Shown here: positions 1-64,000 of the stretch, piece by piece
How positions within the stretch are numbered: the first letter of the stretch is position 1
Layout of the letters: each line of letters begins with the position of its first letter
Assembly: GCA_963708075.1 (NCBI GenBank)
Contig: OY970194.1
Span: 4,992,001 to 5,056,000 of the forward strand
Source: Sedimentisphaerales bacterium
GTDB taxonomy: Bacteria; Planctomycetota; Phycisphaerae; Sedimentisphaerales; Anaerobacaceae
DNA: 64,000 nucleotides
Direction: 5' to 3'
Position numbers and translations under genes: made by a program
Notes under the pieces: model-generated
The model's input: only the letters and a program-made list of their open reading frames with translations
Databases searched by the model: none
Told to the model about the DNA's origin: nothing

Positions 1-535
1 GCTGGGAACTCAGGTCCACGTCGATATTGTCTATCACGACGCCGGCGCCGGTGAGCTTGATGTAGCAGACCCCGCCGGCCGAAGTGAGCGGGATTTCCTG
101 GCGTCCTTCCTCCAGGACCCGCGCGCTGGACCAGCCGGTGCCATCGGACGACGTCTGGCACTCCAGCCGACCCGGCACGAATTCGGACATCTCGGAGGGA
201 AAGGACACGTCCAGGGCAAAAGAGCCCTTGATCGCTCTCGCGGTTGATGCACCCGTTAGTGGAAAACGGTACGTGAGCTCGGCGTCCCGGCCGTTGTTGC
301 CGACGAACGCCAGGCCCCGGTTCCGGTTGACCTCCATGTAGTACAGGTATGGCCCGGATGGAGGGACTCCTCCGTTGGACCACAGCGTTGAATTGACATA
401 CCCGGCAAGCGTCGTGCTGCCGGCCGTGAAGTCCTCGGTGTAGCTGTACGGAAACTGCGCCCGGGCCGAGCCGCCGACGCACAGCAGCACAAGCAAGCAC
501 GCAGCCGAACAGGTTATGAGCCTCACACCGCTCAT
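1..535 (-). CDS. Secreted protein, 5' part only (runs off window start)
   Basis: Own translation from ATG at 535: MSGVRLITCSAACLLVLLCVGGSARA|QFPYSYTEDF..., Sec-type signal peptide, frame open to position 1. Absent from the ORF track because there is no stop in the window. Confidence 0.75.
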   Translation of the reverse strand, partial: MSGVRLITCSAACLLVLLCVGGSARAQFPYSYTEDFTAGSTTLAGYVNSTLWSNGGVPPSGPYLYYMEVNRNRGLAFVGNNGRDAELTYRFPLTGASTARAIKGSFALDVSFPSEMSEFVPGRLECQTSSDGTGWSSARVLEEGRQEIPLTSAGGVCYIKLTGAGVVIDNIDVDLSSQ

Positions 536-562
536 CCGATGCCTTGTCTTCGCATAAAGTCT

Positions 563-598
563 GGGTTTTTAGGTGGGCGGGGGCCCACCTAAAAACCC
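563..598. repeat. Perfect 16-bp hairpin (REP-like palindrome)
   Basis: GGGTTTTTAGGTGGGC-GGGG-GCCCACCTAAAAACCC. The T-run precedes the stem on both strands, so it is not a canonical intrinsic terminator. Confidence 0.7.
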
Positions 599-664
599 GC
601 CGCCAAACAACCAGCAACTATATTCAGTTGCCAAAAGGCTGATTCCCGGCCGGGCGGGCGACGT

Positions 665-889
665 TCACCGTCGCCCCATCCGGGCCGAATACTCATAGTC
701 AGTGGCGCGTACCGTTGCCGCACCTGCTCGATACGCCCTCGGCGAAGCCACAGTAGAACTGACGGTGGCGGCTTTGCGGGCCGGCGACGATCCGCCGGAC
801 CCATCCTTGCCCGCGTCCCCGGCCACGGCGACGGTTACTGCCGTCGCGAGCGCCAGGGTCCCGCCACTGACATTCCATTTCATCGTCAT
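665..889 (-). CDS. Small (~74 aa) putative secreted protein
   Basis: MTMKWNVSGGTLALATAVTVAVA.. hydrophobic N-terminus, preceded by AAAGGGGG; co-oriented downstream of the ECF sigma gene. Confidence 0.45.
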   Translation of the reverse strand: MTMKWNVSGGTLALATAVTVAVAGDAGKDGSGGSSPARKAATVSSTVASPRAYRAGAATVRATDYEYSARMGRR

Positions 890-1007
890 TATCAGAAACC
901 CCCTTTGCTCAGAACCCATCGTTCTTGTCAAGACGCCCACTTGCAGGCCTGACGCAACACCCTGTTATTGGGACGTAAAGGTTGGCCGTGCCCGTGCGAA
1001 TCCGGCG

Positions 1008-2867
1008 TCATGGCGTCGATCTGACCAGGTTGCCGTTCGCCAGCCGCATGAGCCAGAGGATTCCTTCATCCTGACTCAGCGAACCCCGGTAATTCGCCGC
1101 CCGCGGGGCAAGAAACTCGCTGCGTGCCGCCGGGAGCTCCTGGAGGTATTCGAAATCCAGTTGACCGACGGGATTCTGGCCGACGAAGAAGCCGATGCTC
1201 TTGACGACATCGGTCTCGAGATCGATTGTATACACAAGCCTTGCCGGATTGTGGATTACCGTCACCTGGACATCCTTGCCGTCGGAGAGCATGGTGGTCT
1301 GGAACGGCACCTGCCGCTCCGCCGCGTCGCGGCGTATGGTGTCTATCGTATGCAGCCCCATCCACGGGCGTGATAATCCCTGGAAGAAGCTGCCGCGTGC
1401 ATACTTGGTCAGCACGGTGTTTCTGGCATCGACGATATAGGCGCCCGTATCGACGTCCGTGAGCGTAAAGTCCCCGCCAACCGAAAGCTTCAACCACGCA
1501 TAGTGATCCCTGCTTGTGGCATAGATGAACGGTATGCGGCCGACGCCGGTGACGTTGCGACCGTTGATTCGCCCCTGCACACGGAAGTACGTCCACCCGC
1601 GCCTATGCATGGCATCGCGGTTATCCACGATCGTGGCGTCCGAACGCCAGTCGCTCTGGAAGTAATCCTCATTCAGGACGTTGCGGTATCGCATGGTCCA
1701 GGGCGGGGTATTCGCCCCTTCGGCATTGCGTTCGACGACGACGAGCAGCCCCCTGCCTTTGGCATCGACAGGCTGCATTTCAAGCTCCCTGCCCCGCATG
1801 CGCGTCAGGAAGTCCCTCATCGCGCTGCTATCGGTTGGAAGCGTGAAGACGCTCAGGTCGTTCATCCACATTCGATGATTTTCGACCTGGACGGTTCTGC
1901 CCTCATACGTGTAGTTCCCGTAGGCGTTTTGCAGGACCCTGCGTTCGGGGTTGGCCGCATCGGCCCCCGAGGTCGCCCGGAGCATCATGGGCCCATCGGG
2001 CTCCGCCGGGAAGTAGAACCAGTACGCCTGACCGCTGTTGCCGGCGGTCCCGAACGGGCTGGCCACGCGAGCAGCGGTTGTGGGCCGGCCGCTTTCGGCG
2101 GGCCCGGAAGTCGCCATGACGGCTCCCACCGTAACAGCGCCAGCGGCAGTCAGGGACAGCAGGGCGGTCTTGGTGGTCGCGACGCTCACAGCACTGGCCA
2201 GCAATCCCACCTTCATGGCGGTCGCCGGCACGGTCAGTTGAGCCGCCGCCGCCTCGCTGGGCGCCGTGATCTTGCCGAAAATGACCATGGCGGCCAGGAG
2301 CGAGCCCTTGCCAAAACCGTTATGCGAAAGCTCCTTCTGCAGCGCCTGTTTGGCTCGCATGAAGAGCATGCGGGTGCTGAACTCGCTGCACCCCATCGAT
2401 TGGGCGATCTCCGAGTAGGACATCCCGTCATAGCAACGCATGATCAGGACGGCCTTGTGACGGGTCCGCAGCTTCTGCATAGCGGTTGAGACAATCTGCT
2501 TCAACTCCTGGCCCACCAGGTTTTCAAATCCTCCCTGACGCTCTTTCATTGACCCCCGCCGCCTCTCCTCTGAGGCGGCTGCGTGCTGTAAGGCCTTTTC
2601 CGTCCTATAATGCCGATGGAGTTTGTTGGTGGCGATCCCATACAACCAGGACCAGAATCGATCTGCTCGCTGTAGCTTGCCTAGTACCTTGCACATTTCT
2701 AACAAGCTCTCCTGTACGATTTCTTGGGTGAGATCATTATCCTGCGTCAGGCGGTACACATAGACCCGCAACCGTTCGCCGGCGATCCCTGCCAGCCTTT
2801 CCAGGCTCGGCTTGTCCCCGCGCTGAGCCAGTTCTACCAACTGAATAATATCCACCTGCCCGTCCAT
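1008..2867 (-). CDS. ECF-type sigma-70 factor with TM segment and long C-terminal extension (619 aa)
   Basis: Region 2 (LTQEIVQESLL..FWSWLYGIATN), region 4 (LRTRHKAVLIMRCYDGMSYSEIAQSMG), Ala-rich hydrophobic stretch, then ~360 aa of unrecognised domain. Confidence 0.9.
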   Translation of the reverse strand: MDGQVDIIQLVELAQRGDKPSLERLAGIAGERLRVYVYRLTQDNDLTQEIVQESLLEMCKVLGKLQRADRFWSWLYGIATNKLHRHYRTEKALQHAAASEERRRGSMKERQGGFENLVGQELKQIVSTAMQKLRTRHKAVLIMRCYDGMSYSEIAQSMGCSEFSTRMLFMRAKQALQKELSHNGFGKGSLLAAMVIFGKITAPSEAAAAQLTVPATAMKVGLLASAVSVATTKTALLSLTAAGAVTVGAVMATSGPAESGRPTTAARVASPFGTAGNSGQAYWFYFPAEPDGPMMLRATSGADAANPERRVLQNAYGNYTYEGRTVQVENHRMWMNDLSVFTLPTDSSAMRDFLTRMRGRELEMQPVDAKGRGLLVVVERNAEGANTPPWTMRYRNVLNEDYFQSDWRSDATIVDNRDAMHRRGWTYFRVQGRINGRNVTGVGRIPFIYATSRDHYAWLKLSVGGDFTLTDVDTGAYIVDARNTVLTKYARGSFFQGLSRPWMGLHTIDTIRRDAAERQVPFQTTMLSDGKDVQVTVIHNPARLVYTIDLETDVVKSIGFFVGQNPVGQLDFEYLQELPAARSEFLAPRAANYRGSLSQDEGILWLMRLANGNLVRSTP

Positions 2868-3185
2868 CTTTGACCACTCTCAATCACTCAATTCATACCG
2901 GCAATACAGTGCCATACGGCCCCGGTAGCGCAACGGTTTTTTTCGCATTCCTGACTATTTTACCGGGATTCTCAGGATACACGTTCCAGCCCCTTCTGTC
3001 GAATGCTCGCCAGCCCCCTCGGGGGGGCCGGCACTCCATAAATCGGCGGATCCGACGCCGTTGACAAGCAAATTCTTCCCCCTCCCAGGGGGTATCCATC
3101 AAGTGACATTGCCCTCGAACCGATATTCCTTGCTGGAGCCTCCAAGAACGTCGTTGTACCGGTTGTCAGGCAAAGGAAGGGAAAA

Positions 3186-5316
3186 ATGCACGATTCTGCC
3201 GATCGTCCAGCCACTATCGTCGCGGTCAATCGCGACGACACGATTCAGAAAGCCGCCGCACTCATGTTGTCTCATAATGTCGGTTGTCTCATCGTCAATA
3301 ACGAAGACGGGGATTTCGTCGGCGTGGTCAGCGAGCGGGATGTCGCCCGCCGCGTTGCCACCGGCTGCGACACCGCCAGGACGAGCGTCGCCCAGATTAT
3401 GACGGATCATGTGATCTCCTGTCCGCCCGGCACACCCACCCACGAGGCCCGGCGGATCATGGCCACCCATCGTATTCGACACCTGCCCATCGTGGAGAAC
3501 GGGGTCGTTGCAGGGATACTGTCGGTGCGGGACGTGATGGCCCAGCAGTTGGCCGAGGACCGTGCGGCTGCGGAGGAAGTGGCCGTGCTCTCCAAGTGCC
3601 TCAAGAGCATCGACCTGCAGGAGGCCGTCGAGATTGTCGCCATGCAGGCCCCGAAGCTGTTTGAGGCGACAAGCTGCGCCCTGTGCCTGTACCCGAGCGA
3701 GGACACCACGAAAGGGCCGGAATTCGTCAGCTCCAACCGCTGCCTGTGCTTTGACGGCTCTGCAAGATGCCCGGAGTTCATGGGCGGCATGCTCATACAA
3801 GAGGGTCTGTCTGAGACGATCCCGGCTGAATGCGTGAACCAGGGAGGCCACCCGCCACGCCTGATGCTGCCGCTTGAGATTGCGGGTCTGTGCGATCCCT
3901 TCAGCGGCAAGGAGAAGCGGCTCAGGGGTTTCGTCTGCATGTGCGGCCTGGACGCCGCCTGCACAGTCAATAAGGAGCTCACGTCCTACAAGGCCAGACT
4001 GGCGCGGGAAATCGTCGTCGCACACCTGACCAATGCGTTGCGTTACCAGCAGGCGAGGCTCACGTCACTGACGGACGCCCTGACGGGTGTCGGGTCTCGC
4101 AAGCTGCTCGAGGACAAGCTCCAGGAAGAGTACGACCGCGCGAAGCGCTACAAACGGCCGTTCTCCGTGGCCATCATCGACCTCGACCACTTCAAGATGA
4201 TCAATGACACCCTGGGCCATGCCGCCGGCGATGACGCCATCCGGCAACTGGCCCAGTGCATGAACGAGCAGAAGAGGATCCCGGACGTGCTGGCGCGCTA
4301 CGGCGGCGACGAGTTCGTCATGCTCATGCCCGAGAACCCGGGCCGCCGACGCGGCCGTCCTGCTCGAAAGGATTCGAACCAGGACACCCCAGATACCGAT
4401 CGGCCAGGGCCTGTCCCTCTCTATCAGTTGTGGAATCGCCGAGTGTCTGCTCGATCAGGACACTGCCTCCGGCGAAGTGTTGAGACGGGCGGATCTGGCC
4501 CTCTACGAGGCCAAAAGCGCCGGCAGGAACTGCATCAAGCTCTGGAACAAGGATATGTGCCGGCTCCTCAACACCGGCGAGCTGGAAATCGAGCGGATCA
4601 AGAGGCTCCAGCGGCGGATCCTCGGCCTGTCTGAGATGGCCGAGAAGATGTTTATGGAAAGCATCTGGGGTTTCGTCCAGGCCCTCGAGGCCAAGGACGT
4701 CCACGCCCGCAAGCACACTGAGAACGTAATGCATTATGCCACAGCGATCACCCGGACAATGGATTTGGGTCCCAAGCATGTGGACCTCATCCGACGATCC
4801 GCCATGATCCACGATATCGGCAAGATCGGCATCCCGGACGCCATTCTCTTCAAGCCCGGCACTCTGACGCCCCACGAGCGGAGGATCGTCGAGCAACATC
4901 CGGTCATCGCCGCGCGGATCCTCGAGCCCATGAGCTTCCTGGAGCGGGAGGTGGCGATCGTGCGGCACCACCACGAAAAGTGGAATGGCCAGGGTTACCC
5001 GGATGGTCTGACCCGCACGGCCATTCCCCTGGGAGCAAGGGTCATCGCCGTGGCCGACACGTTCGATGCCCTGACCTCCAGCCGCGCCTACCATGAGCCG
5101 CGATGCATCTTCGAGGCGCTGCGGATCCTCAGGGATTCCGCCGATTACGATCTCGACCCGACCGCCGTCGAGGCCATGCTCACCTGGATTGCCGGCATCG
5201 GCAAACAACTCAGTAAGGCTTCGGAGGAGCTGACCGTGGAGGATTTGCTGGTCGTGCGAGGCGAGACCGAGGCGCAACCCATCCCCTGCCCTGCGCCGGC
5301 CGTGACCCTCTCTTAA
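3186..5316 (+). CDS. CBS-pair / Cys-rich GAF-like / GGDEF / HD-GYP cyclic-di-GMP enzyme (apparent +1 frameshift at ~4335)
   Basis: CBS motifs (GVVSERD, IRHLPIV), DLDHFKMINDTLGH, RYGGDEF; second ORF has HDIGKIG, HHEKWNGQGYP, VADTFDA. Removing one A in GAGAACC joins the ORFs as ..LMPETRAADAAVLLERIR.. Confidence 0.9.
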
Positions 5317-5354
5317 TAGCGTGGATGGCACCGTATTCTCCGGGTGAAAGACCC

Positions 5355-5445
5355 TGTCATCCTGAGCCGACAGTGAAGGATCGGGTCGACGAATGGAAGG
5401 TTTCCCTATCCGCGGCCCAGATGCTTCACTTCGTTCAGCATGACA
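5355..5445. repeat. Palindromic intergenic element (TGTCATCCTGAGC...GTTCAGCATGACA)
   Basis: Imperfect inverted arms TGTCATCCTGAGCCGACAGTGAAGGATC / GATGCTTCACTTCGTTCAGCATGACA. Confidence 0.75.
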
Positions 5446-5506
5446 AATGGCGGCTGCTCCCCCGCAAGATGTAGTCACACGCAAGCCTCTGATAACCAAG
5501 TGACTC

Positions 5507-5535
5507 TTGAGAATTGCCTCTCTCTGCGATAAGCT
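5507..5535 (+). promoter_or_regulatory. Putative sigma70 promoter
   Basis: TTGAGA-N17-TAAGCT upstream of the 5633 gene. Confidence 0.4.
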
Positions 5536-5632
5536 TATGCCGTGATGGATGTGACACATGATCCGGTTGAACGTCGCGGCCGCGCAGGCTTTGACGAGTC
5601 CCGTAGAGCCACGGCCGCCGCGGGAGAGAACC

Positions 5633-7165
5633 ATGCTGCTCGATTCGCTTAATCGCAGAGAGTTCATGACCCTGACCACCGCAGGCATTGCCGGCGCCTT
5701 GTCGCTCGGCGCATCGTCACCGGCCGGGACCGGACCGGACGACTGGGACCCGGACAAGCCACTTGCCCGCACGGGCAAGCCCCTGATCGTCCAGCCGATC
5801 CTGATGTATCGGGTGGCCGAGAAGCGGCCCGCCACCTCCTGGAAATCCTGGGGGGCCGTGCAAAGCGAGGAGGCGGCGGGCAAAGAAGCGGCGGCCATTA
5901 CGCAGGAGCTGAACACGCTCGCTTCCAAAGCCGAATTCCCCGTGAGGGTCCTGTCACTTGTATCGGCCAAGACTCCCGAACAGGCCGCCCAGGCGCACAG
6001 AAACGACTATGATGCCGTGATCGTCTACGCCGCCAGCGGCTCCGGGGACCTGCTGCGGGCATGCTTCGCTCCAAAGAAGGACAAGGACACGATCCTTTTC
6101 GTGCGCTGCCGTTCCGGCCCCGCGTACTACTGGTACGAAGCCTTGAGCACGAAATACCTGCAGACCGGTCAGCCCGATTCGCCCCGCCCCTCCCGCCTCG
6201 ATCATGGCGGCGTCCACGTCGAGGATGTCGTCGTGGATGATTCTGAAGAGCTGCTGTGGCGGCTGCGAGGCCTCTACGCCTTGAAGAATTTCCTTGGCAC
6301 GCGGATCGTGGCGCTGGGCGGACCGTGGGGCAAATACTCGCCCGAGGCCCCGCAGGTGGCGCGAGACCGCTACGGGATCGAAATCATTGACGTGCCTTAT
6401 GAAGCGATCGCCCCGCGCATCAAGGCCGCACAGGAGGACCGCGACCTGGCCGCCCGCATGGAGCAGTGGGCCAACAGGTACCTTGCACTGCCAAACACGA
6501 CTCTGGAAACCGACAAATCCTTCCTCGTCAACACGTTTCTCCTCCACCGCATTTTCAAGGACCTGATGCGAGAGCACGACGCCCCGGCGTTCACGATCCG
6601 CGGCTGCATGGGCACAATCCTGCCGATGGCGCAGACGACAGCGTGCCTGGCCCTGAGCCTGCTCAATGATGAGGGCGTGATGGCCTTCTGCGAGTCGGAC
6701 TTCGTCATCATTCCCGCCGGCATCCTGCTGCATTACACCTGCGGCCGACCCGTGTTTCTGCACAACTCGACCTTCCCGCACGACGGCCTCGTCACGTGTG
6801 CCCACTGCACGGCCCCGCGCCGGCTCGACGGCGTTCACTACGAACCGGCAAAGATCCTGACCCACTACGAGTCGGAGTATGGCGCCGCCCCGAAAGTCGA
6901 GATGCCCATCGGCCGCCAGGTGACATTCATCGACCCCGAGTACAGCACCGGCCGCTGGCTCGGCTTTACCGGCCTCGTCAAGAGCAATCCCTTCTACGAC
7001 ATCTGCCGCTCCCAGCAGGACGTCGAAATCCAGGGCGACTGGCCCAAGCTCCTCAGCGAGGTCCGTGACTCTCACTGGATGATGGCCTACGGCAACCACC
7101 TGCGCCCCCTCGCCTACGCCGCCCGGAAAACCGGCATCCAGTGGCTCGACCTTTCGCAGACATAG
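5633..7165 (+). CDS. Tat-exported L-fucose/L-arabinose isomerase-like protein
   Basis: GGGAGAG RBS; LNRREFM twin-arginine signal; C-terminal CESD, AHCTAP, CRSQ and HWMMAYGNH motifs of the FucI/AraA-like fold. Confidence 0.7.
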   Translation: MLLDSLNRREFMTLTTAGIAGALSLGASSPAGTGPDDWDPDKPLARTGKPLIVQPILMYRVAEKRPATSWKSWGAVQSEEAAGKEAAAITQELNTLASKAEFPVRVLSLVSAKTPEQAAQAHRNDYDAVIVYAASGSGDLLRACFAPKKDKDTILFVRCRSGPAYYWYEALSTKYLQTGQPDSPRPSRLDHGGVHVEDVVVDDSEELLWRLRGLYALKNFLGTRIVALGGPWGKYSPEAPQVARDRYGIEIIDVPYEAIAPRIKAAQEDRDLAARMEQWANRYLALPNTTLETDKSFLVNTFLLHRIFKDLMREHDAPAFTIRGCMGTILPMAQTTACLALSLLNDEGVMAFCESDFVIIPAGILLHYTCGRPVFLHNSTFPHDGLVTCAHCTAPRRLDGVHYEPAKILTHYESEYGAAPKVEMPIGRQVTFIDPEYSTGRWLGFTGLVKSNPFYDICRSQQDVEIQGDWPKLLSEVRDSHWMMAYGNHLRPLAYAARKTGIQWLDLSQT

Positions 7166-7299
7166 CACCGCGCGTGCAGCACGTTGGAAATGCTTGTAAA
7201 CGCTGGAGCCCTCAGAAGTCATGGAAATCTGCGAGACAAACCTGATTGAAAATGCGCGCAATTAAGGATTTTGCCTAACGACAGCGGTTCGGCCACGTG

Positions 7300-7519
7300 G
7301 TAAATGGGTCTGTATCCATGTCTGCGAGGCCACGATAACCGGACTCGCAGAAGGCTTCGGAGAAGGCCGGTGGGCGGGTGTTGTCAAGCGGTCGAACAAT
7401 GCTTCATCCGGCAGCGGCCGTGAAATTTCTGCCAAACGTGTCCGGGCCCGGATGCGCGTCAGACAGAGAAGCCGACGCCACACCACGGACGGCCTGAGAG
7501 CCCGTTCGATGTGCCGCAT
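7300..7519 (-). mobile_element. Degenerate 3' remnant of an IS66-family element
   Basis: ERALRPSVVWRR and LFDRLTTPAHR..(P)SLL resemble the IS66 transposase C-terminus; the segment ends ...CCCATTTAC, like IS66 GTAA..TTAC termini. Confidence 0.4.
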
Positions 7520-7560
7520 TCCTCATTTCATCTGCTGGTCCTGCACCATTCCCGGCATGC

Positions 7561-8154
7561 TTAGGCTCTGTCGGTGTGCATCAGGCTGAGGACTTCGCTG
7601 CGGGTACGGGCATCCTTCTTGAAGGCGCCTCGCAAGGCCGAGGTCACCATGAGCGACCCGGGTTTCCGGATTCCGCGGATCGTCATGCAGCCGTGAGAGG
7701 CCTGGAGCACGACGGCCACGCCCAGCGGCTTGAGGTTGTTCATGAGGAAGTCGGCGATCTGCCCGGTCAGCCGCTCCTGCGCCTGGAGCCGGTGGGCGAA
7801 TGTGTCCACGATCCGCGCCAGCTTGCTGACGCCCAGGACCTTGCCCGTCGGCAGGTAGGCGACGTGCGCCTTGCCGATGAAGGGCAACAGGTGATGCTCA
7901 CAGATGCTGTAGAAAGGAATATCGCGAAGCAGGACGATCTCGTCGTATTTCTCCGTGAAGACGCTTCGCAGGTGGACTTTGGGATCCTCGAACGTGCCGC
8001 CGAGCAGCTCGGTGTACATGCGGGCGACCCGTTCCGGCGTCTTCTTCAGGCCTTCACGTTCCACGTCCTCGCCGAGGGCCAGGAGGATTTCCCTGACCGC
8101 TCTGCAGATTCGATCGCAGTCCATCTTGTTGTTGTTGTTGCGTGTCTTTGCCAT
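7561..8154 (-). CDS. folE: GTP cyclohydrolase I
   Basis: [37 protein letters not shown]. Confidence 0.97.
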
Positions 8155-9688
8155 TACTTCTTTTCAACCAGGTTCATCAGGTAGGTAATCAGCAGTCGGA
8201 CTCCGAACCCTGTGGCGCCCACTGCGGCGTGCGCGGCCGGCGTCGTCAGCACGTCCATGCCCGCGATGTCCAGGTGGGCCCATTTCGCCTCACCCACGAA
8301 CTGCCGCAGGAAGGCCGCCGCCGTGCAGGCGCCGCCCCAGCGGCTGCCGATGTTCTTCAAATCGGCGATCTTGCTCTTCATCTCGTCCGCGTACTCGTCG
8401 CTGCTAGGCATGTGCCAGAGGCTCTCGCCGCTTTCCTCCGCCGCCTTCTCGAGCTCCTTGACCAGCTCATCGTCGTTGCTCATCAGCCCCGCCTTGAATG
8501 AGCCCAGCGCCACCACGCAGGCGCCGGTCAGCGTCGCCACGTCGATTATGATGTCGCTCTTCTGTCGGGCCGCGAACGCCAGCGCATCGCACAGGAGCAT
8601 CCGCCCCTCGGCGTCCGTGTTGAGAATCTCGACGGTCTTGCCGCTGTACGTGGTGACGATGTCACCCGGGCGGAAGCTCGATCCGCTCGGCAGGTTCTCG
8701 GCGGATGGGACCAGGCCCCAGAGATTCAGCGGAAGCTCCAGCTCGGCGGCCGCCTTCATCGCCGCCAGCACGGCGATCCCGCCACTCTTGTCCAGCTTCA
8801 TCTGGTCCATGTCCTGCGCCGGCTTGATGCTGATGCCGCCGGAGTCGAACGTCACGCCCTTGCCCACCAGGGCAACGGTCGGCAGGCGCCGCCCGGGCCT
8901 CTTCACCGGGGTGTACTTCAGGATAATCAGCCTCGGTTTATTCTGGCTTCCGGCCCCGACGGCGAGGATGGCGCCCATCTTCTCCGCTTCGAGCTGCCTC
9001 TCGTCGTAGATCGTGCAGCGCAGCGCGGTGAGCCCGCGGGTGAGGTCCCGCGCCGCCTTGGCCAGGGCCGGCGGATTGATCACGTTGGCCGGGCGGTTCG
9101 CCAGGGTGGCGCGTAGCTTTGCATCCGGCCGATGACGACGCCCGGAGCAATCCCCGCGTTGAGACCTTTGAGCTGGGCCGGGCGCGGGTCCACGATCTGG
9201 GCTTCCAGCGCGCCGAGCCGGCCATTCTCGGATTCGCTGACGTACTCGTCGTAGCGATAACTGCCATAATAAACGCCCTCGACAATCGCCCTGCCCATCG
9301 CCGCTGCGTCGAGATTGCCGGCAAAGGCGCGATGCAGCGCCAGTGAGATCTGCCTGGCCTTCATCTCCACGGCGCGATTGGCGGCGATGGCCGCCGCTTT
9401 GCGGAGCGTATCGAGCGTCGCCTTGCCGCGCTCGCCGAGGCCAACGAGCAGGAGTCGCTCGGCGGCGATTTTGCCGTTGCTATAGATGACGGCGTGTGTC
9501 CTGGCCTTGCCCGTGAAATCACCGAGCTCTCTGAGACGCTCGACAGCCCCGCCGAGCTTTTCGTCGAGCTTGCGGAGGATGTCATCCGGCTCGCCGTCGG
9601 AGAACCGGCCCACCACGAGCATATCCGTCTTGCAGCGGGCAAACTCCGCCTTTTTCGTCTTCACGTCCACGTCGATGATTTGTCGCAT
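8154..9688 (-). CDS. pepA: Leucyl aminopeptidase (M17), apparent -1 frameshift at ~9110
   Basis: [32 protein letters not shown]. Adding one base restores [15 protein letters not shown] across the junction of ORFs 9080-9688 and 8154-9083. Confidence 0.93.
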
Positions 9689-9697
9689 GACTCCAAC

Positions 9698-10829
9698 CTA
9701 CTGCTGTTTCGCGTTGCCCTGGGTTTTGAACTTGGCCCGTTGCCGCAGGCAACTGTCGATGAACTCGTCCAGATCGCCATCGAGAATGGCGTCGACGTTG
9801 CCGGTCTCATGGCCGGTGCGGTGGTCCTTGACCAACTGGTACGGCTGGAGCACGTAGCTGCGGATCTGGTTGCCCCAGGCGATCTCGCCCTTGTCCCCGT
9901 AGAGCCTGTTGATCTCCTTGTCGCGCTTCTCCTGCTCCAGACGTTCGATCTTCGCCTGCAGAATAGACAGGGCCATCTTCTTGTTCTGCGCCTGGCTTCG
10001 CTCGTTGACGCACTCGACGATGAGGTTCGTCGGGATATGTCGGATGCGAACGGCCGTGGAGACCTTGTTGACGTTTTGCCCGCCGGCCCCCGAAGAACGG
10101 CGGAAATAAACGATGTCGAGATCGTTGTCCTTCAGCTCCAGATCGGCCTCGGGCAGCTCCGGCAGCACGTCGACGGCCGCGAAACTCGTATGCCGGCGCG
10201 CATTGGAGTCGAATGGGCTGATTCGTACGAGCCGGTGCACGCCGGTTTCGCACGACAGCTTGCCGAACGCGAACGGCCCTGCGACCCGCAGCGTGATCGA
10301 GCGAATCCCCGCCTCTTCGCCCGGCGTGATGGCCAACTCCTCGTACTTGTACTTGTTCGCGTCGAAGTACCGCGTGTACATGCGAAGCAACATGCTGGCC
10401 CAGTCGCAGCTTTCCGTGCCGCCGGCCCCGGCGTGGATGGCAAAGAAGCAGTTTCGCATGTCCTGGGGCCTCGACAGCAAACCCTGCAGCTCGATCTGCT
10501 CGCAGCGGCGATCCAGCGACTTGACATCCGCTTCAAGCTGAGCCAGCTCGTCCGCGTCGTCCTCCTCGGCCGCAAGCCCGTAGAGCTCCACCAGGTCCTT
10601 TACTTCTCGCTGCAACTCCTCCGCTGGATCGACCACCGCCTTCAAAGCACTGAGCTGCATTACGACGTTCTGGGCCGCCTCCTGGTTATCCCAGAATCCC
10701 GGCTTGGACATCCGTTTCTCCAGCTCTCCGAGCTGCGCCTTCTTGTTTGGTAAGTCAAAGCCAGTCCCGGATCGCTTCGACCCGGGCCTCTAACGCACCG
10801 ATTACCGTTTTCAGTTCTGCTACTTCCAT
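9698..10829 (-). CDS. prfB: Peptide chain release factor 2 with programmed +1 frameshift
   Basis: GGQNVNK and SPF motifs. A 24-codon leader MEVAELK..IRDWL ends in CTT-TGA-C (10754-10760), and the +1 frame continues into ORF 9698-10711. Confidence 0.97.
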
Positions 10830-11006
10830 AAGCCCATCCAATCATCGTTCTATTGTTGTCAGGAAAAGCACAGCAAGGCTTATACCACACCCGCATCAGA
10901 TATGCAACCCGCCGACCCGCTACTCCTACGCCCCCGCGCGCCGCGAGTTCGTTGCTAACCGGATTGGCGGGCCACCTCATGCCCTGCGTCTGCAAGCGAA
11001 AACCGC

Positions 11007-11035
11007 TTGACACACCGGCGGCTCTGAGCTACCGT
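11007..11035 (+). promoter_or_regulatory. Putative sigma70 promoter
   Basis: TTGACA-N17-TACCGT upstream of the secreted-protein genes. Confidence 0.45.
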
Positions 11036-11273
11036 GGGACCGTTGATTTCGGGCTTATGCTTGAGATTGTCACGGGGGAAACACCAGACGAGAGACAACG
11101 CGTACACACCCTTGCTGATGCCCTCAAGCCCGTTTACCGTGCATTGGCCTGATATGAGGTGCACCTGAACAAAGCGTCGATTTGGCCGCAGGAATTACGT
11201 GTATCCGTGGACAGATGGATTCGGAGGATTGCTGTTTCACGTAACTGCTTCAGTCTTTTTGGGAGGGTATATC

Positions 11274-12971
11274 ATGACGGCACACAGAGTCACCGTTCTG
11301 CTATCGGCAACCATCCTCGCTATCCCCTTGATTAAGGCGAACAATGCCCAAGTCGTCATTTCCGACGACGGCTGCACATCGTGCTGGACGTTGACTGTCT
11401 CGTCGACGGAACGGGGCTCCGTGGTGATGCCGGGGGAGGATGCTTTTGTGTATCTCACCGGCGACTTGGCGCCGGTGGAGGCGGTGGCGGAGGAAGGCAG
11501 TCAGTTCACGCATTGGACCGGCACGGCCGTCGATGCCAATGCCGTGCTCGATCCGTGCGCCCCGCACACAAGCGTCATGATGGATGCGAATTACACGCTG
11601 GTCGCGCATTTCAAGCCTCAGGGCGAGCCTTGGAGCACCGTTTATTTCAACAACTTCGAGGGCCATGTCGGCCCCGAATGGTCGCACAACGCGGTCGATG
11701 CCACGCCCGTCGGCGAGCGACGCTTCCTGGGCCAGTTTGGCAATGATGCCGTGACACTGACCTTGACTGGTTTACCGGCACACTCGCGGGTGAGATTATC
11801 CTTCGATCTGTTCGCGATTCGCTCCTGGGATGGCAATGGCGAAGTCTGGGCGGAAGGGCCGGATCATTGGGCGTTGACCGTGGATCAGGAGAAGCTTCTG
11901 GATACCACGTTCAGTAACCACCCCTGTGCGATCTATTATGATCTCAGCAACACGGCCACCGATTCGCCGACACAGGCGTTTCCCGGGAATTGTCCCGGCC
12001 AACAACACCCGCCTCAAACCGGAGCAGCCGAGATGCAATCACTTGGCTACACGTACTCGTTCCCGTCATCTCCAGATGGGACACAACTACAGGACGCAGT
12101 CTACCACTTGATCTTTACTTGCGAACACTCCAGGAGCCGTGTGACTGTATCTTTCTCTGCGTCGGAGCTTCAAGGCCTTGAGGACGAGAGCTGGGGTCTG
12201 GATAACGTAAAGGTCGAGGTCGTCCAGGACGAAGGCAAGGCCGAATTGTCAATCTCTTCGACAGTGGGCGGCTCGGCGGCCATGCCGGGTGAAGGGATTT
12301 TCACGTACAATCGCGGGGAGTCGGTGGCAATCCAAGCGGCCTCCGATGCGGGCTATCGCTTCACGCATTGGAGCGGTTCGGCCGTAGATGCGAATAAGGT
12401 CGCCGATCCGGCTTCCGCAAGCACCACGGTCGTGGTGGATGGCGATTACACACTGGTCGCCGGCTTTGCCGTCAATCCGAAGACGCTGACCGTGTCCGCA
12501 GGAGCCGGCGGCAGCGTGACTGCTCCCGGCCAGGGGAGCTTCCCGTATCCGCAGGGGACGTGGGTGCCGATTCAAGCGGTTCCCCAGGCACACTACTACT
12601 TCACCCATTGGAGCGGCACGGCTGCGGATGCCGGCAAGGTCGTCAATTGCGGTCTGCCCGTCACGAGTCTGACCGCCGACGCCGATTACACACTGATGGC
12701 GCACTTCAAGGTCGAGCAGTACCGGCTGACCGTCTCTGCCGCCCAAGGCGGCTCTATCCACGTGGAGACGAGGATGGGGAACACCATGACCGCGTGGTAC
12801 GACGATCCGGTGCCTCTGTTGGATTGCTGGACACAGGTGACGGTCATAGCCACGCCACACGCCGGCTGGAAGTTCAGGACCTGGTCGGGCACCATGGGCT
12901 CCACCGAATCGCTCTTCACGTTCGAACTGACGGAGAACTTCATCCTCGAAGCTCAGTTCGTCCCGAAATGA
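11274..12971 (+). CDS. Secreted protein with four divergent InlB B-repeat-like domains and a central lectin-like domain
   Basis: GGGAGGG RBS, signal peptide; repeats LTVS..GGSV..PG.G.F.Y..G..V.I.A....Y.FTHWSG...DYTL.A.F; central domain ending ESWGLDNVKV. Confidence 0.75.
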   Translation: MTAHRVTVLLSATILAIPLIKANNAQVVISDDGCTSCWTLTVSSTERGSVVMPGEDAFVYLTGDLAPVEAVAEEGSQFTHWTGTAVDANAVLDPCAPHTSVMMDANYTLVAHFKPQGEPWSTVYFNNFEGHVGPEWSHNAVDATPVGERRFLGQFGNDAVTLTLTGLPAHSRVRLSFDLFAIRSWDGNGEVWAEGPDHWALTVDQEKLLDTTFSNHPCAIYYDLSNTATDSPTQAFPGNCPGQQHPPQTGAAEMQSLGYTYSFPSSPDGTQLQDAVYHLIFTCEHSRSRVTVSFSASELQGLEDESWGLDNVKVEVVQDEGKAELSISSTVGGSAAMPGEGIFTYNRGESVAIQAASDAGYRFTHWSGSAVDANKVADPASASTTVVVDGDYTLVAGFAVNPKTLTVSAGAGGSVTAPGQGSFPYPQGTWVPIQAVPQAHYYFTHWSGTAADAGKVVNCGLPVTSLTADADYTLMAHFKVEQYRLTVSAAQGGSIHVETRMGNTMTAWYDDPVPLLDCWTQVTVIATPHAGWKFRTWSGTMGSTESLFTFELTENFILEAQFVPK

Positions 12972-13210
12972 GCACCGGACCCACAGCAACCACGGGTGGA
13001 TAGTTCGGGAGCGGACATCCACAGCAGCGTGCCAATGGCCTTGTAGTGTTTTACGGAATGCGGTGTAGGGAACTTCCTTAGAGAGTAGAAGGGCGAGGCG
13101 CGCCTACGATAGCGGTCATTCAGGCCCACGGAGGCGGCCGGGACATGTCCAGCCCGCTCGCCTGCACCGTTCGGGCCTTCGCGCGTGCCTTAGGGAAGGG
13201 GGAATGCACC

Positions 13211-15859
13211 ATGTACGAGAAGGGGAGACATCCAGTTGCGGTCCTGTGGACTTCATTGATTGTTGTCACTCTCGGCGTCAGCCTTGTTTGTAGTGTGCCC
13301 GTAAGAGCCTGCCCTGAGCCTGCCGAAGGGGCATCGAAAGAAACGCCTCACGGCGTCACTACAAACCAGGCTGTCCAGAGACTGGATCTCACGCCGGCGC
13401 TGTTCGTAGAAAACCAGGGACAGTGGGCGGACCGGGCGGTTCGCTACGTGCACGACGGCAATCCCGTCGACGTGGCCCTGAGGGAATCGGGCATTCTCTT
13501 TCAGGTTGGCACACGGCCGCTGCAATTTTCCGCATCCTTCGTTGGGGCAAAGACGGTCTGTCCCGTGGGCCTGCAGCGCTCACATGCCGTCTTCAATTAC
13601 CGTGTCGGCAACCAGGCGGGCTGGAGAACCGGTGTCGCGTCCTATGAAAAGGTCGTGTACCCGGGATTGTACGAGGGGATCGATCTGCACGTCTGGGGCC
13701 TGCGCGGCCGGCTCAAGTATGAGTTCCACGTCGCCCCCGGCGCGGACTATCGCCGAATCGCTGTGCGCTATGAGGGGATCGAGGGCCTGTCGATCCGCGA
13801 GGATGGCTCCCTGGCTGTGAATCTGCGCGAGCAGCAGGACGTGATCCGTGACGACGCCCCATACATCTACCAGGAGATCGACGGCCGGAAGGTTGAGCTC
13901 CCGGGGCAATTCGTCGTCCTGGACAAGCGTACGTATTCCTTCGAGGTCACCGGGGACGTTCGTCCCGGGCACCCGCTGATCATCGACCCGAACCTGGCCT
14001 GGAGCACCCACCTGGGCGGGGCGCAGAATGACTATGCGACGGATGTCGCAGCCGACGCGACGGGCGACGTATACGTAGTAGGCTGGACGGATTCGCCTGG
14101 CTGGGCCAGCGGTGGATTCGATACGAAATACGAGGGCAATTTCGGCGACGCATTCGTCTCCAAGCTCAGCGGCGCCGGCAAGCACCTCTGGACAACATAC
14201 CTCGGCGGCACCGTGTCGGACTCCGGGCGGGCAATCACCGTGGACGCCCAGGGCAACGTATACGTGGTGGGTTATACCACTTCCGCCAACTGGACCAGCG
14301 GCGGGTACGACACGCAATTCGAAGGCAACGATCTCCATGAAGGCGACGGTTTCATCGTCAAGCTCACCAGCGCGGGGGCCCACGTCTGGAGCAGCTACCT
14401 CGGCGGGAACTCGCATGATACCGCAGAGAGTGTCGCCGTGGACGCCACCGGGTACGTGTACGCAGCAGGCACCACGAAATCAGCCGGCTGGATGATCGGC
14501 GGGTTCGATGAGAGCTTCGGTGGCGGCGCCGCGGACGTGTTTCTCGTGAAACTCGCCCCGGCCGGCGGCTATGTCTGGGGTACATACCTGGGCGGGGGCA
14601 TGGGTGACTCCGACGCGTTCGTAGCCGTCGGTGACGCCAACAGCGTATACGTGCTGGGCACGACCGAGTCGACCGGCTGGGCCATCCGAGGCTATGACAC
14701 AACGTTCGGCGGCGACTCGGACGCATTCCTGGCCAAGCTCACCGACACGGGCCGGCACCTGTGGAGCACCTATCTCGGCGGCAATGGCAAAGAAACCGGC
14801 GGCGGCCTGGCCGTGGATAGCTCCGGCGCCGTCTATGCTGGCGGCAGCACGAACTCGCTCGACTGGGTCAGCGGAGGATTCGATACCACGCTCGGCGACT
14901 CCTACTCCGACGGCTATGTCGTCAAGCTCACCAGTGCCGGCCAGCATGTCTGGAGCACGTACATTGGCGGCGCCAACGGGGAGTTTGCCGATGACATCTG
15001 CGTGGACAAGGAAGGCAACGTCTATTCGGTGGGCGATGTGTTTGTCGGCGAAGGCTGGCAAGCGTCGCCTTGGGTGAGCGGAGGATTCGATACAACCTTC
15101 AACGGCGGCGAATACGATGGTTTCCTCATCAAGCTCACCAGCAGCGGCGCCCATGCCTGGAGCAGTTTCATCGGGGGAGCCGGCAATGAGGGAAATTCCG
15201 GCGTGGCGGTGAATCCTGCCGGCGAGGTCTTCGTCGTAGGCGGCACAGCCTCCGCCGGCTGGACCAGCGGCGGCTTCGATACCACGTTCGATGGAGAGGA
15301 AGACGCCTTCGTGCTCAAGATCACCGAGGGCACAGGGACGGAACCGGGAACGGAGCCGGAGCCGGGGACGGAGCCAGACCCAGGAACAGAGACATTGACG
15401 AAGATTCCCGTGCATCGCTTCTGGTCGCCCATCAACTCGCGTCACTTCTATACGACGAGCGAATCGGAGAAACAGAACCTCATCGACAACTTCGAATACA
15501 TCTGGACCTACGAAGGGATTGTCTACTATGCACTGCCGGATGGCAACGAGCCCGGCAGTCTGCCGGTGTACCGCTTCTGGTCGCCGTCGGCCAGTGCTCA
15601 CTTCTATACGATCAGCGAGGCCGAGAAAGATGCGTTGATCCGTGACTTCTCGCATGTCTGGACCTTCGAGGAGAGGGCGTTCTACGCGTACCCGGAAGGC
15701 GCGCAGCCGGCGGGGACCTCCCCCGTCTACCGCTTCTGGTCCCCCGTCTCCAGCTCTCATTTTTACACGATGAGCGAGGCGGAAAAAGATGTGCTGATCC
15801 GCGACTACCCCGCGGTCTGGACCTTCGAAGGCATCGCCTGGTACGCCTACCCGCCATAA
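13211..15859 (+). CDS. Secreted SBBP beta-propeller repeat protein with C-terminal triple repeat
   Basis: FVENQGQW N-domain, IIDP, ~7 repeats W.SGGFDT.F.G..D.F..KL...G.H.WSTYLGG, GTEP linker, three VYRFWSP....HFYT.SE.EK..LI....WTFEG repeats. Confidence 0.85.
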   Translation: MYEKGRHPVAVLWTSLIVVTLGVSLVCSVPVRACPEPAEGASKETPHGVTTNQAVQRLDLTPALFVENQGQWADRAVRYVHDGNPVDVALRESGILFQVGTRPLQFSASFVGAKTVCPVGLQRSHAVFNYRVGNQAGWRTGVASYEKVVYPGLYEGIDLHVWGLRGRLKYEFHVAPGADYRRIAVRYEGIEGLSIREDGSLAVNLREQQDVIRDDAPYIYQEIDGRKVELPGQFVVLDKRTYSFEVTGDVRPGHPLIIDPNLAWSTHLGGAQNDYATDVAADATGDVYVVGWTDSPGWASGGFDTKYEGNFGDAFVSKLSGAGKHLWTTYLGGTVSDSGRAITVDAQGNVYVVGYTTSANWTSGGYDTQFEGNDLHEGDGFIVKLTSAGAHVWSSYLGGNSHDTAESVAVDATGYVYAAGTTKSAGWMIGGFDESFGGGAADVFLVKLAPAGGYVWGTYLGGGMGDSDAFVAVGDANSVYVLGTTESTGWAIRGYDTTFGGDSDAFLAKLTDTGRHLWSTYLGGNGKETGGGLAVDSSGAVYAGGSTNSLDWVSGGFDTTLGDSYSDGYVVKLTSAGQHVWSTYIGGANGEFADDICVDKEGNVYSVGDVFVGEGWQASPWVSGGFDTTFNGGEYDGFLIKLTSSGAHAWSSFIGGAGNEGNSGVAVNPAGEVFVVGGTASAGWTSGGFDTTFDGEEDAFVLKITEGTGTEPGTEPEPGTEPDPGTETLTKIPVHRFWSPINSRHFYTTSESEKQNLIDNFEYIWTYEGIVYYALPDGNEPGSLPVYRFWSPSASAHFYTISEAEKDALIRDFSHVWTFEERAFYAYPEGAQPAGTSPVYRFWSPVSSSHFYTMSEAEKDVLIRDYPAVWTFEGIAWYAYPP

Positions 15860-16833
15860 TCGCCGTCCGGCGACGGTTTCTCAGGCTGTTTCCCTGTCCA
15901 GCGGACCGGATTGGTTTCCGTGTGCACCCGGGCGCCGGGGGTGTCGGACAGGATCCCTTTGGCGTGGAGATACCGCAGGCAGCGGCGGCGAACCTGCTTG
16001 AGGGGCCCGGCGACGGCCCGGTGAAGCCGCAGGGGCAGGCTATCGTTTCGCGATAGTCGCTCCTCGGCTTCAGTCAACTCGGCGGGCAGGAATCTGCGCT
16101 TGTGCTTATAGAGATGATACAGATCATAGGCCTGGAGCCGGCGGCGCAGAGCGGCCGACAGCCGCTTGGAGAGAAGGCAACGATCTCCGATGTAGGTAGA
16201 GAGCTGAAAGTCAATGATCCAGGGTTGGCCATCGTCGCCGACGAGCACGTTGCCGCGCTTGTGCAGATCGAAATGGACGAGGCCGCGGGCGTGAATCTGC
16301 TGCAGCACGGCCAGGAGTCTCTCGAAGAAACCGGGCGGCAACGGGGGCTTGCGGTCCAGGCTGGCGCCTTCGACGTACTCGTAGGTGTACGCGGTTGAGC
16401 CCGTGCGCGCCAGGACCCGGGGGACGCCGCCGATGCCTTCACACCGCCGGAGATTGCGGACCTCTTTGTGTGTCACGAGCCGGCCGAGCCAACGGAGCGG
16501 AATGAAACAGAAATGCATCCGCCGGTTGATCTTGCAGATGATTCTCCGTGGACCGGCCGCGTCCATATCAGCGATCTCATATAAGCCCGTGCCGGCCATG
16601 AAATCGTGTTTGAGCACCGTCACCAGGACATAGGATCTGCTATCGCAATCTACTACCGCGGGCAGTCCGTTTCCGCAGGCATAGAAACACGAGCCAAACC
16701 AGCGGGCGACCCGTCCCCTCTTCGTTTGGGCGGATCCGGCGTCCGGTTCAGCCGAAGCGAGTTCCGGCCGCTGCGGACTGGAATCCCAATGACTGCCAAC
16801 ACATTGTTCTTTCTTCCTTGCCTGCATCTTCAC
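15847..16833 (-). CDS. RIO/Kdo-like protein-kinase-fold protein (start uncertain)
   Basis: YEYVEG, IHARGLVHFDLHKRGNVLV, WIIDFQ catalytic motifs. Confidence 0.75.
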   Translation of the reverse strand: MKMQARKKEQCVGSHWDSSPQRPELASAEPDAGSAQTKRGRVARWFGSCFYACGNGLPAVVDCDSRSYVLVTVLKHDFMAGTGLYEIADMDAAGPRRIICKINRRMHFCFIPLRWLGRLVTHKEVRNLRRCEGIGGVPRVLARTGSTAYTYEYVEGASLDRKPPLPPGFFERLLAVLQQIHARGLVHFDLHKRGNVLVGDDGQPWIIDFQLSTYIGDRCLLSKRLSAALRRRLQAYDLYHLYKHKRRFLPAELTEAEERLSRNDSLPLRLHRAVAGPLKQVRRRCLRYLHAKGILSDTPGARVHTETNPVRWTGKQPEKPSPDGDYGG

Positions 16834-17017
16834 ACAGTGCTCCGGCGTGGCTGTTCTCGTGCCGACAGTCTACCACGCCACTGGCCGGATTGTCACGTGC
16901 TTGGGAGGGATGCTTGCTTGCCTTCGCCGGCGGCCTCGCGTACCATAAGAGCACGGAGTGCGTGATGCAGCATGCTCGCGCCGGCGTACCCAAGGGTTCC
17001 TGTGAGAGGAGCAGTTT

Positions 17018-17341
17018 ATGGAAACCGCCAGACTGGCGATCCACGCGCGTGGCGAGAGTTGGGAAGTGGCCTTGAATCCCGAGGGCACGGTGATCGGCCG
17101 GGTCAAGCCCGCCGACATTCCACTCGACAGCCGGATGATTTCCAGGCGGCACGTGCGCATCTTCCGCGACCCGTTCGGGCGATGGATCTTCGAGGACCTG
17201 GGCCTGACAAAGATCTTCAAGAGCGCCCCGCCCGACTCCGCGCAGGGCCTCCTCAACGCAACCGCCGGCGCCGCGGAGGTCTTCCGGCACTCGCTCGCCC
17301 AGATGCACGACCTGACCCTGCTCGCCCTGAGCGTCCGCTAA
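17018..17341 (+). pseudogene. Internally deleted FHA::SpoIIE/PP2C fusion remnant
   Basis: FHA core (IGR..DIPLD...ISRRHVRI...W..EDLG) joined directly to a PP2C-like tail (F...AQMHDLTLLAL); GAGGAG RBS. Confidence 0.55.
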
Positions 17342-17374
17342 CACAGACGCAGAATACTGCAAGAGATCGGAGCC

Positions 17375-18926
17375 ATGATGAAGAATCGAACAGACAAGAA
17401 AGGTACAACACGGCGCGAATTCATGAGTCTTCTCGGAGCAGGCGCGGCGGCATGTGTCACGAGTCCGGCTCTGGCGGCAGAAGGCCAGTCGGCACTTGAA
17501 GTGGACCCCAAGCCTCGATTTGAGCTGTCGCCGTATCTGTACATGCAATTCATGGAGCCGCTGGGCGTTACGGATAGCTCGGTGGATGCCGCCTGGGACT
17601 TCGCGGCGGACCGCTGGCGCGAGGACGTGGTCGGGATCACGCAGGAACTGGCCCCCCCACTCATGCGATGGGGAGGCTGCTTCTGTTCCTATTACCGCTG
17701 GAAGGAGGGGGTCGGCCCCATGCACCAGCGACGTCCCATGCTCAATCAGCTCTGGGGCGGGATCTACATGAACCAGGTGGGAACGCACGAGTTCGCGGAC
17801 TTCTGCCGGCGCGTGGGAGCGGACCCTTTGATCGTGGTGAACTTCGAATCGGACGGGCGCGAGCACTGGCGGCGCTCGCCGAAGGGCGACATCCGATCCG
17901 CCGGACCGGAAGAAGCCGCCGAGTGGGTCCGCTACTGCAATGCCGCTGATTGCGCAGAGCGGCGCGAGCACGGCAGGACGGAGCCCTACAACGTCCGCCT
18001 CTGGCAGATCGGCAACGAGAACCTCTTACGACCGCAACGGATTCGATTGCGAGACCGCCGCCCGGCGCACCGTCGATTTCGCGCGGGCGATGCGCAAGGA
18101 AGATCCCGACGTTCAACTCATCGGCTGGGGCGACAGCGGCTGGGCGGGCCGCATGCTCGAAATCGCCGGCGAGCCGCTTCAGTACATCGCCTTCCATCAC
18201 ATGTTCAATCCCGATCGCGATATGCGGAACTCGCCGCTGCGAGGGATCGAGTATCGCAAAGACCCGGCCCGAACCTGGGAGCGGCTGATGAACGCGGCCA
18301 AGGTCCACGACGCCCGCATTCGGCAGATGCGCGAGCAGACAACCGGATATGACACACCACTGGCTATGACAGAATGTCACTTCGCCCTGCCCGGCCGCAA
18401 TCGATGCGATGTTCTCTCCACGTGGGCGGCGGGGGTCGCCAACGCCAGGCTCCTGAATGTGCATGAGCGTCACGGCGACAGGCTGAAGATCGCCACACTC
18501 GCCGACTTCTGCGGCACACGCTGGCAGGTCAACGCGATCATGATCCCGGTCCCCGGCGGCAAGTCCTACATGATGCCGGTGGCGCTGGTCATGGCCCTGT
18601 ACCGCCATCACACCGGGCGGCAGGCGGTCTCCGTGACTAAGGCGCCCGAGGACCTCGATCTGACGGCCAGTCGGACCGGCGACCGCCTGTTCCTCCACGT
18701 CGTCAACACCAGCCGGGAGTGGCCCGTCACCACGCGGCTGGCGGTAAACGGTATGCACATCCAGCGCGGAAGCATCTTTCAGCTCGCCGCGGACCCGGAA
18801 TTTGAGGTCATCGAGACCCGGGCCAACGAGATTGCCCCCATGCAGAAGGAATTGCCGGCCGACGGACTCTGGACCTTCCCAGCCGCCTCCGTCTCAGCAG
18901 TAGAGTTGGACGTGCAGCAGGCATAG
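17375..18926 (+). CDS. Tat-exported alpha-L-arabinofuranosidase (GH51), apparent +1 frameshift at ~18020
   Basis: TRREFM signal, MRWGGCF, NQVGTHEF, WQIGNE|TSY, LAMTECH. The ORFs join after removing one A in GAGAACC. Confidence 0.88.
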
Positions 18927-18991
18927 CGGGCAGACCTCATGGGTATGCATCGCGATCCGGCACGTGGTGGCTGCCCCGGCTCATTTGGCGG

Positions 18992-19019
18992 TTGCGTTTC
19001 CTGCATCCGGCCATAGAAT
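18992..19019 (+). promoter_or_regulatory. Putative sigma70 promoter giving a near-leaderless mRNA
   Basis: TTGCGT-N16-TAGAAT with only 9 nt before the ATG at 19029 and no SD. Confidence 0.4.
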
Positions 19020-19028
19020 GTCGTCATA

Positions 19029-20015
19029 ATGCTCGAGCTGCAAGAGAACATAGCGAAAGCTCAAACGGCGACGGCCAAGCTGCGCCACAAGGTGGTGGGC
19101 AAGGCCGCCCGGGAGTATTTCAGCGTCCTTGACCCGATCCGCAAGCCCGGCGCTGGCGATTTCGAGGCGGCCGGGGCCCGCGCACATGCGGTGCTCAAAC
19201 AGGAACTGCTCTCGGCTGAAACCATTGCCCTCATCAATGGCGGGACGAAGCTCGACGACGACGCTGTGGCGGCGGTAGCGTTGGGCTTCGACGGGATGGC
19301 CCGGCCGGTGCGAATCCCCGCTCCCGTCGTGACCGCGGAGACGAAGACGATCACGCTGGCCCTCGCCGCCGCGGCCGGCGCCGTGGGTGGCATGTTGGGC
19401 CTGGCGCCGCTGCTGCGGCTGGCGTTCGACGTGCGAGACCTCGGGCTGGTGCTGGGCGGGCCGCTGGGGGCCCTGATCGCTGTGCTCGCGGTGCATCGAC
19501 TGGCCCGGCTGCGATTGCTCACAAGGATCTTGCCTTGGTTCTTTATCCGGCCGAAGGCATTGCGCGGCGCGGTGCGCAGCGAGCATGAGAAAGCCGTCCG
19601 CGCGTCGATTGAACAGTGGGTGGACTGGGCGGTGTCGATGCTGGCCGTCCTGTGTCTCTACCGGTCCGGCCGGCCCCAGTCGCAGACAGACTGGGACAAG
19701 GCCCTGCGAAAGATCAGCAAACTGATCTATACGCTTCATCGCACGCCCGCCGAGTCGCTGCCTGTCGTCGCCCACGAACTCGTCCAGGAAGCCAAGAACA
19801 GCGGCTTCGAGGGTCTGGAAGGCTCGCCGGCGTTCCTCGGAACCGGCCGCGAGGAAAAAGAGACGATTTGCTGGAGGCAGGACCTCCAGAATAAATACGA
19901 GACCTTCGGCCATATCACCGAAGGCGATCAGGTCATGGTGGAGCGACCCGCCGTCGTCCTCGGCGGCGAGGTTGTGCAGCGCGGCCTCGTCAGGAAGGTT
20001 CGCGACAGGAAATAA
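19029..20015 (+). CDS. Membrane protein with GrpE-like C-terminus
   Basis: Two hydrophobic helices (aa ~108-155); C-terminus EGDQVMVERPAVVLGGEVVQRGLVR resembles the GrpE beta-head; stop lies 1 nt before the Hsp70 ATG. Confidence 0.6.
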   Translation: MLELQENIAKAQTATAKLRHKVVGKAAREYFSVLDPIRKPGAGDFEAAGARAHAVLKQELLSAETIALINGGTKLDDDAVAAVALGFDGMARPVRIPAPVVTAETKTITLALAAAAGAVGGMLGLAPLLRLAFDVRDLGLVLGGPLGALIAVLAVHRLARLRLLTRILPWFFIRPKALRGAVRSEHEKAVRASIEQWVDWAVSMLAVLCLYRSGRPQSQTDWDKALRKISKLIYTLHRTPAESLPVVAHELVQEAKNSGFEGLEGSPAFLGTGREEKETICWRQDLQNKYETFGHITEGDQVMVERPAVVLGGEVVQRGLVRKVRDRK

Positions 20016-20016
20016 G

Positions 20017-22035
20017 ATGGAAACTGCGAATATCCTGGCTATCGATTTCGGCACGACGAACACGTACTTCAGCAAGTGTCCGGCGGACCAGATTTCGCCC
20101 GTCGGGATCGATTTCGGCACGGGGCGGGACGGCCTGCCGACAGCCATCCTCTACCGTGGCGAGCGCGAGCCGCTGGTGGGCGAGCCGGCGCTGCACGAGT
20201 ACGGCGAAGCCTCGCCCGAGGAGCGTGCGGGCTATCAGCTCCGCACACAGTTCAAGCCGGACATTGTCGAGAGCCGCGAGGCGGCAAAAGCCGCAACGGA
20301 TTTCCTGCGTGTCGTGGTCGCCCAGGCGCAGCGCCAGCATATCGCGCTGGACCCTGCAAAGTATGATGTCATCTGCGGCGTTCCGAGCGAAGCACAGGAC
20401 CCCTTTCGAACGAAGCTGTCACAAATCGCCCGGACCGCCGGGTACGGCGACGTGCGGCTCGTCGATGAGCCCAAGGGCGCCCTGCTGCATCACCTCTGGC
20501 ACAAGGATTTCTCCCCGGGGGAGGCCCGCCGGGGCATCCTCGTCATCGACTTCGGCGGCGGGACCTGCGACTTCGCCCTGCTCCAGAGCCTTCAGGTCAC
20601 CCACTCCTGGGGCGATATGGAATTAGGCGGCCGGCTCTTCGACGATCTGTTCTTTCAATGGTTCGTCGAGCAGAACCCCGCGGCGCCGAAGGCCATGGAG
20701 AAGGCGGGGGATGCATACTACGTGCACTCGTACTTGTGCCGCGAGGTCAAGGAGTTCTTCTCGCTGACGATGGCGCGGGACCGCACTGAGACGATCAACA
20801 AATCCATCGGACGCTACGGCAGCCTGAAGGGCATGACCTGGGCCGGCTTTCTCGACCGGGCCCAGCGCTATACGCCGAGCCCCACGTTTATCCGTCATAT
20901 GCAGGACATGGGCGTCCGGACGGACAGATTCCGGATTGGAATCAAGGGCACCGATTCCGAATCCGCAATCCGCAATCCGCAATCCGCAATCGATCTTATT
21001 GGCTGGTTCCGTATGTCCCTGTCCCAGGGGTTGTCCGAGCAGGCGGTGGATTCGAGCCAGATCAGCCGGGTGATCCTGGCGGGCGGGAGCAGTCAATGGC
21101 CCTTCGTGCCCGACGTGGTGACCGAGACGCTCGGGGTCGAGCGGTCGTGCCTGATGCGAAGCGACCGGCCCTACGCGGTGATCGCGCAGGGCTTGTCCAT
21201 CCTGCCCGCGCTGCAGAAGAAGTTCGATGAGACAAGGGATAAGCTTCGCAGCGATTTGCCCCAATTCTGCCGGATGCGCGTGCGGCCGCTGGTGGAGCGG
21301 GTGACCGATAGCTACGTCGCCGGCGTCGCCGCCGATGTCACGTCGGAGCTGTTCGACAAGGCGATCCGGCCGATCCTGGAACAGTTCAGACAGCAGGGGG
21401 GCTCGACGCGGGCGCTGCGGGAGTCCATCGCCGCCGAGGTGAAGGCACATGAGGGCAGACTTCGCGAGATCATCGAGGACCGGATGCAGACGCTTCGGCG
21501 CGGGCTGCCGGGCCAGCTCAATGAGATGCTCAAGGCGTGGTTCGAGTCCTACGGGCTCAGTGTAGGCGAGAGGCCCATCCAAGAGGCGCAGCAGGTGTCG
21601 GTTCCAGAGGAGATGATTCAGCCGATTTCGCCGGACCTGTACGGCGCGGTTATGGAAACGGTGGGATGGTTCGTCGTCGCGCTGGCGACCACGGCCGGCG
21701 CCGCGATCCTCGGTGGCGGAGGCATCCACCTGCTCGCCGCGGGTCCCGTCGGATGGATCGCCGGGGCGGTCCTCAGCGCCGTCGTGGCCTTCCTCGCCGT
21801 CCGTTACGGCATCGCACGGGCTCAGGAAATCGCCGAAACCTGGAACGCGCCCGCCTGGCTCGTCAAAAACGTCCTCCTGCCCTCCAGAATCGCCAGGATG
21901 CGGACGGACTTCCAGCAACGGCTCCAGGAAACCCTCCGTCGCGAGACTACCGCCCTCCAGACTCAGCTCGAAGAGAAGATCGGCGAAATCACCGAACGCC
22001 AAATCGACGGCCTTTCCGAAATCGCCCAACTATAA
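20017..22035 (+). CDS. Atypical Hsp70/actin-fold ATPase with helical C-terminus and hydrophobic hairpin
   Basis: IDFGTTNT, DEPKGA, IDFGGGTCD, LGGRLFD, LAGGSSQWP; no DnaK substrate-binding domain; GWFVVALA..AGPVGWIAGAVLSAVVAFLAV membrane segment. Confidence 0.85.
   Translation: METANILAIDFGTTNTYFSKCPADQISPVGIDFGTGRDGLPTAILYRGEREPLVGEPALHEYGEASPEERAGYQLRTQFKPDIVESREAAKAATDFLRVVVAQAQRQHIALDPAKYDVICGVPSEAQDPFRTKLSQIARTAGYGDVRLVDEPKGALLHHLWHKDFSPGEARRGILVIDFGGGTCDFALLQSLQVTHSWGDMELGGRLFDDLFFQWFVEQNPAAPKAMEKAGDAYYVHSYLCREVKEFFSLTMARDRTETINKSIGRYGSLKGMTWAGFLDRAQRYTPSPTFIRHMQDMGVRTDRFRIGIKGTDSESAIRNPQSAIDLIGWFRMSLSQGLSEQAVDSSQISRVILAGGSSQWPFVPDVVTETLGVERSCLMRSDRPYAVIAQGLSILPALQKKFDETRDKLRSDLPQFCRMRVRPLVERVTDSYVAGVAADVTSELFDKAIRPILEQFRQQGGSTRALRESIAAEVKAHEGRLREIIEDRMQTLRRGLPGQLNEMLKAWFESYGLSVGERPIQEAQQVSVPEEMIQPISPDLYGAVMETVGWFVVALATTAGAAILGGGGIHLLAAGPVGWIAGAVLSAVVAFLAVRYGIARAQEIAETWNAPAWLVKNVLLPSRIARMRTDFQQRLQETLRRETTALQTQLEEKIGEITERQIDGLSEIAQL
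20924..20991. repeat. Heptamer (AATCCGC)n palindromic insert inside the Hsp70 CDS
   Basis: AATCCGC x4 from 20960, translated ESAIRNPQSAID; degenerate complementary arm CAGATTCCGGATT upstream. Confidence 0.75.
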
Positions 22036-22104
22036 TCACACCGTGCGGTTCCCTCCCCAGGCAGCGAGCTGCCCGAGCGGATCATCATACAGGAACAGCC
22101 GCTA

Positions 22105-23250
22105 AGTAGGTAGCCAAAAGTTTTCACAGGAACGATTCTCTTCGCGTGTATGATGGGGTACATGCGAAGAACGAAGAGCGCCTCAGAACGTGGTTTCGAT
22201 CGATATGATAAACATCGTCTTACGCGGGCCTTACAGGGGGTCGCTGACATTCGCACCTACCGGCGTATCGAAGCGATCCTGTTGGTGGCCCAGGGTCGGA
22301 CGGTTCCGGAAGCAGCGCAGATCACCGGGACCCGGCCGTGGAGCGTCTATCGCTGGGTGCGGGCCTATCTGCACACCCATTGTCCAGACCGCCTGCAGGA
22401 CGCACCGCGTTCCGGACGGCCTCCGGTCGCCACGCCGATCACGGACGCCCGTCTGGTACGCGAGTTCCGCCGGGACCCGATGCGTTTGGGCTATCGCGCC
22501 ACGGGTTGGACGGTGTCCTTGCTGGCAGATCACCTCCAGCAAAGGTACGGGTGTGCAATCTCGCCTCGTACCCTGCGGCGGCGGATGCGGGACTTGGATC
22601 TGCGGTGGAAACGTCCCCGGTATGTCTATGCGACCAAGGACCCGAACCGAGCCCAGAAAAAGGGGGCCTGGTTCGCCGCCTGAAACGGATGCCGGCGCTG
22701 GCGGTGCTGTTGTTTTCGGATGCGACCATCCTCCGCTGGTTTCCGCCCTTGCGCTATGTGTGGGCGTTTCGCGGCGAACAGGCGCAGGTCAAGATCACGG
22801 GTCAAAACGACAAACGGGTTCTGTTCGGCACGATCAATCCACGAACCGGACACCGGGTGGTCCTGCGTCGGCCCCGCCAGCGGCAAGAGGACTTTCAAGC
22901 CTTCCTGCGGGAGTTGCGGCGACGGTATCCCGGACGCCCGATTTGGCTGTTGCTGGACAAGGCCTCTTTTCATCAGGCGATCAAAAGCCAACGACTGGCC
23001 ACCCACTTGGAGGTGACCCTCTTGTGGTTGCCGAAGCAGTGCCCGGAACTGAACTCTCAGGATCATCTCTGGAAGGAGTTGAAACGGTTGATTGCGGCCA
23101 ATCGCCAGTTCCAAACGATTGATGATGAGGCGGCCTACGCGGAACAGTGGCTCTTGGGACTAACTGCGACCCAGGGCCTCCGCAAAGCCGGTGTCTTGTC
23201 GGCGGATTTCTGGCTCAAGGCTTTTGTGTGAAGACTTTTGGCTACCTACT
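22105..23250 (+). mobile_element. IS630-family insertion sequence, complete
   Basis: 24-bp TIRs AGTAGGTAGCCAAAAGTTTTCACA / TGTGAAGACTTTTGGCTACCTACT (1 mismatch), flanked by a TA duplication (CTAG target). Confidence 0.95.
22150..23231 (+). CDS. IS630 transposase (HTH ORF plus catalytic ORF joined by -1 frameshift)
   Basis: ORF A 22150-22683 (HTH, RSGRPP, W....LA, WKRP); slippery AAAAAGGGGG at 22657-22666; ORF B motifs FSDAT, LLDKASFH, PELNSQD. Confidence 0.9.
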
Positions 23251-23334
23251 TAGTCTCCGCCATCGACGTCTGCCGGATGTTCGATCAGCACAAGACCGGC
23301 TGGACGAAACTGGAGCTACGGCCGTAACAAGGGA

Positions 23335-23420
23335 GAGTGTGAAGTGGCAAGTTTGAAGTGCGAGGCTGAAGAGCGTGGCTTGAGACTCCCGCCTTCACAT
23401 TTCAACCTTCGAACCTGAAA
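23335..23420. repeat. Heptamer-arm palindrome
   Basis: GTGTGAAGTGGCAAGTTTGAAGTGCGAG ... CTTCACATTTCAACCTTCGAACCTGAAA. Confidence 0.55.
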
Positions 23421-23440
23421 CCGTCTTCTGACTAGGGTCC

Positions 23441-24655
23441 CTACGCGGTGTCCATCTGGTCGATATAGGTCTTCATCCGGGCCAGGCGGGCCTTGAAGGC
23501 GTTGTACAGGCCGTCGGAATTCTCGCGCAGCGTGCGCTTGGAGTTCGTGTGCGGATTGACGGACGTGGCGTAATCCGCCTGCTTGATGATCTCCGGCGGG
23601 ATGGAGTCGGCGCCGGACAGGGCCCCGGAGATGCCCCCGGCGACGGCGGTGAGGCAATCGGTGTCCCGGCCCATGTTCACGCCGGCTTTCATCGCCTCCC
23701 ACGTGTTGCCCTTCGTCATTCGCAGGACGCAGATGGCCTTGGTGACAATCTCGTTGGCGTAGCTGTGGGCGTAGACGATCCCCGTGCCGCTGTAGAGGGC
23801 GTCGAATTTCTGGCGCATCTGGCGCACGTCGCCGCAATCGGCCGTGTGCTTCAGGGCCCGCTCGATCTCGCCACGAATGCCCGCCGGGCGGAAGAAACGG
23901 GTATCCACCTTATCGCAGTTGTCGAAGACCGCCCCGATCACGCTGTCCACGGTGGCGCCGCTCTTCGTGGCAGCGGCGATGGCCGTGACGGTGACCTCGG
24001 CCCAGAGAATGCCCCGGCTGTTGGCCGTATTGTAGAGCTGACCGACCTCGCGAATGTCGTCGATGGCTCCTCGGATGTCGCCCGCGTTGATCAGGCCGAT
24101 CGGGTGGCACGAGCGCGAGAGGGAGACCAGGCCGGAGTAGTCGCAGTATTTGCCGATATCACAGGCCGGGATATGCGTCTTGGCCATCGCCAGCAGCGCC
24201 CCCTCGAACGGCTCGGAGACCAGCCCGGCCGCGTTGGGATTCATGTGGTCCACCCACGCGCGGCGCAGGTCCTCCGCATCGATGCGGTCCTGCTTCTCAA
24301 GGATCGCGGTGATCATGAGCTTCTGCCGCTCGACGCCGTCTTCGGTCGTCCCGGGCTCGCGGACCCAGTCTTTCTTGCCGTAGTGTGAGTACGGCAGCAG
24401 CTTATCCAGCAGCCCATGCTCCTTCTCGATCCGCTCATACGACCACCCTTCCACCGGCGCCCCCATGGCCGAGCCGATGTGACAGCCGGCGATGCACCCG
24501 AAGAACTTGTCGCGCAGGCTGATCCCGCCCGCATTTGCCCTGGCCTCCTTCGGCGACTCCGCCCCGAGCGCCTTGCCCGCCGAGACTGCCGCGGCAGTCG
24601 CCATTGTCCCTGCCAGGAATGATCGCCGTGCCATCGTTTCGCCATGCCCGTTCAT
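23441..24655 (-). CDS. Tat-exported ADP-ribosylglycohydrolase-family protein
   Basis: ARRSFLAG signal, IGSAMGAPVEG, GTTEDG, NMGRDTDC..AVAGGISGA. Confidence 0.85.
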   Translation of the reverse strand: MNGHGETMARRSFLAGTMATAAAVSAGKALGAESPKEARANAGGISLRDKFFGCIAGCHIGSAMGAPVEGWSYERIEKEHGLLDKLLPYSHYGKKDWVREPGTTEDGVERQKLMITAILEKQDRIDAEDLRRAWVDHMNPNAAGLVSEPFEGALLAMAKTHIPACDIGKYCDYSGLVSLSRSCHPIGLINAGDIRGAIDDIREVGQLYNTANSRGILWAEVTVTAIAAATKSGATVDSVIGAVFDNCDKVDTRFFRPAGIRGEIERALKHTADCGDVRQMRQKFDALYSGTGIVYAHSYANEIVTKAICVLRMTKGNTWEAMKAGVNMGRDTDCLTAVAGGISGALSGADSIPPEIIKQADYATSVNPHTNSKRTLRENSDGLYNAFKARLARMKTYIDQMDTA

Positions 24656-24834
24656 GTGTCACCTCATCCCAGAGCGATTCCCAATCATGTTCACCCACAT
24701 CAAATGCCGGCAATTGCCGGGTCCCATCATATGTCGTGCCCCGAGAAAGGCAAGAGAAGACCTGGCGTACGGACCCGAGGGCTACCCCGCCACTACGTGG
24801 CCAAGCAGGCCGGCCCTTTCGAGGTGGAAACCAC

Positions 24835-24919
24835 GGGTGGCAGCGCCAAGCGGAGGTTGCTGATGGTGTCAGGGCGCAACCAAGAGCCATCGGCAAACTG
24901 ACGCTTGCCGCTGCCACCC
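24835..24919. repeat. REPIN-like family B copy
   Basis: GGGTGGCAGCGCCAAGC..TTGCTGATGG-spacer-CCATCGGCAAAC..GCTTGCCGCTGCCACCC. Confidence 0.85.
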
Positions 24920-25001
24920 ATTGTCGGTGACACTCGACTTGTTGTAATGCATTAGCTCACAAAGGCTTATGCGTCACCTGGATGGGGGCCGCCGAACCGG
25001 C

Positions 25002-26312
25002 CTATCGCGCCTCACCGAGACCTTCGAGGATCGCCTGGACGAACAGGGGCGCGGCCGGTGCGCTGGTGGCGGTGATGATGAGACCGTCTTTCTCCACGGC
25101 GTTGCCTGTGTAGTTGCCGCCCCCCTGCGCGATTCGAACCTGTTCCGGGAGGTATCCGGTCACTCGCACCCCCTTGAGGATACCGGCATTGGCCAGAACG
25201 CTGGGAGCTGTCCCGATGGCGGCCACAACCTTCCTCTGGTCGGCTGCCTGACGGATGAGATTCGTGGCTGCCGGGTTGCTGAAGTATTCCACGGCACCGG
25301 CCCCGCCGATGAAGACAATCGCGCCGTAATCGTTGACCTTCGCCTGGTTGAGCAGCAGATCGACGTTTGCGGTGCCTCCGAGCATGCCGGTAATCGTGGT
25401 CAACCGCGTGCTGGCGACCTGGACGGGCACACCCGCAAGCTCCAGGGCTCGCTTGGTTTCAAACAACTCCTGGTCCTGGAACTGCTGCGGCGGCACGACG
25501 AGCAGCACTCTTTTGCTGCCCGGCTGGGCTACTGTCGATTGCCCGGCGGTTGCAGCGGCCGTTGTGCCCGCCGGATAGCCGACCAGAAGGAGGCAGAGTG
25601 GATCCACGCCCTTCGGCAGCCGGGCCACCCGCCGGGCACTATTCAGATTCACGGTGTCGACACTGGCAAACGTCAGACCCAGCGCCATGGCCTGGAGTTG
25701 AATGTTCTGGGCCGCCTGCCCAGCCTGCAGCAACATGGCAGTCCGTGCCTGCACGCCGTACTGAACAGAGAAGTCCCGCAACGAGGCTGCCAGCACAATC
25801 TGGGCACCGCCGATCGGCGCACCGGGTCGATTCATAAGGGCGGTCACCAGGGGTTGACGCTCATCCTCTATCGAGGTCTGCTGCAGCGAATGATCAGTCG
25901 GGTTGTATGAGTACACGCCGTCCGGCAGGAGGAAGTACAACCTCATCGCAGGCAACGGGCTGGGCGTCAGCGAGGCCGCAGCGCCACGAGGCACTCGTAC
26001 ACCCTGCGCCGCCCAGGCGAGTTGCCCGATGGCTGAAAACTCCAGACGCTGGTCCGAGGGCACCGACGCCCGCTGCTGTGCGAGCAGCGCCTGCTCCAGG
26101 TAAACCGTGCCGCTGGTCGTCGGCTCAGGAAGTTGCACCGTCTTGAGCCGCGGGGCGCCCATGGTGCGGAGCCGCTTCGTCGGCTGCGTCGGCTGCGTCG
26201 GCCGGGCCTGCCCCCAGGAGAAGGCGGCGAGCGTCAAAATGATCACAAGCGGTGCATACAGGCTCTGAGAGCATCGCGCAACACGATTGGCGAGAGAAGT
26301 CCGGCCCTTCAT
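25002..26312 (-). CDS. Exported nitroreductase(SagB-like)-DJ-1/PfpI fusion protein
   Basis: Signal peptide and PTQ x3; LP.P..SG...LEQAL, GQLAWAAQG, AGQAAQNI.LQA.ALGL; then FQDQEL..T, YGAIVFIGG.GA, VEKDGLIITA. Confidence 0.8.
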   Translation of the reverse strand: MKGRTSLANRVARCSQSLYAPLVIILTLAAFSWGQARPTQPTQPTKRLRTMGAPRLKTVQLPEPTTSGTVYLEQALLAQQRASVPSDQRLEFSAIGQLAWAAQGVRVPRGAAASLTPSPLPAMRLYFLLPDGVYSYNPTDHSLQQTSIEDERQPLVTALMNRPGAPIGGAQIVLAASLRDFSVQYGVQARTAMLLQAGQAAQNIQLQAMALGLTFASVDTVNLNSARRVARLPKGVDPLCLLLVGYPAGTTAAATAGQSTVAQPGSKRVLLVVPPQQFQDQELFETKRALELAGVPVQVASTRLTTITGMLGGTANVDLLLNQAKVNDYGAIVFIGGAGAVEYFSNPAATNLIRQAADQRKVVAAIGTAPSVLANAGILKGVRVTGYLPEQVRIAQGGGNYTGNAVEKDGLIITATSAPAAPLFVQAILEGLGEAR

Positions 26313-26356
26313 TTTCTTATCCTCCCATCAGGGTTACAATGGTCACAGCCAACCCA

Positions 26357-26410
26357 TTATACCGCAATTCATGACTTATGCTACCCTCAGGCGCGAATCG
26401 CTGGTATAAT
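26357..26410. promoter_or_regulatory. Divergent -10 elements
   Basis: TGGTATAAT on + (26402-26410) toward the VanZ-family gene; GGTATAAT on - (~26357-26363) toward the fusion gene. Confidence 0.45.
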
Positions 26411-26470
26411 CGCTGGACTACTCTCCATTTTGCAGAAGTTCAGTTAAGTGGAACTCTGGGGGACGATTTG

Positions 26471-27226
26471 ATGGCTTTCCTTTGGCGACAGAAAGCGGTG
26501 GTTGCGGTCCTGGTGCTGTACTGGCCTACGCTATTCGTGCTGGCCCATATTCCCGTGCCGCAGGTTGTCCGCCGGGCTCACGTATACGACAAGAGTCTGC
26601 ATCTGCTCGCCTACATGATCCTGACATTCCTGCTGTGGTCGGCGATCAAGCCGCTCGAGCGCGTATGTTGGCGCAGGGCCGCCGTCTGGTGCCTGCTGGC
26701 CGTGGTGATCGTATATGGCATGTGCGATGAATGGCTGCAATACCAGATAGGCAGTCGTTCGATGGACCCAACGGACTTTGCCGCCGATGTGATCGGGGCC
26801 GTGGCGACACTGGGCATGCTGACCGTCCTGTCATTCTGGCCGACCTCAATAATCATCGCCGGGACGACGATCTACACCCTGGCCGTCTTCACCCGGGCCA
26901 ACCTCACGGCCCTTCTGCCGGTGACGATGACGGTATTCCACCTGATGACGCATGCTGTCTTCACGCTCCTGTGGATAGGGTATCTGCGCCAGCGGTTGTA
27001 TCTGCGGAGGAATAGCCGCTTGTGGGTTGCCGCATCGCTGTCCCTGCCGCTGGCGCTCGTGGTGATCACCAAGGTCAGCGCAACGATCTCCGGCAAGGCG
27101 TTCGAGGGCTGGGATATGATCGCGGCTGTGGCCGGCATCTTCGGCGCCGTCGCCGCGATATGGATTGCCGGCGTGCTCCAGCGGAGGACTGCCCGGCAGG
27201 CAGAACCATTTGGGGCGGAGGGTTAG
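26471..27226 (+). CDS. VanZ-family membrane protein
   Basis: DKSLHLLAYMIL, YGMCDEWLQ, RSMDPTDFAADVIG; multiple TM helices. Confidence 0.85.
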   Translation: MAFLWRQKAVVAVLVLYWPTLFVLAHIPVPQVVRRAHVYDKSLHLLAYMILTFLLWSAIKPLERVCWRRAAVWCLLAVVIVYGMCDEWLQYQIGSRSMDPTDFAADVIGAVATLGMLTVLSFWPTSIIIAGTTIYTLAVFTRANLTALLPVTMTVFHLMTHAVFTLLWIGYLRQRLYLRRNSRLWVAASLSLPLALVVITKVSATISGKAFEGWDMIAAVAGIFGAVAAIWIAGVLQRRTARQAEPFGAEG

Positions 27227-27228
27227 GA

Positions 27229-27482
27229 GTGGAGTTCTGCAAAATGGAAGTTGGGCTTATTATTCAAGGAAATCGGCTTTGGGATTTCCTTGAATCGACA
27301 AGCTGTTCGTGTGTGTTGCATACTCCGAGTGGGCCTTTTTTGCCGCGTGTGGCAAGGCAATCTCCCGTCGCTTTCCAGAATACGTATCATGGATCGTTGG
27401 CATCTGTTGTTGAGGAAGGAAAAATGAAAATCGCATTTTTCCTTCCCCAAGTAAGCCCAACTTCCATTTTGCAGAACTCCAC
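27229..27482. mobile_element. MITE-like element (254 bp) with perfect 31-bp TIRs
   Basis: GTGGAGTTCTGCAAAATGGAAGTTGGGCTTA at 27229-27259 and its exact reverse complement at 27452-27482; AT-rich interior with two 13-bp hairpins. Confidence 0.8.
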
Positions 27483-28700
27483 CTATGGCTTCCTGAAGGG
27501 CCTGTACAGCGGGTCGCCGAGCAGGAGCATCTGCCAGGAATTGAATGGATTGGTGCGGTAGTAGGCTTCCGCGAGGCAGCGGCCTTCAAACAGCTCGTTG
27601 AAGAACGCCCTGGGCTCGGGGAAGGCGGGCAGGTAGGGCTCGGCCACGGGTCCGAGCGTGGCGGTGATCCCGTGCATCAGCAGGGCCGGACACCACTCGG
27701 TGCTGTTCGGGTCGTGGAGGTTGACGGCCTCGAAACTGGCGATGTGGAACCCAACGGCCCCATCGACGAACCGGAATGAATCGACATATTTCCTCACGCT
27801 GTACCAGCCGCAGTACAAGGCCACCTGGGGACAACCGTCCGGCGGGAACAACGCCTGCGTCGATTCCTCCTGCACGGCCAGTGGCGTTCGAAGGCGCGTC
27901 AAGATGGCCGCGTCGCGCAGAGACTGATCGTAATAGCCGTAGGCGTCGTTGCCGAAGAGTCCCCGCGAATCGACGTAGGCCGCGCCGGCCAGAGGTTTCT
28001 GCTCAGCCGCCATGGCCTTGTCGATCAGTCCCTTGGCAATCCCGTAGTTGGGGCCGTCGAGCCGGCAAACCATCATGGTCTTGAATGGCTGCGGCTCAGG
28101 GCTGCGCAATCGGTTCGGCTGCCAGCGATACAGATCGTATACGGGGCATAGCACCAGGGACAACTCGCTGTCCACGGATGCGTCGGTTTCCTTGCCGAGG
28201 ATGCGGTCCATGTCCATCTGAAGCTGAGCCAGGCGCATCTGCCGCTGCTGGTATTCTGTCGAGCCGGTGGCTCCCGTGGCCTCCAACCGGGCGATGGCGT
28301 CCTTCTCCTGCTGGTGCGATTGGCGCAGTTGTTTCAACTCGCGATCCATTCCAGTGGAGGGCTCGCATCGGCCTACCTTGTATGGCACGCCGTAGGTGGT
28401 CACAAGACACTTGATGTGCTGCAGGTCCTTTCGCGTCGTGAGAACGGCGCGGACGGGCCCGGCCAGCCGCTTGTCATAGTCGCCCCGGCTGATGAAGTCC
28501 CGAAGCTGCGGACCCAGCTTTACCGGGACTATGTTGCCCGACGGCACGCCCCGCTTCTCACAATAGTACCGGGCGAGCCTCGTCGAAGCCGGGTAGTCGG
28601 TGTTCGCAATGACGAGGATTTCCGCCGGCTCCAACGCCCAGGCGAGCTGGGACCAGCCGATGATGAAGGGGAGAAATACCGCTGCACGTTTCCACATCAC
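27483..28700 (-). CDS. TIGR03790-family protein
   Basis: Signal peptide, S..LARYY..KRGVP, ASVDSEL, CRLDGP, YCGWYS, GAVGFHIASFEA, G.TATLGPVAEPYL.AFP.P, LLGDPLY.PF. Confidence 0.85.
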   Translation of the reverse strand: MMWKRAAVFLPFIIGWSQLAWALEPAEILVIANTDYPASTRLARYYCEKRGVPSGNIVPVKLGPQLRDFISRGDYDKRLAGPVRAVLTTRKDLQHIKCLVTTYGVPYKVGRCEPSTGMDRELKQLRQSHQQEKDAIARLEATGATGSTEYQQRQMRLAQLQMDMDRILGKETDASVDSELSLVLCPVYDLYRWQPNRLRSPEPQPFKTMMVCRLDGPNYGIAKGLIDKAMAAEQKPLAGAAYVDSRGLFGNDAYGYYDQSLRDAAILTRLRTPLAVQEESTQALFPPDGCPQVALYCGWYSVRKYVDSFRFVDGAVGFHIASFEAVNLHDPNSTEWCPALLMHGITATLGPVAEPYLPAFPEPRAFFNELFEGRCLAEAYYRTNPFNSWQMLLLGDPLYRPFRKP

Positions 28701-28703
28701 AGA

Positions 28704-29345
28704 TCACCCACGGCAATCGTCTTCTTTCAAGTCAGAGGCCGCCTCGCCGCGGGTGGCTTCCGCCTGGGAGTACCGCTTCTCGTAGACTCCGCCTCGCGAA
28801 AACACTCGCGTGGCCGTGGCGAGAAGGATGCGGCAATCCAGCCGGAATCCCGCCTGCTCCACGTATTTCGCGTCGAGTTCAAGCTTCTCTTCGATAGTCA
28901 ACGCAGCCCTGCCGGAAATCTGCGCCAGGCCCGTCAGCCCCGGCTTGACGAGCAGCCGCGTCTTTTGCCGCTCGTTCCATTCGCGAACCTGCGACATGTA
29001 CAATGGCCGCGGACCGACGAGGCTCATATCGCCTTCAATGATATTCAACAACTGGGGCAACTCATCCAGGGAGTGTTCCCGCAGGAACCTGCCGAGCCGC
29101 GTCAGACGCGGGTCTTGCCCGGATTTCGGGCTGGGCCCGAATGGGTCCACGTCCAGTCTCATCGTCCTGAACTTATAGAGCATGAAGGGCCTGCCGGCCC
29201 TGCCCGCCCGCTCCTGCCGGAAGATCGCCGGCCCCCGGCTGCCCAGCCGGATCACAACGGCGATGGCCAGCAGCAGCGGGGAGAGGATCACCAACAGCAC
29301 GCCGGCAATCAGGACGTCGAATGCTCTCTTGAGAAGCTCGTACAT
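28704..29345 (-). CDS. Bacterial sugar transferase (priming glycosyltransferase)
   Basis: KRAFD, KFRTM, SLDELPQLLN, GDMSLVGPRP, KPGLTGLAQI. Confidence 0.95.
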   Translation of the reverse strand: MYELLKRAFDVLIAGVLLVILSPLLLAIAVVIRLGSRGPAIFRQERAGRAGRPFMLYKFRTMRLDVDPFGPSPKSGQDPRLTRLGRFLREHSLDELPQLLNIIEGDMSLVGPRPLYMSQVREWNERQKTRLLVKPGLTGLAQISGRAALTIEEKLELDAKYVEQAGFRLDCRILLATATRVFSRGGVYEKRYSQAEATRGEAASDLKEDDCRG

Positions 29346-29352
29346 CGATTCC

Positions 29353-30576
29353 CTAGAAAAGGCGCGCGTATTGCTGCGCCAGGACTTCGTATGCGTGCGT
29401 GCGCTGCACGTACTGCCGGCCTCGCTCGCCCATCACTTGAAGCTGGTCCCGGGACATCTGAACGATCCGACGAAGGACATCGGCCAAGGCCGGGGGGTCC
29501 TCGGCGGGGATGGAGAAGCCGCATCGGGCTTCGGCTACCTCATCGTGGATGGTGTCGATGGCGAAGACGACCGGCAGGCCCGCCGACATGTACTCGTAGA
29601 GCTTGTTCGGGCTGACGCCGTACTTGAACAGGCCCTTGCTTTGCAGGCCGATGTAGCCGACGTCCACCGCCCGCGTCAGCGCCGGCATCTGCGAGCGTGC
29701 GACGGGAGGCAGGAACGTGACGTTCTGCAGGCCGGCCGCTTGTGCCCGCTGCTGTAGCAACTCCTTCTCGGGCCCCTGGCCAACCAGCAGGAAATGAGCG
29801 TGCGGCTCGTCCTTCAAGAGCGCGGCCGCCTCGACGACATTGCCCAGGGCGTTGGCCACGCCATGGTTGCCACTGTAGAGGACGATCAGTCCGCCATTGT
29901 TTTTCAGACGCCGGATGACTCCGTCATGCTCGGCAGGTAGTCCCTCAATGGCCTGCGAGATGTGCGGGTCGATGCCGTTGGGGATATGGACGAACTTGCG
30001 CGCGTCCAGGCCGTGCGCGACCATGTAGTCCTTCGCGCCGCCGAGCAGAGAAACGGTGGTATCGCATCGCTCGTACCCGAGTCTCTCGGCCCAGGCCATG
30101 GCGCGGATAAGCGGATGTCGCAACGAATGTCCACCCAGCTCCAGGAGCGTCAGCGGCCACAGGTCCCGCACCTCGAAGATGAATTTCGCGCCGTACTTCC
30201 GCGCTAGCCGGTGTCCGTTAAGGGCGACGAACGGATGCGGCGAAGACGCAATGACCACGTCCGGCCGGGGCAGTTGTCCCAGCCCCCTCAGGGCCAGCCG
30301 CGAGGAGAACTCGACCATGTTGATGACGCGTCGCAAGTCGTTCTGCCCGTACCAGCACGCCTTGACCCAGAGGTAAGGCACCCCGTCGATCAGCGCGAAG
30401 CTTTCTCTGGGCGGCTTCATCAGCAGATGGTGAAACGACGCGCAAAGGATCGCCGGCCTCATGCCCATCTGCAGAAAATGCTGGGCGAGATAGTAGTGCC
30501 GATACTCCATCCCGTGAACCAGGCTGCCTGCGTAGTGGTTCACAATCCAGATGACTTTGCCGCTATTCGTGGACAT
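29353..30576 (-). CDS. Glycosyltransferase family 4 (WbuB-like)
   Basis: FEVRDLWP, IPNG, SPNKLYEYM. Confidence 0.92.
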   Translation of the reverse strand: MSTNSGKVIWIVNHYAGSLVHGMEYRHYYLAQHFLQMGMRPAILCASFHHLLMKPPRESFALIDGVPYLWVKACWYGQNDLRRVINMVEFSSRLALRGLGQLPRPDVVIASSPHPFVALNGHRLARKYGAKFIFEVRDLWPLTLLELGGHSLRHPLIRAMAWAERLGYERCDTTVSLLGGAKDYMVAHGLDARKFVHIPNGIDPHISQAIEGLPAEHDGVIRRLKNNGGLIVLYSGNHGVANALGNVVEAAALLKDEPHAHFLLVGQGPEKELLQQRAQAAGLQNVTFLPPVARSQMPALTRAVDVGYIGLQSKGLFKYGVSPNKLYEYMSAGLPVVFAIDTIHDEVAEARCGFSIPAEDPPALADVLRRIVQMSRDQLQVMGERGRQYVQRTHAYEVLAQQYARLF

Positions 30577-30613
30577 TGTATCTGCGGAAGAAATGATTCT
30601 CGCCGTAGCGCCA

Positions 30614-30692
30614 GGGTGCCATGTCTACGCTTGCGTAGACATGTTCCTCCGATGGTATGAGGCATGCTTACGCAAGCGTAAGCATGGCACCC
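30614..30692. repeat. REPIN-like family A copy 1
   Basis: GGGTGCCATGTCTACGCTTGCGTAGACATG-spacer-CATGCTTACGCAAGCGTAAGCATGGCACCC. Confidence 0.9.
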
Positions 30693-30730
30693 GACGAGCT
30701 GACCATGTTCATTCTCTGCAGCGCGCCGAC

Positions 30731-31831
30731 TTACTTCACGAACGCGAGGACCTGCTCGACGACGGCGTCCTGCATCGGCCGCGTCAGCTCAGGGTAGATC
30801 GGAAGCGCCAGGATTTCGGCGGCCGCCCGCTCGGACTCGGGGAAGTCGCCTCGCTTGTGATCCAGGTACGCGAAGCACTCCTGCAGGTGGGCCGGGACCG
30901 GGTAATAGATCTCGCAGCCGATCTTGTTGGCCTTGAGGTGCGCCACAAGCTCGTCGCGTCGCGTCACGCGGATGCAGTACTGGTTGTAGATCGTCCTGCA
31001 ATCGGGGCTGATCCAGGGCGTCTGCACGGCGGTGCCCGCGAACCGCTTGCTGTAATAGGCGGCGTTTCGGCGGCGGGCCTCGGACCAGTCGTCCAGATGC
31101 GGCAGTTTCACCAACAGGGCCGCGGCCTGGATCGGGTCGAGACGGAAGTTGCCGCCGACGTACTTGTGATAGTACTTCGGCTCGGAGCCGTGATTGCGCA
31201 TCATCATCAGCCGCTTGAAGAGCGGCTCATCGTTGGTGACGACCATGCCGCCGTCGCCGATGCCGCCGAGGTTCTTACTGGGGAAGAAGCTGAAGCACCC
31301 CACTGTGCCGATGCTGCCGGCCTTCTTGCCTTTATACGTGCTCGTGATGGACTGGGCGGCGTCCTCGATGACTGCCAGGTTGTGCCTGCGGGCCACCTCC
31401 ATGATCGGGTCCATGTCCGCCATCTGGCCGAACAGGTGCACCGGCATGATCGCCCGTGTACGTTTCGTCACCACGCCCTCGATCAGGTTCGGGTTGATGT
31501 TGTACGTTCGTGGATCGATATCGATCAGGATCGGCTTGGCCCCGGCGCGGGCGATGCAGCCGACCGTGGCGAAGAACGTGAACGGCGTCGTGATGACTTC
31601 GTCCCCGGGTCCGATGTCCAGGCTCATCAGACAGTTCAGAATGGCATCAGTGCCGCTCGACACGCCCACGGCGTACTTGCAGCCACTGGCCGCCGCGACC
31701 TGCTTTTCCAACTCGGCCACTTTCGGCCCGCCGATGCATTGCTGAGAATCCAGCACCTCGGCCACAGCCGCCATCACCTGATCCCGAATTGTTGCATACT
31801 GGCCCTTCAGATCCAGCAGGGGTACTTCCAT
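30731..31831 (-). CDS. DegT/DnrJ/EryC1/StrS PLP sugar aminotransferase
   Basis: SSGTDA, VHLFGQ, EDAAQS, FSFFPSKNLG, NFRLD. Confidence 0.95.
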   Translation of the reverse strand: MEVPLLDLKGQYATIRDQVMAAVAEVLDSQQCIGGPKVAELEKQVAAASGCKYAVGVSSGTDAILNCLMSLDIGPGDEVITTPFTFFATVGCIARAGAKPILIDIDPRTYNINPNLIEGVVTKRTRAIMPVHLFGQMADMDPIMEVARRHNLAVIEDAAQSITSTYKGKKAGSIGTVGCFSFFPSKNLGGIGDGGMVVTNDEPLFKRLMMMRNHGSEPKYYHKYVGGNFRLDPIQAAALLVKLPHLDDWSEARRRNAAYYSKRFAGTAVQTPWISPDCRTIYNQYCIRVTRRDELVAHLKANKIGCEIYYPVPAHLQECFAYLDHKRGDFPESERAAAEILALPIYPELTRPMQDAVVEQVLAFVK

Positions 31832-31907
31832 ATTACCTCCTTCAGTTCATGGTTTCCGAACCGCACCACTATACCCACCAAGCCCCCTCCAGGCAACTGA
31901 TTCAATA

Positions 31908-33152
31908 TCAGGTCCCATGATGGGCAGCAGCGTTTGCGAGGACACGTTCGAGGCGGTCGGCGAGGATGCGGCGGTCGAATTCCCGCTCAGCCAGGGCGCG
32001 GGCGTTTTGGCCCATCTGGCGGCACAGGTCCGGATGGTCCGCCAGTTCCTGCATCGCATCGGCCAGCGCTTCCGGGCGGTACGGGTCCAGCGACCGGCCG
32101 CACCGGTTCTGCTCGACCGTCTCGCCCAGCCAGCCCGGCACGTTGATCAGCACGGGTTTGCCCGCTGCCAGCGAGTCGAACATCTTGTTGGGCGACCACG
32201 TGTGCTCCCTGGCCGCCCGATAGATGGTCAGACATGCGTCGCAGCCGGCTACGAGTCGGGCGACTTCCTCCTTGTCCGCCACGAGGTCGCTGAACACCAC
32301 GTTCGTAAGACCATAGCTGCGTGCGAGGGATTCCAGTTCCGGCCGCTTGCCCCCGCTGCCATGGAGCACGAAGACAATGCCATTCCTCCCCCGCCCGGCC
32401 AGGATCTTCGCTGCCTCAATGACGTACTCCAGGCCGTTCGCCAGGCCCATCGCGCCAAAGTAGATGGCGGCGAACCGCTTGCCCAGGCCGAGTCTCTCCC
32501 GGGATGCACTGCCGTCCAGGTCCGGATGGAACAGGTCCAGGTCGCTGGCGTTCGGAATCACAGTCACCTTCTCTGCGGACGCGCCCACCCGCACGATGCC
32601 CTCTTTCATGCCGGGGGACAGGGCAACAATATGGTCTGCTTTTCGATAGATTGTGCGGGCCATTCGCCGGAGCCACCAGATCGCAACGGGGTTGCTCAGG
32701 GCCCCTACGTTGACCAGCGCCTCGGGCCAGAGGTCGCGCACTTCGAAGACGAAGGGGACATCGAAGTAATCGCTCAGGGCCGCTCCGGCCAGCCCGACGG
32801 TCAAGGGCGTGTGCGTGGCAAAGACGAGGTCCGGCCGGGGCAGGCGCTTGCCCGCCTGGGCCGCCGCCCGGGCAAACTCGTAGAACTTGAGCATGCGCCG
32901 CCAGCCGCCCAGGCTCGTGCCCATATTCGGATCGTTGTAGCCGCCGCGGACCGAGAGCACGTGGATGCCGTCGATCTCATATTCGCAGCAGGGCTCGCCC
33001 CGGCAGACGGGGAACTCGCTGTTGGCCAGCCCGGAGGTCAGCATGGTCACATCGTGACCTTTAGCCGCGAGATGCCGGCCGAACTCATACGACCGCGTCC
33101 CTGTCCGGCCCTTGCGGGAAGCGAAATACTGGTGGATATAGAATAGTCGCAT
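31908..33152 (-). CDS. Glycosyltransferase family 4 (WbuB-like)
   Basis: HQYF..GTRSYE, FEVRDLWPE, SPNKMFDSLAAG. Confidence 0.92.
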   Translation of the reverse strand: MRLFYIHQYFASRKGRTGTRSYEFGRHLAAKGHDVTMLTSGLANSEFPVCRGEPCCEYEIDGIHVLSVRGGYNDPNMGTSLGGWRRMLKFYEFARAAAQAGKRLPRPDLVFATHTPLTVGLAGAALSDYFDVPFVFEVRDLWPEALVNVGALSNPVAIWWLRRMARTIYRKADHIVALSPGMKEGIVRVGASAEKVTVIPNASDLDLFHPDLDGSASRERLGLGKRFAAIYFGAMGLANGLEYVIEAAKILAGRGRNGIVFVLHGSGGKRPELESLARSYGLTNVVFSDLVADKEEVARLVAGCDACLTIYRAAREHTWSPNKMFDSLAAGKPVLINVPGWLGETVEQNRCGRSLDPYRPEALADAMQELADHPDLCRQMGQNARALAEREFDRRILADRLERVLANAAAHHGT

Positions 33153-33215
33153 TTTATACGCCTCTTATGGCAGGCCCGACGATGGACACAATAGTCCCGT
33201 CATCGGCTCTGCGCC

Positions 33216-33308
33216 GGGTGGCAGCGGCAAGCGGAGCCTGCGGAACTTGCCGATGGGGTTTCGCAGGATGTGGGAGCCATCGCCAAGCTGCGCTTGCCGC
33301 TGCCACCC
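33216..33308. repeat. REPIN-like family B copy
   Basis: GGGTGGCAGCGGCAAGC...TTGCCGATGG...CCATCGCCAAGCTGCGCTTGCCGCTGCCACCC. Confidence 0.85.
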
Positions 33309-33402
33309 CGGCTTAGAGACTATCTCAAAACCGCACTCCGGCTTGTCATTGCGAGTCCCTGCGCCGCTGTGCGGCTGGTGTCGGGAAGAAACGAGATGGT
33401 TT

Positions 33403-33482
33403 GGGTGCCATGCTTACGCTTGCGTGAGCATGGCTTGCCCCCACCGAGAAGACATGTCTACGCAAACGTAGACATGGCACCC
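33403..33482. repeat. REPIN-like family A copy 2 (opposite orientation)
   Basis: GGGTGCCATGCTTACGCTTGCGTGAGCATG...CATGTCTACGCAAACGTAGACATGGCACCC. Confidence 0.9.
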
Positions 33483-33554
33483 GATGCGGTAGACAAGACT
33501 CCTCGACTATGGAGTGCAGTCACACACCAGGTCGGCCCCTGCGGCGGAAAGTGC

Positions 33555-33583
33555 TTGCCTGTTCCGGCGGCTCTTGGTATAAT
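33555..33583 (+). promoter_or_regulatory. Near-consensus sigma70 promoter
   Basis: TTGCCT-N17-TATAAT with extended TG. Confidence 0.65.
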
Positions 33584-33720
33584 TACGCACAGTGTTCGCC
33601 GGGGGCTTTAACGGAATTCTGCCTCTGGAGGAGGGGATTGCTGTAGGCATGGGCTTGGACGACTCTGCCGTGTACGCCGTATGGCTGCCCTGCCGTACGA
33701 GCCGGGGGATGGTCTGCTGT

Positions 33721-35076
33721 ATGACCAAATGGGTGGTTCTTCTACCGCGTCTGACTCTCTGCCTTGCTGCGCTGGTCACGGCAGCATCCGGCGCCCCCGT
33801 CTCGACTCAGACCAGCCGGGCAGCCTACGCGATGGTCCTGCCCAGCTTGAATCCCAACCTGCCCGCCTCGGCCGAGGAGAATCTGCCTCTGCTGCATCAA
33901 CGCTTGCTTATGGCCTTCGCCGGTGATTACGGGACGTATCTGATGGATCATCAGAGCAGGAACCTCGCTGACGGCATGACGGTTTACTACCTGCGGCAGG
34001 AACTCCAGGCCCTGACGGATATGTGGCGGGCCACCGGCAAGGACATGTACCTCGATTTCGCCGCCGACCTCAGCCTGCAGGCCATCCAGGCGGCTATCGA
34101 CAATCGCCGGCCACTGCTTCGATATGGGGAGTCCCGGGGCGACTGGCCCTGCTTTTATCTCGAATCCGTGCAGGCCCAGACGGGCGGCCACAGCCAACTT
34201 TGTGACTTCCAGGGTTGTGCCGGTTTTCTCAACGTCGCGTGCATCCTGCAGCAGCTCAACCGCCCTGAGTGGGAGCCAATCACTGACTTCGTGGAACACC
34301 AGGTCGTTGAGAAATGGCTCTATTATAAGCCCAGCATCACGTCCGCGGACATGAAGCTCGGTCCCAACTCCACCAAGAACCTCCTCGTGATCCTGAATGG
34401 CGCTCGCGACGTCCGCGAGCATTTCGCCTGCATCTGCCTGGACCTCCACAGCCTGGGGCGTCGCGACTACGCCTATGACGAATGGGCCAACCTGCTGATC
34501 GATCTGTACCTGACACTGCGGCACGATCCGAATCAGGTCGCTCCCCACTATAACGAGATGCCCGAACGCATCCCCGCCAACTGGGGCCTGTCCGTCCGCT
34601 CAACAGCGGATGGGCACATCTGGCTGGCCGTCCCGAACTATGATCCGGCCCGCTGGGACGAGCCGACGGACACTTCCCACGCGAATCGCGTCGCCTGGCT
34701 GGCTACCAAAGCCTACGCCGAAGGTCTTGTCAGGCCGGAGGTGATCACTGGTCTGGTCAACACGTTCCGCTATCAGATCTGGGCTCCCGACAAAGGACCC
34801 TTCTACTTCAACAACTTCGTGGACGGCAGCGACGGCGAGATGAACGGATTGTCGAGCGGCAGGGGCGGCAACGTCTGGTTCGGCTGGCACCGGCTCGCCG
34901 CTCACGACGACGGCCTCAGGACCCTGTTTCTCGACATGGCCTACGACCTCACCGCCGGAGGCCAGAACCTGCCCTACGGCGCCCAGAACAAATCCATGGT
35001 GAACGCCCAAACCTGCCTGGAGGCCTGGGCCGTACGCCTGCTCGCCGACGAAGGATATCCCTGGATCTTCCCCTGA
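33721..35076 (+). CDS. Secreted hypothetical protein, antisense within the polysaccharide locus
   Basis: Long ORF with signal peptide (MTKWVVLLPRLTLCLAALVTAASG), aromatic-rich helical body, DTSHANR motif; start uncertain (ORF open from 33592). Confidence 0.7.
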   Translation: MTKWVVLLPRLTLCLAALVTAASGAPVSTQTSRAAYAMVLPSLNPNLPASAEENLPLLHQRLLMAFAGDYGTYLMDHQSRNLADGMTVYYLRQELQALTDMWRATGKDMYLDFAADLSLQAIQAAIDNRRPLLRYGESRGDWPCFYLESVQAQTGGHSQLCDFQGCAGFLNVACILQQLNRPEWEPITDFVEHQVVEKWLYYKPSITSADMKLGPNSTKNLLVILNGARDVREHFACICLDLHSLGRRDYAYDEWANLLIDLYLTLRHDPNQVAPHYNEMPERIPANWGLSVRSTADGHIWLAVPNYDPARWDEPTDTSHANRVAWLATKAYAEGLVRPEVITGLVNTFRYQIWAPDKGPFYFNNFVDGSDGEMNGLSSGRGGNVWFGWHRLAAHDDGLRTLFLDMAYDLTAGGQNLPYGAQNKSMVNAQTCLEAWAVRLLADEGYPWIFP

Positions 35077-35083
35077 CCAGGAT

Positions 35084-35259
35084 CCATCGGCAAGCTGCAC
35101 TTGCCGCTGCCACCCGCCAAGGCTGATCTATTCGTTCAGACTAAACAGCCACGAAGGGGACAGTCCTGGGTGGCACGGGCAAACTCGTTTGCCCGTGGGG
35201 TTTCGAAGGGTCAGGCTCAATCGAATGAGCACCGTCAAACAAGTTTGGCGGTGCCACCC
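35084..35259. repeat. Half family-B REP plus a related REPIN
   Basis: CCATCGGCAAGCTGCACTTGCCGCTGCCACCC (35084-35115); GGGTGGCACGGGCAAAC...GTTTGGCGGTGCCACCC (35168-35259). Confidence 0.8.
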
Positions 35260-35281
35260 GGCCTGATGACACTGTGACTTC

Positions 35282-36412
35282 TCACGCACACTCTCGGTCG
35301 AGGCAGATGTGGTCGCCCTGATTGTATCCGGCGAGGACTTTGACGATTCGCTCGGCGGTTTTGCCGTCCCAGAGATCGGGCGTTTTGCCCGGCTTCCAGT
35401 GGCCGGAAAGAATCCGCCGTGACTTTTCCTCCACGGTATCGAGGTCCGCCAGCTCGTTCGTGCCCTCGCTGATCGTGATGGGACGCTCCGTGTTCGGACG
35501 CAACGTCAGACAGGGCAGTTTCAGGAACGTCGTTTCCTCCTGAATCCCTCCGGAATCCGTGAGAATGAACCGTGCGTTCTTCTCGAGTGTGATGAACTCG
35601 CGGTACCGGACCGGATCGACGATCTGGAACGCGGGTTGCAGCGCGATATCGATGCCGAAGGCCCCGATGTTCTTCTTCGTCCTCGGATGCATTGGGAAGA
35701 CCACCGGCGCCTCAGCGGCCAACGTGTTGAGGTACTTCAGGATTCGCCGCAGGCTGTGCGGCTCGTCCACGTTCGAGGGACGATGCAGAGTCACCAGCAC
35801 GTACTGGCCTTGGCGCAGGTTCCACCGCCGCAGGATCTCCAACTCCTGCTCCCGGCTGATCCGGCCCAGGATCGTCACGAGCGAATCGATCATGATATTG
35901 CCCACGAGATGAATCCGGTTCTTCCTCACCCCTTCCGTGATCAGGTTGGCGTCCCCGTCGGGCGAGGGCGTGAACAGCAGGTCTGAGATCGTATCCGTCA
36001 CCCGCCGGTTAATCTCCTCCGGCATGGTCTCATCGCGGCTGCGCAGACCCGCCTCCACGTGCGCCACGGGGACCAGCAGCTTCTTGGCGGTCAGGCTGCA
36101 GGCCAGCGTCGAATTGACGTCCCCGAAGACCACCACGAGGTCCGCGTGATCGCCGAGAAGGACCTTCTCGAATTCCACCATGATCCGCGCGGTTTGCTCG
36201 GCGTGGGAGCCGGAGCTTGTCCCCAGGAAATGGTGCGGCTCGGGCAGCTCCAGATCCTCGAAGAACGCCTGCGACATGGCGTAGTCGTAGTGCTGGCCCG
36301 TGTGCACGATGGTCGGCCGCAGGTTCCGCGTCCCGGCCAGCGCGAAGTACAGCGGGGCCATCTTCATGAAATTCGGCCGGGCGCCGACAATCAGAAATAT
36401 TTGCGACATCAA
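35282..36412 (-). CDS. wecB: UDP-N-acetylglucosamine 2-epimerase (non-hydrolysing)
   Basis: GARPNFMK, HTGQHYD, HVEAGLRS, PEEINR, TDSGGIQEE, TERP. Confidence 0.95.
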   Translation of the reverse strand: MMSQIFLIVGARPNFMKMAPLYFALAGTRNLRPTIVHTGQHYDYAMSQAFFEDLELPEPHHFLGTSSGSHAEQTARIMVEFEKVLLGDHADLVVVFGDVNSTLACSLTAKKLLVPVAHVEAGLRSRDETMPEEINRRVTDTISDLLFTPSPDGDANLITEGVRKNRIHLVGNIMIDSLVTILGRISREQELEILRRWNLRQGQYVLVTLHRPSNVDEPHSLRRILKYLNTLAAEAPVVFPMHPRTKKNIGAFGIDIALQPAFQIVDPVRYREFITLEKNARFILTDSGGIQEETTFLKLPCLTLRPNTERPITISEGTNELADLDTVEEKSRRILSGHWKPGKTPDLWDGKTAERIVKVLAGYNQGDHICLDRECA

Positions 36413-37566
36413 TCACCTCGTGACTTCCCGAGGACTTCATCATAGATCCTCAGGAGTTCTTTGCTTTCCGCCTCCCAGTTGTACTTCTCCAGTACGGCCC
36501 GGCGGCCGTTTTCGCCCATCCGCCGCGCCTCGTCCGGATGCTCGATCAGGTACTCCATCGCCCGCGCGATCTCCGGCGGCTTCGACGGATCGACAATCAG
36601 CCCGCAATGGCTCCCCTCCACCACCTCCCGATACAGCGGGAAGTTCGACGCGATCACCGGCAGACCCACCAGCATGTAGTCGAACAGCTTGTTCGGCAGA
36701 CAGCTCGTGTTATTCGAGTACGGCAGGTACGTGATCACGCCCATGGACGCCTGCGACGAGAGCTTCTCCTTCTCATCATACGGCACCCACGCGATGAACT
36801 CAACATTTGCCTCCAGGCCCAGCTTCTTCACCAGGTCCCGGACCTCGCCCTCGAACGAGGCCGGACTGTACGAGCCGACGAGGCACAGCTTCCAGCGGGG
36901 ATGCTTCTTGACGACCTCGGCAAGGGCCTGCACCACTTCGAGCAGCCCCCGGATTTTCGACATGCCGCCGAGATAGACGATCTTCTCCTGCGGCTGTCTG
37001 GGTGGCGTCCTGGACAACTCCATGATCGGGTAGTTCTCCACGCGGCCCGCGCGGACTTTCATCGTTCCATACCGGGCGCCGACGAGCGGAGTCGTATAAA
37101 TGACATAATCAAAGAAGCGGATCACCGCCCGCTCGAACAGGTCGAATGACCGGCTGATCAGCCGGCGCAGCGGCTTCGAAATGTAATACTTGTCCAGGAT
37201 GCTGTTCGGGTAGTGCTCGTGCGCATCCCAGATCACCTTCTTGCCGCGAAGCTTCAGGAGCAGGCCGACGATCATCAGCTCCGGATCGTGGAAATGATAG
37301 ACGTCGGCGTCCTCCTGCACCGCCAGCCGGTGCAGCCGCCGCATGACCTTCGCGACTCGCTCGATGCGATTCTTCGGCGCAGGCAGAGGCAGCACACGCA
37401 CCCCACCCACGACCTCCTCTTTCGTGTGCCGGGCGATCAGCGTGACGTCGTAGCCCGCCTTCGCCAGGCTCCTGGCCTCTTTATGGAAGATGCGTCCGTC
37501 AAAGGGCATGTGGACCGAGGTCAGCACACAGACCTTGCCGCGATGTTGCCTGGGTGCATCAGTCAT
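36409..37566 (-). CDS. Glycosyltransferase family 4
   Basis: DGRIFHKEARSL, HFHDPEL, PNKLFDYM. Confidence 0.92.
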   Translation of the reverse strand: MTDAPRQHRGKVCVLTSVHMPFDGRIFHKEARSLAKAGYDVTLIARHTKEEVVGGVRVLPLPAPKNRIERVAKVMRRLHRLAVQEDADVYHFHDPELMIVGLLLKLRGKKVIWDAHEHYPNSILDKYYISKPLRRLISRSFDLFERAVIRFFDYVIYTTPLVGARYGTMKVRAGRVENYPIMELSRTPPRQPQEKIVYLGGMSKIRGLLEVVQALAEVVKKHPRWKLCLVGSYSPASFEGEVRDLVKKLGLEANVEFIAWVPYDEKEKLSSQASMGVITYLPYSNNTSCLPNKLFDYMLVGLPVIASNFPLYREVVEGSHCGLIVDPSKPPEIARAMEYLIEHPDEARRMGENGRRAVLEKYNWEAESKELLRIYDEVLGKSRGD

Positions 37567-38800
37567 TCGCGACCTCGCTTGCCACAGGCGGCTTCACGAG
37601 CGACCACAGCACCTCCGCGAAGGCGCGGGCGTTGCGCTCGCTATCGAAGACGTTGCGGGCGCGAGCCAATCCATGCTGTCCCGCAGACTGCCGGAATCCT
37701 TCATCAACAATCATCCGCTCCATCGCCGCCTGGAGTTGGCTGGTGTCTCTCGCATCAACAAGCAGGCCGGTTCCGCCATCGATCACCGCTTCCGGCACGC
37801 CGCCCACTTTTGTCGCGACGATAGCCAGGCCGCAGTTCATCGCTTCCAAAACAGCCTGCGGCATCCCTTCGCTATAGGACGGCAAGACGAGAAAGTCCGA
37901 CCCCTGCAAGAAGAGCGGAACCCGCTCTGGTGCGATGCGGCCGGGCAGTACGACAGCACCATCCTGCCCAACGTGATCCCGCAGGGACAGAAGCCTGTCG
38001 CGCAAGGGCCCATCGCCAACGCATACAAGCTGAAAGTGCGAGTGCCTCCTGAGCACTGGCTCAGCGGCTGCCACCAGCTCCTCCATCCCCTTGGTTTCCA
38101 CCAACCCCCCGAGATAGATCGCCACAACATTATCCACGGGCCAGCCGAGTTGCTCGCGGATTCGGGCTCTATCCTGCGGCGGCGTGAACTCCGTCGCGTC
38201 TCGGCCCAGGTAGATGCACAATGGTTCGCGCTTGCACCGGCCCGTCTCGGCAAGACGTCTGCAGATGGATTGGCTGACCCCCACGGGCAGATCGACTCGT
38301 TCGAGCGTATCACAGAGCCGCCGCCACAGAGCCACCATCCGATCCGGGTACACCATCACGTCGCTGCCCACCGCCAGACTGACGACGGGCAAGCCAAGTG
38401 CGGAACCAATCTCTACAGCCGCCTCGGCGTCTGGGAGCATAGACACGCCCAGCACCAGATCGAATCGCTGCTCCTCATGCCAGCGACGGGCCGCCGGCAG
38501 CAGGGCATGGGCCATGAAACGCCCTTCGAATCGGCGAAAGCCGAAGCCCGGCGGCCGGAGGTACGGTACGGAACGGGCCTGAAATCCATCAGGCGAGGCT
38601 AAAGGATTCGCCGGCCCGTACGTGCGCCAGCGCGGAATACAGTGCAGCGGCCACGGCGCCCAGGGTCGAGGCACGAGAAATGAAAGCTCGATGCCGTACT
38701 TGCGCAGGCACTGCGCCTCGCGGCAGATGAAGACCCCATACTGCCCGGAGGCCGTCGTGGGGAACATGTGGCTGATCGCCAGTATGCGGGGATTGCTCAT
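37559..38800 (-). CDS. Glycosyltransferase family 4 (TuaC-like)
   Basis: GSDV, LPSYSEGMPQAVLEAM, VGGVPE. Confidence 0.9.
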   Translation of the reverse strand: MSNPRILAISHMFPTTASGQYGVFICREAQCLRKYGIELSFLVPRPWAPWPLHCIPRWRTYGPANPLASPDGFQARSVPYLRPPGFGFRRFEGRFMAHALLPAARRWHEEQRFDLVLGVSMLPDAEAAVEIGSALGLPVVSLAVGSDVMVYPDRMVALWRRLCDTLERVDLPVGVSQSICRRLAETGRCKREPLCIYLGRDATEFTPPQDRARIREQLGWPVDNVVAIYLGGLVETKGMEELVAAAEPVLRRHSHFQLVCVGDGPLRDRLLSLRDHVGQDGAVVLPGRIAPERVPLFLQGSDFLVLPSYSEGMPQAVLEAMNCGLAIVATKVGGVPEAVIDGGTGLLVDARDTSQLQAAMERMIVDEGFRQSAGQHGLARARNVFDSERNARAFAEVLWSLVKPPVASEVAND

Positions 38801-38902
38801 CGTGGTTCGCGGCTCATCGTTTTAGTCAGCCGCAGGGACGTAAGGGGCCAACAAGATGCAAAAGCAGGGCAAAGGCAAAGTGGCTTGACAGATCACATCC
38901 AT

Positions 38903-38978
38903 GTCATTGTGAGGAGCGTAGCGACGAAGCAATCTCGACTCTCAGCATGGGAGATTGCTTCGCTTCGCTCGCAATGAC
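38903..38978. repeat. Palindromic element (GTCATTG...CAATGAC)
   Basis: GTCATTGTGAGGAGCGTAGCGACGAAGCAATCTC ... GAGATTGCTTCGCTTCGCTCGCAATGAC. Confidence 0.8.
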
Positions 38979-39051
38979 CTATGGGGCACTGCCACGGAGC
39001 GACTTTGCGTTTGTCTTGGACACAAAGGACGCGCGATCCTTTGTCTTACGG

Positions 39052-40521
39052 CTATCCGATTTCTTCGCTTGAGAGCTGCGGTGTCTGCGACTCGTCTTCT
39101 TCCGCTTCTTCGGACGACTGATCCTGGGACTCATCGTGCCACCAGCCCAAGCGCTCGGCCGCCAGGACAAATGCCAGGAAGGCCCAATAGTACTTCGCTG
39201 AGAGCTGCTTGATATTGAGCCCCATCACCAGCAGGTACGTCAGCACCGCCCGGGCGTAGAGCTTCTCCAGCGTCAAAGGCGTTCGCTTCACCGTCAGCAT
39301 CAGCAGGATCACGAAGATCGTGAACAGGATGGCCCCGGGGATTCCATAGACCCCAAGTGCGAAGAAGAAATCATTGTGAGGCCAGATCTGGCTGCCGGTC
39401 CGCTCGAACCAGCTATAATAACCTGTGCCTGCCGGCCAGAAGAGCACGGCGTTCCAGGCGTTCTTCACGGCCGTCATGCGAAACTCCACCGCCTCCTGGG
39501 CCCGTTGAAGATTCGTCAGGCGCTCGACGACCGAGGTCGCCAGGCCCTGTTGCTTGATCAGTAGTCCCGCCGACACCGAGGCCAGCACGATCGCCAGCAG
39601 CAGCATCGCCGCCAGCGCCGGTCGACGCAGCACCTGACGCACGAACAGCAGGGGCGACAACATCGTGAACGCAAGCGCCACCAGGCCACCACGTGAGCCG
39701 ATCCGAAGCATCATCACCGGCAGGAACAACATCGCCACGAGGTAGATCACCCGCCAGAACAGGCTCCGGTCCCGGGCAAACAGGTAAATCGCCGACAGGA
39801 ACGCGATGGCGGCCAGTGCGGCAAGCATGTTCGCGTCAATGGAACGGCCGAGCGTGGCGGAGAACCGCGGGTCACGCGTCTCCTGGACCGCGCGAATCGC
39901 CGCCCCGGTCTTGATCGCCAGGACGATGGTCCCGATCATGCCCACAACATAGCTGCGCAATGCCCAGCGGAACGTGCTCTCGTCATTCGTCTCGAGAATC
40001 CAGTAAACGAGAAGGAACAGAATGAGTAACTGAACCTGCGTGAACGCTCGCATCACTTCCATGGCCAGGTATGGCTGGGCCAGGGACACGCAGCCGATCC
40101 ACACGCACAGGATCGCGGCCACCCACAGGGCTTTGTGCCGGATTCGCAGGCCCGGGCGGGTCAGCAGCACATTGAGAAAGAAACTGACCGCCACGGCCAC
40201 GCCGATGCCCCGGTCGAGACTGAACACTTCCCCGTAGCCCACGCCCGCGCCCGTCGGCAGAATCATCATGAGCAGGCACAGGGCGAACGTCGGTTTGAGC
40301 ACCATGCCGACGAAGGTAGGCACCGCGATGATGGCGACACCCGCGAGCACGTTGTGCGCCAGGAAGATGACGCCGAACCCGACGGCACAGATGACGAGCC
40401 AGACCACCAGCAGCAGGAAATACATCGCCGGCGGAAACTGAATATCGGACGTGCGCTCCTCGGTTTCTTCGAGCAGCCCGTCTGCGTCTATTTCACTGGC
40501 GTATGTCGTGTCCATCAGCAC
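39052..40521 (-). CDS. O-antigen ligase/Wzy polymerase-family membrane protein
   Basis: ~12 TM helices, DAN.LA, GSRGG, PHNDF motifs. Confidence 0.85.
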   Translation of the reverse strand: MLMDTTYASEIDADGLLEETEERTSDIQFPPAMYFLLLVVWLVICAVGFGVIFLAHNVLAGVAIIAVPTFVGMVLKPTFALCLLMMILPTGAGVGYGEVFSLDRGIGVAVAVSFFLNVLLTRPGLRIRHKALWVAAILCVWIGCVSLAQPYLAMEVMRAFTQVQLLILFLLVYWILETNDESTFRWALRSYVVGMIGTIVLAIKTGAAIRAVQETRDPRFSATLGRSIDANMLAALAAIAFLSAIYLFARDRSLFWRVIYLVAMLFLPVMMLRIGSRGGLVALAFTMLSPLLFVRQVLRRPALAAMLLLAIVLASVSAGLLIKQQGLATSVVERLTNLQRAQEAVEFRMTAVKNAWNAVLFWPAGTGYYSWFERTGSQIWPHNDFFFALGVYGIPGAILFTIFVILLMLTVKRTPLTLEKLYARAVLTYLLVMGLNIKQLSAKYYWAFLAFVLAAERLGWWHDESQDQSSEEAEEDESQTPQLSSEEIG

Positions 40522-40608
40522 AAATATCGGCCGTCTGCGGCCCCGCCGTTACCCGTTTGGAGCCTTGTACACACCATGGCTGCGCCGCATCCTCGGAGGA
40601 CTATCGCC

Positions 40609-40685
40609 GGGTGCCATGTCTACGCTTGCGTAGACATGCTTCATGCGACAGCGAACATGCTTACGCAAGCGTAAGCATGGCACCC
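40609..40685. repeat. REPIN-like family A copy 3
   Basis: Same arms as copy 1, different spacer. Confidence 0.9.
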
Positions 40686-40710
40686 AGCTTGACGCTGCCA
40701 CCCATTGCGG

Positions 40711-42024
40711 TCATGGCGTGCCATTCTTGCTCAGAACCGCCTCGCGCTTGGCGGTCTCCTGCGGTCTTCTTCGCTTCAGGCGTTGAGTCATGCTCAAGAG
40801 CCTGCGCAGGATGCGGTGGTTGCCTGATAGCACGTACCGCGCGATAAGCAGCTTCAGCATGTTCAGGTAGTCGCTCGGGATCGGGGCCATCAGTTTCTGG
40901 CGATACGCAGGCACGTGCCGTCCCCATAGCCGCGCCAGCAGCATCCGGGCCTTGAGCTTTCTCTTTTTGAATAACGCCCGGCCTTGTGAGGCCAGCAGCG
41001 GTTGGAGGCCAAGTTCCGATAACTCGACCGCCTCCCGTGCCGCCGCCGCTTCAAGCAGCTCCTCCGCCTCCGGCGTTCGCGAGACGACAAATGAACTGCC
41101 CACCTTATCGGTCTTGACGAGCTCCGGAAGCCACGCGTCGCCGCAGGACAGGTCGCTCAGCTCGCCCAGCATGTCGCTGCACAACATGCAGCGCCACAGG
41201 GAATACGGGCCGAGCCTTCTATAGTACTGCGCCAGCGGGACCACGGTCTCAGTCCCATCCTTCACGCGCACCAGCATGCTCCCGGGCCAGCCCCGGCCGC
41301 GATACTGCAGCTCCTGGACCTCCGCGGGCGGAATACCCAGGCTCTCGATGAATCGCCTTGTCCCGTGAAAACTGTAATCGAAGCTGCACGCGATGCTGAT
41401 CCGGTAGCGGATTCTCCCCGACAACTCGGCAATCTGCTGTTCGGCCTTGCGGATGCCCTGGATATGACACGGCAGTCCGACGACGGCGAACCGACCCTTG
41501 GACTTGAGAATCTCTTTGACCGCCGCGCCGATCGTCACGGGACAATACTTCGAGCCGGCGGCGGACAGAATTTCCCGCCGGGTTCTTGCGATGAAAGGCT
41601 CGGGCGTCAGCGGATTGTCGCTTCGCATCCGCGTCACCAGCGCACCGTCGATCAAGTCATGCTCCAGCGCAAAGATCAGCAGGGCTGTCACCAGGCCGCC
41701 CGAGGCGCTGTCGTATCGAATGCTCCCGTCGCAGGCGTGGCCGACGTATGTGGCGAGGTATCGGCCTAGAGCAATGTCGCCGGGAATATCCCCGAAGAGC
41801 CTCTTGCTCAATCCCTCGAAATCGACACTGTGGCCGGGACAGACCTCGTAGCATAGCCCGCAATGGCGGCAATTCTCCTCGCGCATCTGCGGCACGAAGC
41901 AGCCCTGCGAATCGTCCGTGGTCATGTTGAGGGCCTCGTGCGGACAAATCGCCGCGCATACGCCACAGCCCGTGCACAGCTTGCGCTTTACGACCCACTG
42001 GATTGTCAGTCGCTTATCTTTCAC
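40711..42024 (-). CDS. F420 hydrogenase/dehydrogenase beta-subunit-like Fe-S protein
   Basis: Two CxxCxxCxxxCP ferredoxin motifs, SASGGLVT, GSKY, VGLPCHI, YRGRGWPG, D.SCGDAW. Confidence 0.88.
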   Translation of the reverse strand: MKDKRLTIQWVVKRKLCTGCGVCAAICPHEALNMTTDDSQGCFVPQMREENCRHCGLCYEVCPGHSVDFEGLSKRLFGDIPGDIALGRYLATYVGHACDGSIRYDSASGGLVTALLIFALEHDLIDGALVTRMRSDNPLTPEPFIARTRREILSAAGSKYCPVTIGAAVKEILKSKGRFAVVGLPCHIQGIRKAEQQIAELSGRIRYRISIACSFDYSFHGTRRFIESLGIPPAEVQELQYRGRGWPGSMLVRVKDGTETVVPLAQYYRRLGPYSLWRCMLCSDMLGELSDLSCGDAWLPELVKTDKVGSSFVVSRTPEAEELLEAAAAREAVELSELGLQPLLASQGRALFKKRKLKARMLLARLWGRHVPAYRQKLMAPIPSDYLNMLKLLIARYVLSGNHRILRRLLSMTQRLKRRRPQETAKREAVLSKNGTP

Positions 42025-42042
42025 GATTCTAAATGTACTCCC

Positions 42043-43327
42043 CTACGATCCTTTGACAAGGTGCGCGATGTCCTCGATCTGCCGAGCCAACGTTCCCCGG
42101 ATCTGCTCCAGAGATTGCCGCATCGAGGCGCAGGTTCTCGAAGATCCCGAGGACCTTTGTTGAAGCGGCGTCCTCGCCCATCGCGTCCATGTCTATGATA
42201 TAGTCCTCGCACCGGCACATCTCGCCGATGATTCCGTGCGTCCTCGTATCCTGGCGGTTCGTCAGCGCGACAAAAGGCGTGCCGACAGAGACGCCGCCGA
42301 TCAGCGAATGCGTCCGCTCCCCCATCAGGAAATCGCACTCGCGGATGATGCTTTTGAGCAATCGCGGGCCGCAATCTTGTTCCAGGATCAGAGAGCCGTC
42401 CGGCCGAGACTTCATCTGCTCAACCACGTGCCGGGCGGCAACCACATCGCTGCCGTCCTGCTCCAGCGAGTGAGGCAGGAACAGGAGAAACGCATGGTGC
42501 CTCTCGACCAGAGGGTCGAGAATCGCGGCAAGGTATCTTGCGTGGGCCTGCTGCTTCGCTTGTCCCTGCAGGTCGGGTCGAAAACCGGCGTATACTCTGC
42601 CTTTCTCCAAAGCCGTCACGGCGACGACCGGCCTGCCACTCTCCCTCGCCCGGCGGTAGAGCTCCTGTGATTCAAGAACCTCGCGAGCTTCTTGCGGCTC
42701 GGCCGGCCGCATCGCAAACGCCGGGTCGGGACCGACCACAAGCTTGCCAGGGTCACGGCAGACCTGTGCCATGCTGTCCCGCGAGTGTCTCTCGCGAAAT
42801 ACGCAGAAGTCACTTTCCTCCATCGTACGTCGGTACAGGGCCGCTTTGTAGAACCGCCCGCCGGCGATGCCTGTACTGGCGCCGAGGATGCCTGACCTTT
42901 TGCCATGCCGCTTGGCCAGGTGAATGATTCCGCACGACTCGACGCCAAAGACGCCGTCATGGCCGACAAGGACGTACTCGGCCCGACTGAAGAACTCCTG
43001 CAGCGGCCGACATTGCCCGGCCCCGCTGGCCGTCAGATTCTTCAGCCGCCCATAGACTCTCAGTTGAAGCTGTGCGGCGATGGCCGCTTGCATGAGGATT
43101 CGCCCCCGGCGCGACAGCCGGGAATTGCCCTCAAACCTGAACAGCCACTGCCTCGGGAAGATAGTGATGTTGCCGTGCTGTGTCACCATCTCGACGTTGT
43201 CGAACAATCCCAGCGAGACAGGACGGCCTTGTGAAAGCATATCCTCGATCCCGCGAACGATGGCCTCTTCGCCCTTGTTCGCAATCGGCACGTAATCAGC
43301 AATCAGAATGTGCAACGCATCAGCCAC
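42043..43327 (-). CDS. Polysaccharide pyruvyl transferase-family protein (apparent +1 frameshift near the 3' end)
   Basis: NKGEEAI, FRE..S, DPAF, GERTHSLI. Removing one A in GAGAACC (42133-42139) gives a helical tail ending at TAG 42043. Confidence 0.8.
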
Positions 43328-43353
43328 AGATTTGTGTCACCCGTATCAAGGTT

Positions 43354-43433
43354 GGGTGCCATGCTTACGCTTGCGTAAGCATGCCTTTGCTTCGTATATG
43401 ACGCATGTCTACGCAAGCGTAGACATGGCACCC
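43354..43433. repeat. REPIN-like family A copy 4 (opposite orientation)
   Basis: GGGTGCCATGCTTACGCTTGCGTAAGCATG...CATGTCTACGCAAGCGTAGACATGGCACCC. Confidence 0.9.
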
Positions 43434-43457
43434 CGGTTCATGTCCGGCCGCCATCAC

Positions 43458-45041
43458 TCACTGAGCCGGAATGTGGACGCTCTCCGCGGCAGGCTTCCCT
43501 CGGCCGCGACGAAAGACGCGCAGCAGGCGCTGCCGTTCGGTGTGGTCCAGGCTCAGGAACCAACTGAAGACTACCGTGGCCGTGCCGGTGACGGCGACAA
43601 CGGCGAAAATCTCACGCCACGAGTCCGGCGGCGACAGATACTTCCACAAGGCGATGATCGCCACGCCGGGCAGACCTCCCAGAATCGCCGGCCACCACAC
43701 GTGCGTGATACTGTCCCACGCCGAGATCTTCATCTTGTGATTGAAGTAGATTGGAATGACAATGCCGGCCACCAGGACCATGGGGATGAGATTGCTCCAG
43801 GCGATGCCCTCGAGCCCAAGATCGAACACCTTCACGGCGACGATGGCGCTGGAGACGCACAGGAGCGCCTCGACAGCCGTCAGGATTCCGAAGACCTTGT
43901 GCTCGCCCCGGCCGGCCAGGACCAGGAAGTTGCTGTGTTGACTCAGGATGAAGAAGTAGCCCACCGTCAGAATGGCCAGGACGGTCGCCATGGTGTGCAG
44001 AGTCGCCGGGTCCTTGATTTCCGCGCCCACCCAGACCGTCAGGAACTGGCGGCCCATCACGATCAGGAAACAGGCAGCGGGGATAATCACGAGCAGGCTG
44101 TACTTCTGCGTCAGGAAGGCAATCTGGCGGACCCGTGAGTGGTCGTCGCGGGCATCGAGGTCGCTGACCGCCGGCTTGATCGCCGCGGTGAACGCCTGGA
44201 GGAACTCGGACATCAGCAGCAGGCCCGCGGCCGCCGTGTACAGCTCGGCCACCTCGGATGTCCCCAGGAAGATACCGGTGATCGTGGCGCTGGCCCGGTA
44301 GATAATCAGGGCCCCCATCGCGTACAGGAACGTGTTCATGCCGTAGAAGAGCATCTCCTTCAGCAGCACGCCATCCACGTTGCGCCAGGAGATGTAACCG
44401 GCGGGCAGCAATCGCCGCGCGAGGATGTGCTGCACGCCGCGGGCGACGATCTCGCTGATGCCGTAGATGAGCCCCAGGGTGATCAGGCCGTAGCCGCGAA
44501 GCAGCAGGACGACGGTCAGCACCGTTCTAATGGTCAGGACCACGACGGTCGTGATGCTGACCATGTCATACCGCTGCAGTCCGCTGAGCACGGCCGTCGT
44601 CAGTTGCAACGGGGTTGAAGCTGCAAAGCCTATCCCGACAACGAGCGTGAGCACGCTGGCCGTCCGGACCAGCTCAGGTTCGATCGTGAACCAGTCGCCG
44701 ATCTTCACCGCGAACAAGATGCTCAGGAGCACCAGCACCACGCCGATGATCGTGAAGAAGAACAGGGCTGTGCTGACGACCTTGCGAATGCCCTCCTCGT
44801 CATCCTTCGCGTAGTACATCGGGATTCGGCGGTTGATCGCGCTATTGAGTCCCAGTCCGAGCAGGGTCCGGTAGCGGAAAAGATCGCCGATCAGCACCCA
44901 GACGCCGTAACGGGCTTTCCCCAAGTGGCCCAGGAAGAATCCGATCAGCAGAAACCCGATGATCGCGTTGCTCATCAGCATCAGCAGGTTGAAGAACGTG
45001 TTGCGGACCAGCGCCCGCGATGTTGTGACTGTCTTGGCCAT
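43458..45041 (-). CDS. Wzx oligosaccharide flippase
   Basis: LVRNTFFN start, LG...YGVW, ~14 TM helices, polysaccharide-locus context. Confidence 0.88.
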   Translation of the reverse strand: MAKTVTTSRALVRNTFFNLLMLMSNAIIGFLLIGFFLGHLGKARYGVWVLIGDLFRYRTLLGLGLNSAINRRIPMYYAKDDEEGIRKVVSTALFFFTIIGVVLVLLSILFAVKIGDWFTIEPELVRTASVLTLVVGIGFAASTPLQLTTAVLSGLQRYDMVSITTVVVLTIRTVLTVVLLLRGYGLITLGLIYGISEIVARGVQHILARRLLPAGYISWRNVDGVLLKEMLFYGMNTFLYAMGALIIYRASATITGIFLGTSEVAELYTAAAGLLLMSEFLQAFTAAIKPAVSDLDARDDHSRVRQIAFLTQKYSLLVIIPAACFLIVMGRQFLTVWVGAEIKDPATLHTMATVLAILTVGYFFILSQHSNFLVLAGRGEHKVFGILTAVEALLCVSSAIVAVKVFDLGLEGIAWSNLIPMVLVAGIVIPIYFNHKMKISAWDSITHVWWPAILGGLPGVAIIALWKYLSPPDSWREIFAVVAVTGTATVVFSWFLSLDHTERQRLLRVFRRGRGKPAAESVHIPAQ

Positions 45042-45047
45042 ATCGTG

Positions 45048-45839
45048 CTACTTTGAATCCTTCGCGCACGCAGCGCACTTCCTTGCGATACAAAACAGGT
45101 TCGCCGATTCGAAGCGGCGGGCGTCCCAGGCAACGACGCGCCGGACGACAGCCTGCAACGGCCCGAGCCGCCCGACCGCCAGTTCCGCGCCCTTGAGAAT
45201 CCGCAGGAACAATCCGGCCCCGTCAAACTCGACGACGGAAAAGCCATTACGACTCAGCACCCTCTCCAGTTTGCGGCGGGAGAAATGCTCGTGCCATCGC
45301 TTCTTCGCGGAGACATCGCCGACCAGGCCGTCCGGATTCGCCAGGTATCGGCGCTCGTATTCCTCGCGGGAATGTTTGCGGCAGTAGAACCATTGGTGCA
45401 GCCGGGGGAAGCGAAACTTCAGGTTGCCCAAATCCAGGAACGAAAACACATGTTGCCCGGGAACGGTGACGATCAAGGTCCCTTCATCCTGTAAGACACG
45501 ATGCAACTCCGCGAGCAAGGCGTCAGGCTCATCCACGTGCTCCAGTACATCGAGCAGGCTGACCGAGGAAAACTCGCCCTTGCCGAACGGCAAAATTGCC
45601 TTCCCGTCGATGTGCATGATCTGCATCTCAGCGCATCTGGTCTTCGCCAGCCCGATGGCTTCCCGGCTGACATCTGCGCCGACCACCCGGCTGATCCCTT
45701 TACCCGCGAGCCCGACAAGGAACCGTCCATCGCCGCACCCGTAGTCCAGGTGAGTCCCTCCGCCCGCAGGCACACGCTGCCACGCAAAGCCGTAGCGATC
45801 CCAGCCAAATGGGTTGTCCGCCGCAATCCTGGTATGCAT
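45048..45839 (-). CDS. Class I SAM-dependent methyltransferase
   Basis: LDYGCGDG, DVLEHV, LHRVL...G.LIVTVP. Confidence 0.9.
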   Translation of the reverse strand: MHTRIAADNPFGWDRYGFAWQRVPAGGGTHLDYGCGDGRFLVGLAGKGISRVVGADVSREAIGLAKTRCAEMQIMHIDGKAILPFGKGEFSSVSLLDVLEHVDEPDALLAELHRVLQDEGTLIVTVPGQHVFSFLDLGNLKFRFPRLHQWFYCRKHSREEYERRYLANPDGLVGDVSAKKRWHEHFSRRKLERVLSRNGFSVVEFDGAGLFLRILKGAELAVGRLGPLQAVVRRVVAWDARRFESANLFCIARKCAACAKDSK

Positions 45840-45846
45840 AAGCCGC

Positions 45847-47376
45847 TTATCCGTTCGAGGACGGCACTTTGGCGATTTTCCACAGGACGCCTGTCTTGAT
45901 CAATTCGCACTTTTCGAGCGCGAACGGCGGACAGTATCCAGGTCGATTTGACGTTACATACACAGGATGTGTTCCGACGAGTTGCTCCAGAGCCTTCAGA
46001 TTGTAGGGTGGGGCGCCATGGCTGCTGACAATGCCCGTGACGATTTTGACATCCGGCCGCAGGCCTTTGACCTCCTGCACGTACAGAAGCGGGCCTACGG
46101 TCGTCGTATCCGCCAGGATGATCGCGTCAGGCTCAACACCAGTCAGGGCCTCCGTGGCGAAACGGTCCGCCCCGGTGTCCCCCGTCTTCCACGGCTCCAG
46201 GAAGAACTCGTAGTCGTTTCGATATGCCAGATCGCCTCGCGTCCCGATGCGCAGATTCATTCGCTCGGCCATCGCCGGTGCCGCGACATAGACTAAGACC
46301 GGCAGCAGCACACAGAATGCGATCGCGTGTGCAACCGCCCTGTGCCTCGCATGGACCTCTTGCACGCCAAGACCGATCAGGATTGCGACGACGACGTAAA
46401 ACGGGATGAAGAACGCGTAACGGTCTGCGACCGTGTATCGGGACGCGAAAAGGAAGAACAGGACAAGGAGTGCGATGAGCACGTTGCGAAAGGCCCGCGC
46501 GTGGGCGGTCCTGCATAGAGCGTAGCCGCCGACGAAGAACAGCAAGGCGTTCGGCGTCGGGAAATTCAGCGTAAGGAAAAGAGCGTTCTCCTTGACGCTC
46601 TTCCACGACAGGCTGGTGTTGAGGACGTCGCCCCGCCAGCGATCCGCAAAGGCCGCCGAGGCCAGCGTGCCTGCGACGTCGCCGCTATGCACGATGTTCT
46701 TGATGATCAGATACTCGTAGGGCAGCGCACCCAGAATCCACAGGCCGGCGATGACGGCAACGTCTCTTCCGCGAATCGCTCTTCTCGCCAGGAGGATAAC
46801 GACAAGCGCCGCATAGCAGACACACGCGATGGACGCGAGCATATGCACGGCGATGGCCAGCCCGTTCAGCAGGCCGAGCAGGTACAGATAACTCACCCTC
46901 CCGGTCCTCGTGTACTGGAGGAGCATGATCAGCTCGGCGAGGAACAGGGCCGTCCACAGCATGTAAGTCTCCGCGATGCTCGCGTGCTGCCAGACGGTGT
47001 GCGAGACGGCGAGCGTCACGGCGGCGATCATTGCCGGGAAGTCCGAGCCGAGCCACAGCCGCACCAGCAGGTACAGATTCGCCACAGCCACTGCCGCCGC
47101 CAGCGCCGAGACGAGATTCACCCGATGAGCGATCTCACCGAGTGGCACCAGCTTGGCCCCGATGGCGACGATGTAGTACAGCGGGTGCGAGATCGCCAGG
47201 CCGAGGAAGCCCTCGATGTCGTTGTGCCACACGCGGTATTGGATCAGCCCGCTATCCTGCCATAGCACCCCCGGCGCACAACTGACTGCATACAGCGCCC
47301 CTGCGACAAGGAGAATCGCAAGGTATCTGACGGGAATAGATGATAGCCTCTGCAATGGAAAACCTTGTAGCTGCAA
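45847..47376 (-). CDS. DUF2723 / TMEM260-like GT-C glycosyltransferase
   Basis: PGV.WQDSG, HPLY, RVNLVSA, W.HASIAETY; multi-TM. Confidence 0.75.
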   Translation of the reverse strand: MQLQGFPLQRLSSIPVRYLAILLVAGALYAVSCAPGVLWQDSGLIQYRVWHNDIEGFLGLAISHPLYYIVAIGAKLVPLGEIAHRVNLVSALAAAVAVANLYLLVRLWLGSDFPAMIAAVTLAVSHTVWQHASIAETYMLWTALFLAELIMLLQYTRTGRVSYLYLLGLLNGLAIAVHMLASIACVCYAALVVILLARRAIRGRDVAVIAGLWILGALPYEYLIIKNIVHSGDVAGTLASAAFADRWRGDVLNTSLSWKSVKENALFLTLNFPTPNALLFFVGGYALCRTAHARAFRNVLIALLVLFFLFASRYTVADRYAFFIPFYVVVAILIGLGVQEVHARHRAVAHAIAFCVLLPVLVYVAAPAMAERMNLRIGTRGDLAYRNDYEFFLEPWKTGDTGADRFATEALTGVEPDAIILADTTTVGPLLYVQEVKGLRPDVKIVTGIVSSHGAPPYNLKALEQLVGTHPVYVTSNRPGYCPPFALEKCELIKTGVLWKIAKVPSSNG

Positions 47377-47387
47377 GGCGCCGTGAC

Positions 47388-47466
47388 GGGTGCCATGTCT
47401 ACGCTCGCGTAGACATGCCGACGCCGATGATCAGAACATGCTTACGCAAGCATAAGCATGGCACCC
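47388..47466. repeat. REPIN-like family A copy 5
   Basis: GGGTGCCATGTCTACGCTCGCGTAGACATG...CATGCTTACGCAAGCATAAGCATGGCACCC. Confidence 0.9.
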
Positions 47467-47487
47467 AATTCCTGGGTGGTCGCTATT

Positions 47488-50400
47488 CTAACAGACCGTC
47501 ACGACCAGGCCTTCAGTGCTCACGTTGAAGTCGAAGAAGCGGGCGCGATCGTTCGGCGGGTGAGTGTCGAGCAACTGCCGCACCGCGGCTGCGTCCTGCG
47601 GCGACTTGCAGATCATGAGCATGAAGCCGCCGCCGCCGGCGCCGAGGAGCTTGCCGCCGTGGATGTGCGGCCGGACACGGGCGAAGAGCGCCTCGATCTC
47701 GTCGTTGCTGCTGTTGGGGTCCAGCCGCTTGTTCAACTGCCACGCCACGTCCATGAGATACCCGAACCGCTCGATGTCTTTGCGGATGAATGCGTCCATG
47801 ACCTCGCGAGCGACGGCCCCGATCTGCCGCAGCGTTGCCATCGCCGACCGGTCGCGATCGAGGTATCGCCCCACCACCTGGTGCAGGATGTTCTTCGCCA
47901 GGCGGGTGATCCCGGTATAGTAGAGCAACGTTTGGCCGCCGTTGGTGCCCGGGTCGAGGATGTCCGAAGGCAGGTAATGGATGTGGGCGTCCGGGACCAT
48001 GCCAGGCTCGGTGACGATCATCTTGACGCCGTCCACGACGCCGCCGATCTGGTCCTGCCAGCCGCCGCCTGTGGTCAGGGCCTGCTCGAGACGCAGCACG
48101 CTGTGGAATAGCTCCCGCGGCGACAACTGCCTGCCCATCGCACGGCCCAGCGCCGCCACGATCACGGCCCCCATGATGCTGGAGGTTCCCAGTCCGCTTC
48201 CCTTGGGGATGGCGGCGAGCGTGGTCAGCTCGATGCCGCCGCCGAAAGCCTGGAGCGCTTTCTTCAGCGTTCGTTTGCGTCCTGCGGCGTTTGACGTCAG
48301 GCCGGACAGCACCATCGCCGCCTTGGCCAGCGCGAAGCTGCCCGTTGCCTGGCGGTAATCCATCAGGTTCTCGAAGTCCCGTACCTCGATTCGCACGCCC
48401 AGGTCGATGGAGCCGATGCGGATGAGCGGCTCATCGATCACTCGCAGGTACGCCTGGATCGGGGGCTGGCCGTTCAGATTTACAGCCGCGTTCGTCACGC
48501 ACCCGCCCCACTCCAGCGAGTACGGCGGCGTGTCCGTCCACCCGCCACCCATGTCCAGCCGGGCCGGCGCACGCGCCCAGACAATTTCGTCGCTTCGCAA
48601 TACGCTCCGCGGCGCAGCCTCCTCCCCGGTTCCGCTGGCGACAATCGTACGTTCCAGGCCGTGGAAGGCTGCTTCCTGCATCGCGCGGCACCACTGGGCC
48701 AGTGTTACCCCGCCCTCCGGCGCAAGACCTGACAATATGAGCCGACGGCGGACGCCCGGATCGAGCCTCTCGCCGAAGCCGGGCAGCGCTTTCGTCACGA
48801 GCCTGCGGTCGCCTCGTGAGGCGGCGGCGATCGCCGAGCCGAGTGTATGGATGACGCGAGGAAAAGCGAGGTCCGCCCCGCCTTCGCAATTGCGACATGC
48901 GTGCTTGACAACCTCGGCAATCCACGCCTGCGGGTCGTTATCGCGACGCATGAGCCAGGCCAGCTCGCGCGCCGATAGGCTACTGTCGGGTCGAAAGGCC
49001 AGTTGCAGAGACCCTCGCAAGAGTCTCGCACGAATCTCGCTTCGACGATCATAGAAGCTCTCCGGGTCAGCCATCGCCAGGATTTGCTCGAGGCTGTAGC
49101 GGGCCACTGAGCGCCAGGCGCTTCGCTGGACATCAGATGCATTCAACGGATCGAACATCCAGAGCCATTGTCGGTACTGGCTATGCTCTTTCACCGCCGG
49201 GAAGAGCCGGGCATTCCAGATCGTGCGGTTTGCAGAGCCGACCGCATCATCCCAGACGTCCTCCGGCCGGGCGCCGATCGCCGTCAGCCAGGCGGACAAG
49301 TCCTGCCCGCAGAACACGGCCCCGTTGTCCACAGCCCCCTTGAATGTGTCGTCGACGCCGTAGCATCGGACAAACCACAGGCCCCCGCCTCTCGCGTTGC
49401 GCCCGCGGATCACGTCGAGGCACATCCCGGCGGGCAGCGAGAGCGGCTCATCCACATCGATGCCGACCACGACGTTCTCGCCGCCCAGCGTCAACGACGA
49501 GCGGATGCGACAGCCTTCGACCCAGCTTGCCGAGCCATGCACCGCGCCGCCGCAGGTCACTTCATTGTTGATGTCCAGATGAGCCTGCAGGTGCGAAACA
49601 CCTCGGTCCTCCTGGAGCAGCCGGGTGCCGCTGTTGATCAGGGACCGATTCATGCCGAAGTCGAGGAAGTCACAGCGTTCGAGCAACTGCACGTTGAACG
49701 GGATGGCAGACAGGGGCGTGAACAACTTCCCGAGCATCGCCGGTGCCCATTTCGAGCCGCTCTGTTGCGCGGATCGAATGTAGTGAGCCAGGCTTGCCTG
49801 CCGGCCCATGGCACAGCAAACTTCCCGATAGAAGTCGAGGCCGTGTTGCATGATCGCGCGTCCGCGCGGTCCGCCGAGGCTCAGGCGGCCATTCTTATCC
49901 GCGCGGCGCCGAAAAGTCGCAGCAGGCGCACGGCCGTGCCCGCATCGAAATGCATCACGCCGATATCCAGGCAGGATTGCCCGTACGCGTCGATTGCACC
50001 TTGTGCCTTCTGCTCTTTGATGGAGGGCTTCTGGAGGAACAGCCGGACTTCGTCGTCCTGCCCACAGCAGAATACGCCATGCCGGCTCGCTTGCTCGGGA
50101 TGGGCGTAGCATGCGAGTCCCGTGACACCCTCGCGGGCGAATCGGACCGCCGCCGGATCGAATCGCAGCAGGACATCGCCGGAGGTGATCACGACCTGTC
50201 CCCGACCCGCCGTCGGCTGCGGCAGGGCCAGATAGGTGGGCAACTGGCGGTCGAACAGGCTCAGGCACACGGCACTGTCGTTCTCGCCGGGCACGGGGAT
50301 GAAGATCTTGCCGCAGGGCCCGTAGGCAGGCATCCGGCGAGAGTCACCGCCGGCGTGGATGATCAGGATGCGAAGCTCCCCGAGCACTTGCTCCCACGCC

Positions 50401-50645
50401 GCGGGACGTGAGCGGCGGGCCTGTCGACCCAAGCGCCGGCGCAGAACTTCCAGCAGGCAAACGAGCGTACTGCCGCCGCTGCCGACCCGCTTACCGCCGG
50501 GATCGGGGACGACAATCACCTCTCGAACGTCGCCGAGCAAGCCCAGCTCGCAGCGAACGCCGAGCTGTGTCTCATACGCTCGGGCCTGCCGCTCATTCGA
50601 GGCCGTGACAATCAGGTAATCCCACGAGCGAGTTCCCGCAGGCAT
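47488..50645 (-). CDS. fkp: Bifunctional L-fucokinase / GDP-L-fucose pyrophosphorylase-like protein (apparent -1 frameshift ~49905)
   Basis: WDYLIVTAS, RVGSGGST, HAGGDSRR, HGVF, LQKP; GHMP kinase half with PARLDMGGGWTDTPP, PKGSGLGTSS, GGGWQDQ, KLLGAGGGG. Start may be at 50660 or 50666. Confidence 0.85.
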
Positions 50646-50673
50646 CTCATTTCCTTTCATCCGCAACGGCCCT

Positions 50674-50905
50674 CTTTAGGTCCTTTAGGTCCTTGAGGTC
50701 CTTTTCGTCCTTTAGGTCCTTTCTGATATCGAAGGACCTAAGAGGCTCTAACAGAATGAGCCTTGCTATGTCACCCCCGCGCAGGCGGGGGTCCAGGATC
50801 GTTCGATAGGCGGCTGGATTCCCGCCTTCGCGGGAATGACATGTGGGCGACCTTGCCATATCTTCATTGTGTTGGAGACCCTAAAAGACCTCAAGGACCT
50901 AAAGG
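50674..50905. repeat. Nonamer-arm palindrome enclosing a dRS3-like palindrome
   Basis: (TTTAGGTCC)n at 50674-50722, complementary (AAGGACCTA)-type units at 50877-50905; inner TGTCACCCCCGCGCAGGCGGGGGTCCAG..CTGGATTCCCGCCTTCGCGGGAATGACA at 50768-50842. Confidence 0.8.
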
Positions 50906-51866
50906 CTGCGATAGTAATCGATGATGCCCCGCAGAGTCTCGTTGAGGCTGGTCTTTGGCTGCCAGCCGATAGCTTCTTTGATTCGTGCGGTGCTCGGGAC
51001 GCGGCGCATCATGTCCTCGATGGGCCGGCCGTAGGCGACGACGTAGGGCACGAGCTGCTTGGCGCTGCGGCTGCCTGTCAGCTCGATAATTTTGTCCGCC
51101 AACGCTTCCATGCTGATTTCTTCCGTGGACCCGATATTGAAGACCCTGCCGGCCGCCGCCTCGCAGTCCATCAGGGCGATGATTGCGTCCACGAGGTCTT
51201 CGATGCAGCAGAAGCAGCGGGTCTGTGCGCCGGTGCCGTAAATCTGAAGAGGCTCATTCTTCAACGCCCACTGCACAAAGCGGGGTACGACCATGCCGTA
51301 GCGGCCGGTCTGCGCGGGCCGATCGTGTTGAAGAATCGTCCTGTGACGACCTGCAGGCCGTACTGCTGGTGGAACGCCTGGCCGAGGAACTCGTCGATGG
51401 CCTTGCTGCAGGCGTAGGCCCAGCGGGAAAAGGCCGTGCCGCCAAGCACGAAATCATCGTCCTCGTGGAACGGAACGTTCTCGCTCTTGCCGTACACCTC
51501 GCTGCTCGACGCCAGCAGGATCCTGCGTCCGAACTTGTTCGCCGCCTCCAGGACGATCTCTGTGCCGGCGATATTCGTCTCGATGGTGTGGACGGGTGCA
51601 TCGGCGATCAGTTGCACGCCGACCGCCGCCGCCAAGTGGAAGACGGCCTCGCACCGCGAGGTCAGCAGTTGCACCAGGGTCGAGTCCCGGATATCGCCCT
51701 TGACGAACTGCAGCCTCGGATTGGACCGGAAGGTCTCGAGATTCTTGAGACTGCCCGTGCTGAGATTGTCGAGGATGATGACCTCGGCGCCATCTGCGAG
51801 CAGCCGCTCCGCCAGATGCGAGCCGATGAACCCCGCCCCGCCCGTAATCAGTGCCGTCATACCCAT
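50899..51866 (-). CDS. NAD-dependent epimerase/dehydratase (apparent -1 frameshift ~51315)
   Basis: GGAGFIGSH, HLAAAVG, SSSEVYG, YACSK. Adding one base restores [21 protein letters not shown]. Confidence 0.92.
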
Positions 51867-51880
51867 GTGAGTCCCTTTGG

Positions 51881-51973
51881 ATTTACGATTTATGATTTAT
51901 GATTTTTGATTTGGCCACCCGATCCACGCCACGGATCATAAGTCATAAATCGCAAATCGTAAATCGTAGATCG
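51881..51973. repeat. Heptamer-arm palindrome directly upstream of the polysaccharide operon
   Basis: ATTTACG-ATTTATG-ATTTATG-ATTTTTG ... TCATAAG-TCATAAA-TCGCAAA-TCGTAAA-TCGTAGA. Confidence 0.85.
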
Positions 51974-52601
51974 CCTACGGCGCACACTCCGTGCCCGTCG
52001 GCTGCGCAAAGCAAAACAGCCTCCCTGCCGAACCCGTCGCCCTGCCTCGCCCGTCCATTCCGGCACCGCAATGCCTGCATGGACACGCCCGGCCCGGGCT
52101 CCGCCATCCGTGGACAACCATTCTTGTACAACATAAGTATCGGAAAATAAAGAACATAGCCTTAGTCAAACCCCCCGCTGAGCGAGTGATCGCCACCCTG
52201 CTGTGCCTCAATCGCCGTCCCACGACAAATCCCGATAATAGCAGCCTTTCTGTCGCCGGAACCGCCTCCATGCTGGGTCACGCAGCCAGCCCGTTTGCCA
52301 CCGGGCTCCAGGAGGATGCCTGGGCCGCTCAAGCCGGTTTCCAATGGCCGCGGCACGATCTTTATAGGATGCACTCCAGTTGTACCATCGATCCAAGCCC
52401 GGGACCTGACGGACGGAAGGGTCAGCCGCTACCAGGGCCGGGGCTTGACGCTCTTCCTCCGAGGCACAGAGACTAAGGAGATTCCTTTCCGCTTTCTCTC
52501 TGTCCTCAGTTTCACGAAATCCTGTGGGACTATGGTCCTGCGGCGGCAAAATGGGTATACTGTGATAGTTCAGAGTGGATATTCCGGCGAAATCCGGAGC
52601 G

Positions 52602-52650
52602 GAGGACCGAAGACAGAGGACAGTACCGTCATCCGTCTTCCATCCTCCGA
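52602..52650. repeat. Heptamer-arm palindrome
   Basis: GAGGACC-GAAGACA-GAGGACA ... CCGTCAT-CCGTCTT-CCATCCT. Confidence 0.6.
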
Positions 52651-52672
52651 CTGTGGGGGCATACAGACGACT

Positions 52673-53146
52673 ATGGCAAGATTCAGCCAACAGACGGCTT
52701 CTATGGAAGGCTCAACCGGCAAGACAACAGGCAGTCGCACGTGGAAAGACCCGACCGAGAACAACGACTCCTTTACTATTGAGGGCAGGCTCAAGAGCGT
52801 CCGCAATGCCGTCTATGGCGTTGGCTTGATGCTCAAGTCTCAGCACAACGCCTGGCTGCACGCCTTCGCTTCCGTGTGCATCCTCGTGACGGGAGGGCTG
52901 ATGCGCCTGTCGGCAGGGGAATGGTGCTGGATCGTCCTGGCCATCATGGCCGTCTGGACGGCCGAGGCGCTGAACACCGCGCTCGAATTCCTCGCCGATG
53001 CCGCTTCGCCGGAGTTCCATCCCCTGATCAAGAAGGCCAAGGACGTTGCCGCGGGCGGCGTGCTGATCTCGGCGCTCGGCTCCATCTGCATCGGCATCCT
53101 GGTCCTCGGCCCGCACCTGCTGGACTGGCTCACCCGCCTCCTGTGA
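52673..53146 (+). CDS. dgkA: Diacylglycerol/undecaprenol kinase family (DgkA-type)
   Basis: RLKS..NA..G, AEALNTALE, KKAKDVAAGGV, three TM helices; start 52673 or 52703. Confidence 0.85.
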   Translation: MARFSQQTASMEGSTGKTTGSRTWKDPTENNDSFTIEGRLKSVRNAVYGVGLMLKSQHNAWLHAFASVCILVTGGLMRLSAGEWCWIVLAIMAVWTAEALNTALEFLADAASPEFHPLIKKAKDVAAGGVLISALGSICIGILVLGPHLLDWLTRLL

Positions 53147-53242
53147 CCTCGCATCGCGCAGGAAACACCTCTTTCACCTCGCCAGCGGCCCGCTATAATG
53201 GCGTCTGCGAATGAGTTCCCGGCAGCCCACCGCAATATGTCC

Positions 53243-53323
53243 GTGTGGCAGCGGCAAGGCCGAAGGCTTTGCCGATGGCGGATGGGCGAACCATCGGCAA
53301 GCGTGCGCGTGCCGCTGCCACCC
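53243..53323. repeat. REPIN-like family B copy
   Basis: GTGTGGCAGCGGCAAGG..TTGCCGATGG..CCATCGGCAAGC..GTGCCGCTGCCACCC. Confidence 0.8.
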
Positions 53324-53425
53324 GTCGAAGACTTGTTTGTAGTGATGCCGTAAGGCGTTCTTCTTTCAATGCTCTTACGGGCACACTACAAACGGCCTGA
53401 TACCGAACATGTGGAGGACCCGAAG

Positions 53426-55553
53426 ATGTACTGTATCGTTGCGTCATCGAACCAATCGTCAGTCGGTTCTCAATGTCGCCGTCTCACCACTTGCGGAGTA
53501 TCGGGCTTGCTGGCCTTCGCCTGTTTGGCCGTGATGCCCACGGGCGCCGGCGCGGCGAAATCGGACGGGGACTCCCTGGCGCCGCTGAATCGGTTCCCGC
53601 GCATGGTGCAGGAGTACGTCGTCGATCATGTACGGCGGGTGGATCGGCAGGTCGATCAGCGGTACACTACGCTGGCGAGCCGGCAGGAGGCGGAGGCTTA
53701 TGTACGCGACGTGCAGGAGAAGATCCAGCGATGCTTCGGCCCGTGGCCCGAGAAGACGCCTTTGAATCCGCGCATCACTGGCGTGGTCGAACGCGATGCC
53801 TACAGGATCGAGAAGGTGATCTTCGAGAGCCGGCCGGACTTCCTCATCACGGCGAACCTGTACGTTCCCAAAGGCCGGGACTTTCCTCTGCCCGGCGTGG
53901 TTGGCACCTGCGGGCACTCCAACAACGGCAAGGCCTACCTGCAGTACCAGAGCTTCGCCCAGGGCCTCGCCCGACAGGGCTACGTCGTCCTGATCTTCGA
54001 CCCCATCGGCCAGGGCGAACGCCTGCAGTACCCGAACGAGAAGCTCGGATCGCGGATCGGCGTCGGCGTCCGCGAGCACCTCTACGGCGGCAATCAGCAA
54101 TTCCTCGTCGGCGAGTTCTTCGGCGCCTGGCGGGCCTGGGACGGCATCCGTGCCCTCGATTACCTGCTCACCCGCAAAGAGGTCGATCCGAAGCGGGTCG
54201 GCGTCACCGGCTGCTCCGGCGGCGGCACGATGACGACCTGGCTGTGCGGCGTGGATCGACGCTGGACCATGGCGGCCCCGAGTTGCTTCGTCATGACCTT
54301 CGCCCGCAACTGTGAGAATGAGCTGCCCGCCGACACGGAGCAGTGTCCGCCGAAGGCTTTGGCGCTCGGCCTGGACCAGTGTGATTTTCTGGCCGCGATG
54401 GCGCCCCAACCTATCGTCCTGCTCACAAAAGAAGGGGACTTCTTCGACATCCGCGGCAGCGAGAAAGCCTATGAGCGCCTGCGCAGGCTCTATGGACTGC
54501 TCGGCGCCGAGGACAATATCTCCATGTTCGTCGAGGCAGGCGGTCACGGCTACTCCCAGAGGAGCCGCGAGGCTATGTACCGCTGGTTCAATCGCGCCAC
54601 GCGTGTCAGCGACGCGCAGGCGGAACCGAACCTGACCATCGAGAAGGATGAGAACCCTCTGGTGTACCCCGAAGGGGCAGATCTGTGAGTTGAATTCTCG
54701 ACCGATGTGCTCCTTTACAGCGGAGAAAGCCAAGGCGCTGGCCGCGAAGCGGCCGAAGGAGTTCACCCAGGCTCAACTCCAGGCAAAGGTGCGCGAGCTG
54801 TTGCGCCTGCCGCAGGTGAATGACACGGCCGCCCCCGACTATCGGATTCTTCGCAACTGGAGCTCCCGCAAGTATCCCAAGCCGCGATGGACGAGCTACG
54901 TCATCGAAACCGAGCCCGGGATTCAGGCAGTCGTCTACAGGCTCGGCAACGAGCAGTTGGTTGCCCGGCCCCACGCCGACGGCAAGCGGGCCATCCTGTA
55001 CGTCTCGCATCTCTCCAGCGACGCAGAACTGCGCAGCGAGCCGCTGATCGCCGATCTGATCAAGGCCGATCCGGACGCCGCGGTCTACACAGTCGATGTC
55101 CGCGGCATCGGCGAATCCCGCCCCGACACCTGCGACGAGAACTCCTTCTTCGACCTCTACGGCAGCGATTACTTCTACGCGATCCACTCGATCATGCTGG
55201 ACCGGCCCTACATCGGGCAAAGGACCTTCGACGTCCTGCGGGTCCTCGACTGGCTGCGGAGCATCGGCCACGAGGACATCCATCTGGTTGGCAAAGGTTG
55301 GGGCGCCCTGCCGGTGACGTTCGCCGCCGTCGTATCGAACAACGTGCACCACGTGACACTGAAGAACGCGCTCACGTCCTACTCAGACATCGCCGAGTCG
55401 CAGGATTACGCGTGGCCGCTCTCGACGCTTGTGCCCAACGTGCTCACGTCGTTCGATCTACCTGACTGCTACCAAGCCTTGAAAGCCAAGGATCTTCGCC
55501 AGGTCGAGCCCTGGGGCCCCGATGCCAAACCGGTCACGCACGAGGAAATCTAG
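53426..55553 (+). CDS. Secreted two-domain alpha/beta-hydrolase (acetylxylan-esterase-like), apparent +1 frameshift ~54652
   Basis: GGAGG RBS; CGHS..GK, DPIGQGER, RALDYL, GCSGGG nucleophile elbow; second domain DVRGIGES. The ORFs join as IEKDETLWCTPKGQ after removing one A in GAGAACC. Confidence 0.85.
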
Positions 55554-55703
55554 CGGCTGTTCCCGGAGGCGAGACGACCCGAGCCCGAAGAGGAACCGGC
55601 CTCCGTCTGAGACCGGAATTCGCAGGATGGATCGCACTGCGGCTTGACCCTTGCCGCGGGACCCGATATGCTGATAGCAGAGATTTTGGAAGGGATTCGC
55701 ACT

Positions 55704-56192
55704 ATGCTACGTATGGCAAATCTGGTTTCTGTCAGCATACTGGCGGGGCTGCTCGCCGGTTGCACAACTGTGGAGGAGCGGCTGGAGCTCAGAAAGCCGA
55801 CGGCGCAACTGACGGGGGTACGGTTCCAGGAGGCGACTGCGCAGTCCGCGACGCTCGTGTTTGATGTGGAGATCGAGAACTACTACCCGCTGACCGTACC
55901 GCTGCTGGGCTTCAGGTACTCGGTCGCGAGCGGCGGGCAATTGTTCCTCACCGGCTCTTCCGAGGTCCGGATCAACCTGCCGGCCGAAAGTCGAAGGACC
56001 GTCGCCCTGCCTGCCCAGATCAACTACCTTGAGGCACTCAAAATCCTGGGGAACGTCAGGCCGGGCGCAACGATTCCCTACGCGGCCGCACTGGACGTGA
56101 GGGTGGAGACGCCACGCCTCGGACCGATCACGCTGCCCCTGACCCAAAAAGGTCAGCTAACGCTGCCGACGATTTCCGCAGTGATCCCATAG
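55704..56192 (+). CDS. LEA_2 / WHy-domain lipoprotein
   Basis: Lipobox LLAG-C; KP......V, F.V.IENYYP pattern. Confidence 0.8.
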   Translation: MLRMANLVSVSILAGLLAGCTTVEERLELRKPTAQLTGVRFQEATAQSATLVFDVEIENYYPLTVPLLGFRYSVASGGQLFLTGSSEVRINLPAESRRTVALPAQINYLEALKILGNVRPGATIPYAAALDVRVETPRLGPITLPLTQKGQLTLPTISAVIP

Positions 56193-56250
56193 AGGGCTCC
56201 GGCCCTGGCCTGCCATCGAGTGCCCGCGAGACTCTCGGCGGTCGTGCGCG

Positions 56251-58364
56251 TTACTGGGCTTCCTGATTGATGGATGCAACCTCAAAAGCAGTGGTCCGCA
56301 GGGCATCGGCGGGGTTGCCGTCGTCGTCCATCAGGGGCAGACCAAAGTCATCGACGATTGCCGGGCAATGGAGGCGAAGCTCGTAGGTACCCGCAGGCAG
56401 TAGGGCCGGCAGAGCCAGCAGTACGGCCCGGCGCGAATCGGCTTGCAGCAGCATCGCATTTTGCATGTCCACCGCGTCTGAGGCGCCCACCAGTTCGATG
56501 TCCTGCGTGGTGATGGTGACGGCCTCACTGAACTTGAGAAAGATCGCCGATACCGCCGTGAGCGGAGTCTCGTCGTCGCCTATGATGACGGCGTCGACGC
56601 GGGGGCCGTTGTAGAGTTGGCCGTGAGCCTCCAGTTCGAGGATGGTCGTGAATCGTTTCGATCCGCCGGGCGTGCCGATGATGCGCACCGCTTGACCGAC
56701 CACGGGCTCGAAGGTGAACGTGATCGTCTGGTACGTCCGGAAGCGGTCCGGCGCGGGCGACATTTGCACACCGGCCGGCTCCACATACACGCCGTTGCGC
56801 AGGACCTGAACGATGAGGTCCTTGAAGAAGCCGCCGAGGGACTCATCGTCCGCGTAGTACTCGTTGATCTTACTCCAGACGATGTCGCCCTCGTGGAAGG
56901 TCACGCCGGCAAAGCGGACCGGCCGGGAGAAGGCCAGCTCATACCAGTCCTTTTCCGGTCGGATCGTCGAATCGGCAACGTAGGTGTAGTAGGGTCTGTG
57001 GCCGTTCATGGAGTTGTCCGTCACGCCATCCATAATCGAGTCGAGGTGATACCTGTCGCGGCTTGGATCGGATCGCTCGACGGAGGCATGCGGCGTGACT
57101 GCAATGCCGGCGGCGATTGCTTCACCGGCAAGGCCGGCCGGTCCATTCGGATCGGCCTCGCCGGGCTCGACCGGCGCCATATTGCACTCGGGAATCATGT
57201 AAGAGCTCGTGGAGCCCTCGCTGACGATGGAGCCCCCGTTGCGGAGAATGTTCTCCTCGGCCAATGCCCGCACGGCCAGTGCGATATCCGTGATGGTTGT
57301 GGACTGGGGCAGCGTCGCCGCCGGGTCGGGCAATCCCGGCCGCGAGACGTTCATGTAGACATCGCCGCAGGTATTCGGGTCGGTCAGGTCGGCAGGCAAG
57401 CCGCTGACGCCGTGGATGATGCCGAGCAGCCCACCGGCCGTGGCGGGATTGCAGTCACTGTCCCAGCCCGCCAGCACAGCGATCTGCACCGTCTGCTTGA
57501 AATCACCTTCGCCGTAGAGCAGCGCCAGGACTGTGGCGCCCATATTGATCGTGGACTCCGTCCAATTGTAGTAGCGGCCGAAGCTCTGCGCCCCTGGTAC
57601 CTGTCGTAGAGCCGGCGTCGCGTGGCCCGCCAATCCAGGCTGCCGTCTGACAGATCCTCCGTGTACCAATCGAGCACGTCCGAGATCACCTGTGCGGTCC
57701 GGCTGCCCACCGGGATTGCCTCAAGGCCCCTGTGGGCAAGCTCCACCACGTTGGGCTCGAAGAAGGCCTCCGCGTACATGGCGGCGCAAAACTCGGCTGC
57801 ATGGACGGCGAACCCATCGTTCGTGATTCGCCCGAATCGGCCCGCCAGCTCAACAGCCGCCTGCGGCAAGCCCGGCGAGACCGCCCCGAGGACCTCCGTG
57901 CCGATCCGGGCGTCGATGGAGTACCAGTGCTCGTTGTATGTCCGGCTGCCCGTTTGTGGAGGCAGATGACCCTCCAGCATCAGCCGCCAGGCCTGTTTGT
58001 TGGCGATGTAGATGCCGGCATCCGTCACGTGGTCGAGCCACTGCTCCGCGATCTCGCATGAGTTGCAGTCGAAGCCGTATGTCTGCAGGATGTGCAGGGC
58101 GACGTACTCGATGTCGGTGTCGTCGTCGGCATCCCAGACCTGCCGGATCTGCCAGGGGACCGCCTCGTTCGGGTCGGGCTCAGAGCCACTGTAGCGACCT
58201 TCCGTTTCTCGCCCGGCCATGTTGCCGATGAGCTGGCCAAGCCACATCCCGCGCAACCGGTCCAGCAGCTCGTCGCCGGGGATCATCCGCTCAGCCCTCG
58301 CCGGAACGCCGAACGAGCACATAGTCAAAGACACAAGGATCAGCAGCAAACGCCTGTCCTGCAA
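56251..58364 (-). CDS. Secreted ADP-ribosylglycohydrolase-family protein with C-terminal beta-sandwich domains (apparent -1 frameshift ~57590)
   Basis: Sec signal, RLRGMWLGQ.IGN, DDDTDIE, LLYGEGDF, GWDSDCNPATAGG; discoidin-like and Ig-like tail. Confidence 0.8.
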
Positions 58365-58483
58365 GCATCACCCCCTGTTCCATATTCTCATATTGTCCAT
58401 TCTATCTTCATCGGCCAGGATCTCAGGGCACTTTCTTGTCCGGTGGGCAGGAAAGAAGTCTATGGCCATGGCAGCTTCCTGGA

Positions 58484-58568
58484 GAAAGGACGCAAAGGAC
58501 AAAAGGGACCAAAACGACGAGTACCCTTTGATCCTTTAGGTCCTTGAGGTCATTTAGGTCCTTTTCTT
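58484..58568. repeat. Nonamer-arm palindrome
   Basis: AAGGACGCA-AAGGACAAA-AGGGACCAA-AACGAC ... CCTTTAGGT-CCTTGAGGT-CATTTAGGT-CCTTT. Confidence 0.8.
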
Positions 58569-58653
58569 TCGGTGCCGTTCGGCTATAGTTGACCCGGTAG
58601 ATTGATGTTAGCAAAGCAATGTTGTCTGATAGTTCACAGAAAACAGAGGTGCC

Positions 58654-59493
58654 GTGATGGTGCGGCTGGGCAGGCTGGTGCGGTTTTCGGTCGATCCGTT
58701 CCTGGACCCGGACGTCGAAGGCGCGAATTCCTACGCGTCGAAGCCGGCGGGCGAGGGGCTGGCGCTGTACCTGGAGCTGGCCATCGAGCTGATCGGGCCG
58801 ATTGCGCCGCAAACCGGGCTGCTCCTGAACGTCGCCGACATCGACCGGATCGCCCGGCGATTCGCCGTGCCGGTGTTCGCCGTGGCGGTTAACCGGCGCC
58901 TGCGGCGCGGCGAGCACATCAGCCTCGCCACCGTTGCGGAGATTCTACAGCAGGTCCACGAGCACCTCGACGGCCGCTTCCCCGGCGCCCAGGTGGACAG
59001 GCTCGCTCTCAAGCTTAACCCATACAGGATACTTGCGATGGATACGAAAGAACCAGGCATCGTATATTTCAGCGAGAAGTTCGAGTTCGCCGCCACGCAC
59101 AAGCTGTGGAACGACAGCTTCTCCGATGAGCAGAACCTGGAGACGTTCGGCAAATGCGCCAACCCAAGCGGCCACGGGCACAACTACCTCGTCGAGGTCA
59201 CGATCAAGATGCCCGCCGGATCGCTTCCCAACGCGGCGCAGACACCCAATCCGGCGTCGATGCGAATCGGTCGGTTCGAGCAGATCGTCGATGCCCGCCT
59301 GATGCAACTGCTCGACCACAAGAATCTCAACCTCGATGTGTCCGCATTCCACAAGACGACGCCCACGGTCGAGAATCTCGCGACGTTCGCCTGGCAGCGT
59401 CTCGCCTGGCAGTTCGACCCGGCCCGGCTCCACTGCGTCACCGTTTGGGAGTCCGACCGCACCTGGTGCTCCTACTACGGCCCACAGGAATGA
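58654..59493 (+). CDS. Double-domain 6-pyruvoyl/6-carboxy-tetrahydropterin synthase (PTPS/QueD family)
   Basis: F.A.H.L, FGKCANPSGHGHNY, LDHKNLN, PTVEN, WES; N-terminal T-fold copy lacks the His motif. Confidence 0.85.
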   Translation: MMVRLGRLVRFSVDPFLDPDVEGANSYASKPAGEGLALYLELAIELIGPIAPQTGLLLNVADIDRIARRFAVPVFAVAVNRRLRRGEHISLATVAEILQQVHEHLDGRFPGAQVDRLALKLNPYRILAMDTKEPGIVYFSEKFEFAATHKLWNDSFSDEQNLETFGKCANPSGHGHNYLVEVTIKMPAGSLPNAAQTPNPASMRIGRFEQIVDARLMQLLDHKNLNLDVSAFHKTTPTVENLATFAWQRLAWQFDPARLHCVTVWESDRTWCSYYGPQE

Positions 59494-59554
59494 TGGTCAG
59501 CGACTGCGGCCGGACGGCACAGCGCGCATGGCCGGCGCCGGATTCCGCACCAGG

Positions 59555-60104
59555 TCAGATGGAGACGCGATCGAAGGCGATCCCGGTGTGATCGGGGCCG
59601 GTGAAGTGAGCATAGTAGAGCCTCGATCTGCAGGCCGAGATGGGCCAGGAGACGGCCAAAGACAGCGCCGACAAGCCCCATGTCTCCGCGGGGCCGGTGG
59701 TTCTCACCGTCCCCATGATCGCGGAGGAACGCCGGAATCTTTTCTGCGAGCATCCTGTAGTAGGCGCAGTCTTCGTGGTTGATCAGCACGACTCGCTTGA
59801 TGGACGGGTAGTTTCTGCGAAAGAGCTCGAAGCGTTCCCGCATGAACTTGAATTCTTTCGGCAGCCGCTCCGGGTGGGCCAGCACGCCGGCGCCGCCCGC
59901 GACAACGAGGGGGATAAATTGGCCTTTCGTTAGTCCAAGCTCCCTCTCGATGAACTGGTCGAACGCCACCTGGAAGCGCGGCGCGCTGCAATACACGACC
60001 ACGGCCTGCGGCGTAACCTCCGGCATGGCCTCGTACACGTGCGGCCCATCCGCTGAGTCCGACGTGACTTCGTACGGGTTCGTCGTATCCGCCAGTTCCG
60101 TCAT
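59555..60104 (-). CDS. Beta-carbonic-anhydrase-like small protein (apparent +1 frameshift ~59620)
   Basis: VVYCSAPRF, AGG, INHEDCAYY. Removing one G in GAGGCTC gives the natural tail IELYYAHFT..AFDRVSI*. Confidence 0.6.
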
Positions 60105-60193
60105 GTCAATTCCCTTCACATGGATTGCGACCGGCCTCTTTGAAGTGCACGATGCCACCCGTTGATCCATCATGTCACGACTATGTCAGCACC

Positions 60194-61916
60194 TCACGCG
60201 TCGGCGTCGGCGGGACCGCGGGGCGGTTTCTCGACGATGGCGTGGCCCTGTTTCTCGACGACCGGGTGCGGTGCCGGCTTCGCGTCCACCGGTTTGTGGT
60301 TGAGCATTCCGTCGAGGTCCTCGATATCGATGCCGAACTTGCTCAGGATCGGCTTGAAGTCGATGCCCTGGCTCCGCAGGGCGGTGAGAAACTTGAACAC
60401 CGTGTTCGGCACGACGCTGCTGAACTGGTCCATGCCCCGCCCGTTGCCGCCCACGTCGATGATACGCACCTCGTCGATCTGGCCGAGCGGCGCTGCCACG
60501 CTGGAGAAGACGGAGGTCGCGACTTTGCTCATGGCATCGCCGCCCCTGTCCATCAGCATGGGCAGCCGGTCCAGGATCAGGATCATCCGCGCGTCGGAGG
60601 TCATCTTCGCCAGGGCCTCGGCGAGCTGCTTCGTGCCTTCCGCCTCCGCCTTCAGGACCATGCCCTTCTTGGCGGCCTCGCCTTCCGCCTCCGCCACCAG
60701 GGCCTGCTTCGTCTTGGCGGCCTCACCCTCGGCCTCGGCAAGCATGATCGCGCGGGTCTTGGCGGCCTGGCCTTCGCCCTCGAAGACCCTCGCCTGCTTC
60801 TCGCCGTCGGCCCTGCGGATCGCCGCTTCCCGTGCCGCCTCCGCGTTGGTCACGGCCACCTGCTTGGCGGCCTCCGCCTCGATCACCTGCCGGGTACGCT
60901 CCGCCTGGGCGAGCTTGATGACCGTCGCCTCCAACTCCTGCTCCTTGCGGGCGGCCTCGCGCGTCTGGACCTCGATCTGCGCCTCGCGCTCGGCGGCGTC
61001 GCGCTCGCGCCTGTTTGACCTTGAGCGTCTTTTCCTGGTCGGCCATAGCGATGCCGAACGCCTGGTCCGCCTTGGCCTTCTCCGCATCCGCGATGGTCTT
61101 GAACTGCGCCTTCTTGACGTCCCTGTCCCGTTCCGCCTCCGACACCTTGATCGCATTGCTGGCGACGGTGATGTCCGCCTCGCGGTTGCAATCGCTCACC
61201 TTCTTCTTCGTCTCCGCCTCGGCCTGGGCGGTCTTGATATTCGCGTCCCGGATGGCCTCCGCCACCGACTGCTTGCCGAGGGCGTCGATGTACCCGTACT
61301 CGTCGGTCACCTCCTGGATGACCAGCGTGATGATCTGGATGCCGAGGCGCTTGAGCTCCTCCGTGGACTCCTCGACCACCTTCTTATTGAACGCATCCCG
61401 GTCGCGCAGGATCTCGTTGATGTTCAGCTTGCCGATGATGGAGCGCAGGTGGCCCTGGAGGATGTTGCGGACGATCCGGGCGAGCTCCTCGTCGCTCTTG
61501 CCGAGGAACGCGGCGGCCGCGTTGTGCAGCGCCTCCTGCGTCGTCTCGATCTTGAACGTGGCGACGCCCTTGGCGCTGATCTTCACGTTGTCCTTGTTGG
61601 GGATATCGTGCTCGTCGATCTCGACTTGCGTGACGGCGGTGGACATCGGCTGGAAATGCTCGATCACCGGCCACAGCAGGGCGCCGCCGCCAGCGACGAC
61701 GCGGAACCCGCGGCGGGTTATCTTGCCATCCGGGTCGATATAGCGGTACTTGCGGCCGTAGAAAATGCCGACTTCGTTCGGCGGGATCTTCTTGTAGCGG
61801 CTGGCCATCACCCGGATCACGATGATGAACGCCAGTGCGATCAGCAGAATCATCCCCGGCAGCAGCGTCTTGCCAAGAAACGCCATCAGAATTCCGTGCA
61901 ATGGTAACGTGTTCAT
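60194..61916 (-). CDS. Flotillin / SPFH-domain protein (apparent +1 frameshift ~61008)
   Basis: N-terminal TM, RYKKIPPNE, LQGHLRSIIG, GYIDALG, AEAE repeats; ORFs join as KVKQAERDAAERE. Confidence 0.9.
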
Positions 61917-61974
61917 AATCCTTGTCTCTCCTGCTAAGAGTTTGCTATTTCAGCCTTCCACCTGCTCCGTGGCT

Positions 61975-62054
61975 GGGTGGTATCAGCACGGCCGAAGGCT
62001 TTGCCGATGGCGAATGTGCGAGCCATCGGCAAGCTGTGCTTGCCGCTGCCACCC
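61975..62054. repeat. REPIN-like family B copy between the nfeD-like and flotillin genes
   Basis: GGGTGG..TTGCCGATGG..CCATCGGCAAGCTGTGCTTGCCGCTGCCACCC. Confidence 0.8.
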
Positions 62055-62101
62055 GGAGCCCGGAGACACGGGTTTGAATACCTGGGTATCAATACTCCCG
62101 A

Positions 62102-62644
62102 TCAACCTTCGGCTTTGTCCACGGTCAGGACCGAGCCGCTGACGCCGACGATCCGCACGGCGCTGCCCTTGCCCAGGGCGCCGCCGTGCGCGCGGGCGGT
62201 GAACGTGTGATACTCGCCGCCGAGGGACACGCCGATCTCGCCCATGCTGTCCTTGTCGATGGGCACCGTCACTGTGCCCGTGCATCCGACCAGCGAGTCG
62301 GTGGGGGTCACGGACGACGCCTGCTGCTCGATGAACAGCAACATGATGCCGTACATGAGAGCGGCCAGGACCATTCCCGCCGCGATGCCGATCAGCGAGG
62401 CGATCGGGTAGCCCGCGCCGTAATGCAGGGCGACTGCGCCCGCGGCCCCGAAGCCCATGATGAACGTGGCGATCACCCGCATCGAGAAGATGCCGATGAC
62501 GCCGTGGCTGTCGACGCCGGCCTCGTGGCTCGCGTCACCAAGGTCGTGGTCGAAGCCATGATCGAAGTCGTGGTCGTGGCCGAGCAGGAACCCGCCTGCC
62601 ACAATGATGAACGCCGCAATCGCAATGGCTACGAATATGGTCAT
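62102..62644 (-). CDS. NfeD-like (short, OB-fold) membrane protein with His/Asp-rich loop
   Basis: TM, HDHDFDHGFDHD, F..GFG..G, LVG.TG.V..PI....GEI, G..VRIV; GGAGG RBS; upstream of flotillin. Confidence 0.85.
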   Translation of the reverse strand: MTIFVAIAIAAFIIVAGGFLLGHDHDFDHGFDHDLGDASHEAGVDSHGVIGIFSMRVIATFIMGFGAAGAVALHYGAGYPIASLIGIAAGMVLAALMYGIMLLFIEQQASSVTPTDSLVGCTGTVTVPIDKDSMGEIGVSLGGEYHTFTARAHGGALGKGSAVRIVGVSGSVLTVDKAEG

Positions 62645-62972
62645 AACGACCTCCTTCTACGCGAATAGACGCGGGGGGAGCCGGAATCTTGCGCAGTTTC
62701 CCCTGCCGACGCAGATTTTTGGAATCCGGGCCTTGGGTCGCTCCACGGTACCAGCCACATCCTTGTGTCCTTGTCCTGCACCTGTCGTCTCTCCTCCTGC
62801 GGTCATCCAACCATGGCGGAGTATAACAGCTTCTCGCAAGCCCGTCCACACCCCCCGCTGCGAATTTCGCAATCCCCGGCGGCGCGCTCTCGTGCTAACT
62901 GCCTGTGCTACAAGCAGTTATGATCGAGCATGGCTGTCGGCTTAGACAGTATCGCTCCAGGATGGGGCGGGC

Positions 62973-63863
62973 TCAGGCCGGCTTCATGGCGATGATTTTG
63001 TCGATCCGCCGGGCCAGGTCGGTCAGGTAGGCCTCGTCGCCGCCGGAGAGCTCGGTGGTCATGTAGCTCGCGAACCCGGTCTCGGCGAGCGCCTGGCGGA
63101 CCTGCGGCCAGTTCACGTCGCCGTCCAGCAGGTTCGTCCACTGGTAGCCCTGGCGCTTGAAGTCCTTCAGATGGATGCGAACGATCCGCTTGCCCACCGT
63201 GCGGACCCAGTCCTGGGCGAAGCCGAACAAAATCATGTTGCCCACGTCAACGTAAGCCCGCAGCCACGGGCTGTCGAACTCATCGACATAGCGAGCGAAC
63301 TCGACCGGACTGAGCAGAAACTTGTTCCAGACATTCTCGACCGCAATGGTCACCTGAAGCTCCTTCGCCAGGGGCAGCAGCTTACGGATGTTCGCCTGCG
63401 AGCGCTCGTAGGCCTCGGCATAACGGACGGTTTCCGTGACGATGCCCGGCACGAGCAGGACGACGTCTGCCCCGAGCGCCTTGGCGCTTCGCAGGGCGTT
63501 CTCCATGCCCGCAATGCCCTTGGCGGTCACCTCCGGCTTGGGATCGGACAGCGGTGCGTCCCAGCCGCCGTACACAATGGAATGAATCGGCACGCCCACC
63601 TGCCGCGCCAGAGTCCCTAGTTCTTTCGCGGCGGCCAGGTCGCTCATCGGCGAATGCTCGATCCCCTCGAACCCGCACTTCTTCGCCAGCGCGAACTTCT
63701 CCGCGTCCTTGAGCCCTTTGGGCAGCATACCGTACTGGCAGGCCTTCAACGGCCCGCCCGCCTGTGCATCACCCTGCCCGAATGCTGCCGAGCCCAGCAC
63801 TCCCGCTCCCGCGACCACTGCCGCATACTTCAAAACCTCCCGACGCCCCACCGTTTCATTCAT
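62973..63863 (-). CDS. Tat-exported sugar-phosphate isomerase/epimerase (TIM barrel, AP-endonuclease-2 family)
   Basis: GRREVLK signal, GFEGIE, ENVWNKFL.SP.E, DVGN, HLKDF; GAGGAG RBS. Confidence 0.88.
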   Translation of the reverse strand: MNETVGRREVLKYAAVVAGAGVLGSAAFGQGDAQAGGPLKACQYGMLPKGLKDAEKFALAKKCGFEGIEHSPMSDLAAAKELGTLARQVGVPIHSIVYGGWDAPLSDPKPEVTAKGIAGMENALRSAKALGADVVLLVPGIVTETVRYAEAYERSQANIRKLLPLAKELQVTIAVENVWNKFLLSPVEFARYVDEFDSPWLRAYVDVGNMILFGFAQDWVRTVGKRIVRIHLKDFKRQGYQWTNLLDGDVNWPQVRQALAETGFASYMTTELSGGDEAYLTDLARRIDKIIAMKPA

Positions 63864-64000
63864 GGATCGCACTCCTCGTCAACAATTGTCCAAGTCCCCT
63901 GCCGATGATAAACAGCGCCTCGTGAATGGATTCAGGAGCGTTCACCTGGAGTGAAAGCTCGATGAAGGTGTTGAGATCGCGAATCCAGACTTCGCCGTAG
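63856..64000 (-). pseudogene. 3' end of a probably truncated glycoside-hydrolase-like gene (runs off window)
   Basis: Own translation YGEVWIRDLNTFIELSLQV... then a stop after ~30 more aa. From recall, the W.RD motif lies near the N-terminus of the catalytic (alpha/alpha)6 domain. Confidence 0.35.

Follow-up and report, generated by a model that had tools for sequence, protein, structure and literature searches.

A planctomycete gene pair that combines an Hsp70-type ATPase domain and a putative GrpE-like head with predicted dynamin-like trunks

The 64,000-nt stretch of DNA analysed here (the window) contains a module of two genes, both on the forward strand like all the features described below, that belongs neither to the Hsp70 chaperones nor to the dynamins. 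Gene A (19029..20015, 328 aa) is predicted to encode a dynamin-like trunk with a hydrophobic hairpin, followed by a GrpE-like head, and gene B (20017..22035, 672 aa) an Hsp70-type ATPase domain fused to a helical stalk that also bears a hydrophobic hairpin. Since the client-binding half of an Hsp70 is absent and the stalks with their hairpins appear dynamin-like, it is likely that the two proteins use ATP instead of GTP to reshape or repair membranes. We give about even chances to its being a dynamin-like pair for membrane remodelling or repair, driven by the Hsp70 ATPase and its own putative exchange factor. To our knowledge, the remodellers of the dynamin family known so far are powered by a GTPase head.

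The two genes are separated by a single base (TAA-G-ATG), exactly as a sequence-only reading of the window had described, and their pairing as a dedicated module, also proposed there, is borne out by co-located homologues in other genomes. Gene B starts at most 228 nt downstream of gene A in all 44 metagenome loci long enough to show it (47 were found), and follows A in every genome locus checked, including all eight same-family genomes that carry A and three distant genomes. Likewise, A is situated upstream of five of the six non-self matches to the B tail among 400 other genomes of the phylum; the sixth, where A was not seen, ends at a contig edge. Clustered at 50% identity, the unannotated family of gene A forms a sizeable 341 clusters, and its range outside Planctomycetota is indicated by one ESM Atlas row (a cluster of 67 in which Cyanobacteriota is commonest, score 0.95). 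No full-length relatives were found in the plasmids or viral contigs searched, where the Hsp70 matches correspond to unrelated systems without a B-type tail and without gene A. A weak match, G069 (E 9.4e-4), was dropped because its locus showed no A and no B. Upstream of gene A, ending 9 nt before its start, there is a putative promoter-like site (TTGCGT-N16-TAGAAT, 18992..19019). The claim that the module has its own promoter stands as regards this motif, which is there in the sequence, but not as regards a consensus scan, in which it fell below threshold and 0 promoters were found. Read by eye, 16 of the 44 distinct 50-mers upstream of related loci, which are mutually non-independent sequences, have the hexamer TAGAAT at 9–43 nt ahead of the start.

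Residues 1–404 of B (20017..21228) constitute an Hsp70-fold nucleotide-binding domain, as indicated by structural alignment (VIA) and motif invariance. The match of B to Pfam HSP70 (E 1.6e-13) is confined to this part, and its model aligned with BiP (VIA Z 30.7, rmsd 3.0, 334 residues) and with MreB (VIA Z 25.5), the Hsp70s being its nearest relatives. The actin-fold domain with phosphate and adenosine motifs that typifies Hsp70s is thus present, and residues D10, G12, T13, K80, E151 and D178, together with GGGT and GGSS, are invariant in all 36 aligned homologues, in agreement with the intact Hsp70/actin ATPase motifs reported from the sequence-only reading. The identification of B as an ordinary DnaK or MreB was rejected because the genome contains both as separate genes; separate DnaJ and GrpE are also kept. 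An alignment of the B profile with the genome's own DnaK spans B 1–398 and DnaK 1–375 and stops there, and the B model has zero strands of at least three residues past residue 381 and is helical from 387 on. By both measures, the Hsp70 linker and the beta-sandwich substrate-binding domain are absent from B, so that the predicted loss of the DnaK sandwich is confirmed and the C-terminus does not model as an ordinary substrate-binding domain. No J-domain gene was found at the locus, as had been noticed before, or among 78 flanking ORFs of related loci; the genome's DnaJ-domain matches are at C1:2.52 and 4.12 Mb, and a distant DnaJ could still act.

The tail of B (residues 405–672, 21229..22032) is modeled as all-helical and is LeoBC-like, and the first helix of the putative trunk (387–460) extends straight out of the ATPase domain. 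Hydropathy and conserved glycines delimit a Gly-rich, paddle-like hydrophobic hairpin at residues 548–602 (21658..21822), which includes AGPVGWIAGAVL and where model confidence is low at 565–599. The model and hydropathy therefore agree with the earlier description of a helical tail of ca. 270 residues with a Gly-rich hairpin and a return helix. Among 22 members, the tails of 18 matched the PADLOC profile LeoBC, with a best E of 4.6e-10 and with the query covering profile positions 364–495 of 601, and the B tail also matched profiles LeoB, LeoA and PDC-M09A; its relatedness to the dynamin-like LeoBC, already suspected in general terms for dynamin-like proteins, is thus supported at the level of sequence profiles. 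The match is diffuse, with no Leo profile matched by the 140 residues preceding the hairpin (0/14) or by the hairpin alone (0/4). Compared with 10 planctomycete dynamin-like proteins, the B-tail profile matched none significantly, and among PDB sequences it retrieved nothing below E 0.03.

A comparable trunk, overlooked in the sequence-only reading, is predicted for A: its residues 1–216 (19029..19676) model as a helical bundle whose best matches, by VIA-align, are dynamin-family stalks or trunks. The best six of 48,161 chains were all dynamin-family (Cj-DLP1, Z 8.6; MxB, 7.9 and 7.6; Drp1, 7.5; IniA, 7.2; SynDLP, 7.1), with rmsd 3.7–5.6 over 122–138 residues, although Z values of only 7.1–8.6 are in the range (7–9) that among helical bundles can mean a common arrangement. 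Nine of the best 50 chains were dynamin-family, as were five of the best six in a second structural comparison of A. The range matched in Cj-DLP1 (514–670) is inside its trunk, given as residues 470–695 in the available portion of PMC6104087. Hydropathy places a Gly/Ala-rich hydrophobic hairpin, probably at the trunk's tip, in residues 107–159 of A (19347..19505). It resembles that of B (hhalign probability 79–88% over 51–54 columns), at least two hydrophobic segments exist in 96 of 104 full-length A relatives, and from hydropathy and models a long return helix follows the hairpin in each protein. Both subunits therefore look like dynamin trunks devoid of GTPase, and neither A nor B matched Dynamin_N or any other GTPase domain. 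At the sequence level, gene A had no match in Pfam, NCBIfam or PADLOC, its profile retrieved nothing below E 0.03 from PDB sequences, the A-trunk profile did not significantly match the 10 planctomycete dynamin-like proteins, and none of 60 distant A relatives matched the Leo profiles.

The C-terminal part of A (residues 223–328, 19695..20012) is modeled as a helix pair followed by a small beta head, as in GrpE. It aligned with Thermus GrpE (3a6m_A) with a Z of 4.8, which is below a confident score (rmsd 3.8, 85 residues, 15% identity), and in the second structural comparison the GrpE row was the only one, among the 50 listed, that covered the beta head. Where the GrpE dimer has its long N-terminal coiled coil, A instead models as the trunk with hairpin. 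GrpE was absent from the best 50 of 48,161 chains in a wide structural search with A (cut-off Z 5.4), Pfam GrpE matched none of 110 distant and none of 60 aligned A relatives, hhalign gave probabilities of 0.3–1.2% in three runs and 5% in another, and Foldseek gave E 0.95. The proposal of a GrpE-like C-terminus consequently survives modestly for the predicted fold, and not in most sequence-profile tests. Most positions that are invariant in A fall within the head (E250, G259, F260, W282, Y290, G299, D300, G319 and R322). A complex prediction with B 1–410 and A 176–328 scored 0.06 against a mark of 0.32, and says nothing either way.

The closest parallels are the paired bacterial dynamin-like proteins, such as LeoA/LeoBC (Eleos), Cj-DLP1/2 of Campylobacter, IniA and BDLP1. 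Bacterial dynamin genes are mostly paired in operons, according to the portion available of PMC6104087, and these pairs share with A/B the tandem genes, the helical trunk (predicted in A/B), the Gly-rich hydrophobic tip and the return helix; the resemblance is by the LeoBC profile for the B tail and by predicted fold for the N-terminal part of A. Unlike them, A and B have no GTPase domain, the only motor is the actin-fold, Hsp70-type ATPase of B, and A terminates in a predicted GrpE-like head; Eleos, in particular, comprises two GTPase-bearing dynamins and is enriched in defence islands, whereas A/B are outside such islands at the loci seen. With DnaK/GrpE, HscA and HscC, B shares the Hsp70-fold nucleotide-binding domain with intact motifs, and A would contribute the helix pair and beta head of GrpE, but these systems differ from A/B, where linker, substrate-binding domain and J-protein are missing and both proteins have membrane hairpins. 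A neighbourhood link between GTPases and Hsp70 exists in the cyanobacterial 'chaperone group' loci, with a DnaK-domain gene downstream of dynamin (accessible text of PMC5827413), and in GAP1-N2 GTPase conflict systems, where ca. 14% of neighbourhoods include HSP70, GrpE and an HSP70 without peptide-binding domain (accessible text of PMC7159879). The GTPases are there separate, intact genes, whereas A/B have none, and in their two-gene unit the predicted trunks carry the Hsp70 and GrpE-like parts as fusions. Full-text literature searches, out of whose reach were subscription journals and preprint supplements, yielded no description of the pair; the supplements of PMC7159879 and PMC5827413 could list such loci.

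We propose that A and B would be held by their hairpins at the inner membrane, on its cytoplasmic side, and would co-assemble in the manner of bacterial dynamin pairs. Movement of the ATPase lobes would tilt the B trunk, with ATP turnover in B standing in for the GTP cycle of dynamin, and the GrpE-like head of A would release ADP, resetting B; the job of the pair would be envelope maintenance and not phage defence. It is also conceivable, though we would put it somewhat short of even, that the module descends from an ancestral bacterial dynamin pair with its motors swapped, one of the two GTPase domains having been replaced by an Hsp70 ATPase domain and the other by its GrpE exchange-factor head; the motion of the trunks, their polymerisation and the remodelling of membranes would then be powered by ATP together with an exchange factor that is part of the machine. 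If a trunk-and-paddle pair is indeed coupled to an actin-fold ATPase and a fused exchange factor, the mechanical part of dynamin would be modular and drivable by another motor, and the Hsp70 ATPase domain would gain a client-free mechanical role. The family occurs in planctomycetes, whose membranes are unusually organised, and reconstitution is simple when only two genes are involved.

The pair might alternatively be an anti-phage system, detecting infection and either damaging or sealing the membrane in the way of the two-gene dynamin system Eleos/LeoABC. The matches of the B tail to LeoBC, LeoB, LeoA and PDC-M09A agree with this, as do the patchy distribution of the pair (8 of 43 same-family genomes and none of the 107 other genomes of the order), an integrase adjoining one locus (L031), and the guarding role of Leo-like dynamin pairs against jumbo phages stated in the available part of 10.1101/2022.05.11.491447. 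We nonetheless consider it unlikely. That same part reports 60% co-location of the dynamin system with defence, whereas only 4 of 78 flanking ORFs (20 A/B loci) matched PADLOC at 1e-8, all through generic domains (nuclease, NUDIX, kinase, ThiF), and the flanks are metabolic (e.g., CTP synthase, dihydroorotase, glycosidases). The neighbourhood thus lends no support to the membrane-acting defence system suggested from the sequence alone; moreover, the G+C of the locus matches that of the whole window and, as mentioned, plasmids and viral contigs yielded no full-length relative. Equally improbable would be a membrane-tethered switch for protein handling or signalling, in which ATPase and exchange factor would cycle to extract, assemble or quality-control a protein client, with the helical tails as mere anchors or spacers. 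The ATPase domain is indeed nearest to Hsp70s, HscC has been suggested to act at the membrane together with tail-anchored co-chaperones (in the text available of PMC8215388), and by sequence the tails are linked to dynamins only weakly. Yet B has no substrate-binding domain or DnaK linker, there is neither a J-domain gene nor a conserved client gene nearby, and a plain anchor leaves the predicted dynamin-type trunk of A unexplained.

Two further explanations concern what the models resemble. If the two components formed a pore or an ion leak of the helical-hairpin type, gated by the ATPase, the dynamin likeness would be reduced to a generic match among helical bundles; such a pore would account for the Gly-rich hairpins of both subunits and for the ClyA-family pore proteins and ExbB/TolQ among the weak top Foldseek rows for A (E 0.15–0.9). 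These rows are all non-significant (rmsd 19–29), however, and the full structural aligner put dynamin stalks first in six of six, so we regard a pore as very unlikely. We see similarly slight chances for a dynamin-like ATPase pair in which the C-terminal domain of A serves for assembly and not for exchange, its GrpE likeness being due to chance or a relic. The Z of 4.8 as sole support for GrpE and the mostly negative profile tests favour it, but the match takes in the helix pair as well as the beta head, up to the C-terminus, this head concentrates the invariant residues, and it is always encoded beside an Hsp70-fold domain. The dynamin-like pair with ATPase and putative exchange factor is the explanation that we prefer.

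No conserved third gene accompanies A and B, the real neighbours that recur most widely being genes for an ADP-ribosylglycohydrolase and an arabinofuranosidase, at ca. 10 and ca. 9 of 63 loci, respectively. GrpE was not found beside planctomycete dynamins in 10 loci. Replacement of the hosts' dynamins by the pair was discarded as a rule, since full-length dynamin domains are encoded elsewhere in the genomes of four distant carriers; in G000 and five other carriers, the Dynamin_N matches are only short P-loop ones.

Genes A (19029-20015, plus strand, an ORF of 328 aa) and B (20017-22035, plus strand, 672 aa) form one unit. They lie one base apart, with the junction TAA-G-ATG, exactly as the sequence-only reading had described, and their G+C content (ca. 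0.64) is the same as in the neighbouring sequence. Searching metagenome contigs with A yielded 47 loci, and B was found at most 228 nt downstream of A in all 44 usable for this check, which have at least 150 nt beyond A. Among 150 other genomes of the order, A was present in 8 of the 43 from the same family, adjoined by B in every case, and absent from all 107 outside it. Four of 300 other genomes of the phylum matched A, three of them with B directly downstream (34-48% identity); the fourth match was weak and spurious. In the reverse search, A preceded B in four of five genome loci found with B, the fifth, without A, beginning 107 nt from a contig end. Among 400 other genomes of the phylum, five contained a total of six matches to a profile of the B tail; in each match the tail was joined to the ATPase domain, and A stood upstream of five, the sixth lying at a contig edge. 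No third gene proved conserved when the flanking regions of 63 loci were clustered. The proposal of a dedicated two-gene module is borne out.

Named close relatives belong to Sedimentisphaerales and Phycisphaerae (Planctomycetota). The range traced here covers Planctomycetota plus one row of the ESM Atlas. A profile of A retrieved 341 representatives clustered at 50% identity, of which 248 had E values of 1e-10 or lower; these sequences carry neither names nor genomic context. Many distant relatives (P0325, P0337, P0338, P0364 and similar) have 100-230 additional N-terminal residues as well as 3-6 hydrophobic segments, and these extended proteins gave no Pfam matches. In genome G039, a 636-aa hydrophobic ORF without a Pfam match lies directly 3′ of B (locus L012, 11925-13835) and is absent from the other loci seen.

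The pair is preceded by a frameshifted alpha-L-arabinofuranosidase-like gene (17375-18926), whose split over two frames may reflect a frameshift in the assembly; in locus L025 the pair is preceded by an intact homologue of 536 aa. Directly 3′ of B is inserted a transposase in two frames (22150-23231; HTH and DDE_3), which we take to be IS630-like. An ADP-ribosylglycohydrolase-family gene (23441-24655) converges on the pair in ca. 10 of 63 loci, probably reflecting synteny among close kin. The suggested promoter upstream of A fell below the threshold of a consensus scan, although in 16 of 44 distinct 50-mers from upstream regions TAGAAT occurs 9-43 nt 5′ of the start, with varying intervening sequence (counted by eye among kin, which are not independent).

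Residues 1-404 of B adopt an Hsp70 fold (Pfam HSP70, E 1.6e-13), and Hsp70s ranked first in both Foldseek and VIA-align (Z 30.7 for BiP, 25.5 for MreB). Residues D10, G12, T13, K80, E151, D178, G180-T183 and G356-S359, presumably the DnaK catalytic and nucleotide-binding positions, are invariant in all 36 aligned homologues, in agreement with the intact ATPase motifs read earlier; the equivalence of K80 rests on motif position, because hhalign placed a gap nearby. A short tandem DNA repeat (20955-20990) encodes a low-confidence insert at ca. residues 306-322, which is missing from most homologues (659 aa). B aligns with the DnaK of its own genome up to the end of the ATPase domain and no further, confirming the lack of a DnaK substrate domain, and the tail is modeled (mean pLDDT 81) as helices 387-460, 464-511 and 541-564, followed by a hydrophobic hairpin that is poorly resolved and by a return helix (622-665). 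The proposed dynamin-like character of this tail was upheld in part: the PADLOC profiles LeoBC and LeoB, of dynamin-like Leo (Eleos) defence proteins, matched it in 18 (best E 4.6e-10) and 8 of 22 members, respectively, but the LeoBC signal is diffuse, neither part of the tail alone matches a Leo profile, and there was no significant match among 10 planctomycete dynamin-like proteins. In whole-sequence score, one of these led all non-self sequences, 6,818 decoy ORFs included (E 1.4e-4), but its best domain reached only E 0.16.

Protein A matched no family in profile libraries and had no significant Foldseek match. Its model (mean pLDDT 79, from 60 aligned sequences) comprises three helical runs, a hairpin spanning residues 107-159 and a return helix (181-214); two further helices (221-238 and 241-257) come next, and then a small beta domain (279-323). 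When residues 1-216 were compared with 48,161 chains by VIA-align, the six best rows were dynamin-family stalks: Cj-DLP1 (Z 8.6, rmsd 3.7, 122 aligned), MxB twice, Drp1, IniA and SynDLP; with OPA1 twice and Mgm1 lower down, the family fills 9 of the best 50. In a second structural look, five of the top six rows were IniA, MxA twice, BDLP and Mgm1. These scores fall within the tool's ambiguous range for helical bundles, so the likeness draws its weight from one superfamily filling the top ranks, not from score height. The hairpin of A is similar to that of B (hhalign probability 79-88%, 51-54 columns), which composition could partly explain.

The claim of a GrpE-like C-terminus held modestly for fold and not for sequence. 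Thermus GrpE, the sole row among the best 50 listed to cover the beta domain, aligns to residues 223-328 (85 residues, Z 4.8, rmsd 3.8). Profiles were compared four times with 30 planctomycete GrpEs; the comparison mastered on the most divergent A member gave a colinear 68-column alignment that beat 60 of 60 column shuffles, at a probability of 5%, and the remaining three reached 0.3-1.2%. Given this structural alignment against such profile probabilities, the head is predicted to be GrpE-like by fold and context; a dynamin-like pair in which this head is not an exchange factor seems improbable to us.

PMC6104087 and PMC4159319 describe dynamin-like proteins as having a trunk whose tip binds lipid and as mostly encoded in pairs. 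The predicted anatomy of A and B fits a bacterial dynamin pair in which the heads have changed, A bearing its GrpE-like head on a trunk of its own, and as far as we can infer they work like such a pair. Both would insert hairpins into the inner membrane and assemble together; nucleotide-driven lobe movement in B, whose last ATPase helix continues into the trunk, would be reset by A and tilt the trunks, bending, tethering or sealing the membrane. We consider this scheme evenly poised between right and wrong. Phage defence, the activity of the Leo proteins matched by the tail, is unlikely; among 78 flanking ORFs, taken from 20 loci as the longest frames without overlap no more than 4 kb away (truncated at 600 aa, some of them spurious), four matched PADLOC at 1e-8, all through generic domains, and Pfam assigned metabolic and surface-protein genes but neither a dynamin GTPase nor a J-domain, whose absence from the adjacent genes had already been noted. 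A client-directed membrane chaperone or switch, in keeping with the Hsp70 fold, appears just as doubtful. A gated pore, which hairpins might also suit, is less likely still. The dynamin-like pair appears to be new: searches of open full-text literature found no description, and it is neither a dynamin, since it has no GTPase, nor an Hsp70 chaperone, since it has no substrate domain.

The source genome carries separate DnaK, DnaJ and GrpE. It also has a second GrpE-Hsp70 locus, apart from dnaK and grpE, in which a full-type Hsp70 gene with a frameshift comes after a GrpE-like gene (G000:C1:7259399-7261837). In L031 (2531-8985), the pair lies beside a phage-type integrase, with a reverse-transcriptase-like ORF, recognised by eye, further upstream.

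Conceivably, an operon of two dynamins, Hsp70 and GrpE collapsed into two fusions. In the literature, support extends only to cyanobacterial neighbourhoods of dynamin and DnaK genes (PMC5827413) and to GTPase conflict loci containing HSP70 and GrpE (PMC7159879). This origin stays hypothetical, because the 10 dynamin loci contained no GrpE and only one dynamin gene (L128:1-3992, genome G126) is followed by an ORF, without a Pfam match, weakly matching the B ATPase domain (E 5e-6 among 98 ORFs). An Anabaena plasmid locus (L115:7010-13094) combines two small GTPase-like genes with an Hsp70 that has no substrate domain; it resembles a GTPase-centric conflict system and is unrelated to the pair.
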